From Rozella allomycis CSF55 (Eukaryota), in assembly GCA_000442015.1 (NCBI GenBank), contig KE560847.1:1-61946 (forward strand): a DNA stretch of 61,946 nt, given 5' to 3'. Shown here piece after piece: positions 1 through 61,946 of this stretch. Numbering within the stretch: position 1 is the first letter of the stretch; every line of letters starts with the position of its first letter. The position numbers and the translations under genes were made by a program. The notes beneath the pieces are model-generated. The model was not told the origin of the DNA and searched no databases. It saw only the letters and a list, made by a program, of their open reading frames with translations.

Positions 1-525
1 ATCCAAAAGCTCCCTCAAAATACCTTTACCTATTTCGAGCTACTGAACAGCGGCCTTGTCGAATCGCGCATCGACCGAATAAAGCTGCGGAACCGATTCC
101 TGGCCCTGCAGCGGCAGGTGCATCCTGACAATTTCAGCAGTGCGGATTCCGACCAGAAGAATATTAGTGAGGGGATTTCGTCGTTGATTAACAAGGCGTA
201 TCAAACGCTGTCTGATCCGATTTTGACGATCGAGTATGTGTTGGAGATTAATGGGAAGAATACGAGGGAAGATGCTAGGTTTGTGGATACAGAGTATTTG
301 GCGAGTGTGATGGAAAAGATGGAGGAGATTGAAGAGTGTGAAGAGGTTGGTATGTGTAAAGAGCTGATGAAGGAGCAGTTGAAGGAGATGAAAGAGTTGG
401 AAGATAAGATGCATGATTGTTTGGAGAGAAGGGATTATTTAAAGTGTCAGTCGTATTTGACAATGTATTATTACAAGAGGAGAGCGTTTAATGCGTGTAG
501 TGAGAAACTTGACGAACTGCAATAA
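1..525 (+). CDS. HSCB: HscB/Jac1 Fe-S cluster J-domain co-chaperone (5' partial)
   Basis: The upstream frame reads YFELL...RFLALQRQVHPDNFS (J-domain HPD motif), then SSLINKAYQTLSDP and an HscB C-terminal helical domain (FL..VMEKMEEIE). Confidence 0.9.
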   Translation: MQKLPQNTFTYFELLNSGLVESRIDRIKLRNRFLALQRQVHPDNFSSADSDQKNISEGISSLINKAYQTLSDPILTIEYVLEINGKNTREDARFVDTEYLASVMEKMEEIEECEEVGMCKELMKEQLKEMKELEDKMHDCLERRDYLKCQSYLTMYYYKRRAFNACSEKLDELQ

Positions 526-620
526 CAATTTTGAACACAAAAGAGTCGTAAATCATTCATTCAAATTCTATCTACAAATTCTACATTAATAAATCATAAA
601 TTTCAAACAAATTTCAATTG

Positions 621-3600
621 TTATTTATTGATGAATGATTTGATCATTTCTTTAACAATTTGATCACTTTCAGTACTCGAAATATCAACTAGCCTCCTCA
701 CAACAATTTGATGATCAAAATGCTGTTCAATTAAACCCAACAATTCCAAAGCGGCCTGTTTCAATGAACTATATTTAGAATAATTAATCAAATCCAAAAT
801 AACAATTAAAAATTCTCTTGGCGGTGCAAATCTCGAAAATCTCACAAACAATTTCTTTAAAGATTCAATAGCCGCTGAATGAATCAACCAAACATGCGGC
901 GTCTTTAAAACATTTTCAATCAAACTAAAAACAACATTAACCTGTCTTTCAGCATCTATCATTACCATTAAAATTTATTAGTTTACTTGATGGTAAAATC
1001 AAAATGATTCCCTTGACAGCATTAGCCATCATCGAAACAAGAATAGGTTTATCATCCTGCTCATCTCTAATCACAACAGTTTCCAACACCTCTCTAAACA
1101 ATTCAAAAGTTTCCTCAAATTTATCAATCCCAATTTGATCAACGAAATTCGCCAACTGAAGCAGCGAATAATTCTTGTATTTAAGATTCTTCTTGCCAGC
1201 CTCCCTCAAATGAATCTTTCAACGCAAACCTATAAAATTACTTGGAAAGCCTCGTCACTTGGAAACCCATTCAATACCATCTGCACGGACAGACTAGTAA
1301 ACGCCATTAAAATTGCTTCTTTGCCATCCCACGTCTTGCCTTGCAACGCTTCTTTAAGCAATCCAAACAATCTAGCTGAAAATGGTTCAATAAACTTCCA
1401 TTCTATTAACCAAACTCTATTTCATTACCACTCTTGTTTATAAAAGCAGCAAGCGTTAATCCAGCCTGTTTTTTAATCTTCCAGTCGTTTGAATGAATAA
1501 TTTCAATAAAATCTACAAATTCTTTCACATACTCTGTAATAATCAACCCTTGTAATAACCGTTGTATTTGATTACTTTGGGGAATGTGATTGTTGAATGT
1601 TTTCCAATGATCATTATCGTCGTCAAAAGAACCAAAAAATGATATTGGGAGAATGGAAGAGTAGTGGTGTTTCAAGCAATCGGAATTTCTGTTGTGTATT
1701 TCTGTTAGAGTGTATGGAAAGAGAAAGGAGGATTGTTCAAAGTAAAGTTTTTTTAAATGATTGATAAAAGTGGATTGCACTTTTGATGAAGCGTTGATGA
1801 AAACAAAGGAAGCTGATTCAGCGTAGAGGGATGTTAAGAGTGAGTTTTTGTCGTTGAGAATACCAGAGATTGCGTATAATAGTTTATCGCAGTCTGATTG
1901 AGAGAATAAGTCTTGTCTTTTAGAGAATAATAGAACAATGAAGCGAGCACAGCCCACTTTTGAGGGTAAACCGACTGATTGAAAATAGTTGAATAAAATT
2001 ACTTGTTTTCTTTATTAAATGAATTAAATTATCTAAAAGATCGTTATTAGAGTCTATTTGATCAATTAGAGATTCAATTGCAGATAGAGAGGGAGATTGT
2101 TTTGTTAGTTGGATGCGTAGTTGATCCAAGTCATTTAAGTGGAATGAAGCGTAATTGAAGATTGAAGGTTCTAATTCAGATAAAGATTCTAATAATTTTG
2201 ATATTAAAGGGATAATGAATGGTTTTAAAGTAGAAGAAGAAGATTTACAAATAGAGAGAATAATTTTTAAACTGAAAGATCTAACTTGATCAACACTTGA
2301 AGACAATCCACTATTCAACAAGAAAGGAATTGTACACTCAAGAGTATTAGAGGTGTTAGAGGGAGAAGTGGAGGGTGAAGAAGTAGAAGGAGAGTTAGAA
2401 GTAGAAGGTGAAGTAGTTTCAACTTGCTCAACAGTGTGATGACTCTCAAAAGTATTACTACTCGTAACTGCCGCATTTCCATTATCATATCCAATGTCGG
2501 TTAATGTGAGGTTGCCGAGTGTGGTACAGGTTGAGATTGCAGCTAAACGAACAGATTCTTTTAAATCATCTAAACAATTAAAAGTATTTCTCCAACATTT
2601 CTTTAAATCATCTTGATTGATTAAATTTAATCTTTTTCCTTTTAATAAATCAGATAAAGCCAAACAAGAAGATTCTCTAACTTTCCATTGAAAATTTTCC
2701 ATTCCAGTTAAACATTCAATTAATATTTCATTGAAACAACTTTATGAATTTAAAACTTGTGGGTTTTACTCTTGAATTAAATTTTTAGTGTTGAATGAAT
2801 TGAAAATCTTTTTCATTGTTTCTCTAACTTTGATTGATGGATCAAAATTGAATCTGTAAAGTTTTGGTAAAATTTTCTTTTTTTCTTTTTCAAAGATTGG
2901 ATTAAAATATTTATTTAAATTTTCTGAATTATAATTTGAACTAATATTCATAAATTGATAAATTAATTCTGGATTCTCTATTCCATTAACAAGGGTCATC
3001 AATTCATTTAATGAATTCACTTCACTTGCATTTGTATCATTTAAACTCTTTATTAATAAATTTAGCATTTTATTTCTCAATATTGAATTCCCCACTGAAA
3101 ACAAAACAGCCATTCCTTTATAAAGGAGGGATAAAGTATTTACCTATTATTAAGAAGAAGTTAGAGGTTACCTATTAGAACTCTTAAAACATTTCATTAC
3201 CTATGTTAACTATTTAAACCATCTCTTTACCTTTGGCTGATGTTTGAGTCGTAATTTCTTCCTTTTCTTTCAACATTTGAATTAAAAATTCATGAATCTT
3301 TTCAATCTTTTCTTCATTCAATTTGTCACCTAAATGTTCCAAAACACAAACAATCCAAATTGTTAAATTTCTCTTTACTATTTGTCTTGTTTCATTTTCA
3401 TTCAATCTAATCAACTCATCAATCAATATTTCATTAAATATTTCAAGTGTTTTATGACTATTACATAATTCAATTGCTTTATGACTATTACATAATTCAC
3501 TATCTATTTCACCCTTCACCTCCACTTTCACCTCTACTTTCCATTGATTGAATTGAGGGGATCTCTCTTTCCCTATTAAAATACTCAACATTTCTCCAAT

Positions 3601-5867
3601 TATTAATTGAATCGCCATTGATTTCTCACTCTTAAAACTTTCAATCTCTTTCATCAACTCTTCTTCTCTTCGCATATAAATAAAAGCCAAAACTCTTCCA
3701 ACAAACTCTAAATTCTTTTCCTTTCCACTCTTGAACATTTTCATCAACAATTCTTCAATCTCTTTAAAACATTCAATCTCTTTCAATTCTTCATTAAAAC
3801 TTTGCATTTTAATAACATTTTCTAAACTTTGACATCCAACTGCAATTCTCCCACTTTCCAGAAATTTCAAAATTATTTTCATGAAATTTCCAAAATCTTC
3901 TCTTTTCAAATTAAACGAATGAAACATCAAAATTCCACATTCTTCTTCTTCTCTAACATTACTCAATTTTATTTCAACTAATTTCTCAAGTGGCTCATTT
4001 GGATATATTCCATTTCTAGATAAAATAAAAGTCAACATTCTCTGCAATTGAAATGGTCCATTCTTTACATAATTAGAAAATAACTTTAAATCTTTATGAC
4101 CCTTGCAATAGAAATCTAAAAATAATAAAAATAAACAAGATGAATATGAAAAATTCAAATAAATCCAATCAATCCACTCATCCACAATTTCTCTCTCTAA
4201 AATACTCTCCATCAACTCATCATTCATTTCAACTCGCTTAAATACAATCAAATAATCTTCTGGCACATTAAACACTCCAACCATCGCTAACACATTCCTC
4301 TCTAGAAAATTAAACAAAACTTTCCATCCCTTTTCCTTTATCAAATTTCTCTTCTCTTTAATCTCTTCATTCAATTCTCTAAAATCAATCTTCATTCTCT
4401 CAGCCCTATACAGACAACTATACGCCTCTTCTTGCAAATCAACCAATTCATCCCCACAACAAACTACAAAACAACTCAAACTAAAACTATCATCCTCCTT
4501 AAACATCATTTTCAAACACTTTATTCCACTCATTTTACTCGCTTTAGTTTCATTCTACCCCTCAAGTCTATTTAAGAAATTTACTAATTGTTCAAACAGA
4601 AATTTCTTCATTTCCTTTTCATCAAAATACTTCAACGCCTTTGCCAACGATACAATACACTGCTGCACAGAATACACTATATTCTTATTCCCACTATCCC
4701 TCAACAACCCAAACATCCTCTTAACCATCTCCACCTGCCTCTCATACAACCCAGCCCTCTTATCAATCAAGACTGACAAACACTTGAAACTCAAATTTAT
4801 TAAATTCTCATTTTCTATCTCTCATCAAAACAAATTCATACCAAAACTACGCGCCAAATTCATCGCATTCTCAAACACAAATTTCTCCAAGCCACTCGCT
4901 AGTATTGGCGCAATGTTCTCTATCTGAAGATTCTCAATAACATTCAACACAAACTTTAAAACAGTCAACTGCAACCTCATATTGGTATGCTCGCCAAACA
5001 ATCCCTCAAATACAACTTTAATCGCTTCTGGCATCTTTTGTGACGCCCTCTGTGATTTCATCAGTGAATTCAACAGTTTAACCTTTATATTCGGATTATT
5101 CATTTTCCTCTCATTCTTTGAAAGCAGCCATCCGAAAATAATTTCAATAAACTACTATAGTTTCAACTATTAGTTACCCATTCATTTTCATAGTCTATTC
5201 TCTCAAGCTTTTTCATCGCCGTATCACTCTGATTGCCAATCTCACTGCCTTCCAACCCAACTCCAATAACAAACACAACCATCTTTTCAAACGACTCAAA
5301 CACACGCGTCTCCGACACAAACTCTACTATCCTTTGCTTCATTCCAACCAGCATCTTCGAATCAACACCACCCTGATTATTCACCATACTCTTATCACCC
5401 TCCGACAGAACATTGCTCGGATACAACAGAAACACACACAAAGCATCAATAAACACCCTCCTCGTTTCAAGATCAACATCAAACCGCTCCCCCCTCATCT
5501 CATCCAACGAACATATCACCCAATTCACCAAATAACTCTTATACAGCACATTCAGCGGTCGACTCAGTCCTCTCAAAACAACCCACATTGCCTTCTTCTC
5601 GTCCCCCTTCATCCGCTTAAACGCTGCATCAGCTACAAGCATCCCTATCGGATGGTACTTGGTCTTTATCACATCGTACACCGCATAGAAATTTATAAAC
5701 ACGTTCGCGTCCAGCTTTATTCGCTTCAGCAGCATTGATAACAGCTGCGTCGTGCGCGCATCCAATGGAAGCTTTAGAAGGTCTAGAAGGTAGAGGTCAC
5801 ATATTTTTTGTAGTTGCGCGGTTGATTCGGCAAACGCTAGTTGCCATTCGCAATCGTCCAAATTCAT
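621..5867 (-). CDS. ECM29: Proteasome adapter Ecm29 (HEAT repeats), multi-exon
   Basis: Consecutive minus-strand ORFs carry Ecm29 hallmarks: ILPKLYRFNFDP, QWKVRESSCLALSDLL, LDDLKESVRLAA, LLESLSELEP. Confidence 0.9.
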
Positions 5868-6034
5868 GTCTAAGCCTCATTTAGGGATGAACTTGGAATG
5901 AATCTATATTCTTTACTAGCATTAATTTAAGATCAAAATTTATTAGATTTAAATTAAACATGTCGCCACGAATTCCTTTATTTTGTGAAAGCCTTTATTT
6001 TGACGTATTTCAAGAATCCAAGCCACCTAGGTCT

Positions 6035-7538
6035 ATGACTTTTACGCACAGAAAACGTAAAGGAAAAGATGCACTGCGTAAGAAAAATTTCTATAAATAA
6101 CAGAGGGCGGTGTAAATTTCCACTGCAACGGTTGTCACAAAGATATAACACATATCGTCAGAATATGCTGTGCAGTGTGTGCAGATACGCATATCTGTGT
6201 AGAGTGCTTCAGCGCAGGTGCAGAGTTCCATTCACATTTAAATACACATCCCTACAGAGTGTTTGTAATTTGATATTTGTTGCGAAACTAGGATACACTT
6301 CAAACCACGATATACACTGAAGACTGGTCTGCAGAAGAAGAATGGTTTCTCCTGGAAGGAATTGAAACAATGGGAATGGGAAATTGGCAGGGTATCAGCG
6401 AAGTGGTTGGAACAAAGACAAGGGAGGAGTGTGAGAAGCATTATTTTGATATTTATGTGACCAGCGACGAATTTCCACTGCCGGTATGTACATGAATGAT
6501 TATTAATAGTAGAAAAATGTATCAAATGATCGTGAATTGTCAATGGAAGCGAAAATTCTTACAAAGGATGGTCTTGAATGGCTAGGGAAAGAAAAGTTTG
6601 AAAAGGCCATAAATTCGTATCCAGAAATACCAAAATTGACGTCAGTTCCTGCAAACCATGAAATACAAGGGTACATGCCTTTAAGAGGAGAATTCGATTA
6701 TGAACAAGAACAAGAAGCTGAAATGTCGGTTAAAGATATTTCCTTTCATGAAGATGATTCAGCCTCTGAAGTTGAACTTAAATTAACAATGCTTGAAATT
6801 TACTACGACAGATTGAATAGAAGATACGAGAAACGTGACTTTGTTTTGACGAGGGGGTTCACTGACTATAAAAAGATGCAAACCATTGAAAAATCTAGAT
6901 CTAAAGAAGAAAGAGATATTTTGAATACAATGAAGCCGTTTGCTAGATTCATGACCCCTGGAGATTTCAATGATTTCTGTTCTGGATTGTTCGCAGAGAA
7001 AGAATTGATGAATCGCTGTGCCCTTTTACAAGAATGCAGGAAAATGGGATTCACTACCCTTGCTCAAGTGGAAGCGTACGAAAAGGAGAAAATATTAAGC
7101 AAAGACCCCAATTACAAAAGAAAAGAACCATCAGTTTCGCCTTATGTCAAACCACCAAAATTAGTTATTAGAGCGTCTGGTTCAACTGATGTTGGATCCA
7201 TCGCTGACTTTCTTAGCGGGGCTAAAGGAGGGAGGATGTTTGGTAATCAAGATGCTTTGATATCAATAGGAACTCCACTGGACATGAACAATACAGACGG
7301 CGCTGAATTGCTGTCGCCTAAAGAAAGAGAACTTTGCGGAATGCTACGATTGAATCCCAAGTCTTATTTAAATGTTAAAGATACCCTAATGGCAGAATAT
7401 CACAAACAAGGGCATCTGAAAAGAGCAAAGGCAAGGCAAATGATTAAAATAGACGTCAACAAGACTGGCAAGCTTTATGACTTTTTTGTTAAATGCGGGT
7501 GGATTAAAAATCAATTTCCTCCATCAGTGCAGAATTAA
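6035..7538 (+). CDS. ADA2: SAGA subunit Ada2 (ZZ, SANT, SWIRM)
   Basis: The spliced N-terminus MTFTHRKRK leads into a ZZ finger (HCNGC..CAVC..CVEC), a SANT domain (DWSAEEEWFLLEGIETMGMGNW), GYMPLRGEFDYE and a SWIRM end (KIDVNKTGKLYDFF). Introns at 6078-6103 and 6265-6291. Confidence 0.95.
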
Positions 7539-7556
7539 ATAAATTTTTATATTTTA

Positions 7557-8728
7557 TTACATTTTATTTTCGTGTAAATTGATTGAAGGATCGAATGGGT
7601 GAACAATGTCATCATCAAACTGAAGATACAAGCCATCAAAAGCCAATCTTACATAATGACCAGTTTCATTCTCGTATAATTCTAATTTCTTTGTCATTTT
7701 ATCATGTTCAGTCGAATGCGACATTCCAACCAGAAATGTAACTTCTGGTTTAATCGTTTCAATCACTTGGATGCATTGATCAAAAGTAAAATGACTTTTA
7801 TGATAAGAATTTGAATCCCCTACAATAATATTTTTGACTGAATACCTTTTAACATATCTAATATTAAGACTTTAGTAGTTCCCTTCATCTCCCCTAAACC
7901 TTGTTCAGATATTTTGCTAACATCTGAAATGTATGAAATTCCTTTAAAGTGAAAAGAAAGACACATGAAAGGCTCAGTTTCATTCTTAATGCCATGCTCA
8001 ACTACTTTAACCCATGCCAAATGAGTACCTGGAAGTGGCAAAACGTCAACTCCACAAACTTCAAACGTTTTATTCCATTCAATCATTCTGAAAGATATAT
8101 CTGAAACATCTCCGCCTCCAGTTGCGCACTCTTTATTAACCAAGTACGGGAATGCCTGCGCTATTGTAGAAAACGTTTGTTGATCACAATACACAGCGGC
8201 GTTCTCTTGAAGAACCATTGTCCATTGTCGTAACTCGTCAAGTCCGAAACAAGCATCTGCATGTGGATGAGTTAAAACAACACCATCAATAAATGGCGCA
8301 AATTGTTTATTGGCTTGTAAAAATGGCAACAATATTGAGATTGCTGAATCATAAAAAGTCTTATAAACATTTGCCCTATTACTTTACCTTGCCACAATCT
8401 ATAATAAACATCTTTGTAGAATAGATTTCTTTTCTATTATGATATGTCTGAAATCTGGCAGTTTGTTCCGATGCATTGGCCTCCCTTAATTTTTCGTTAT
8501 GTTCCGAATCAAAGAATACAGCTATACTGGTATTTCTCCTCCTATTCTTTGAGTACATATATTGAGCGGATTTGCATGTGATACAAGAAATGGGGCATCT
8601 AGTCAGGCAATGAATAGCTGGAACACAGGATGACGTTCCTTATGTTTGGGTATCATCCAATTTATACCTGTTCCAAGAAATAGGATTCCTTTGATTGGGG
8701 ATGGTAGTTTTATCCTCAAAATTTCCAT
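7557..8728 (-). CDS. Metallo-beta-lactamase fold hydrolase (PhnP-like)
   Basis: Motifs FLGTG-TSS, IDCGK, THPHADA, YISDVS, GMSH and AFDGL occur across exons. Confidence 0.85.
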
Positions 8729-8983
8729 TGTGAAATATTCAAAAATCAAAACGGGGTTTTAAAATGGGGCAATCATTTGGCTGTTCATTTATGGTTTGAT
8801 AAGAGATTCATTCCTTATTTTTTACAGACACCGATGATGCGAATTGCGAAAGTGTCCTCTTTATGATGGGTAGCCAGGTCATATAAATGACTGTTCCATT
8901 GTATTCAAACATTCGTTCAAGAAATCTAGTGAACTAGTGATTAAATAATCTCTTTAAAATTTCTTTAATAAAGTATTTTATTT

Positions 8984-10682
8984 CTAAAAGGCAAACCCGT
9001 TTTGAGGTACCTTGATCGAATTCGGTTCAAAATCAAATATCATTTGGCCTTGGTTTTCGACATTAAGATCCAAATCATCGTCCTCGTTAAAATAATTGCA
9101 TATTATCTCTTGGCATTTGAAACTTATTTCATTCTTGTCGTGATTCAATAACTGCTCGATAGTTTGTAACCCTCCGATCTCTTCTATTTCAGTTTTATAT
9201 ACATTCGTTGAAGATTCATTAATTTGTTTGAAGTGTTCCCCGACTTCTAATATGTTCTCCAGTGCCTCTAATAAAATTTGGACAAGTTCAGCATCGGCAA
9301 TCCTTAACGTATCACAGAGGTGCTTAATTGAACCTTGAATCACTAGATACCTATATATACAATTAATGCATTAATTACTTTGTTTGGTCGGGGTACTTGT
9401 ATTTCTGAGATGTTGCGTTTGCAATTACTTGACACACTTGCGCTTTTACTTTATAATCAAAACGTTTCGCTGTTTGTATCATTAGAGGAATGATGGAAGA
9501 ATTAATAATTGCCTGAATCTGCTCAGGATTACCGGCAGCAAGATTTGAGATTACCCAGCAAGTTTCTCGAATTAAATTTCTCGAAGGGTGCTGCAATAAC
9601 CTAAATGAGGTTTTTAGAAATCCAGAGTTGATGATTTCCTGATAAAAACTACAAATTTATATTACATTAGCATGAGAATCCAGTCCAAAGGCGACATTTC
9701 CTATGACCCTTAATGCAGGTCTGAGATATGAATCATCATTGGCAGTGTCGAGTATTTGAATCAGTTTTCGAATTATTCCCACATTAACAACTAACTCAAC
9801 AAATACATTTGTATTTTCAGTTAAATAATCCAATGCCCAACAAGCATCAGATTGAATGTCTGAATCCGGAAAGTCTAATAACATATTTACACCAGAAATT
9901 ATTTGATCTGAAAATCGGGCTCTTGTTGTCTCTCCAACACTCTCTTTTCGGCATAGATTTGTTAGAGTCCAAACACAACTATTAAGCATACTTTCATCAC
10001 AAGAGGATGGATTCTTGTGAGCGAGTGATATGTAACTTAATATTGGATCTAAAATTCCGCACTCAAATAGATAACTTCTACATTCGTCCGTATCAGACGC
10101 AATGTTTCCTAAAGCCCAGATAGCCTATTTAGGTTATGTAAAACTATGTACTTTCATCATCATTTCCGAAACTCCTGAACTAAATTGTTGTATAATGTCA
10201 GGCACACATCCGCTTAAAATTACAGCGTTTGTATGTGCTGTTGTGCCGGAAGATATTATGTTGATTAAATGCATTGCTTCATATTGAATTTCTCTTACAG
10301 CATCCCAATTTATTTGTTCGATCTGATCGTATTTTATTGGTACGATGATATCTGCGCATATTTTGAGCACTCCAGCTGATATAGCGATGTCTGATATCTC
10401 CTTTACATCATCAAGAAGTAATCGCCGCATTTCAATAATAGAATTCAACTTCACTTGAAGATCTGATTGCTCCATGCCTTTAACAATTAAAGGGACCTTA
10501 GCCTTTATTTCTTCCAATTTCATTTTTTCAAACATTTCTTCTGATTGGATACGCTTTTTCTGTTGTTGAAGCTCCCTATAGTTTTTGCTCAATTCAATCT
10601 TATGTTGATCTCTCCTTCTCCTCATCTCATCCTTCGTCAAAGCATTATTTTTGAAACTAAGACGAGTCCTCTGTGATGCCAT
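8984..10682 (-). CDS. Importin alpha, paralog A
   Basis: IBB domain (EMRRRRDQHKIELSK), ARM repeats (WALGNIA, WTLTNLCR, WVISNLAAGN) and C-terminus VPQNGFAF. Confidence 0.9.
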
Positions 10683-10839
10683 TACCGGAACATTTTTAAG
10701 CAACAACTTAAATTAGAATGATAACGCATGTTTGTCTAATTTTGGATTACTTAGAGTCATGTTGAAACAAACTTCTCTTAAATGCTTAAAAAGACTTTTT
10801 TTATTTATAAAGTCTGAATAAAATACATATTACATAAAT

Positions 10840-12595
10840 ATGTTCTTCTTTGAGACTTCGGAAGTAGCATATTCTCCGATGCCTTCACAATTGCCTCAAA
10901 ACATCAAGAACCGCCAAGCAGTATATAAAAATAACGCTTTCAGCAAGAACTTATTGAGGCAAGTTCGTGACCAGAATTTAGTAGAAATTAGAAAATCAAA
11001 GCAGATAGAAGAACTTCAAAAGCGAAGAGGTATCTCGTCGTCTAGAGAATTGGAATTCGAATTTGAAAAAGAGGACGTTGATATTACCCAACTGGAATAT
11101 CATACTTTGAGATTAGATTCAACAGATATTAATGAAATTGCAGATTCAGCGAAGCATTTACGTATTGCTCTTTCAAGATTTTCTAATCCACCAATAGCCA
11201 CAGTCTTAACATTCGGCATATTAGAGAAATGCGTCAAGTTAATGCACCCATTTACGGGAGATATGGGTATTGCGCCTGCCGAAAGAGAATTGATAAAGAG
11301 CATACAATTTGAAATAGCATGGATTATAACTAACATAGCATCTGGAACTTCGTATCAAACACTAGCCGTGGCAAGAAGTGGAATTATTCCTGACTTGCTT
11401 TATCATTTTATTAATGGAGACGACGAAATGAAGGGGCAGGTAATTCACTATATTGTATTGTACAGGTTATATGGGCATTTGGGAACATTGCAGGAGACGA
11501 CTCTACATGTCGTAATATACTTTTCAATAGCGGGGTTCTGAATGCGGTTCTTGATTTTATTAAAATACTCATTAATGGACAAAGAGACATTGATATTTCA
11601 ATATTTAGGAATTGTGTATGGACTTTGTCCAATCTTTGCCGAAAAGATGCGTCTGACGAAGATCAACAACAGACCAGACTAGAATTTTGCGCTAAAGTTT
11701 ATCCTATTTTAAAAATGCTCTTGTTTTGCTCCGATGACACAATTTTGACAGATACTCTATCAGCAATAGGGCATTTGACAGATGGCGAGATAGAAGAAAT
11801 AGAAATCGCCATTCAACTAGACATTCCACCAATATTGGTAGATGTATTAGGCTCAAAAGGGTCAGATTCAATTACAAAAGCAGCTATGAGAGCGATCGGG
11901 AACATAGTCACTGGAGATGACAACCAGACCCAAGTAAGATACTAGGGAATGTAGAACTTTAGGCAATAGTTAACGCCGGCTTTTTAAATGTGTCGCATAA
12001 AATTCTTGAATGCAAGCACAGAAGTATAATACGAGAATGTTGTTGGACGATTTCGAATATTGCGGCCGGAACGGAACTTCAAGTTCAAGCCGTTATTGAT
12101 TCGTGTTTGGTGCCAAGGTTGCTGGATCTTTTGAAAACATCAGAATTTAAAATACAAAAAGAAATTTGTTGGGCAATCTCTAATTTAACTTCTAAAAGGC
12201 TTGATTGTCCTTCTCAAACTCAGTAACAAGAAATGCATTCCTTAATTAGCTATGTCGTTCGCCAGGGATGCATAGGCGCTCTTTGTAAAATGTTAGATTG
12301 CGGCGACACAAGAATAATTCAGGTGATTTTGGATGCAATTGAAAACATTTTGATTGTTGGCGAAGCTTTCACGGATCAACAAGGTGCCAATCAATATGCC
12401 GTTGTAATTGAAGAAGAGGGCGGGCTAAGTAGAATTGAAAACCTTCAGAATCATCAGAAAGAAGAAATATACGAGAAATGCAAACTTATTATAGACAAGT
12501 ATTATTCAGAAGAAGTTGATTTAGCCTGTGATCCACCCGAGTTCTCGATGTTAACCGACAACATCTCAGTTCCCGCAGAAGGCTTTGCATTTTAA
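10840..12595 (+). CDS. Importin alpha, paralog B
   Basis: IBB domain (VEIRKSKQIEELQKRR), QFEIAWIITNIASG, WAFGNIAGD, WTISNIAAG and C-terminus VPAEGFAF. The true start may be the downstream MPSQ. Confidence 0.9.
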
Positions 12596-12694
12596 AATTT
12601 AAATATTAAAGAATAAATAGTATTTATATTCTTTAGTTTTACTTGTGTTGCAACTAGAAACTATTTTGCGATACCCCGGTTATACAAATTACGA

Positions 12695-13048
12695 ATGACA
12701 AACTCTAACGAAACAGATAAAGTACAAACTTTGCTTCGAATATCACTTTCAGACACCGACAAACTTATAAATTCATGGATTCCAACATCATACAAAGATG
12801 CGCCCAAAGAGCCAAAGGCTCTTTCAATATATATTCCTGGAACAGGCTTAGGATATATAAAGAAAAATAATGAAAAGAAATCTGCTGACGCGAAAAAGAC
12901 AAAAAAGATACATGAAGCTGTTCTTGGTAAGAAGAGGAAAGAAAATCACAAAATGTCAGATCAAAATATTCGGAGATCTTCATTTATGAATGAAGAAGAG
13001 AGTGACGAAGAAACCTCTAGAGCAAGTTCAATTAAAAGAAGAAAGTAG
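12695..13048 (+). CDS. Small basic protein, DUF3245-like
   Basis: The pattern LINSWIP...GLGY...VLGKKRK is recalled from the fungal DUF3245 family. Single exon. Confidence 0.5.
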   Translation: MTNSNETDKVQTLLRISLSDTDKLINSWIPTSYKDAPKEPKALSIYIPGTGLGYIKKNNEKKSADAKKTKKIHEAVLGKKRKENHKMSDQNIRRSSFMNEEESDEETSRASSIKRRK

Positions 13049-13200
13049 ATTCTGTTTTATTTCAGATGGTTTATTATGCGCAACTAAAATTCAAGTCTTT
13101 ATAAACCATACCATCATTTTAATTTAAATAAAAATTAACTAACAAAATGTTTAATTCATTCATTTATCTTTTTGAAAATTTCAAAGATCCAATACGTCTA

Positions 13201-14576
13201 ATGAGGTTTGATTATAGCGGGCATAGTACAAAGTCTTTAATGTATGTGAATTTCAATCAAGATTTTACATGTTTTAGTGTTGGCGATAATTATGGTTTTA
13301 AGATATTTAATACTGACCCGATGAAGCTAAAAATGGATCGAGGTAAGGTCAATTACAATTTTTTAAAGAAAAAAGGTACTTTAGGAAATAATAGCTTATT
13401 AGATTTAAAAGGACAAGGAATAGGAATAATTGAAATGCTGTTCAGAACAAATTACCTGGCACTAGTTGGTGGCGGTGATACGCCTTACCAATCAAACAAC
13501 AAGGTGTTGATTTGGGATGATTTAAAAACAAAATGTGTTATAGAATTGGAGTTCAAATCTGAAATTAAGAGCGTGAAAATGAGAAGGGACAGGTATTAAT
13601 GCAGATTATTCAAAGATTCAGGATTATTGTTATCTTACAAAGAAAAGTCTTCGTATACAGTCTCAGTGCAAATCCCCAGAAACTATATGTCTTTGACACT
13701 ATGGAGAATAAGAGAGGTAGCACATGATCATACTATTTTTCAAGGGCTGTGTGCGGTCTCGCCAACCAATGACTCTGCAATACTTGCATTCCCTAGTAGC
13801 TCGCCTGGAATAATACAACTTATTGATTTAAATAACCCTAAAGCTACACCATGCTTAATAAAAGCCCATGAAAGTCGATTGGCTGCACTGGCAATTTCTA
13901 GTGATGGAAAGAAAATTGCTACTGCTTCGGAAAAGGTATTAACTTATCTTTGTTATTCTAGGGTACTTTAATTAGAGTTTTCAACGTGAATACATGTACG
14001 TTAATGTATGAATTCAGACGGGGAACGGAGAGGGCAGACATCATATCGTAAACGAAAGTATATAAACCAATTAGACTAAATTTTGACTCGAACGGCGAAC
14101 GAATTGTTGTTTCTAGCGATAAAGAAACAATTCACATCTTTCATTTGAATCCAGAACTGAAAGATTTTCGACAAAGGTAAAAATCCTGTAACCAGTTTAC
14201 AGTCTCTCCGGATCAATCAGTTCCATTTTTTCATCCGATTCAAATAATTTTCCAATCATGTAACAAATTATTTATCATTTTATTAGACCTGGTAGTAGCG
14301 ACAAGCGGAAATCGTAACTATATTCCTTGTTTTAGATAGAATAAAGGAATATTTGCCCAAATACTTTAATTCAAAAACAAGTTTTGCCAAAATATATGTG
14401 AAAGAAGGCTTGCAACATTTATGTTGCTTTGGAAAGGAACCCGATTCTGTTATTGGTATTGGTGTTAAATTGTAGTTATAATAGCGTTATCATCCGATGG
14501 GGTCTGGCGTAAATTTTCGTATGATTTAGAAGCAGGAGGGGAAGGCAAGGAGGTTACTACCCTTCACTTTCTCTAA
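13201..14576 (+). CDS. PROPPIN WD40 protein (Hsv2/WDR45B-WIPI3-like)
   Basis: EMLFRTNYLALVGGG, NKVLIWDD, ATASEKGTLIRVF and the FRRG phosphoinositide-binding motif (EFRRGTERA). Multi-exon. Confidence 0.9.
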
Positions 14577-14628
14577 AATAAATCTATTCTTAATTTTTTG
14601 TTTAACCGCCAATTTTGAAATTTTCAAA

Positions 14629-15917
14629 ATGGCATCAAACCCTTTTAAGATTGCCAAACCCAAAGCAGATGCAAGATTAAACGACAACCCTTTACGACCA
14701 TCTAACAAGATTAATATACCTACTACACAGGAAGCAAAGGTCGATATTCCTGGAAACATTTTTAAAAGAAAGAGAGATCTCAAGGAAGATATATTCAAGG
14801 TATTTAAGGATATTAATTGAAAAAAGACTAGCAGGAATAAATCGCTGCCTCTGAAAGGATCTATCCACCATGTCCAAAATTGGGAAAACGAGTATCCACA
14901 CGACGATTATTCCATTAAAGATTCTTGTACTTTTATGTTTCAAAAAGATATGTCTGAAGCAGAGAGAGATTTCAAATTTTGCTACTATGAATTTCCTGGA
15001 ACATCCCTACCCCCATCACAAGCCAAATTATTAGCAAAGTACACAAATAAGAACCTTACTTTTAAATCTGAAGATCCGGAAGTCCAATATTTTACACAAC
15101 TTCACGAGACTTGGTAAGGGTAGTTTGTAGAATGATAAAGGAAAAACTCATTTGAATCTGCGTATAGAAAATGGAAGGATAATGAATTGAAATTCTTCTA
15201 TCTATTTTATGGTGATCGCTATTCATTTCTTTTCGATGAACATAAAAATGTCAAGATTGGCGATTACGATCATTCTTTAATCGTCCAGCTTACCAATGAA
15301 GGTTTGAGCTAATCAAAATCTTGAAAAGGTATATTAGATAAACCAGAAGAACATGTCAATGATGAAAATCAAGCAATTGAAGAGGAAAAAGATCTCTTAA
15401 TGAATTCATTCCATTCGTAAAATGACATTTTTTGATTAAAAGGCGAACATTAAAATTTAAGCGTCACACAACGACGCCACTGACCGAGGCAAAGGCCAGA
15501 GGAACCAAACTCCCTTGCCTCATTATCTCCATGAAATCAAGAATTCATTTATTGTTCGATTACTTGGTCAATAGAAAAGATTATGTTTTAATTCCTAAAT
15601 TACCTGTGTTGATATCGAATGAACCTTTTCATTTCGCAACAGTGAAGCCTGTGAAAGTGACCAGGGTCGTTCATATTGAAAGAGTGCAAAATTCTCAAAA
15701 CCAAAACATGCAAAACTATTTCCCGCATAAGATTATATTAACTAATAATATTCTTTATCCCACATTGAAGATTATTTATGAAAAGCTTCAGGAGTGGAAA
15801 ATCCCATACCGGGCGATTCTTAATTCCAAAAGAATCAGCCTTAAATTGACTGAGAAGGCTATTAGTTCAATTGAATACAATGGCGAAAAATACAAGAAAC
15901 TATTAGAAAACAAATAA
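14629..15917 (+). CDS. DONSON: DONSON (downstream neighbor of SON) replication factor homolog
   Basis: The spliced product has W..SFESAYR, FFYL..YSFLF, LFDYLVN and LPVLISNEPFHFAT, resembling the DONSON LP.L.S..PF..AT block. Confidence 0.65.
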
Positions 15918-16012
15918 AGAATAAAATAGAGAATACAGTATAAAATGAATAAAGAATGGTTTTATCTCGTAGGTTCATTTATTAAAATCATATTACGAGA
16001 GGATATTATAGT

Positions 16013-17404
16013 TTAAGCCAATTGTTTTTCCAAATCAGACACATAAATAGCCTTTTTAGTCGATTTTGGATTATTTCTATTTGTATGTAAATTTTTTGTA
16101 TTATTTGGACTTGACAAAAGTGTTTGAAGGAGACCGGCCCCGTTATTGACTTGAGGAGGATAAGGGGGTGAATTATAGAATTGCCCGGCATACATTGGAT
16201 GAAAATGTGGTGGCATTGGATAAAAATTGCCTTGAGTTGGCATTTGAGCGGCAGGATTTAAATTCCATGGCATTTGGTTGCCAGTCTTTACAGGGGTGTT
16301 CATGGCGCTTTCATTTCCTGGTGTGACAGGGATACCAGCATGATTAATGGTTGCAGTCTTTTCATTTAATGGAAAATTATTGAATTTGTTAAAATCTGGA
16401 ATTCCAGCTGGATGAAATTGTGGATTCACCGCATCATTTTTCTTTTCCAGATTAAAGTCGAGTGAAAAAGATTCATTTAGAGAATCTTGATGATTATTGA
16501 TAGAATCTTGATGGTTAGAAATGCTGCTTCTTCTTTCAATGACGCCAGAGCCAACGCTAGCTTTTCTTTCTCTTTTATTTTCCATGCCGAATGCAAATTT
16601 TGAAATGTGATCATCTGGAATACTTACAGTGGATGGTCTGCGATTCAAGTTTGTTGGTTTTATGCCATTCATTTTAAGAATAACTGAAGTTGGAACGTCA
16701 GATGAAAAAGATTGCAAGGAATTTGATATTTCAACTGGCTTTTCTGTCTCTTCCTCGTTTTTGAAAAATCTTGAAAATCTGGATTCTTTCTTTTCAGGAA
16801 TGGAAATGGGATTTTCAACTGTTGTATTAAAATTTAAAGAAAAGAATGCTTCGGTTGTTTCATTTATTTCATTGGGTGTAAAGAATGCCTCGGTTGCTTC
16901 ATTAATCTCATTGGAAGCAAAAAATGCTTCGGTTGTTTCATTTATTTCATTGGGGCTTTTATCGTTACTTGAATAGTCTTCCAATAGTACGCCATTAAAA
17001 TCATTATTTACAAATTCAGAGTTTTGATATTCACCCATTTCAAATTCATTTTGATCGTTATTTTCATGTTGCGATTCATTTATCAATTCATTTTTATTCT
17101 TTTCTCTCATATTTTTAAGAAACATTTCCATTTTAATAGAGTTGAAAGAGTCTAGCGAATCTTCAGTCTCGACGTGCAAAGAATCGAGCCAAGCAGGTTC
17201 TGGAGTTTTGGATGATGTGTTCAAGTTTATTTTTTGTTTTGCAGAGGACTGGGATAGAGAGCTTGAAGGTCTACAGTTGCGCAGTCTTTCTTTTTTGAGC
17301 GTGTTGTATTCTTGTTTGAAGGATTGTAATTCTTTGGGATTTGAAACCAGAGGACTGTCGCGAAGAGACAAGAGATATTCCAACGTGTACAATGGTTTGG
17401 TCAT
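16013..17404 (-). CDS. eIF4E-binding protein, 4E-T/EIF4ENIF1-like
   Basis: N-terminal YxxxxLphi motif (YTLEYLL), EPAW, SRFSRFF, a low-complexity Q/P-rich tail and VSDLE. Single exon, likely start MTKPLY. Confidence 0.6.
   Translation of the reverse strand: MTKPLYTLEYLLSLRDSPLVSNPKELQSFKQEYNTLKKERLRNCRPSSSLSQSSAKQKINLNTSSKTPEPAWLDSLHVETEDSLDSFNSIKMEMFLKNMREKNKNELINESQHENNDQNEFEMGEYQNSEFVNNDFNGVLLEDYSSNDKSPNEINETTEAFFASNEINEATEAFFTPNEINETTEAFFSLNFNTTVENPISIPEKKESRFSRFFKNEEETEKPVEISNSLQSFSSDVPTSVILKMNGIKPTNLNRRPSTVSIPDDHISKFAFGMENKRERKASVGSGVIERRSSISNHQDSINNHQDSLNESFSLDFNLEKKNDAVNPQFHPAGIPDFNKFNNFPLNEKTATINHAGIPVTPGNESAMNTPVKTGNQMPWNLNPAAQMPTQGNFYPMPPHFHPMYAGQFYNSPPYPPQVNNGAGLLQTLLSSPNNTKNLHTNRNNPKSTKKAIYVSDLEKQLA
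16843..16956 (-). repeat. Coding tandem repeat, 3 x 39 bp (NEINE[T/A]TEAFF)
   Basis: Translation SPNEINETTEAFF-ASNEINEATEAFF-TPNEINETTEAFF. Boundaries approximate. Confidence 0.85.
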
Positions 17405-17610
17405 CTTCTGGGTGGCGTAGCGAACACACATAGCCAATATCAATTTCAAATGAGGAAATATTCAATTTATCGGTTAGCAATATAGAAATTAAAGTTTTAA
17501 AATGAAAAGTAATTGCTTGCGAACTTTGTAAGCCTTTTGTATGAAGAAAGCGAAATAAAAGTATTCAACTCTTTGAACTTTAAGAATTAAAAAAGTTAAA
17601 AAAGATTTAT

Positions 17611-20600
17611 TTAATGTCGTGATTTTCTTAGAGATCTTCTGGTGTTTATGGGCTTTGGAATAATTCTAGAAGAACGCCTTCTAGTGGAAATGTTTGATTC
17701 ACTGTCAGAGTCAACTGAAGCAGATTCAGATTCTGAGATGTTTGTGGTGGAAGAGGAATCAGAAGATGATTTGTTTGAATGAGAAGTAACTTCATCATCA
17801 GATTCCTTTGAAGGTTTGAGTGGAATTCTTTTTGAAATTGTTGGTCTTTGTGCAACAGGCTTTGTATAGCGGGGTTTAATTTGAATTGAAGCATCTTTTG
17901 TATTTTCATTTAAACTTGAAGAATCTTTTGTCTCATTTGAAGATTCATTTGAAGGTTCACTTGAACTTTCTTGTGTTACTTCTTCATCTCTCATTTCTTC
18001 AATTTCACTTTCCTCACTTTCAAAAGAATCTTCTTCTTCACTTTCATTATTGATTTTTCTCCTTTTAACTTTAGTTACTTTTCTTCTATTTCTTCTGTTA
18101 GTTCTTGATGCTCTTCGTGGCACTTTTTCAATATCAGATTCAATGTCAGATCCACTTTCACTTTCATTTTGACTTGCAGATTCACTAGAATAAGTTTCAG
18201 ATTCTTCTTTATCAACCAAAAATGGTTGAGTTAAATTATTCACATCAGAAGAAAAATCATCTCTCTTTTGAACAGTCAAATCAGATGAAAAATCAAAACT
18301 TTTTTGTGAAATTGGCTTTCTTTCTCTCAAACTCTTTCTTATCCTGGTTCCTGGGTCTTCATCTATTTCTGAATTTTCTGATAGATCTCTATTTCTTCTT
18401 CTTAAAGATCTTTTGTTGTTATTGAATAGATTATTTTCAGAGTCAGATTCAATATAAGAAATTCTTTTTCTTTCTCTTCTGGAATCTGTTTGAATAATGG
18501 CACCATCTTCTAAAATTTGTTCCAATTCCTAGATTGAAATAGATGAAATAGATTACGCTTTTTCTTAAATTATTTATAGATTTTTCTTTTAGATTAACAG
18601 AAGATAATTTTTCGAGAATAAAATTCTTGTATTGAACAGATTGAATTCCAATTTCACTTTCAGCTCCATTGTAAAGAATGGCATTTGAAGATAAAGTTTC
18701 AATGTCCCACTTTAAGGCTTCAAAAGATCGATAATAATTATTCTTTAATCTTTCTATAATTTTATTAATACAAATTGGATATCCCACAATCTTGCAATAA
18801 TCTTTATATCGATGGTAATTAACATTGTAAATAAATTCAAAAGAAAATTCTTGTTTTCTAGAAGATTCCATCGCTTTAATAAACTTTCTACAAGGAAATT
18901 CAACGCTCTCTTTAAATCTATCGCCAAATCCTCTTTCTCCTTTAACTCTTTGAAGTTCCCATGGACTCATTGATTCATCATCTCCACTATCATCTTGTCT
19001 CACTAGAAAACATGACCACGGACTGTTTCTATGCTTTGATATATCAATTGGCACATGTCCCACAATTGTTCCCAAATACTTTTCCTTTTGACTATAAATA
19101 CAATAAACTCTCTCGCCAACAGTCCAATTCTGCTCCATCCCCCATTCATACTTTGATTCCAATATTATAAAATCTGGAACATAATCGGAATCATAATACT
19201 CAACAACCAAATCCCTTTCATTTCTATTCAACGTTATCGTAACCCTACAATACGGTGGCATTCCTGGCATATATTCCAATTCTATCAATAAAATTAAATT
19301 TATTTTACTTTTAATAACTCCACTTTCAATACTTTGCAATTCTTCAAAATTCGGAACTGAAAGTGTGACGCCAGGGTATGAGTTTGCATGGGTTGATAAT
19401 CCAAAACTATTCAACGCCATTTCCTCTCCTCTATTCCTTTCATTATGCGATCTCACAAACTCTTCGTGTCCTTGTCTGAAATAAACAACAGAGTCATTAA
19501 TTTGCGGCTGATATGGCGTGTCAAGTCTTTTTGTTTCCAGAATCCAATCTGATGGCAAATATTTTAAATATTCTCGATTCTTTTCTCTTCTCTTCTGCTG
19601 CTCTTCTCTCTTCAATCGCTGTTCAATTCTCCTTTGCTCTTGTTCAGCTCGTCGTTGTTCTTCAAGCTCGTTTTGAAGTCGTTCTCTTTCCCTTTCTTCT
19701 TCCATTCTTCTTCTAGTTCTATCAGTAGAATTCCTACTAAAATCTTCATTAAAGATATCAACAATTCTTCTAGCAGGCCTTTCAACTTCTGGAACTGTAA
19801 AGTCTTCATCATTTTCATCATCAAATATTAAAATATTCCCACTAGTAATCATTTGGCTATCCATTTCAACAACAACATCCTCATCTTCATTATCTGTTGT
19901 ATATATAACCCTTCTATGGCGCGTCTTTTTCAAATAATCTTCACTCACCCCTTGAAAATTCAAATATGATTTATAATCTTGTTTAATTAAATATTCCTCC
20001 CTTTCTCTTGCAACATTTACTCTGTTTTCTATTTCTGAAATTTCCAATTTATTTATCGTCTGGTCATTGTAAGGAATTCTATTCAAATCAATCAATTCAC
20101 CATAAAATGAATTTGGCATAGTCTTTATTATTAATTTAAATTTTATTACTTGAGTTGTTTCATGAATAGGAAGTCCATTTGGATCATACACAACTCTATC
20201 AAAATCAACTATTCTAAATTGCTCATTCTTCAAGTTTTGGAAATACTTGGCATCAATTGAATGCTTTATTATTGTTGAAGATCCCAATGAATCCACAATG
20301 ATTAAACTCTCTCCGTCGGGCGAAAACATTCCATCCAACAAAATTCTTCCATTAAAATCAAATTCTTTTAAAATTTATTATAAATTTATACCTTTAATGC
20401 GTTCACCAGTAACAACGTCCCAAATGATCACCCGTCCATCTTCAAATCCTCCACTAAAAACAACATTGCAGTATTTGGGGTGGCTACTTAGAATAAAAAT
20501 TTCTTTTGAATGGGCTTTAATCGTTCTAATTTGTTTCCCTTTCCATGCATCCCAAATCCTTAAACATCCATCTGATGACGAAAGGATAACAAACCTATCA

Positions 20601-22608
20601 TCACACGACCACACACCCATATTCAATCTAGCTCTCTTTTTAGTTGATTCTTTCTTTTTAGGCGACTTTGTACATTCAGGTTGAACCACATTCAAAGTAT
20701 TCTCATTTCTTGGCCTCGTTAACCGCCTAGCTTCAATTTCTGAATTTTCGTAATTTGATAATTCATCTTCAGAAAGAATTGCTTCACTTTCTGTATCTGC
20801 ATGGATTGAATTAACATCTTCCATTGATGACTGGGATGGTTCGTATTCATTTTCTTCATTCATCGAAAGTGACCTAACAGACATGTCATCTTCATTGACA
20901 ATAAATTCTTTGTCATCTTCAGCGATACCCTTTTCATCATTTAAAGTTTCGTCGTTTTCAACTTGATTATTCCCCTCTTCATCCTTTTGATCAACTTGCA
21001 TTTCTTCATTCAATTCTTCTTTCTCTTCATTTTTGGATTCCTCCATGGGATTGTCTTCTACTATTTCAGCTTCCTTCATCTCAGTTTCTTTTATTCTATT
21101 ATCTTCTTGGTTGTCCACTTCTTCTTCTTCTTTATCTGCGTTCTCTTCTACTTGACTCCAAAATTCATTCTGTTGAGAGTCTTCCTCCATTGTTTCTTCA
21201 AGTACTTCAGGTTCCACTAATTATTTCAAACAACTTAATTTACAAAGCAAAGATTTCCATCTTTTCAAAAGTTGATCAAAATAATACACCCTTGCAGTCC
21301 CATCCAAAGATCTATAAGTGCCACCTAATCCGATTACCCGGCTAGTAGTTTATCTCCTCCATTACTGAAACCAATCACTTTAATGCTGCCCCTAAAATCA
21401 GGGAAAACATGTATTAATGGCGGTTTCATTGATAACTTGTCCTCCTCTTTTCTAAAAGGAGTCGATACAAACATTCTCACAACCCCATCAGTAGCACCAG
21501 TTGCGAATCGCGNTCGATACAAACATTCTCACAACTCCATCAGTAGCACCAGTTGCGAATCGCGTGCCTCCAGGAGAAACAGCTGATACCCTGGCTGAAT
21601 CTTTTGAAATGGACTTGTTGGAATATTCAATAGGCTAAAACATCTCCATATATCACTTACTTGCATAACTTCAAAAGTATATTTGTTGAATGAATAAACC
21701 CTCAAAATACCATCCCCACACGAAGCCATCAAATAGCAATTATAATCATCCTCAATCTTGCTAGGTAGAAAATGGACTGTATTGACCATTGAAGGTGCTT
21801 TAATAGCCAATAATATTGAATAATCTTTTAAATCCCAAATAAAAATTCTCTTGTCTTCTGCAACGGTCGCAAGCATTTTGTTATCATCACTTACGGACAT
21901 GTCAGAAACCTATCCCAAATATTCATTTTCCTTACATTAAATTCATGCCCTCTTAAAGAAACAATCAGCCCGCCATTCTCCAAAGACCAAACTTTCACAT
22001 TCCCATCATCAGCCCCGGTAAAGAACCTCTGACATCCCTTGTCAAAAGTCACATTGTATATTGGAGATAAATGTCCAACAACAGTGCTCATCTATTTAAT
22101 AATCATTAATTCCTTTTACAACTTCAAATCCCCTAAAATAATCATGACCATCATCAACTCCAATTTTTATCCATTTTCTATTCAGCACCAAATTACCTAA
22201 ATCTCACTCAAAATAATAAAATTACTTGTAGATGTTAAAAATCTAGTTGGACACAATCTGTTGCGAACATGGGTATTTGCCACCACAAATTCAGGATTTT
22301 CCAATCGGAGTCTCAAAAAATTTACATCCTGCCCATTCTGTGAAATTGCAAGCTCAAAAAGAGACTCTTCTGATGTCTTTTTACACAGTCGAAGTAGATA
22401 GTCTGGTGTTATATCAGGATGTCTTTTTCTAAACTCTTCGTAATCAACTTGAACCTCTAGTGCGGAATTTGTTGGATCTGATAATTCTTTTAGCAGCTGT
22501 TTGGCTGAAGCTTGGTACGGCGAATCATTCAAAAAATGCGCAATCAGGAGATATAATTCTCATGTTTACTTTGCTGGTAAATTTACCTTGAAGCAGGAAA
22601 CTACTCAT
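17611..22608 (-). CDS. Bromodomain and WD-repeat protein (PHIP/BRWD family)
   Basis: N-terminus ELYLLIAHFL, WD40 repeats, PYQPQINDSVVYFRQGH, SMSPWEL and a bromodomain (YCKIVGYPI...IIERLKNNYYR). Confidence 0.9.
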
Positions 22609-22799
22609 GAAATTAACCACGCCACTGTACCCTTGTTCCTAGGTTGTGAAGACTTTGAGAAATAATAATTGTCTACATATAAAATGACAGGTTTATATAC
22701 ATTAAGATTTCTGAATAGAAATNCTTATAAAATACGTAAAAAAAGAAAAAAATAGACTGTACATATTATAAAACTATTAATCTAATAAAATTTTATTAA

Positions 22800-25700
22800 T
22801 TATACAGGTGAATGCATGCCGAGTTTGGTGTTGAATTCTAGTTTGGAGCGTTTCTGAAATCTTGTCCAAGAGTCTTTATCCCAACGTTTAACGAATTCAT
22901 TCCAAAGAAGATCAATAAACGGCCAGATAAATACAAGTATCCAAATGAAATAGTCTACATTTCTAAATATTGAAAAGGAAGACGAAGTGGAAATCGATAC
23001 AATAAAGAATACAATAGAAAATAACAGACTAAATTAAAGAATAAAAGAAGACTTACTGATGAACCAAAATCGCTTGGGAGGATATGAATAGATTGGCAAA
23101 GTTCTGTGGATAAAAGTTGAGGATTTCATGATTAAATTTAGACAAAAGAATAATAAGGCAACGTTTTGGCTAAAAATGATGTCATTCCAAGAAGAAAATG
23201 AGGGTGGCTTAAACAAGATAAACTCTCTTTTTGAGAAAAGGCAACTATGGATTAACATTGATGAAAATGATTACAGAGAATAAATTATGGCTGTAAGTAT
23301 ACTTGACGGAATGAATCTTAAACAAAAATACCAAATAAAACGAAAAAAGTCTTTCAAGTGATTCTTATTTTTGACGGGGATTGTTTTTAGAATGTTTGGG
23401 TCGTAAGGCAAGAAGATTAGCGATAAGGAAAGAAGAGGTAAAATAAACCATTGAATCCAAATAATTTGATATCCAGTGAAGCAAGGAGGAAGTGTTAATA
23501 AAAGACAAAGTAAATTGGAGATGGAAACAGACAGTTGAGATCCAATAAATAAAGCAAAAATTTGAATCCCATTTTGCATTAAACATCTCGCTTCTCTTAT
23601 CACTTCAGTCAAAACATAAGGACTTGATTCAAACGGCATAAACATTGCTGAAGGTAAAGAAATCAAAGCAGAACTTAAAACGTTGCTGTTAATTTCCTTC
23701 TTTTTTATATTCGCTGGTCTCATGAAAAGAGGTTCCATCGCTACACTAACATCAGACACAGCAAAGAGTGACGCGTTATCCATGTGTAATGCACTTCCTA
23801 CACAACAAACTACTTCCCCAAATTCCTGATAAAGTTTAATCATGTCTTTAGTATTTTCTAATTTACATTCAGCAAAAATAGAGACATGAAGTGGAATATC
23901 ATCAACAGTCTTTAAATGATTTCTTATATTTTCAACACCCCTGGGCATTCTAGCTTTAATGTATGAAGAATCCAAATAATCAGCCTGTGATGCGTATTCT
24001 TCATGTGGAGTACTCAACAAAATACAACAATTCCAATCAGTTTCAAGTCCCAACTTTTCTGCAAATGCTATTCTTCAATCACCAGATAATATTCTTACCT
24101 TTACTTTCTCTTTCTCCAACAGGCGAAAAATATGAAAATCGTATCCCTGCAACGCCCAAATCTTCAATAAATTCTGTAACATTTTCTTTTATTAAATTTC
24201 CTAAATTCACAATTCCAAGAAAAACTTGATCTGATATCATTTCCATTCGCTCCTCTCCATTCTCTTGCTCGAATGTCATTTCCAAATATAATGGCGAATC
24301 ATTAATAATCTTTTCTTTCAAGGGCCTAAAAGAAAGAGCTATGCACTGTTCATCATTGGACGCTGCATTCTGATAGTATTCTGATATCCTTTTCCTAGTT
24401 GATTCATCCAAAGGTATCAATTCTTTGCCATTCCAATAATCAGAACATAATTTCAATGTCAAATCCACATTCCCCTGGCTCAGCAATTGATATGACCCTG
24501 GTCATTTGTTATGTAAAAAATTACCTTTGCTACTATCAACAATTGCAAGGCATGACATCGATGGAATCTCGAAATCTTTATAAGAATGAAAACTATTTTT
24601 CAAACTTGACGAAAAGGGAGAAAATGCAAATATTTCCATAGTATCTTTATACTTTGTGATGGAATCATTGTTAAACCCAATGGCTCGTGATAATGAGCAA
24701 AGACACGCTATATTTTATTTGTAACCTAGTATTACATTGACGCGAGGTTGGGCATGATCCATAGTTTGTCAATGCGCTCAACTTTCGATGTAAATCTTTC
24801 CTTATTCTACGACCACATCGAGTATTTAAAAATAAATTTAATCCGATCGGCTTTAAATTCCTGTCACTTTTATATCTAAATGTTACGTTAGCCGCTCCTT
24901 CCAAAGGTTCTCTTGAAAAATGTAACCGTTTTGAGAATCCAAATGAACATCAATTGATTCAGTCGAAGATGTATTGTTTATAAACATTAAAGATTTGGCA
25001 GAAGGATAAGGATGAGTTAAAACTCCAATTTTATCCACAAAGCACATCACCGAAACTGATGCTAATGATTCAAGTAAATGGGTTGAATTAGTCAAAGATT
25101 GTTTATCTTTAAAAAACGTCAATTTTAAAACTTTTTTCAAAACTTGGTTGAAAGGTAAAACTACATCCTTCGTTGGTGGCCCAGCCTCAATGTCGAATTC
25201 ATCTTCTCCCAGATCATACAACTCGTATGGAGTCTTTTCTTTCTTTAAAACTTCAAATAAAATTGATATTCTGGCATTGCCATACGCCTTGAATACATAA
25301 AACGTAATCAAGAAACTAAATGGAAACAATGGAAAGCACACAAGCCAAGGGTAATAAAGCACCCAAACAACATCAAATTGTTTAAATACTAAAAACACTG
25401 AAACGCAAATTATCAAGGAAATAATAAACATAATGGGCAAAAGAAAATCGCTCAATCTTCGCTGAACTATTGTACGCTGGTACTCCAATAACGGCTCAGG
25501 TCTTTTACATTTTAAAGTTTCTGATAAAACAGACACAAATGGAGTCTCCATAAGCACAAATTTATACCTTCCAGACAATTGGCTCATTTTATCCCGACTT
25601 CCATAAAATGAACATAAGCTATCGGGCTTCAAATATTCTCCTTTTTCTAAAATAAATTCTCGGCTATTAAAAACAGAATCCTTTGTATCTGTCATTAGAC

Positions 25701-26271
25701 GCATCTTGCAACATGCTATTTCACCATAGGCCATTTCAATCGTATCCCCGGCTACACCGAGAACTGAGGGTATCACATAGACTTGGTTATCTCTAATAAC
25801 TCTAATGCAATCTACTGAACGGGTCCCAAATGGAATCCTTATTTCCTGATAGTCTAATTTAGTATTTGTCTTGATCATGTCTAACACACTTTGAATACGA
25901 TCCCGCTGATCCACTATTTGATTTCTTTGATCTCTGTATCGAATAAATATGTATAGCCATATGGTGCCAATAAATAAGACAACTTCAAGTAGAACAGGGA
26001 CCCAAGAAACAAAAATGGAATCCTTTCCGGTAACAATATCATAAAATACAAATCCGATACAGGAAAGGCAAAAAAGTACTACTAATGCCGTGGTTGAAAT
26101 CGGTATGCGATAAAATTCAAAAATAGAATTCCTTTTTTCCTCTTTGTCAACTATTTCTTGAAGTGCTTCGTGGAGTCTTTTCATCGCAGATTCAGTGGTA
26201 AGACTTGAATTTGTTGATAAAAGAGATGAAATATTTTCATGTGAATCAACGACGTGAAGGTTTGAGCTCAT
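22800..26271 (-). CDS. TMEM94: TMEM94/ERMA P-type-ATPase-like membrane protein
   Basis: DKIGVLT, GIRFSYFS, GLETDWNCCILLS, PRGVENIRNHL..VDDIPL and C-terminal QKRSKLEFNTKLGMHSP. Confidence 0.9.
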
Positions 26272-26375
26272 TTACAAAATTTCACAATAAGAAAAATTGA
26301 TTTTCATGGATTCATTCAGTGTTATTAAACATTTTTTATAACTTTGAATAATTAAAATTTATTACTTAATACTTT

Positions 26376-27059
26376 CTAACTTTCCCAATCTTTTTTGATT
26401 TCAATGTTCCACGTAAAGTCAAGATGACAATTTTTATCATCATCCACAAATCTCGATCGAATAGAATAATTGCCTCTATAAATCAATACTTAATTAAATA
26501 TATGATTTACCATCCCGCTAGGTAATGTTTCTGGTGAAAATGATTTAGTGTAAGGTTCATCGCTAGGGCCATAAGAACCGATCATCTCCTCCATCTTATC
26601 AACTTTAATTCCCTTTCTTTTCATGACTTGAATATACTTCAAGCCAGGTATGACGTCGTTGTTGACGTAAAATGTAACCTTAAGTCTAAAATCAATTCCT
26701 TCTTTAACGACAAAAACCTTATTTTTTAATTCTTCAATTTGCTCTGTTAGGTTTAATTATTATATAATTACCAGTGGTGGATAAATTCATCACATAATCT
26801 GGCCTCCCCTCAGATTCCATGGCCAACTTTGCAATTAATACAGGTTTATTGCTTTTAGTGTCTTCAATTTCTTATTAGAGATCGACTTACTTGAGACGCT
26901 TTTCAATAGAGTCTGTTTCCATTTTGTCAAGGATTCATCATCCCCATCCATCATTTTCAATTCTTCTATAGTTTTCTTTTCCGGCGGTTTATATCCAATG
27001 GTCTCAGAAGGCCTTAAGTCTTCTTCATCATTTGTCAATGGTACATTTGGCACAGTCAT
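26376..27059 (-). CDS. RDI1: Rho GDP-dissociation inhibitor
   Basis: GYKPPEKKTIEEL..MDGDDESLTKWK, KEGIDFRL, MIGSYGP and SRFVDDD. Confidence 0.95.
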
Positions 27060-27107
27060 TGTTATTAGAAAATTACCAAGTCGTTTTGGACACAATCAAA
27101 ATTTAAT

Positions 27108-29176
27108 ATGATCAAGAAATTAGATTTTAGATTGACTTCTACAATAACATCGGGACAAGTAATACCGGAGGTGTCTAGTTTTATTAAAGAACTGGTCGAC
27201 AACTCGTTAGATGCTAACGCTACTTATGTTGGTATTATCACTTCTTATTTATTACTTAGACATAAAGTTTTTTTCTGCGCCTACTATTAAAATTGAGGTT
27301 AGTGACAACGGGACCGGAATATCACCCGATGATTTTTTAAACCTCGGTAAATGTTTAGGGAAAAAATTGTAGGCAAGAAAAATTATACTTCTAAAATATG
27401 TAACTTCGAGGATTTGCAAAATGTTCAAAGTTTAGGCTTCAGGGGAGAGGCTTTGAATTCAATATGTGCATTGTCTCAAGTGTCCATCCGAACGGCCACA
27501 TTAAAATCGTCACCAAAAGGTTTCGATTTAAAATTGAATCATATGGGAGATATCGATTCTAAATCATTGTGTGCAAGGGAGGTATATGGATTTCAAAAAT
27601 TTCCTCAGAAAGGTACGACCGTTTTCATCTCCGAAATTTTTCACAATTTGCCAGTAAGACGGAAGGAATTAGAGAGAAATTTAAAGAAAGAAGTCAATTT
27701 AATCCTAAAGTTAGTTCAAGAGTTTTCTATTTGTTATCCAATGGTCAATTTTAAGTATTCGACATTTAACAAGAATAAGTATAAAATTTGCCCTTAATTT
27801 AACATAGTGAAACAGTCCATTTGGTTACAAAGTCTAATGATTTAAATAGGAGGATAAACGATTATTTCGGAACTAAAAATCTAAGAGAGTTTTCAAAATC
27901 TAACACCAATTTGAACCTTTCTTGTATAATTTCAACAGAAGGTCAGGAAAAGAATAGGCTGGTTTTGATGATTAACAAGAGAATTGCAGAGTCAAAGCTA
28001 ATTTTGTCATTACTAAAGCAAGCCTCAAAAGAAAATGAAATAAAGCCGCACTTTATTTTTCTTTCAATTGAGTTGAGGCAGCGTAAATGAGTATTATCTA
28101 TTTAAGTAGGGGATGTTGATTTCAATTTGGACCCAAACAAGAGGAATGTTATGTTTAGAGATGACGATTCGATTTTTAATACCCTTAAAGCGATTATGAA
28201 TGAAATTTATCAAGAGATTAACAAGTTCAAAGAAGTCGAGCAAGTTCCTTTGAAAAGAAGAATGGAAGAAATAGATTTGCCAATGAAAGCGGTAAAAATG
28301 GATGTGACTGATAATCAAATTGCCAGCGGGCGGCTTGTTGATCAGTCTGAAGGCGTTAGTATAAAAAATAATGTGGAAGAAGAGATTCATGGTTCAAATA
28401 CATTATATAAAAAGAAAATCATTTTTAAAGCGTCATTGAATGACTTTGCTCCATGCAAAGCTCCAAGTGTTTCTCGTGAATCAAATTTGATAATTCATAA
28501 GAAAAACGAAGTATCTTTGGTTGAAGTTAACCAAGAAGATTTTGCTCGCATGAAAATTATCGGGCAATTTAACCATGGGTTTATCATTACAAAATTAAAG
28601 CAAGGGTCCAAAATCCGATTGTTTATTATTGACCAGCATGCCTCAGATGAAAAATACAATTTTGAAATGCTTAATAAATATTCTAAAATCCAAACCCAGC
28701 ATTTAATATCACCTAAAGAATTTAGCTTAACACCCGCTTCTGAACAACTAATTTGGGATTCAAGAGAAGAATTTGAAAAGTTTGGTTTCAATTTTATCTT
28801 TGAAAAAAACAATACACCTGGCCAACGTTTGTCATCAGTTTCAGTCCCAACTGTGATACAGTCGAAATTCGGTACTACTCTATAAAAATGCAAATTAGAA
28901 TCCATAGACAGCATATTTTCAAACTGGAATGATATATCTGAGACCATAGACCTGATTCAAAAAGAATTTAAAAGCTACTACGCAACTAAGGCTTGCAGAA
29001 AATCCGTGATGATAGGAACCCCATTGAACAACTTTCAGATGAGAAAGGTACGATTTTTTATTTTAATTTCATAGATTATCAAACATCTAGAGCAATTAGA
29101 TCAGCCTTGGAATTGTCCCCATGGGAGACCAACGATTAGGCATTTATTGGATTTTGACGAAGTATTAATGTTATAA
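27108..29176 (+). CDS. PMS1: MutL homolog PMS1/PMS2 (mismatch-repair endonuclease)
   Basis: KELVDNSLDA, DNGTG, GFRGEAL, GQFN, DQHASDEK, ACRKS and WNCPHGRPT. Confidence 0.95.
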
Positions 29177-29236
29177 AGCGATTTAATTTTGTTTATTTAG
29201 CGTTTTAAATGAGTTTTGCAATTTCACGGTGATTAT

Positions 29237-29548
29237 TTAGCGCATTTTTTTCAAAGTACTATTTGAGCGGGTAACTGGGCCTAGGGTTTTAGGCGCTGTT
29301 TTGGTTAGATATAATTTCTTCCCTGTCGCCTTTTTTGTTTTCTAATCTTACTAAAAAAATTAATTTACTTTTATCGGAGACTCTATAAAAGCTTCTGTTA
29401 CGTCGTTTAATGGAAATTGTGGTGGTAGGCTGGTTTTTCGTTTTTTGGCATATTCTGGGGTCTTGGAAAAGCGATGAGTTTGTGGATCATAATTCTCTTT
29501 GTCGATAATTTGTCTGCTTCCTTTGGATTTGGGTGTTTGTGTTGACAT
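29237..29548 (-). CDS. 94-aa KEN-box/MR-tail protein, putative APC/C inhibitor (UVI4/OSD1-like)
   Basis: Exon 1 (29548-29369), a 27-nt GT-AG intron (29368-29342) and exon 2 (29341-29237) splice in frame to ...IDKENYDP...SLPPQFPLNDVTEAF..SPIK...STLKKMR*. Confidence 0.6.
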
Positions 29549-29553
29549 ATAAA

Positions 29554-29564
29554 TTGGCGGGAAA
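29554..29564 (-). promoter_or_regulatory. Canonical E2F site TTTCCCGCCAA
   Basis: The plus strand reads TTGGCGGGAAA, separated by 5 bp from the ATG at 29548. Confidence 0.65.
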
Positions 29565-29708
29565 CGCTAGGATTGTTATATTTGTGCAGGGGTCCCTGCG
29601 TCAAAATCCAACTCTTTAACATAATAATAAAGCAAAATTGATTTATTATGTACATTGTGATATTATCATTTCAGTATAATCAATGATGTCATGCTAATGC
29701 TTGATTCC

Positions 29709-30400
29709 TTATTCAAACTGAATCAAATGGCAATTGGGGTATACTAGATTATTTCGAAAATACGAGTTTATGTTCTCTACTATGAATTTCTCAATCTTTC
29801 CGGTGTTTTTTAAGACTAAAACAACAAAACAAAATACAAATACCCTGCCCTTCACCAACATCCGAGTCCATCATGATGTCCAACTGGAGAGGAAACCTGT
29901 TGAATGAAAATTTAAAGATTACCTTTCTTCACTAATTGTAATTACTAATGTATTCGATAAGTAAGCCATTATTATTTCGCCTAAAATTTGAATCTACGTG
30001 GCCTGTTACACTTGACTTTTAGATGTTTTATAAAAAGTTTGATAGGTAGAGAGACAAATGCATGTGTAGGGTAATTTAATCTTAACTCTGTTTCAATAGT
30101 AACACCGGCATTGCCATCATAATCGAGGCTCACATTAACTTGGAACTGCAAAGGCTCAAAATCTTCCTCTTCATTGGGAGTTATATTTGCATCGAAGGCA
30201 TTAATTATTTCTTCAAGAGGATCAGTTATATCCAGGATTTCAATATCCGGAGATTCTTCTCCAAGAAAAATGGCTCGAATGTTTATGTCACCAATAAAAT
30301 CGGGACGTTCTAATTTCTGAAAATATTCATTAAGCGATTGACAAAGCGATTGGTTGATCTTTTCACTTTTCCACTTGTCCCAGAAAAGTTTACATGACAT
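29709..30400 (-). CDS. MDM12: ERMES subunit Mdm12 (SMP domain)
   Basis: LERPDFIGDI, PDIEILDITDP, LRLNYP..AFVSLPIKL, and a C-terminal LKNTGKIEKFI...NLVYP. Confidence 0.9.
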
Positions 30401-30548
30401 TGGAAATTTCCTAATCCTGAATAAAACTAAACGTTTTCACGACATTTGCATTAAAGTCTAAAGACAGAAACCATTTGGTTTACTATATTCGGATTTTCTT
30501 TGTTCCATCTTCCAGCGTAAATAAACAAATAAATTTGCAATTGGCGAA

Positions 30549-31586
30549 ATGGAATATACTGATTTATTGGAATCCTCCTTCTTTTCACCATTAAGAACGT
30601 ATGGTCAGACTCATGGAAATGGATCATTTATAAATTTTACACCATTCAGAGGTACCAATGTAGCGCGGTCAAAATGCTAAGACTTGACTAATAGGTGTGA
30701 CGTTGATGCAAGGAAACAAGAAAGGACTTATGTAAAACTGGAGAGTCCATGCTTGCCACATTTCGCATGTACCAATAGCAGTATGGATGACATACTCAAG
30801 AATACGATCGAGCGTTCCGAGGCTAAGAAACATCTTGATTTTGCCACCTTGAACGAAAGAGACGTATTCAAAAAAGATGCTAGTGTAGCAATGGTCAAAA
30901 AGGAAATAATACCTCTAATGCCAAGGTGTGAGAGATCTCTTGTAAAACTATGCCAAGAGTAAGATTGTACATAAAACATTGAAAGAATTGTTGATTCAAT
31001 CGAGAACATTTGCAAGCAATCAAAGACAATGATAATTGATGATGCGGTGAGTAGACTAGGTAATATGCAAAAAATGTTGTTTTTGACTTGAATGGACCGA
31101 ATAGACGCAGATTTTACGATGTAGCAAATATATTGGAAGGCCTAGATATCATTAAACGAATAAAGAAGGATAAATATTCTTTCAAAGGGCGGCAAGCATT
31201 AAATCACCTTTTAATCTCATTATCTAGTGGTACTGTTAACAAAGTTGACAGTAAGCTTATTTTTGATTTTGTTCAGGAAACAACATTTTGACGCATTGGA
31301 CACGAAATTTGTTAACTAAACTTGTAACTTCGAAAACTGGGGAACTAACCATCAGTGAAGCAGTCGCTTGTTCTAATTATGAAGATTCTTTATCTGATAT
31401 CAAAGGTATAATGTTATAATAATGACGAGAGAATCCAGAGTGCGAAGATTGTATGATATTGTAAATATCTTGAATTTCTTCGGAATTGCAGAACGGCGGC
31501 GAGACGGAAAGAGGAGATTTAAAGTTATTCGCTCAAAATTTGTCGAGGATTTGGTCAATAACAAAGAAAATTTCAACAATTTGTAG
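30549..31586 (+). CDS. Atypical E2F (E2F7/8, DEL-like) with two DNA-binding domains
   Basis: DBD1 has RCERSLVKLCQE...RRRFYDVANILEGL. DBD2 has RVRRLYDIVNILNFFG. The protein ends shortly after DBD2. Confidence 0.85.
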
Positions 31587-31649
31587 GTAAATAAAGTTAA
31601 TTCCAAGGTATTACTATTGTATGTACTTGGTTATTTCGTAAATTTCGGA

Positions 31650-34600
31650 ATGGACAATATCAAAACTTTTTTACGAATACGACCGTTTAATGCACTTGAA
31701 ATTGAAAGAAAGGAGGATAATTTCCAAAGTATTGCTGTTAAAATAGATGAGCAGACGGTGCAGTTCAAGGGACAAAAATTGGACATGTTTTCGTATGACC
31801 ATGTTGGTGATCAGATGACTACACAGGAGGAGGTATTTAAAGTTGTGGGGAAAGTGATGTGTGACCACTGTTTGGAAGGATATAATGCTACTATTTTTGC
31901 ATATGGACAAACCAGCAGTGGAAAGTAAGGACTGCCAGTTTATGTATATTTAGATCTTTTACGATTAACGGCCCTACTAATGAAGAAGGAAATTTAATTT
32001 TGGAGCACCGTGGGTTGATTCCACGTATTTTGGATTATCTTTTTGAGAATATGGAGAGAATGACGACCGAGAATGAAGTTGAGTTTGTGTGTAACTGCTC
32101 GTATGTAGAGATATACAATGAAGTTGTTTATGACCTTTTAGATCCGTCTGGACAGTCGTGTACCTTGAGAGAAGACATCAGAAGGGGAGTTTGTATTTCA
32201 GGCAACACGGAAGAAGAGGTCCATTCATCACAAGAAGCTTATAGAGTAAAAATAGAAATTGAATTTAAAAGTTATTTCTAAAGGGAATCCAAAACCGCCA
32301 TGTTGCTGAAACGGCGATGAATAGAGAGAGTAGTCGAAGTCATTCATTATTTACCATAACGATATTTTCCAAAGTAACAGTGAATGAAGAGAAATAATAA
32401 AGACTAGAGAGGGTGGAATTCTAAATATTGCAGAATCACGATTTAATATTGTGGACTTAGCTGGATCTGAGCGCCAAAGTTTGACTGGTGCAACGGGAAT
32501 CCGGTTGAAAGAGGCTGGCAACATTAATAAATCATTGTTGGCGTTAGGGAATGTGATAAATTCTTTGTTGGATATTGCGATGGGCCGACCAAGACATGTG
32601 CATTATCGGGATTCCAAATTGACGTTTCTGCTTCGAGATTCACTTGGAGGAAATTCAAAGACATTTGTTATAGCGAATGTTTCGCCTTCATCTGCGTGTG
32701 TTGCTGAAACATTATCAACGTTGAGATTTGCACAAAGAGTGAAACAGATTAGAAACAAGGCGATAAAGAATAAGGATGTTGTTGGAGATGTGGATGAGTT
32801 GCAAGCTGAGATTAAAAGGTTGAAGGATGAGTTGAATAAAAGAATTGATTATGAGGTTGATGGGAATAGTAGTGAATTTGTGAAATTTGTGATGGAACAA
32901 GCGCAATTGTTTGAAGAAAAGAATCAGGAAATTTCCAAGTTTCAAAAACGAGTTGAGCAATTAGAAAAAGTTTTGAAGGCATTTGAAGAGAGAAGATCTA
33001 ATGATAGAATGTTGTTGAATTTGAAGGAAGAGAATATAAGAAAGATGAGGGATAAAATATCTGCGATAGAAGAGAGAGTAAAATAGATAAATGAAGTGAT
33101 ATAGGAATTGTATGAAAGAGAGATTGAGTTGTTGAGAAAGAGTAGAGAGAGTGAAACTGATGTGAATATGATTAGTTATCAAAAATTTATCCTGGAACGT
33201 AATGATTAAAAATGGTGATGAGTTTATAGAGGATAACAAATCATTGATTAGAAAGTTGGCTAAATATCAAGTAATGCAGCAAAGAGAAGAAGAAGAAATC
33301 AAAATTAGGAATGAATTTTTTTCTGAAATTTCTGAAATCATAAAAGAAAATTTGAAAAATGAGAAAATTGAAATTAGAGAAAGAAAAGAAGAAAATGAGA
33401 TTGAAGAATTACAGAAAAAGATTGAAGAAATTGAAAGAATGAGAAATAATGAACGAATGGAGTTTGAGGAGGAAAAGAAGAGTTTGGAGGGTAGAATAGA
33501 ATACTACAAGAGAGAAGCAGAAAGGCAAGATGAAGACAAGGAAGAGAATGTGAAAGAATTAAAACAAAAATTAGAAAATTTGGAAAGGAAAAGTAGAAGA
33601 ATGAGCGACGTAAGAAATTTGATTTAAAATAAAAAGTTTGCATTTGAAAGTCAAGCGATTTCACAAGAAAGATTTCATGATTTAATTACGAAAAATAAAG
33701 AATTGATAAACCAATTGAAATCAACAGAAAGTAAACATCATGAATTAATTGATGAAAATGAAAATTTGTCTCTAAAAATTGTAAATCTAGAAAAAAAGAT
33801 GGGAAATATTTTAAATGAAAATTCCAGATTAGATTTCCAAGTAAAAGAAATTTCTGGATCTATTTAAGATTTTAAAGTTTAAAGAAGAAATAAAAAATCA
33901 GCAAGAAGAAAATGAAAATTTAAAGGCAGAATTGCAAAATCTAAATTTAGAAAATGAACAACTTTACGCTAAAATTTCAACTTTAAATTTAGAAAAAGAA
34001 AGTGCCATGTCAGATCTATTTCAATCTATGTTAAAAAAAGAAAATTCTTCAAAGATTCAAGATGATGATGAAAAAAATAGATTTGAAGAATTATTAAATG
34101 AAAAAGAAACAGAATTGGAAAAAATTAAAAATATTTTAAAAGAAAAGGAGTATGAAATTGCAAGGGTTGAAAAAACATTATCTGATCTACAAGGCGAGAT
34201 GCAAAAAACAAAAATAGAACACTTTAATCTACAAGAACAATTTAATGAGAATGAAAAAGAATTAAAAGAAACAAAAAGTGAATTGGGAAAAACAAAAGAT
34301 GAACTACATCAATCTTTAAATGAACTTTTTGAATCAAAACAAGAATTATCAAAAAGAGAAACAAAAATACAAAAAATACAAAACGATTTCGAAAATCTTC
34401 AAATTAAATTTCAAGAGTTTAATAAAAATAAAGAAAAATTACTCCAACTTGAAGAAATAAACAAAAAATTAACAAATGATCTATCCAAGGTTCAGGGGTT
34501 GGCAGATCTAAAAATAGAAAAGGTTCAAGGGGCTCTCTATGATGCTCAAAAATCTTTAAAAGAAAAAGAATTGGAATTAAATAAAACTCAATTAAAGTTA

Positions 34601-35307
34601 AACGACACTCAAAATCAATTACAATTAACATTAAATAATCTTTCCATGAAGAATTCAGAATTAGAATCAAAATTAAATGAATTGTCTCATTTTAAAGAAG
34701 AATACATTTCTCTTCAATCTAAACTTGAATCAGAATTCAAAATCAAAGAAGATCTATTAATGGAAAAGTTGGAAATTTCAGAAATTGAAAATCAAAAGAA
34801 AACGCAAGAATTGGAATCTTTAAAGCACCAATTCGAACGTTTAAATAAACTGTTAAAATCTCAAAATGATAAAATAGAAAACTTCAAAGAAAAAATTAGT
34901 CAACTAGAATTTCATTTATCAAACGCTCAAGAAGACAATGAAAATCTTTTAAATCAACTTCAATCACTACAAGACTCTGAAATGGCCTTGAAATTAGAAG
35001 AAAACGCTAGTCTGTAAATTTATCATCTCTGTATAACCTTAGAATGCAAAAACTTAAAATGGAGATTGATAAATTGGAAAATGAAAAATTGCTCTACAAA
35101 CAAGAATACGATAGAATGGCTCAAGAAAATCAACAATTCTTTCAACACCAAAATCCAAAACAAAAAATTAAATATCACGAAAAAATTAAACATGAAAATA
35201 ATCTTTTAAATGTCGAAATCAAATCCCTTAAAGATGAAGTGGCTAGGTTAATCGCCAAATGTGACGAATTAGAGTCTAACAAAGAAAACAATGCTAGATT
35301 AAAATAG
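31650..35307 (+). CDS. KIF15: Kinesin-12 (KIF15-like)
   Basis: [53 protein letters not shown], a long coiled coil and a C-terminal HMMR-type [11 protein letters not shown]. Confidence 0.9.
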
Positions 35308-35392
35308 CCTTTCTAAATTCAATTAAAATAATTTACAAATTCAATCAAAATAATTTTATATTTTTATTTTTTACATTTCTACAGTTAAATAT

Positions 35393-36203
35393 TTAAGAGT
35401 ATGATGATACTCGTTTCCTTGATATTGATTTACTTCTTAGCATACTCTGCCCAGATATAGATCTTTTATACAATCCACTCACAGAGTTTATCTTTTCACT
35501 GAACGAATGATTGCTCACAAAGGAACTATTAAGACTACTGCTGTTAATAGAACTTCTTCTACCCTCTTCAACTACCTTCTGGCTTTTCACTGAAAGCTTG
35601 GCGATCAATTGCTCAACAGACTCTCCACTCTTGCCATCATTCAATGTTTCTTTTAGAGAACTCAATCTTTCATAGCTGTTGGCACCTCTTATCCGAACAC
35701 TTCTCTTCATTTGCGAAAATTGCTCACTCTTCTTATTCATCTCATCTCTTTCACAGGATTTCCTTTCTGGAATCGGACTAGAAATCGAAGTTGTTGGAAT
35801 AGATGGGTTGCCTGATTCATACACAGAGTCTCGTTCCAGCTCATTAAGTAACATATCATTATCATCCACAAATGAGGCTTCCTACATCATTGTTAAAATT
35901 CACACTTACAATAAAGTTTCTGGATTCGCCAAGAGGTTGTATAGTTTGGTCTCGCCCAAAATCTAGAGACCAATTAAATGTCCTGTCATCAAATATCCTA
36001 GTCAAACAAGAGTCATCATGTATCTGCATAGTATAAACCCTTCCATTTTCGTTATCGGCTTTACACTCTATCTCTTCAAGATCTAGATCTTTAGTATTTC
36101 CCACCATCTGGGATCTGGTGTTTTGGAACAATGATACATCAGAAAAAGATGGAAAATGGATTATGTCGCTTCTGCTGCTGTCAAAGGGATTCACAACACT
36201 CAT
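35393..36203 (-). CDS. Hypothetical Ser-rich protein
   Basis: Two adjacent minus-strand ORFs are probably joined by a short intron. No family recognised. Confidence 0.5.
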
Positions 36204-36290
36204 TTGTTATCAGGTACAATGTGCCAGGGTCAAATTCAACAACATAATAACATACAACACAAATTTACATTATCACAGGTAAACATACGT

Positions 36291-38051
36291 TTATTCAGGT
36301 ACTTGTATCACCTTCATAGTGTTGGTATTGCCGTGCCCGCCTTGGTGCCCTTGAATCACCACCACGTGTGAATTTGGCTTCAACAAACCCATCTTCTTTC
36401 CTTGGGTAACGGCATAACTGATACGCGCATCAACATCATCCTGCCAGCTACTAATCTTCTTTTCTTCATAGTACAAAGGATAACATCCTCTCGACAGATG
36501 TATTTGGCGAGCCACAAACTCAGATCTGGTGACTGTGATTATTGGCACAGCTGGGCGAAACTTGGCAACGAACCTTGCGGATTCCCCAGTTGTGGTCAAT
36601 ACTATTATCGCCTCAATATAATCTTCCAATGATGCGTTGACAGCGGCACATGCTATTGTTTCTGTCGGTCCGCTAGATTGAAATGACAAGTTTCGTAACT
36701 CCTCAAAGAGTGGCACATACGAAATTGTAGACTCCGCTTCGATCACAATCTTGTGCATCATTTGAACTCTATATTAGTGATCATTCGTAGTATTACGTTT
36801 CTACAGGATATGTTCCTCTCGCCGTTTCAGCTGACAACATAACACAATCTGAACCATCAAGAATAGCATTAGAAACATCGGCCACTTCGGCTCTTGTAGG
36901 ACGTGGATTTTGTGTCATGCTTTCAAGCATCTGTGTGGCACAAATCACAGGCTTTCCAACAATGTTACATCGAGCGATAATCATTTTTTGAGCAAGAAAA
37001 ACCTTTTCAGGGGGTATTTCAATTCCTAAATCCCCTCTAGCCACCATAATCCCGTCACTAACTTCCAGTATATCTATGTGAACAATGAAATATTATCTAA
37101 CCGTCAAAGTTCTTTAAGCCTTCCGTGCTTTCTATCTTTGATATAATCTTGATGTCCTTGCCCTGCTCTCCAAGTATTTTTCTGATTTCAATGACATCTT
37201 CTGGTTTTCTAATAAATGATGCGAATATCATGTCCAAGTTGTGCTTTACTGCAAATTTCAAATCTTCGGCATCTTTTCAGAAACAGCTGGAAGATCAACT
37301 CTTGCCCCTGTATTGAATAAAGAAAACGAATACCTGGAAGATTTACACCTTTGTGATTTAGTAATCGGTGGGAGTTGTTAGCTTTAACTTTAACCGTATT
37401 TCCGGAGCACTCCAATACAGTAAGAGAAAGAATTCCATCGTCAACAAAGATTTTTCCATTAACTTTTACAGCAGAGGGTAGATTTTTGTAATCCATGTAG
37501 ATTGTGTCCAAATCACCATCGTTCATTCTCTTGTCATCCGTAGTTATCAAAAAGACATGTCCTTCAGGTATAAGAATCTTTCATAAGCATATAAAATATT
37601 TACTCCCCCTTCATCCTTCAAGTTTCCAGTTCTAATTTCAGGTCTAACATAAGTCATATAATCAATTGTCACCCTTTGGTATCAAGAGCAATAGCAACTG
37701 GTCTGCCATCATATAGTTTAAAGCTATCTCTGACGTTTTGAACTGCTGTCGCATGATACTAGTTGAAACTGATTAATTGGAATTACTTCATGGGAGCCGT
37801 GGCTAAAATTTAGCCTTGCAATATTCATCCCTGCCTTGCGCAAGTCAGCCATAACTTTAGGACTATTTGTTTTTGGTCCTGATTATCTCAGAGAAAAGGA
37901 TTATACCAATAGTACAAATAATTGAGGTTTTTCTGATACCTACAGGATGTTGATCAACATTTATCCCAGCTATCCAACTTAAACGAGTGGGAATATTATT
38001 AGTGTGTAATTCAGTGTATGCAGCAGTGTTACCTAGAATTTTAGGCCTCAT
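36291..38051 (-). CDS. PYK1: Pyruvate kinase (apparent 1-nt frameshift near 37275)
   Basis: [43 protein letters not shown] and ATQMLESM. Confidence 0.97.
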
Positions 38052-38083
38052 AGTAATTAAGCTTTGACGAATGTAAACAAAAC

Positions 38084-39475
38084 ATGCATGATCCTATATT
38101 TTCGTCGAAACCATTTTTGAACGATGATTTCAATGAACAGTAATAATTTTATTCTGCTTGTGAGAGAACCTTTCAATGTTCTGTATTAGAGGAAATCTGC
38201 GTAGAAATGCTAAAGGAGGGTTACGTAGAAGGTTTCGAAAACTTTTTCTACTTGACGCATGAGAAATCTGGAAATAAATTTATAGAAAAGCCCGTTTTAC
38301 CAGATGTTCCCGCAGAAAAGCAAAAAGCACTTGAAGACCTTGATGAAGATGGTTTTTCTAAAAGGAGGCTTTACACGCATAATGAATTGAATACGATATG
38401 CAATATTTGGAAAAGTGTTGAATATGCCAAAGAAAATAAGGATTATGAATCAATATATAAAGGATTTAAGGAACTGGGAAGTAAATTTGAGAGTATGGGT
38501 GATTATGAAAATGCCTTAAAACATCATGAAAAGGCCTTTGAATATTCCAATTTAACTGGTTTGCCAGAACATAAGGTAGAGGCCCATCTACTTGTTGGAT
38601 CAGCAAAACAAAATATCGGTAAACTTAGACAATGAATTAAAATCGATTGTTTAGAAGATGCTATTAGGTCTTTTGAGACGGCCCGAAGATTGTGTCAAAC
38701 TTATAGAGTGCTTGAACTTGAATATGAATCCTGTAAACGAGTGGTCGATGCTAGAATATTGAAGGCCAAAAAGGTATTATTGCTATAACCGTCTTACGAG
38801 ATGTGTCATGAGAACAAGTGCAAAGAGGCTATCACCCATTACATGGAAACAATAAATATTATCCAGGAAAGTTGTCCAAATGATAACTCCATGATGTATA
38901 ATGTTCATTATAACCTTGGAAATGCTTTTCACGCCAACAAAGAGTATGAACAGGCCATTGCAGTAATTTATTTCAAAGGAATAATATAGAGCTACGAATC
39001 TTATCTACAACATTCCAGGGATTGTAAAATATAATTGTTTACGAGTAATGTAGTAAATGATGTCGCTGCTGCTGGTCAGGCACATGCGTCAATAGCTTCT
39101 TGCTTTGAAGCGTAAGACTGTTTTTTAACCGATAATAGGCTTGGAAACCGAGAGGTAGCTATTGAACATCTAGAAGGATTTTGTAAGTTGGCAGAGACAC
39201 AAAACGACATGCAGTCAATGATTGAGGCATACAGACATTTGGGTGAAATGTTTAATAGGTTAAAAAACTATAGCCAATCTCTTAATTATTATCGAAAATA
39301 TTATGACACCGTGATGAGTAACTCCCCTACAATAAATGAAGCCAACATTGCTAGGTGCCAATTAGGAATTGCGAAATCCCAAGTAATATCAAAAGAAATT
39401 TTGAAGGACATTGTTCTAGCTACAGGTTCCCCTCAAAATTTAAGAAATTTATTAACGTTCAAATTGATCGAGTGA
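38084..39475 (+). CDS. TTC29: TPR protein TTC29-like (flagellar)
   Basis: EICVEMLKEGY..FENFFYL N-terminal block, TPR repeats and C-terminal ARCQLGIAKS. Confidence 0.7.
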
Positions 39476-39506
39476 AATAAATAAACAAATTAGAAAATTA
39501 ATTGAT

Positions 39507-40420
39507 TTATTGTTCTTCTGATTCTTCTTCGCTTTCTTCTTCTTCATAATCCGACCCATAAACTCTCGTTTCCAATTCATTGATTTTAAATTCTGCCAAG
39601 ACTAACTTTCTTTTGTAATCTTCAAGCTCTAATTTTGAAGCTTCCAAAGTTGATGCTGCTAATTTTTTGAGATCTTCAATTTCCGTCTCCAGATTTGCAA
39701 TTTTATCCTTGTAGACACTTTCCGAAATTTCAGATTTTTCCATGATTTCATTTTCTTTCTTTATGAATCCTTGTGATTGTCGAATCATCTAATTTATGAA
39801 TTCGGACTGTTATTTTACTTGTTCATGCATGATTCTGTTTGCGAATTCCATAGAATGGGCAATTTTCAGAGACCAATCTTGTTCCGTTTGACATTCTGAT
39901 TCATTTGTTGTTTTAGAACAATTTTTCAGGCTTTCAATTTCATTATGAAGCTATATGTATTAGTAAATACGAATTACTTCTTCATTTTCCTGCAAGGTGT
40001 AAGCCAACGCAGATTGCAATTCATTTGCATGCAAATGTATTGAATGATATCTTTCAAATATATTTTGCAAAGATTCTATCGATTTTTTTATTGATATTAT
40101 AACGTTAGAATATTTATCATCGCCTTTGTCAATATCAATTTAAACGTACTTTTCAACACGTCTGAGAGAGCCGACAAGTATTCCTTAATTTCATTTTCTG
40201 CATCTTGTGCTGAACGATTTATTTCTTTTCTAAATTCAATAATTTTTATTCTTTTGGCAACAAATTGGTCTAGTGATTTTTGTGCTGGTTTATTGACGTT
40301 TGTTACTTCTTTCAAAGCCGTTTTATTCTTTTGATACTTCCATAATAAAAGTTGTTTTTCTCTTGGTAGCTTTTTTTGCTCCTCGAGTGGGAGAGACGCT
40401 AGGTGACTTAACTCATCCAT
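39507..40420 (-). CDS. Hypothetical coiled-coil protein with D-box-like KTALKEVTN
   Basis: Multi-exon coiled-coil ORFs. N-terminus REKQLLLWKYQK. Confidence 0.6.
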
Positions 40421-40569
40421 TGCAATATGGGCGGCAAAATTCTCGAAAATTCACAAAAATTGTTCATGTATTGTAACTTTGTTAAACTATTTGTTGAGAA
40501 TTAAATAACTAAATAATTGAATACAGAATAAATGACATTGGAAACACGAAACTTGAAATTTCGTTAATT

Positions 40570-41153
40570 ATGAATTTACGTATATTCTTGACATTTTACG
40601 CTCTTTTTATATCGCCTACAGTAATGAAATATTCATGTTTAAAGTGTAAAAGACATCCAATTGCATTGTTAAACTTATGAATGTTGAAATGAACGCAAAC
40701 GTTATCGACCTTCAGAAAGATCACCTTCAGTTACCTTTACCAAAACACATTGAAGGATATCCAGTGTAATAATTTCTCTGTGTGAATTTAGATCAAAAAT
40801 TTCTTTAATAGTAAATGAAAATACTATTGCGACATGCTCTTTTGGTCCTTGGGATGATGTCTATTTAGGATTCGAAAGTTCAAGTGATAAATGTCCATCA
40901 CAGATTTATTGCTCACACAATAGCGAAGCAGCTAATTCATCTTCATCCCGTAAATTGCGACTTTTGAGGCGTGAAGTTAATGTTGTCAACCCCACAATAT
41001 TCTATAAGGAACCTGAAGTTACAAAGGGCGATGAAACCCAAAATTTTATGATAAAGTATGTAAGAGCAATTAAAATATTGTTAAAAGTGGTACATAATCC
41101 TCCCAATGCTGTTTATTTTGTTAATGGGGTCTCCCAATGCAAATTCTGAATAA
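40570..41153 (+). CDS. EMC10: ER membrane complex subunit EMC10-like
   Basis: Manual splicing of three short introns gives a signal peptide (MNLRIFLTFYALFISPT) and a C-terminal NFMIKYWYIILPMLFILLMGS, matching the EMC10 'SFF.KYW.YI.P' TM segment. Confidence 0.7.
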
Positions 41154-41157
41154 TAAA

Positions 41158-42261
41158 TTAATCATTCTCCTCATAATCATGATATCTAGGTCTATTTGCC
41201 AATTCAAGAAAATTTAATTCCTCTGAATGTTTTACCATCGCACTTTGTTGAGGACTTTCACTTTCAGTTTCAGCAGAGTCATTTGTACACCAAACTTCAA
41301 CCACATCAATTTGAAAATTTTCTTCACAAGAAAGACGACTGTTTCCATATGTAGTTGATTTTGGATTGGCTTTTGAATGTCCAGATTCAAAAGATGATTC
41401 AATCCACAGACCAAAATAGTGGAACTGACCGCCAAATCCAATGCCATTAGGAAGAGACTGTTTGTTATAATTTAAATACATAAAGTTATTGTTTATTCCC
41501 GTAGGCTTAAAGACTTTTAGTTCAGGGTGAAGCTGAAATAAGAAACCGTCCCCGCTACCATAAAAATTGGGATTCATTTTCCAAATATCACAAGTAAATC
41601 CTCCAAAGATGTAACCTTTTGAATCTTTGACAACAATAATGGTCGACCCACGCAGAGAATTGACAAATTGAATCCAAGATTTGCCATCTCTCTCTGATAA
41701 AAAAGTTCTTTGCCATTTATTTCTATATTCTGGTCTTAAATGGGTGCTAATTCCAAGTATACTAAATTTATCCATCAAAGTTGACTCCCTTGAAAGTTCT
41801 GGAATCCCTAAATACTCGTCGACTAAACTCATTGGCACATCCAAAAACAGAAATAGGGACGAATGAAAGATTTTAGCAACACAAGCATTCTCAATCACTA
41901 AGCTAAATTCCTTTTTTTCACAATGGGATTTAATTAACTTCGTAACTTTGGCACTTTCTTGCAAATGCGCAGTTCCGATGATTTCAATAAGAATATTGTA
42001 TTCATCAGAGTTTCTTTTAACCGATATATTTTTTAGAAATCTTTGAGTATATTCAATATTTTTTAAAACAAAATAAACACCATTTTTAACATTTCCTTGG
42101 CCGATTTCGATTAACTCGTCAAATACATCTTGCTTCAAGGGATCTTGACTATGAGCCCGGTCAAATGCATTAATGTGTATAGTTTCCAAAATTTTAGCTT
42201 CAGTTTTAGTAATAGTTGTGTAATCTGGCTCATTATTCGAAGAAGAAGTCGAATTTCCCAT
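41158..42261 (-). CDS. TLDc-domain protein (MEAK7/Rtc5-like), N-myristoylation signal
   Basis: MGNSTS N-terminus and a TLDc domain (IFGGF, FYGSGDGFLF, NNNFMYLN, GIGFGG, VEVW). Intronless. Confidence 0.9.
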   Translation of the reverse strand: MGNSTSSSNNEPDYTTITKTEAKILETIHINAFDRAHSQDPLKQDVFDELIEIGQGNVKNGVYFVLKNIEYTQRFLKNISVKRNSDEYNILIEIIGTAHLQESAKVTKLIKSHCEKKEFSLVIENACVAKIFHSSLFLFLDVPMSLVDEYLGIPELSRESTLMDKFSILGISTHLRPEYRNKWQRTFLSERDGKSWIQFVNSLRGSTIIVVKDSKGYIFGGFTCDIWKMNPNFYGSGDGFLFQLHPELKVFKPTGINNNFMYLNYNKQSLPNGIGFGGQFHYFGLWIESSFESGHSKANPKSTTYGNSRLSCEENFQIDVVEVWCTNDSAETESESPQQSAMVKHSEELNFLELANRPRYHDYEEND

Positions 42262-42281
42262 TTGGAAATTTTGTAAAGTAC

Positions 42282-42692
42282 ATGTCGGTAACTTTCAGTT
42301 TTTCTTAAAACAAGGCCGCAGAAACAAAGAGAAACTTAGAGGCACCAAATGAAAAAGCTGCTAAAAAATCAAAAAAGGAATACCAAAAAATAGACACCGT
42401 TCAAGACAAAGAATATAAAGCCTTCATGAACGATATTCGGCAAGATGATAATGACGAAGACACCCTGGAAGTAGAAATCATGAAGGCCAGATGGGATACC
42501 ATGGACGAAATGCAAACCCAAGATTTTATATTGAAAATACAAAATATAAGAAACAGTATTAAGGTCAAGGAAGGTAAATCAAATGATAGCAAATTTGAAA
42601 ATAATAAAAATAAAGAAGTAGATATCGATATCAGCGAAGGAGACGTAGAAGACGACGATGAAGATGATCTTTGGAGAATGATTAGGAAATAA
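42282..42692 (+). CDS. Small acidic protein resembling the ZNF830/CCDC16 C-terminal domain
   Basis: ATG TCG, a 27-nt intron, then DKEYKAFMNDI...EDDDEDDLWR (cf. ZNF830 DKEW.EFQK...DWR). Confidence 0.5.
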
Positions 42693-42792
42693 TGAGCAAA
42701 GAATACATCTTTTTTATATTATAAATACCGTATCCAATGATTATTGATTAACAATAAATGCTTGATTTAGACTCTTATTTCGAAATTTTCTA

Positions 42793-43596
42793 ATGCCAAA
42801 ATTTAGTCCTACCAGGTGCAAAGTGCAATTAAAACTAGCGATTAATCGTATAAAATTGTTCCAGTCAAAAAAACAATCCTTGAACCAAAATCAAAGACGT
42901 GAAATAGCAGATTTACTAGAAAATAACAAAATCGAAAGTGCCAAGATCAGAGTATTTGAGTATCAGTTCAAAAAGTTAGGTAGAAAATATAATTCGAGAA
43001 GATTATATGCTTGAAGTTCTTGAGATCTTACAACTATATTGTGAGACACTAATTGCTCGCTTTGGATTATTGGAACACATGTCAGTGTGTGACCCAAGTA
43101 TTGAGGAAGCCATTAAAACACTAATCTACGCAGCCCCCAGATCTGAAGTGCAGGAGCTTCTTGTACTCAGGGATATGTTTTTGTGCAAATATGGCAAAGA
43201 TTTTGTTAAAGACGTGGTAGAGAATAACCAGAATGTAAATGAAAGAGTAAGAGACAGTCTCACTCGACAAAGATTGTTCAAAAGCTTAAAATACAGACCC
43301 CTGACCCGTTACTGGTAAATCAATATTTGATTGAAATTGCAAAAGCATTTAATGTTGTCTACGATTCTTCAAGGTTCAATGAGCCAAGTTTGACAAGCAA
43401 TAACTCTATCATGATGCCGGTAATGGCACCTGTAAACTATCAGGAACAAGTATTTAAATTGCCAATAGAGAGTGGTACATGCAAATCTAGTGAATTTGAA
43501 ACACCAACACCGAAATATGAAGGTTCATCAGAATCAGGAAACGCGATTGATTTTGACGAATTATCAAAGCGCTTTGAAATGCTCAAAAAGAAATAA
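42793..43596 (+). CDS. IST1: ESCRT-III-associated Ist1
   Basis: KVQLKLAINRI, RREIADLL, ARIRVENIIRED-like segment, LIYAAPR and C-terminal MIM DFDELSKRFEMLKK. Confidence 0.95.
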
Positions 43597-43681
43597 ATGG
43601 AATTGTCATTGGAATTTATTAAAATAATTTGTCGTAAATAATCTGACCTGTAAACAAACTCCGAATTTCCGTTAAATTGAA

Positions 43682-45059
43682 ATGACAAATAATGATGAGA
43701 TGCTAACCGCCAACATTGATGCTCCTAATATCGCAACAAGAGAAAATCAGAAGCGCAAAAATAAAGCGATGCAAATAGGTAATACCAGTTTTTCAAAGAA
43801 AATTAGGGAACCTTAATACTACTTTCCAACATCTTCATTTAACTTCTGTGATTTTGGAAGGTTCGAAAAAAAATGAAGACATTCCTTCTAATAATGAAGA
43901 TATAGATCTTGATCTGGACTCCTCAAATTCTTCCATTAAACAAGAAATAGAGAATGATGGAAAGCTTACTAGGAACGAGATAAATGGCGCTCAGATAGAA
44001 TCGATTATATCGCCCAAAATAAATATTGAGAGTTTAGGTCTAGCCGAATCGTTTGATCCATCAACGATTGTTGAAAACACAAAAAATGGAAGCGAGAAAG
44101 CTCTTTACAACGACATTAATAATATAATCTACAAGTATTTCTAATTTAATATTCCATTCCATAGTGGCCCTGCACATGGGCAAAAAATTCTCTGCAGAAT
44201 TGTTCGAAGAAAGAATGGAGTTGATGCAATGCACCCAATTTATGACTTGATGATGGAATCTAATGACGGAAGTACTGTATTTTTGCTTTCTGCAAGAAAA
44301 CGTAAAAAGAGCAAGAATGCAAATTATTTCATATCGGACAGGCGAATAGAGTCCACAAAATCGAAAGATCATGGAGTCGGGAAGGTCAGGTACGTATTGT
44401 TTCGTTTCTTTACTTTGATCCAATTTTCTAGGGACTACTTTTACCGTTTATGACAATGGCATTAATCCATTTAAAGTCGATGGCATAATCAAAGAAAAGG
44501 GTCAAAAACCAAGACAAGAAATATGCTCTGTTTTATATGTAAGTTACCGCACTTGATTTTCATCAGGAACCCAACGTCTTGGGTTTTAAAGGCCCTAGAA
44601 AGATGACAATACTTCTTCCAAGTATGCTTCAGGGAGGTATTAGGACAATAATTCAACCACGCATAGTAATTGATGCTAATAATATTGTTGACAGAAATCT
44701 GAAACTATTTTAGAAAGATATAAAGAAAATCAATTAGATGATATATTGACTTTATACAACAAATCTCCCCAATGGAATGAAGGTATCACATGATATTAAA
44801 AGGTACATGTAGAAACTCAATCATACGTCCTGAATTTCAATGGCAGGGTTACAATGGCAAGCGTTAAAAACTTTCAAGTCGTCCACAAGAACGATCGTAA
44901 AATATCCGTTTTTTACGTTAACAAGTGGATTATGTCGTTCTTCAGTTTGGAAGGGTTTCTCCTGATGTATTCACAATGGATTTTCAATATCCTTTGAATG
45001 CTTTACAAGCATTTGGGATTGCTCTGACAAGTTTTGACGCAAAGTTAGCGTGTGAATAA
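43682..45059 (+). CDS. Tubby-domain protein (TULP)
   Basis: [45 protein letters not shown] and [17 protein letters not shown]. Confidence 0.95.
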
Positions 45060-45165
45060 AGATTCTCGTTTTTCATTTAATTTATATAAAATTTGCTAGT
45101 CATTGAATAGTTTTTTAGCTTTAAATTTTAAATGTCTGGGGTTCAAACATACACTGAAATTTTCA

Positions 45166-45502
45166 ATGTCGAATAGCAAGTCGGAATCAATCAAGAACGC
45201 ATTAAAATTGCTTTATTTTCCAGCATTTATGTCCGGTATTAATTTAATCGCGTAAAGAAAATAGGAATTGCACTCATGTTTGGTTCTCTCGGTGGAATGC
45301 TCTTTGCAACAGCCAGGAAAGATACCAAAGCGTTAATCAGGTATAGCTACGGAAAAATGATTGGTGCAGGGCTTTCTGTTTCCTTGTTCTATGTTCCCAG
45401 AATTGGTATGATTATTATATGATAATTACAGGGCACGTAGTTTATGACATGAATGATATAGTTTTCACTCGCATCAAAAACGAAATTAATAATACCTTCT
45501 AA
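45166..45502 (+). CDS. Small hypothetical two-TM protein (not in ORF track)
   Basis: Two short introns splice in frame to MSNSKSESIKNALKLLYFPAFMSGIALMFGSLGGMLFATARK...GKMIGAGLSVSLFYVPRIGH...NNTF*. Confidence 0.6.
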
Positions 45503-45792
45503 TAAAAGTAGTTTGAATCCATTAATGAATTAGCCTATACATTTTATTCCATTATATGATTCAAAATTTATTTCATCAATCGAGCGAACACAAATAGTCA
45601 AGTAACTTAGTTGAATTTTCTTTGATTACATCATTGTTTGACATCTTAAAAACAATGCATTGTATCTTGTCATTTGTAATGCTCTGAGCGTTTGAAATAG
45701 AGGTTTTCTCATACTGTTTTAAAATGTCTTTTTGTTCATCTCTAGATAACCATACATATTTCGATTTACGACAGCTTNATACATATTTCCAT

Positions 45793-46716
45793 TTACGACA
45801 GCTTTAAATTTGTGTCGAATATAACTAGTACATATAAATTTCCTGAAGAGTTTCCACTACAGGTTTGGAGCGGCTTTACCGCACTCATCTTTACCACATC
45901 AAAAATAGATCCAAGCTCTTTGTTTGCATTTTGTACATTTTCATGTAAACGTGAATTTTCATCACATAAAACCAATATCTTTGATTTAAAAACGTTTCCC
46001 ACGCTTTGCTCAGAATAAGAATTAATCAAGTCATTCAAAATGTCATCCTTTTGATCATCCAAGCTAAACAAGGTTTTTTCATATTGAGACAATTGACTCA
46101 TGAATCCAACGTTTGGACATATCGAATTTCTTATTTGTTTAACATGATCATATGATTTTTGCATTCTCCAACCTTTAACCTTCATCACATATGCAATTGC
46201 AATCGTTGGTGACCTAGATATCCCCAAAGTGCAATGTATTAAAGCATTTCTACTTCTACTTTTGGCTTTATCTTATTTTGAAATCTAGTCATAGGTACCA
46301 AGAAATTCAAAGCATTTGGGCAAATAGTTCAAAATATCCTGATCGAAATAATCTTGAAAGTCAAAATGGCAATATTCAATATCGTCATCGTTCTCGAATG
46401 CATTTTTGGCTTCTTTTGAAACATTCAACACAAAGGAGATATTATTTTCCTTTATGAAAGAAATGTCATGCGCGTCGCGCTCGCTACCCAACCAAAGTCC
46501 TGGAAGGATGAGTGAGGGTGCAGTTTTTATATTTGAAGAACTTTTTGCATATATCGGTGATGGATTTTGTTCTTCATGTAATGCTTGTACACACTATTCA
46601 TTTTACTAAATATTATATGTTACTTTTGACTCTGCCAAAGTCTGTGACAAACGATCAGTCTCTATAATCAAATTGGAATTCCTTTTTAATTTAGTAGCCC
46701 TAGGCTGTAAAGACAT
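45793..46716 (-). CDS. Dual-specificity protein phosphatase
   Basis: PSLILPGLWLGS, VLNVS, IHCTLGISRSPT and ICPNVGFMSQL. The 3' end is uncertain because it abuts an assembly junction at 45778. Confidence 0.9.
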
Positions 46717-46805
46717 TCGGAGTTTTGTAAATTTGTCAAACAAGAAAACATCAAAGTGTTACAATAATAAAATAGACTTTGATTTATGTAAGAATATGAA
46801 TTTAT

Positions 46806-47244
46806 TTAAAAACGGAGTTTGCTAAAAAACCATTTGTGGGAACCGGTGGCATAACTAAATCACAACAAGAAATTATATTTACGCATCTTCAAGGATCTTT
46901 CTGACCTTTTTGCGCACTTCTTGGCGTTGAGCAGCGTCTTGGATAGCTTCATGCTTTACAACTTTAGACAAATCGACGTTAAAGCTGTAACGGGTTGGAA
47001 GCATGTGAGAATGGTTAATAACCTTTACGAAAGGCTTAACTCTTGATCTTCTAGCAACTCTTTTTTGTCCCATAGAGCTGGTGATTTTAAGAGGGCATCT
47101 TTCAACACCGACTACCAAGCAGTGTCCTGCGCGTTTTTTGTCGCCAGTTTTTTCGTCAAAGTTTTCAACGACAACAGCTTTTTTTCCTGCAAAACGGCCA
47201 TTAAGTATAACAACAGCTTTCCCTTGCTTGATGAAGCTAACCAT
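46806..47244 (-). CDS. RPL27: 60S ribosomal protein eL27
   Basis: GRFAGKKAVV, RSRVKPFVKVINHSHMLPTRY and C-terminal WFFSKLRF. Confidence 0.97.
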
Positions 47245-47511
47245 TTTTTCTTTTGGACAGGGGTACCCCGAAATTTCTGAATGGAATTTTGTTTATTCAA
47301 AACTTCAGACATTAATTTGCTCAGAATAGATACTTGTTCTTGCAAACTTTTTACTTTGAAATCCTGTCTAAGTTTCTTGGTTTTCTAGGATACTATTCCC
47401 TAGGTAATTCAAATATACCTAAATATATGCGCATGGTTTTTAAACGCTAAATAAAATCTAATGCATATTTACTTTTAACAAAGTTATAAATTTCAGTTTT
47501 CGCGTTTGGCG

Positions 47512-49052
47512 ATGGACAAGGCCGGGCCAACTGAATCCGATCAATCTATAATTCCTCTCATCAAATCGGACACTTCTGAGGAAGAGAAAAGTTTTAAGGA
47601 CAATAAGTCACAAAAGACCCTTTCGAATAATTACTATACGGCAACTAAACAGCCTCCAAAGACGGACAATAGTATCTTGGAAGCAATGACTATTGACCAA
47701 CGTTGGAAAATGGCCTCTAGAAGTCCATCTCCAAATAATATAAAAAGTTCAAGCACTAAAGAATATACGACAAACGACATTGAATTATTTGATATATGTA
47801 TCCCTGTTTCTAATGAGAATGGTGATGGTATAAACTATACGGTGCTTGAGGGGCAATTCAGCTTTTTGGAGAAGAACTTACCAGTCACCGAAGCCAAAGA
47901 GTTGCTTAAGCAGAAATCACACAAATTGGATGTATATAATGTTGTAATAGTGACAACTTAGGTGTATGAAGACGAGGAGAAATTTACACTATATTCCTTT
48001 AACACGGGCCTCTTTCAGGCGCATTCATTCGAAAATCTCGGGGAGGGATTCCTACCCGGTCTCCTTAAAGAAGGCGGTTTTTGGATTGACGTATGCGATC
48101 CCTCAGTAGAAGAAATGACATTTCTAGCCAAAGTAATATACTTCTTATCCTTTCACAATCAGCTCTTTAACCTTCACCCTTTAACCACCGAAGATATTAT
48201 ATGTAATGAATCAAGGGAAAAATGCGAAGTTTTTGAAAACTACATATTTACTTGTGTGAAATCATTTGAACAACGGGCTTATGATCCAATGCAATTGTTT
48301 CCGCTTGATATATTTATTGTAATGTTTGATACCCATGTTATAACTATTCACAGAAATATCATTCCTCATGTAAAAAATGTTATGAAAAGAATGGACAAGT
48401 TATTTTTGTACCTAAAAATATCAGCGGATTGGGTGGTTTATGCCATGCTAGATGATATTGTTGATGCCTTTATGCCTTACATGCAATCGATTGAACTAGA
48501 AGTTGAATCCATAGATGATTTGGTCCTAGTCCTTACTGAACATGATCAGCACGATATGTTGAGACGTATTGGTGTTGCACGAAAGAGAGTGACCACCCTG
48601 CAGAGATTCCTCAAAATTAAGACCGATATAATAAAAGTTCTAACAAAGAGGGTACCTGATCGTTTAAACAGTCATACTTTGTTATACTTAAGAGACATCA
48701 ATGACCATGTTATAAGCAATATACAGAATTTGGAGCATTTTAACGAGACTTTAAATAGGTCTCATGGAAATTATTTGGCCCAAATTAGTATAGAAATAAC
48801 TCAGGCATCGAATAGAATGAACGTTGTAATGAAAAAAATGACAGCATGGGGATCAGTTTTATTGCCACTGTCATTGGTAGCAGGTACAATTGTAAAATTT
48901 TGTTGAAAGGTATTTGGGGAATGAATGTTCACGTTCCAGGCCAGCCTGGTGCATCGGATGAATCTTTGATCCCTTTCTTTTTGGTCTTAATAGGAATGTT
49001 CACGATTGCAGTCATCATCTTTATGGCCTTAAAAACACGTCGTTGGTTTTAA
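47512..49052 (+). CDS. CorA-family Mg2+ transporter (Alr1/Mnr2-like)
   Basis: FWIDV, LHPLTTEDI, DWVVYAMLDDIVDAF, LNRSHGNYLAQISI and the GIWGMN signature. Confidence 0.92.
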
Positions 49053-49205
49053 CACTAATAAATATTTTTCCATAAAAGTTTGATAAAAATGAAAAAAGTA
49101 GCACCAGGGTTGCTAATTGCTTGGTTTCAAAGCTCGAAACCCATATTCCACCTAATCTCTTGTTTGACCTTTAAATAATATTTTTCACTATCAAATATCA
49201 TATAT

Positions 49206-50668
49206 ATGACTACTCACGCCTATTTTCGAGAGACGATGTTGTCAGCATCTCCCCATTTGAATGCCAACCAGACGATATTTTCTACTTCTGAAAGTCTAGA
49301 AGACATTGTAACACTTTGCAATGCCAATTTTGAAGATTTAGATGAAGAAAGCATTAGTTTGGACGAAAGGTACCTACAATTTTTGTTTATTGATTTTAGT
49401 GTAATGATGGTTGTGACACCCAAAAAAAATAATCAATCAAGAGATTTATTTTTTGAAAACTGCTTGGTTGACTCCCCAATGGATATGGACTCACCAGACC
49501 AGCCATTCTCGTAAGTGAATTTTCGATATTTCTTTGTTTATTTTTTCGTTATAAAACCAATATTTCTCAAAACAAAACAATCTTACTCTAGATTAAGAGT
49601 TGAAAAAGAGCCAGAAATGAGCCATGCCAGCCCTACTTTTAATGTTCGTAGATCTGTAAATAAGACAATGAGATTGCCTAAGTAATTAGTAGATTATTGA
49701 AATATTCAGGTATCCAAATAAACAAGTCAAATCTATGCATTGGAAGCCTCATTCACCAATGAAATTTAACAACGAATCCTTACAGTTACTCACAAAAGGC
49801 GATATTGACCTAGCCACTGCTAACGAAACTCCGATCGAAAAGCTCCGACTTCCACTAAAGGACGTCCAAAACAAACCCAGAACAATTCGCAGGGCTCAAA
49901 GTCAATGTTACACAGAGGAAGCATTTGTCAATATCAAAGCGGATTCGAAATGTCTTCAAGTTGACGAATCATTGACCAAGCCACTCCTTCCATCGCTGGA
50001 TGTAGGAAAAGATGCTATAAAAAGGGTTACACCATCAACTGTAATGAAATAGCAAATTTATAAATTTTAGATTGTCGATTTGTTGCAAGGGAAATTTTCT
50101 AATGAGATAGATGAGTTCTTTATTATAGACTGCCGATTTCCTTATGAATTTCAAGGGGGACATATAATTGGCGCAAAAAATATAAACACAATAGAAGAGC
50201 TAGAGACCCAATTTTTGAATAGCCCAATTACTGACAGGAAAGTAGCCATAATTTTTCATTGTGAATTCTCATCACATCGAGCACCCCGTATGGCTTTGCA
50301 TTTAAGAAGAGAAGATAGAAACAAAAATAAGTATCCCAATCTCTTTTATCCTGATCTCTATATCTTACAAGGTGGATATAGAGCATTCTTCCATGAGTAC
50401 AAAGTATCAATTTTTTTAGTTACATATGTAGGCCCACTGCTTTCCTCAACGCTATGTAGAAATGAAAGATTCCACTTTTAAAGACGACTGCAAAAAGGAA
50501 ATGACGTCTTTCAGAAAGAACTGGAAACGGTCAAAATCTGTTTCTGACGTTCCTTGTGGTTTTCATCAAATGTCCTCCATGATGGGTTTTGGCACCGAAA
50601 ATATAAACAACGATGAACTTTCTTCCGACGACGACAATCCAATCCAAAATAATAACTTGTTTGAATAA
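49206..50668 (+). CDS. CDC25: Cdc25/Mih1 M-phase inducer phosphatase
   Basis: IIDCRFPYEFQGGHI, FHCEFSSHRAP and LFYPDLYILQGGY. Confidence 0.95.
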
Positions 50669-50702
50669 ATATAAACTTTTGTAATATTAAAAGTGTATAT
50701 GT

Positions 50703-51308
50703 TCATTTATTCAGTAAACAGAATTTGTATTTCACGCCTTTATCGTTTACATATCCTTCTTCATCTAGTAAATTTCGTTTGTTAACGAAATCTAAAACTG
50801 ACACGGTGATATCCTGCTTCCCGGGAAATTGAGTGTGAATTTGATTCATGTCTATAAATGTGTCGCATTCAAATTCACTCGATACTTCCGTTAGCAAAAT
50901 TGACTCGATAGTGTCGTTGTGGAAATTTAGCATCTTTTCATATAAATAACCTCCCCCGATAACAAAAACATTTCCATCAGAAACCAATTTTAATGCATTT
51001 TCAATCGACGTCGCGTGAATGACATCCTTGTGCTCGCATTCAAATCCATTTCTACTTAACACGATATTTGTTCTATTTGGCAGAGGTCTAAACTTTTCAG
51101 GAATGGAGAACCATGTGTTTTTACCCATTATAACTGTACTCGGAACGTTGGATTCAATCGACCAAGAATTTTCACAGCTTGTTGTAATCTTTTTAAAGAA
51201 AGCCATATCTGCAGACAAAGATTTACCACATTTTTGCCAAGGAAGTTTGCCGTCACAACCTATACCGCCATCTTTTGTTGAGGCAACAATCATATATGTC
51301 CTGACCAT
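50703..51308 (-). CDS. DFR1: Dihydrofolate reductase (monofunctional, intronless)
   Basis: GIG.DGKLPW, DMAFFKKIT, VIMGKNTW.SIP.KFRPL.NR.NIVLS and FVIGG. Confidence 0.95.
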   Translation of the reverse strand: MVRTYMIVASTKDGGIGCDGKLPWQKCGKSLSADMAFFKKITTSCENSWSIESNVPSTVIMGKNTWFSIPEKFRPLPNRTNIVLSRNGFECEHKDVIHATSIENALKLVSDGNVFVIGGGYLYEKMLNFHNDTIESILLTEVSSEFECDTFIDMNQIHTQFPGKQDITVSVLDFVNKRNLLDEEGYVNDKGVKYKFCLLNK

Positions 51309-51370
51309 TCAGGTAATTCAGCAATTTTACAAAACTAGATTCAAGTAAAAAAATTACTCGGAAGCTTTAA

Positions 51371-51549
51371 GAGCCTTCTTCAACTAAAAAGTCGACTTTT
51401 AGTCATTTTTATGTGCTCCGGTGAACTGTAAGACAACATAATGTAAAAATCGAAGTGGTGTTTTATTAACTTCATACTTGAAGCACTCATCCACTTTTTA
51501 TTAACTTTTTATCGACTTAGAAAAGCGACTTTTTAGTTGAAGAAGGCTC
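51371..51549. mobile_element. PIF/Harbinger (Tourist-like) MITE, 179 bp
   Basis: Perfect 24-bp TIRs (GAGCCTTCTTCAACTAAAAAGTCG at 51371-51394 and its reverse complement at 51526-51549), flanked by TAA on both sides. Confidence 0.85.
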
Positions 51550-51602
51550 TAAGTAACCAATAAAAAAGTAGATATATCAAAAAAAATTATCGAGTAACGT
51601 TT

Positions 51603-52685
51603 TTATATTTTACCGACTTTTTTCTCTATTTGATTGTATTTGTTCAACCTGTTTTTTATATCCAGCCCAATATGATCATAACACGAGGAACACAGTGGCT
51701 TTTTATCCCAGTTGAAGAACTTTGTAGATAATGACAAATTGTCTCCACATCCAAAACAAATGAAGTGATTTGGGCACCATTTTCTGTCAACAGCACTAAT
51801 TACTTATAAAACAAACAAAATAGACTTACTATTGCTAGATATAGCCAGGTAACAAAATCCACAGATAGTTCTAGTTATTTCGGCAAAATGTAGGTGACAA
51901 TATATGTTATTTTGAAATTCTACGCATTGCGTAATACCTAGAGGGATCTTGCATGTTGCACATACGAAATGCTCAATAAGACACATCTATTTACTTACTT
52001 CGGGATGAAAAGAATTACCGCCATATGACGTGCTAATACCTTGAATAGGATTCTTACAAGAATGGCAAACCGGGAATGATAACTTTATAAAATCATCTTG
52101 GCAATACCATCGATTGTTTAAGCACTGGGCATTTCTATTTAAATCTTTATTGCAGACATTGCATTTAAAATGATAAGGGTGAGCCTTAACTTTCTGGTTC
52201 TCTTCGCCATTTACAAGGAGATAATCCTCGTTCAAATTTGAAAAACAAATGGAGCAAATATTTTTGTCATGCGAATCAGGCTTGCGCTTTGAAGAGTCAA
52301 AGCACGGCTTGCAAACGACAGAGTTTGTATTCTTCAATTTAATAAACACTGATCCACTTAATTTTGAGTTGCATATATTGCAAATAAAGTGCTCTGGGTG
52401 GAATTTAACTCCAAGCGCTGATATACACTTACCTTGAATTATTTGAGAGCATCGAGCACATCTCGAAACAAATATCTTATTATAATCTTCTTCACAATAT
52501 AGAAGGTCATTATTTTCCAAAACATTAGAGTTGACATCAAAAAGGACCAAACATGACGTACATCTAATTTGTGCTTGAAAGTACTACTACCTGTAACAAG
52601 AATGATGGTATTTCCTCCCATTATTTTCCATGAAGTTGTTATTCTGGATAGAATTTTTGCAACTAAAGCATATTGAATCCTCCAT
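51603..52685 (-). CDS. Five-LIM protein, PINCH/LIMS-like
   Basis: Tandem LIM domains. The last (WCPNHFICFGC..LSLSTKFFNWDKKPLCSSCY...IKNRL) matches the PINCH LIM5 and tail pattern. Confidence 0.75.
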
Positions 52686-52809
52686 CTTTAGCAAAACAAA
52701 ATAAAAATTTAAATTATGAATTCAAAAAAAAAGAAGTTGTGCGCTTTTCACCATTTTCAATTGAAACACAATACCGATTTTTAGATGAGAAATATCAGAA
52801 ATTTAAAAT

Positions 52810-53657
52810 ATGGATGGAGTGATTCAAGAGTATGTTTCTTGTTCTACGAATAATTGTGATCCAACACGTTTCCAGTCTTTATTCAAAATTGGGAACCACC
52901 AACAATTTACTAGCAGTAATAAAAACCATGTTGGTGAGTACTTGAAGTTGAAACACAGAAGAGAAAGTATTAATGATGTAAGAAACATAAAAGTATCATG
53001 CTATAATGCATTAGCAGAAGATAAACAGAGTTTTATGGACTTGAAAAATTGCTCTTTAGGGTTCACTGATCAATTGAGGAATAAGATTGAAACAATACCT
53101 TTAAATTACGAGTTTGGGAAGAAAAACAAGCTTCCTGTCATCAAAAAAGTTGATAATGATACGAAGAATCAGTATACATCTAGTTCAACCATGTCAAGCG
53201 ATACAAAGGAAGAGGTCATTCCATTACCGTTATATTCATGCTCGGTGCATTTAGAGGGATTTATATTGCAAAGAGTAGACAAAGAGAGCTTTCAAGAAGT
53301 TTCAAGAAAAGTGTTCAAAAGAGTCTTCCTGATCTTGCATGGGACAATTATTAAAGAATTTGAATCACCGCCGACATCAATGGTAATTAATAGCCCATAT
53401 TTTTCCAGGATATTCAACCCACTAGAATTACTAGCACCCAATTTGCCAAAGTTCTCGCCCCTTCGTCCAGAGAGAATAAAAAGAAACTCCAATTATGCTT
53501 AATAACGCCATCTTCGACGTTTGTTTGGATATTTGATACCTTTGATAGTATGAAGCTTTGGCATGAGAATATTGATATGTCTATTGGAATCGCCACAAGC
53601 TTGGAAGCACGAGAATTGAGTGGTAGAAGCGGTCGTCCAGCAAGGAGGAGAACATAA
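52810..53657 (+). CDS. PH-like domain protein (fungal family)
   Basis: LPLYSCSVHLEG...KRVFLILHGT and a C-terminal W.ENIDMSIGIATSLEAR helix. Confidence 0.55.
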
Positions 53658-53692
53658 AAATTCTAAACTTTTTTTGTTAAATTAAACTTTAT

Positions 53693-54835
53693 TTAAGCCT
53701 CACAAAGGACCTTTGAATTTGCAACTCTTGCGTTTAGATTGTTTTCTTCATTTTCTTGTGATCTAAATAGAATTATCTCTTGCTGTTTAAAATAGCGTCT
53801 GTTTTCTTCATCTACCAGAACAAGATTTAAATAATAGCGAACTGAAAATCTCCTGTTGACTTCACGATAAGTTGGAGTCAAATCAAACCCATTCAAGAAC
53901 AATCTGATTGGAATCGTTTCACCTTTTAAAAATGATTACAATATTTTACCCTTGACCGGGGCGCCGTCCATTATTTCAAACCTTGTTAGAGTGTCATTTT
54001 CATGATATTGATTAGGTGCTTTTAAGAAAGAAGCAAGTGTTTACCGAGCCCGGACGATTCCCTACGGATTATAGACAACTCCATGTGTTTAATTTTGATT
54101 CTTATCAATATAAAATAAATCTTCCCAACAATAACATCCATTAAATGATACCTTTTACATTTCAGATTCAAGCTTACCTAGCCTTGTTGTATTCAAATTC
54201 AATATGCAAACAGTCTTCAATACCAACCTCCATTTTGATGCTTCCCAATAAATCTGTAGTATTCTTATAGCAATGCGTCCAAAAATCTTTTTCTTTGATC
54301 AAATCCGCCATTAACTTTCGTTTGACAGTGACCCGCACGAAATATCGAAGTCGAACATGAATCCCATTGTAACTTTCAAATGGCTTTTCCACCTTTTATT
54401 CTAAAACGTGGATTTTACCTTTTCAAATTTAAAGTTAAACGATTGAGTGTGAGAAAGTTCCCCCGGCCCAGCCATTTCGCTATGCAGAGATAGGAAAGTT
54501 GTTGGATTGTTTTTATCAAAGCTGTATTCTACAATCAAGAATATTAAATGCTACCAATTAAACCAATCAATTCACAATCAATGCCCTGATGTTCTAGCTT
54601 TTTCCCATCTTTTAAGCGTATAACAACCTATTTAGATCCATGTTTTAATATTTACTTTTCCTTCGAGGGTATCATCATCATGGAATAAAGCCAGTGTCTC
54701 GTATTTGTTCTCTTTTTGCTTTACTGTAATTTGACTTTGGTCTTTCTCTTCTTTAAAATAAATAAGGACTTCTGCAAGTGGTTTGAATGAAAAGAATGAC
54801 TTATATTTAACAAGTCAACAGTTACTTACTGTCAT
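53693..54835 (-). CDS. VPS26: Retromer subunit Vps26
   Basis: KPFESYNGIHVRLRYF, IKMEVGIEDCLHIEFEYNK and RYYLNLVLVDEENRRYFKQQEI. The first coding exon is 6 nt. Confidence 0.97.
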
Positions 54836-55187
54836 AGAATCCGAAATTTACCAGTTATAACCTGTAGGTTTCAATATAGAAAATCGGACAAGGCCCGGTC
54901 TTATTCACACATTCTTTCTTTCTATTTTCCATTGACAAACCGAGGGATTGTTGTAACATTCTATTATTAGTTGTTGAGTAGAATTGGATCAATGTCGCAA
55001 AGACTAAACAACCGCGCAATTTAAAAATCGAGTTAAAATTGTTCAATTTATGTTTAAAAAGAATACTATCACTATGTTTAGGATGTAAATTGAAAGCATT
55101 TTTTCAACACTCTCTTCGTCAAAGATTTCAATTTCAATGCTCCACTTTCAAGGTATTTTGATTTTCTCTTGTTGTTGTTGGAAACAA

Positions 55188-55770
55188 ATGACGACGACCA
55201 AAAGAATTGGCGCAATATTGATGGGAAATTTTGTTGAAGAAAGATCCGTTAAAGATTTGATTGAACAAGAGCAAGATTTCCGATTAATTTCAAGATTTGG
55301 TCATCAAGTAAGAGAAATATGTTGTACTAAGGAGGGGATATTAGAACATGACAAGAATGGGGTTCGCAACTTTGACACAACACAAAGAAACGATTTTCAA
55401 GGGAAATTGATGGATGACAAATCACGTGGACCAAAATCTAAATTATTTGAGCGCCAGTTATATGAGCAAGCCGTGTAATTGATATTTTATGCACGTTAAA
55501 AGAAAGGAAAGTAGTCGAAAAGATAAAGTTGATGAAAAAGTAGAGTGGCAAACCACTTGCCAATGTGATTTCAAGACTGATTTCGTGAGGGCTGCAGAAA
55601 ACTTTACCAATGTAATGATTAAGAAAGGATTAATAAAGATTATTGATCATCCAGTTACTATTCACAACCATAGTCATGTAAAGGATAACGTTGAGAAACT
55701 TTTCCACAAGGATACGGCGTTTTCAATTCCAATATATCATTATAATAAAAGCGAGGTTAAAGATTTGTAA
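55188..55770 (+). CDS. SPAG8/FAP143-like axonemal microtubule inner protein
   Basis: L.GNFVEER, RFGHQGIL, TTQRNDF, RGPKSKLFE and FHKDTAFSIPI parallel SPAG8 motifs (NWEEER, HGHRGLL, TTQKDSY, FRKN.SFSTP). Confidence 0.6.
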
Positions 55771-55819
55771 GTATTGTATTTATTTGATTAATTCAAATTG
55801 TGATTCGTTGCGACCCTTG

Positions 55820-55832
55820 TTTTGGCGCCAAA
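55820..55832. promoter_or_regulatory. Palindromic E2F site TTTTGGCGCCAAA
   Basis: Lies 11 bp upstream of the KNL1 ATG (55844). Confidence 0.6.
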
Positions 55833-55843
55833 TTTAGGATATA

Positions 55844-58800
55844 ATGGATGAGCCAAGTACACCAACAAGACGGAACAAATCGGTACATATGGATGATATG
55901 TTTGAAATAGAAGTATGGGATATTAAAATCGCCAGCCCCAGCAGTGTTGGAAGATTTGACAAATCAGGAGAGTCCCAGGTAATATATATGGCGAAAAAGG
56001 AGTAGGGACAATAAAAAAGCGAGGAGAAAAAGCCGACGTGTAAGTTTTGCACCACATACGTTTGTGAGGTAAAATCAGAAAGACGTTGAGAATAGATTGT
56101 TTGATGATCAGCAAGACCGACGATCACCCAACGCAGGGGAAGCAGGACATACACCGAGAAGAAGCCCGAGGAACAAAAGGATTAGTGATTTGTTTAGTCC
56201 AGCGCAAGGAGAACCATTTAGAATCCCCGACTTGTCTTCTGTTTCTAGGAACAGTGATGCATTTAATTTGCGATTGTCACTTGGAGAGTAAAAGAGTAGA
56301 ATGCAATGAAATAGTATGAGTGAACAGCCGCTTGAAGAAGTACTGGAAGTGAAAAAGGAAACGATGGAAACTGTAGAGGAGCCAAAAGTGCAAATAAAAG
56401 AAAAAAAGGAAATGCAAAAAGATGCACAAAAAGTAGCCATGGAAGATGTGATGAAAGTTGAAACTGAATTCGAACAATTAAAAGAAGCTGAAATGAATGA
56501 AGAAGCAACGGGAGATTGGAAAGATCCACAAATCGAAGTTTTGAACCAAGAAGATAGTGTAGTGGAGTATAGAGTGGGACCGAAAGAGAATGAAATAAGC
56601 AAAGTAGACAACGTGAAAGAGAATGAAACACACCAAGTGGATCAAGAAGAAAGTAAAAAGGAAATAGAGTTGACAAACTTTAAAGGTTACTCTGGGAGAT
56701 TACCAAGAGAGTCTGTGCGGTTGATTGAAGATAGTTCAGATGAAGATATGGAGTTTACTGTGCCTATAGGAGATGTGATTGAAGAAATGAATGAAGACAT
56801 GGAAATTACAATGCCAGTAGGCAAATTAATAAAAAACATTGAGAATCCATTCAATGATGTGACTGACGACAGAAAAGTAGAAGAAATGAAGGGAAAAGAA
56901 GTAGAAGTTGAAGAAAAAGTTGAAGTTGAAGAAAAAGTTGAAGTTGAAGAAAAAGTTGAAGTGGAACATGTAATAGTTGATAAAGTTGAACATGCAAAAG
57001 TAGAAGATGTAAAGGTTGAGAAATCAATTCAAATAAATTCGGAAATAGATTCACCAAAAGTGAAAAATGATTTTCCAATTTCTGTTAATTTTGATAGCCC
57101 TGTAATTAATAGTCCCATGGACAAGAGCATCGTTATAGATTTTGAATCTGAAAATGAAAGTGTTTTAATGAATGAAGAATGTGAAGAAGATAATTTCCAA
57201 TCAAAAGCAAAATTTAGGGAATCTATAGCTATTTTAGATCAGAATTCATCAGATTCAGAAATAGATGAGATCACTACGCCACCAAAAAAGATAAAAATAG
57301 TTCCAGATGCTACGCCATTCAAATCACAGACCCCAATTAGTGGAAGAAATATTTTATTGAAACAATCATTTTCAAACAGATTGAAAGAGAATAAAAGAAT
57401 AGAAGGAATTGAGCTAGTCACTCCATTCAAAGACATTAAAAACACTCCATACAAGAATACTATTTTTAACACCCCTGAATTTAACGATAAAATTGAAATT
57501 CTAGAAGAGCCAAAATTTATTGAATTAGATGAAACGACAAGAGATATAACTGCAATGGATGAATATAGTAGAGAAAGGGAGGAATATAATAGAGATGTAA
57601 CTGCAAGGGAAGGATGTAATAGAGATGGACTAAAGATAACTCAAAATTCTTCTTCTTCTACTACAGCTACTACAGCTACTACAGCAAATGCGCCTTTTAA
57701 TAATCCTCTCTTCCCTTTACTGGCAACACCCTTTAAATCAACTCCTTTGAAAAATGTTCCTTTTAAATCTCCTTTACATTCTCTAACCCCTGAATTAAAT
57801 GCATTCTTGAAAGAAAATGAATTGGAAATAAAAAATAATAAAATAAAAACACCCGAATCTGTAAAAAATTCATTCCAATCTTCCAAATTTAATAAATTGT
57901 GTCTTGAAAATGGAATTCACTTTTTAGATGACATGGCCACAGACATTAGAAGAGAAACTTTGATTTTTCCAAATTCTGAAAATAAAATCTCAAACGATAA
58001 ATCAAATCTTTTAAATTTCTGCATTTCAGTCCCTGAATTGGAAGTTTTTGAATTTGGTTGCAACGAATTAGAAAATTATGTTTCTGAAAGCAAAAAATCA
58101 TTTTCTACTCTACAAGAAGCATTCGAAGATAAACCCCTTCCGTCCTTCAACTCTTCCTTTCTGACTCGATTAAAGAACTACTCTAGAGCTCATGCTAAAA
58201 ATCAATGGTACTCTTGGAAACACAATCTTTTATCTCCAATTCACTCTGTTTTAAATGATCATCTAGAACATCTCAAAAGAGATTCATTCTACTTGAATCA
58301 ATTTTCTTCTACTCTGAAAGATTCCAGAAATTTACTAAACCTTAAATTATCGTCAATTAAATCTTTACATCAAAATTTATTACAAAAAGAATCTCTATCT
58401 CTCTCATTAAATGTCTCTAAAATTAATCAATTAAAAGATTTACTCAAAGATCAAACTGATCTATTATCTAAATTGAAATTAAAATCTATTCCTATTCAAT
58501 CCGAAATTTCACAAACTCAAGAATCACTCGATAATCTTTCATTAACAAAAATTAAACTCTTAAATGATATTGCATCCATCAAAGAATCAATTCTAAAATT
58601 CCAATCTTGCTCTTTAAAAAATATTGACACTCTGAAATCCAAACACTCCGTCATCACAAAATTCAAATTAAATTCACCACCGCCAATCTCTTTATTTCCA
58701 TTCAAAAATTTAGCGTCAGTCTCGCTTATTCTATCTGAAATTGAAATATTAAAAGTTTCATTTCACATTAAAATATCAAATGGTGAAATAAACGTCTTTG

Positions 58801-58987
58801 TGGTAAAACCTCAAGTAATCAATCATTTCTAATTTTATAGCTTAAACACAAGTTGGTAATCAAGCCTGGACCAAACTATCCAATCGACGCTCTATCAATC
58901 AATCCAATAATTCAATACGGCCCTATTGTGGATTATCCAACTTCTTATGTTGGCTATCTATCTGAATTTTGCAATAAATTGATTTGA
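55844..58987 (+). CDS. SPC105: Kinetochore scaffold Spc105/KNL1 (Spc7)
   Basis: The N-terminal exon has the GILK and SRRVSF PP1-docking motifs. MELT-like DMEFT and DMEIT follow, then an Spc7 domain (PELEVFEFGCNEL...LKNYSR..AK.QWY.W). Confidence 0.9.
56901..56961 (+). repeat. 18-bp coding tandem repeat (VEVEEK x ~3.5)
   Basis: GTTGAAGTTGAAGAAAAA repeated. Boundaries approximate. Confidence 0.8.
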
Positions 58988-59192
58988 TTTTAACTGGACT
59001 TTAATTTATTTAGTTTAAAGTGAAGTAGGCGATTTATTTGTTTAGTTTGAAGTGAAGAACAAATTCGTGTAATAACTAGTACAATACACTATACATTATA
59101 AAAAAATATCTTGAAGCATTTACTAGTGCCATCACATTTCATTTTCCTCGAAAGTGGGAAAACAAACAACTCATACCCCTGGAGAGGCTTAG

Positions 59193-60986
59193 ATGCAAAA
59201 TTTAAAAGACGACTTGAATATAGTAAAAGAAAAGGATCCAGAGTTTTTTGCCTTTTTAGAAAATGAGGATAAAGAACTATTGGGAGAAATCTACAATGAT
59301 AATGACGAACCGGCGTCAGAAAGTGAACATGAAACAGAAAACGACACGAGTGATGAAAACGATATAGAAAATGATATCGAGAATGGTGACAGTTTAGACA
59401 ATAAAATTACTGAAGGTTTAATAGATGAAGAGAAATCGGGTATCACTATTTTTCACTTTTAACTAGAAATTCTTACAAAAGAAAAAGTAGAAAAATGGAA
59501 GCGCATTCTTTCAAAGGAAAAAGTAAGAATATTTCAGTTAAAACCTTTTGTCGCACTGTTTCACGCGAGCATCACCCTGGACAGCTTTCAAACGGATTCG
59601 CCAGAAAGTAAGCAAAATGCGTAATGTTGATTTAGCTTTTAATCAATTGCTGCTACTTGCTCTTGATAAAGTTCCAATCATTCTAAAAGACCACCTTAGC
59701 GGCGACTATCGCTCAAATCCAAATTGGAAAGTTTGTTCAAGCACAGTCAAAAAGTTTCTTTTGGCATTAACAGAGCTTTTAAATAATACCTCTGATGAAT
59801 CAATCCTGTCATTTATTCTCGACAATATTTCATCCATTGTTGTCTTTGTTTTGGCATTCCCAAAATTATTAAAGAGCTTTTTGAAATCTTTGCTAAAGAC
59901 TTGGTCTTTTAACGAATCAACAAAAGTCCAATTGTATTCATTTGTTGCAATCAGAAATTTGGCATTGGGGGCTGTAAACTCTCCTCTATTCGAGGCCATC
60001 CTAAAACTAGCGTACGTTGAGTTTACTATTAGGGTGAAATTCTATAATATTCATCAAGCCGATCAAATAACCTTTGTTCTCAACGGTCTTAAAGAATTGA
60101 TGCTCATAAACGAGGCAAAGTCATATCCTCTAGCTTTTACTTGCATACGTCAACTTGCAATCACGTTAAGAAATGCCCTCGTAGAATCATCAAAGGAAAA
60201 TCAAAAAGCGGTTGTATGCTGGCAATTTATTTTCGCAGCAAAGACTTGGGCACTGGTGTTATCAGACGCTAGTGATAGTCCCCTTCTAATGGAGTTGATT
60301 TATCCTTTAGTTCAAGTCTTACAATCGTCCATCAAATTAGTGTACAATTCTCCCAAGCATGCTGCCTATTGTCTGCAAATCACCCGGATGTTGATTATGA
60401 TTTGCCAAAGAAGACAAGTTTATATTCCGCTTGGCCATTACATCTTTCCGGTACCTTATAAACCTCATATTGATAGTAGTTGATTCAGCAAGCAGACATG
60501 AACAACAAAAAATCTACAACTTTCAAAGTTTCAGATTTTTCTTTTATTATTAAAGTACCTAAAAACATTTCTCAATCTAAAATGTACAAAGAAAGGGTCG
60601 CTTTTGAAGCTGTAGATGCCTTTACTGCATATCTGTCATCGTTGTCGTCACTTCCTTCGTTTTATGAAATTTCCTATCCTATAATTCGCGAACTTAAACA
60701 TATTTCAAAAAACAATCTTAAGAATGTCAAGGTAATTAAAAAAATCGAAGAGTTGCTTAAAGTGGTATGGTTGCGTTTATTGTTCGTGACATAGTTAAAA
60801 GAAGAGCAAGAATATCAAATTAAAATGAGAAACGGGAAAGAATTACCAGGAAAAGAATTTACTGAAAACTATGGAAGTAGCCCTTTGCAAAAATTCTCCT
60901 CTTGGGTTGAAAATATTCGCCAAAAGCAAGTTAAGAATGCACTTAGTTTGGAATCTAAACCTTCACCCTCCAATAAAGAAGAATAG
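59193..60986 (+). CDS. NOC2: Nucleolar complex protein Noc2
   Basis: KEKDPEFFAFL, YPLAFTCIRQLAITLRNA, VCWQF and LIYPLVQV. The start may lie further upstream. Confidence 0.92.
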
Positions 60987-61147
60987 AATGTTTAAATAAA
61001 TCTATTTTTTTTCTTTTCTCTGGTGATGTCCTTCAAAATTCTTAAAAAAATTGGTATTTAATATCTAGTTTCTGTTTTTAACGTTCAAAAAGTTCACAGT
61101 TGATGTTATTGTAACATAATTAATCAGTAAAAGGGAAAGATAGTGGT

Positions 61148-61188
61148 ACCCATAAGGCTGAAACTCGACATTTTGTGGCGTATATATT
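61148..61188 (+). promoter_or_regulatory. U6 upstream promoter: PSE/USE-like ACCCATAA (-62) plus TATA (-29)
   Basis: ACCCATAA at 61148-61155 and TATATAT at 61181-61187, relative to an inferred +1 G at 61210. Confidence 0.55.
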
Positions 61189-61209
61189 GACTGAGGGAAG
61201 ATAGCTGTT

Positions 61210-61236
61210 GTCTTGGTTCTGCCAATGACATAAATG

Positions 61237-61267
<31 letters not shown>

Positions 61268-61332
61268 GGCCCCTGCAAAAGGATGACACGCATAACTTGA
61301 GATTAGCGGTACATTGTACCGGCAATTTTTTT
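61210..61332 (+). ncRNA. U6: U6 spliceosomal snRNA
   Basis: AAAATTGGAACGATACAGAGAAGATTAGCATGGCCCCTGC..AAGGATGACACGCA core (ACAGAGA box, AGC triad, ISL), a 5' hairpin and an oligo-T Pol III terminator at 61326-61332. Confidence 0.97.
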
Positions 61333-61340
61333 AATAATCA

Positions 61341-61404
61341 TTTGCTTCATTGAGTGTCTAAACCAAATTGTCTTTGCTTCATTGAGTGTCTAAACCAAAT
61401 TGTC
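61341..61404. repeat. Perfect 2 x 32 bp tandem duplication
   Basis: TTTGCTTCATTGAGTGTCTAAACCAAATTGTC occurs twice. Confidence 0.95.
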
Positions 61405-61591
61405 GGAATTTTATCCTTTGGTTCATTCATTCAAGTCTAATCCGTTCATTGTTCTTTGACACGTTGAACCTAGGGAAGCTTCGAAGGAAGAAATAGACAT
61501 CTTCATGGCTTTTAAAGAAAAATTTAATCATTAAATAAATTTTCTTTAACTTATAACTGACAAATCATATTTTATTAAATGTTTATTCCAG

Positions 61592-61946
61592 TCATCTCAG
61601 AATCATCGACGCATTCCTTTTTGCTAATGTGAAACTAAGCTTCAATCTGAGCCTGGGGTATACTACATTAGTTTCGATATTTTGCACATCGGACACTGCA
61701 TGCACGATACTTTAAGGAAAGCCAAAGAATCTACGCCCTCCATTCCTCCCCAGTTAATTCCATACACAAAGGCAAAAATATCAAACCTTTGACCTCACAC
61801 TTGTGCACCCGTTTCCCGTAAAAATCCTGGTCATTTTTCCGGTAATCTCCCAATTTTTTTTCCGTAGGATTCCAAAGAATTTTGAAATAATGTGGAATGC
61901 AGTCATTCTTCCATCTTCCATGTCTTGAGATAATCCATGTCTCCCG
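61592..61946 (-). mobile_element. Degenerate 3' end of an RLE-type (CRE-like) non-LTR retrotransposon
   Basis: Frameshifted minus-strand pieces read (P)GD..W.EDGRMTAF.I / KCEVKGLIFLPLCMELTG / GVDSLAFLK / IVHAVSD...RLKLSFTLAKRNASMIL*, the restriction-like endonuclease C-terminal pattern. Confidence 0.6.

Follow-up and report, generated by a model that had tools for sequence, protein, structure and literature searches.

A candidate unannotated two-exon gene in Rozella allomycis, with a KEN box, a predicted Met-Arg tail and an E2F site just ahead of its start codon

In Rozella allomycis CSF55, contig KE560847.1 (GCA_000442015.1) was analysed over 61,946 nt, and this whole stretch is hereafter called the window. 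An unannotated candidate gene of two exons and 94 codons lies on its minus strand (Table 1), between a PMS1-type MutL gene on one side and a gene with an MMM1/SMP domain on the other, in a spacer of about 530 nt. The ATG at 29548-29546 is the first of the candidate frame, since in-frame TAG and TAA codons stand 21 and 30 nt upstream. In the genomic DNA exon 1 is followed by GTAAATTAA, so the unspliced frame ends after two further codons and would encode 62 aa. A preliminary description of this DNA had proposed that removal of a 27-nt intron gives a product of 94 aa, and joining both exons by their coordinates with a script returned exactly the same sequence. The predicted product is very basic (pI 10.4), with 17 lysines, 13 threonines, 9 prolines and 8 serines among its 94 residues. 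This composition and a GRAVY of -1.14 indicate a protein that would be disordered, which is typical of cell-cycle clients. The window also encodes an unfused DHFR, the MMM1/SMP-domain protein, a MutL C-terminal domain, Ada2, importin-alpha, a bromodomain-WD protein, a kinesin, an Spc7 kinetochore protein and an E2F_TDP-domain protein.

Table 1. Features of the candidate gene and of the sequence ahead of it, in positions of the window.
Feature	Position	Strand	Description
Imperfect second E2F-like site TTTGACGC	29598..29605	-	7 of 8 positions; 57 nt upstream of ATG
Exact E2F consensus TTTCCCGC	29557..29564	-	CAAT follows; 8 nt between site and ATG; site at -16
Exon 1 (predicted)	29369..29548	-	60 codons from ATG; holds the KEN-degron match, KKRK and the degenerate D-box-like segment; codon score +7.9 bits, best of six frames
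Extended KEN-degron match D-K-E-N-Y-D-P	29483..29503	-	residues 16-22 (KEN 17-19); pattern match; flanks per He 2013
KKRK, classical NLS-like basic cluster	29435..29446	-	residues 35-38; pattern match
D-box-like spacing P-Q-F-P-L-N-D-V-T	29396..29422	-	residues 43-51; P at P-1, L at P4, V at P7; Q replaces the defining R; no N at P9
Intron (predicted)	29342..29368	-	27 nt, GTAAAT...TTAG; multiple of 3; four in-frame stops; internal AG 29352-29351
Exon 2 (predicted)	29237..29341	-	34 codons (29341..29240) and TAA 29239-29237; lysine-rich; KKLYL; MR end at codons 29245-29240; codon score +5.9 bits, best of six

The predicted intron conforms to the standard of this genome, its length being modal and its ends common ones. 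GT..AG elements joining two open frames exceed the control dinucleotide pairs in the window at 26-30 nt only. When GTA..AG joins of two frames, each of at least 60 codons, were counted by length, we found 8, 11, 13, 9 and 9 at 26, 27, 28, 29 and 30 nt, respectively, and a single one at 18 nt. Among the 52 joins of 25-31 nt, a GTAAAT donor is present in 3 and a TTAG acceptor in 7, and an internal AG is skipped in 26, some of them closely resembling the candidate intron. The intron of the preliminary description fits this class in its length, its 5' GTAAAT and its 3' TTAG, and the 27-nt splice would follow from the intron rules of the genome. Its donor sits 2 codons ahead of the stop of the unspliced frame. 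An alternative splice of 18 nt, using the internal AG, would lead to an immediate stop with no MR tail. It is disfavoured: the 27-nt form agrees with the genome in length and ends, and 18-nt joins were found only once. The 18-nt splice or retention of the intron would give 60 or 62 aa, respectively, so that the MR tail is present under the predicted 27-nt splice only and wholly depends on it. In S. pombe, the mes1 intron is described as being spliced in meiosis only (PMC8060462), and as a loose parallel a retained intron here would keep the KEN box and leave out the MR tail. The tiny introns also raised the question of a ciliate code (TAA and TAG read as Q), which we rejected because standard-code ORFs stay open for up to 840 aa and the in-frame TAA codons of the neighbouring PMS1-type gene fall within 27-nt GT..AG elements joining its exons.

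Database searches returned no relatives. The read-through translation gave 0 phmmer matches at E<=1e-3 against 1.84 billion representatives, a match to itself included, and the 62-aa unspliced form is absent from the collection as an exact sequence. The Rozella DHFR is present in that same collection, which bears out the earlier view of the gene as hidden, in the sense of missing from the public proteome. No Pfam family matched, whether the query was the read-through translation (E<=0.01) or either exon by itself (E<=10). A word-index homologue search with exon 1 yielded no candidate, and no RNA family was found by Rfam at the locus. No relative turned up in 30 metagenomic loci, chosen as encoding PMS1 relatives (best segments 25-73% identical), where local tblastn with the candidate gave E values of about 1 at best. 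A phmmer search of the PDB with exon 1 matched Kelch-repeat proteins only, which we consider spurious, as the matches come from a repeated E-x-YDP-x-T word and no single stretch is significant. DNA contigs from four runs (X3, X6, X7 and X8), compared with positions 24000-36000, show zero differences between 27745 and 30076; at about one strain difference per kb, this variant-free interval says nothing about constraint.

It could be that there is no gene here, and that a chance ORF of 60 codons in the spacer is followed by a chance GT..AG, the E2F-like octamer being idle or serving elsewhere. The absence from the deposited proteome is in line with this, as is the abundance of one-intron ORF models, of which the window holds 361. 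Genes of fewer than 100 codons are commonly missed by automatic annotation. Codon usage does not separate coding from decoy sequences in this case, because the candidate lies in the overlap zone: its 0.147 bit/codon falls between the means of coding windows (0.284) and out-of-frame decoys (-0.03), and 21% of these decoys reach its score or exceed it, which again suits a chance ORF. Against chance, the proposed frame ranks first of six in both exons (in exon 2, one reverse frame scores +2.4), and the donor close to the unspliced stop comes with an intron of modal length and ends. The 34 open codons of exon 2 alone are only weakly improbable, with a chance of about 0.07 estimated from composition.

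The strongest argument for the candidate as a gene is the placement of the E2F site in its promoter. A perfect E2F site just upstream of the ATG had been noticed before, and we find the consensus there as an exact match. Over the whole window TTTSSCGC is not enriched: 3.35 matches would be expected for the 7 observed, a number also reached in 7 of 100 shuffles. These matches represent six loci, and at three of them the site is followed, after 8-15 nt, by an ATG with an open frame of at least 53 codons. Taking each ORF of 50 or more codons from its first ATG, the window has 147 ORF starts; 3 of them have an exact site in the 45 nt ahead, in every case at -16 to -23. For three of six sites to fall within 45 nt of such starts by random placement, an arithmetic estimate gives p ~0.02; for the same within an 8-nt band, which was picked after the data were seen, it gives p ~1e-4. 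The placement at the candidate looks non-random and meaningful.

The other two genes with such a site are bona fide ones, with the site at a similar distance from the ATG, which argues against a chance ORF. The first is an Spc7/KNL1 kinetochore gene, identified by a large exon with the Pfam Spc7 domain (6.2e-17) and a MELT motif, and the palindrome TTTGGCGCCAAA precedes its first exon. The second is O9G_003035, annotated as coiled-coil and deposited as a hypothetical protein, and the deposited protein starts at exactly the ATG behind the E2F site. The imperfect second site ahead of the candidate carries low weight because matches of 7 of 8 positions are not enriched at starts (15 of 147 ORF starts vs 7.2% of random 60-nt windows). 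A gene with an E2F_TDP domain is found at 31064-31583, about 1.5 kb from the candidate, with two DNA-binding halves (2.3e-9 and 1.2e-4), and E2F is described as persisting in many early-diverging fungi (Medina 2016, PMC4862756; Amses 2022, PMC9457484). Taken as a whole, we regard the candidate as probably a real gene, and a chance ORF as rather unlikely.

Within the predicted protein, the KEN box DKENYDP of the preliminary description was found in exon 1. The alignment of 46 validated KEN boxes reported by He 2013 (PMC3690534) has D or N at P-1 and P at P+3, with a structural reason for each, and DKENYDP carries both of these flanks. The pattern [DN]KENxxP occurs once in the 58,953 six-frame residues of the window, among 26 KEN tripeptides, and that one occurrence is the candidate. 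KEN tripeptides are often non-functional. The earlier claim of a terminal LxxMR also agrees with the letters, the spliced product ending in L-K-K-M-R under the predicted 27-nt splice. Several CDK sites had been claimed as well; three [ST]P sites exist (T5, T30 and S57), and SPIK is the only one with the full [ST]Px[KR] consensus. In exon 2, the KKLYL segment fits the cyclin-docking pattern [RK]xLx[FLIVMP]. Three K[KR]x[KR] clusters are present, and KKRK could serve for nuclear import.

In order to see how often KEN and MR coincide, we enumerated all small-ORF models of 60-150 aa in the window, allowing at most a single GT..AG intron of 24-32 nt. Among the 453 such models (92 unspliced and 361 with one intron), KEN is present in 33 and a terminal MR in 3; the candidate alone combines the two. 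Under independence about 0.2 models with both would be expected per window, and KEN plus MR alone is therefore not compelling. In windows simulated by a second-order Markov model, which hold fewer ORFs and fewer KEN than the real one, KEN with an MR end was found in 0 of 80 and KEN with an [MIL]R end in 3 of 80. Both features of the candidate were picked after being seen.

These counts bear on the possibility of a real small gene in which the APC/C motifs are unused, its product being a basic, lysine-rich and disordered nuclear, nucleolar or chromatin protein with KEN and MR present by composition. Lysine makes up 17 of the 94 residues, the basic clusters number three, and KEN is common in a proteome rich in K, E and N, as the 26 six-frame occurrences and the 33 of 453 models indicate; furthermore, there are no homologues showing that KEN or MR is kept. 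On the other hand, the candidate KEN alone in the window has both consensus flanks, its E2F placement is shared with a kinetochore gene, and a KEN and an MR end are jointly rare (1 of 453 models, 0 of 80 simulations). The absence of this combination from the simulated windows speaks against a chance ORF too. We consider unused motifs unlikely, to about the same degree as the absence of a gene.

Between the KEN box and the tail, the SLP..PL.DVT segment previously claimed was found at S40-T51, as SLPPQFPLNDVT (S-L-P-P-Q-F-P-L-N-D-V-T). A motif scan of the 94 aa revealed no RxxL and no [RK]xxLxx[ILVM]; the nearest sequence is QFPLNDV, with Q at P1, in agreement with the caveat already attached to this segment, that the D-box arginine is replaced by Q. 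He 2013 (PMC3690534) notes a P at P-1 of D-boxes, and describes the Orc1 O-box as a D-box without the R. Since such R-less D-boxes exist, the candidate segment may still serve as a D-box, and we treat it as a weak, low-information match. Other identities were set aside. There is no ABBA or A-motif by motif scan, as would be expected for Acm1, and no Qxx[LIVM]xx[FY][FY], as for PAF15 and other PIP-box proteins. The candidate is too short for a securin, and no acidic or hydrophobic separase-binding segment is visible. A small APC/C subunit was set aside on motif scans and general knowledge.

The preliminary description saw in this sequence a candidate fungal counterpart of the plant UVI4/OSD1 inhibitors, usually described as plant-specific. 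Both have a KEN or GxEN box, then a segment of the xxPLxD[IV]T type (for the plant proteins, only as quoted in that description), and both would end in an MR tail if the candidate is spliced as predicted. The plant inhibitors exceed the candidate in length, the D-box of OSD1 being placed at residues 104-110 (PMC3406007), and they differ in having the D-box arginine, where the candidate has Q. In the experiments reported by Cromer 2012 (PMC3406007), this arginine is functionally required: changing RxxL to AxxA in OSD1 abolishes binding of CCS52A1, and the D-box mutant barely complements, while the GxEN box is dispensable in planta and the MR tail is essential. Kinship with this family finds no support, given the lack of any Pfam family or phmmer match under the thresholds above and of an RxxL. 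As there is no detectable homology, no family membership can be claimed for the candidate.

[quoted passage not shown] Like the candidate in its predicted spliced form, Mes1 is fungal and very small, with an upstream KEN box and a C-terminal MR (PMC3406007), and it is encoded by a gene with one intron (PMC8060462). Nevertheless, it acts through degron binding of coactivators with a true D-box, and its binding to Slp1/Fzr1 is reported to need the D-box together with KEN (Kimata 2011, PMC3084671), whereas the candidate is without a D-box. Mes1 is also meiosis-specific, while the candidate carries an E2F site. The size of Mes1 is about 100 aa.

Acm1, a Cdh1 pseudosubstrate inhibitor of Saccharomyces cerevisiae, resembles the candidate as a disordered, CDK-regulated fungal protein whose KEN has a P at P+3 overlapping a CDK site (PMC3690534), but it needs its D-box 3 and A motif and works with 14-3-3 (PMC3690534), and neither an ABBA-type motif nor RxxL is present in the candidate. 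The closest motif set is that of Nek2A, which has KEN and an MR tail with no D-box needed (PMC5717348), a set that marks a substrate. According to Alfieri 2017 (PMC5717348), the MR tail of Nek2A docks on the core APC/C independently of the coactivator, and KEN-dependent destruction comes later. Nek2A differs in being a kinase whose tail works with a leucine-zipper dimer (PMC5717348). The candidate has no kinase domain and 0 Pfam families, and no leucine-zipper-like heptads or coiled coil were seen by eye and from the composition of its 94-aa sequence.

In the light of these comparisons, one possibility is a dedicated pseudosubstrate or competitive APC/C inhibitor of the Mes1, Acm1 and OSD1 kind, three proteins that are grouped as likely pseudosubstrate inhibitors by He 2013 (PMC3690534). 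In such an inhibitor, KEN and the segment with Q for R would fill the degron receptors while MR clamps the TPR lobe, so that substrates would be blocked until its removal. The small size fits, as does the predicted MR tail, known from OSD1 and Mes1 (PMC3406007), and the 24 residues from KEN to P-Q-F-P-L-N-D-V-T are on the scale of the 20 between the GxEN and the D-box of OSD1 (PMC3690534). Degenerate D-boxes without the R are known from the Orc1 O-box (PMC3690534), and the single intron, whose retention would remove the tail, has a loose parallel in mes1 with its splicing restricted to meiosis (PMC8060462). Against an inhibitor, the candidate has no RxxL, while the D-box is needed for the OSD1-CCS52A1 interaction and contributes to Mes1 binding (PMC3406007, PMC3084671); it has no ABBA or A-motif as in Acm1 and no similarity to any protein by Pfam and phmmer; Nek2A is a plain substrate with KEN and an MR tail (PMC5717348); and expression driven by E2F would be no less expected of an S-phase or mitotic client than of a meiotic inhibitor. 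From the proposal of an E2F-driven pseudosubstrate inhibitor, the E2F part is supported, the site being placed as in two other genes, while the inhibitor role is left without a D-box. Descent from UVI4/OSD1 and an inhibitor mechanism are both unsupported for the candidate. The sequence cannot tell an inhibitor from a mere substrate, and we consider a dedicated inhibitor quite unlikely, somewhat more so than unused motifs.

We tentatively prefer to see the candidate as a real gene, induced by E2F, with a nuclear and disordered product that is a client (substrate) of the APC/C, and give this a little less than an even chance. It is preferred because KEN plus MR without a D-box is the module set of Nek2A, and Nek2A is a substrate. 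A link with the cell cycle and the APC/C is plausible from the short motifs and the well-placed E2F site; it is our inference that the candidate is transcribed, spliced and translated, and that its product is nuclear, binds the APC/C and is degraded. As a client, it would be expressed from a very short leader on which a factor of the E2F family binds the exact site, being switched on with genes acting from G1/S to mitosis, e.g. Spc7/KNL1. The disordered, basic product of 94 aa would enter the nucleus by means of KKRK, and CDK could phosphorylate it at SPIK, possibly docking its cyclin on KKLYL. The DKENYDP degron would then bind the top face of the Cdc20/Cdh1 WD40 propeller, and, as in Nek2A, the predicted C-terminal Met-Arg may further anchor the protein by contacting the TPR subunits of the APC/C directly. 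Such a client would disappear in mitosis/G1. While bound, it would necessarily compete with other KEN substrates, and this competition could be its purpose, as in Mes1, or a side effect.

A bolder view is that mini-proteins throttling the APC/C with a KEN box and an MR tail are an ancient eukaryotic class rather than separate inventions of plants and fission yeast. The Rozella gene would be the basal-fungal representative of a class too fast-evolving to be recognised and often too small to be annotated, with its D-box decayed to Q-x-x-L and its 27-nt intron possibly acting as a switch of the MR tail. We hold this to be very improbable, far more so than any of the explanations weighed above.

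Small disordered KEN-box proteins acting as APC/C clients and inhibitors are already known, as is a fungal inhibitor with KEN, D-box and MR tail in Mes1, and nothing in this picture is overturned. If the candidate is real, the annotation of Rozella, a key early-diverging fungus, would gain a small gene that it has missed, and the 94-aa product, easily synthesised, would be a candidate for feeding or restraining the APC/C in a lineage that uses E2F. The exact E2F sites found 8-15 nt ahead of the start codons of three genes, Spc7/KNL1 among them, suggest a simple rule for finding cell-cycle genes genome-wide. This rule would reach unannotated genes too, and it may outweigh the candidate protein itself in usefulness.

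The introns of this genome, as seen across the whole window, are tiny and of narrow size range (26 to 30 nt, mode 28), beginning with GTA and mostly ending in [AT]AG, and in half of the cases an internal AG is passed over. The length is a multiple of 3 in 20 of the 52 introns. In-frame stops were found in all three introns read base by base, two from the flanking PMS1-type MutL gene and the one from the candidate, the unannotated two-exon gene for a 94-aa KEN-box protein. A full-length U6 spliceosomal RNA gene is also present.

Upstream of the candidate lies an MMM1/SMP-domain gene (29709-30436, minus strand). Its single-ORF form (29984-30400) was absent from the protein collection searched. 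Read by eye, the gene appears to run on through three further tiny introns and would then end in a TAA at ~29709, leaving only ~160 nt before the ATG of the candidate.

Compared with contigs from other DNA runs, the window is invariant at 27745-30076, while clustered differences and small insertions occur at 30859-30953 and 32513-32687. These clusters, which resemble the trace of another haplotype or strain, sit in and near an E2F-like gene and within a kinesin gene. The former is an atypical E2F-like gene (30700-31586) with two E2F_TDP halves. A kinesin motor ORF (31587 onward) starts within ~100 nt of its end on the same strand, and they may be two separate genes or a single fused model.

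The Spc7/KNL1 orthologue carries a MELT motif and, in an early exon (about 56020-56060, by eye), a putative RRVSF-type PP1-docking sequence. For a reduced parasite, this makes a fairly complete set of N-terminal KNL1 motifs.

Features located in the window
Feature	Position	Strand	Remark
MMM1/SMP-domain gene introns	29982-30010; 29888-29913; near 29830 (~28 nt)	minus	by eye
Example introns	28083-28109; 28879-28905; 29049-29075; 18529-18556
E2F_TDP halves	31064-31288; 31422-31583
Spc7/KNL1 orthologue	56310-58829	plus
Exact E2F site, Spc7/KNL1 kinetochore gene	55821-55832		palindrome TTTGGCGCCAAA
Exact E2F site, O9G_003035	40431-40438		annotated coiled-coil protein
Exact E2F site, candidate	29557-29564
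U6 RNA	61210-61318	plus	Rfam RF00026, 88.5 bits

Three start codons in the window, those of Spc7/KNL1, O9G_003035 and the candidate, have an exact E2F site (TTTSSCGC) 8 to 15 nt upstream, a distance that implies very short leaders. This placement near the ATG suggests a simple promoter rule that could mark cell-cycle genes genome-wide.
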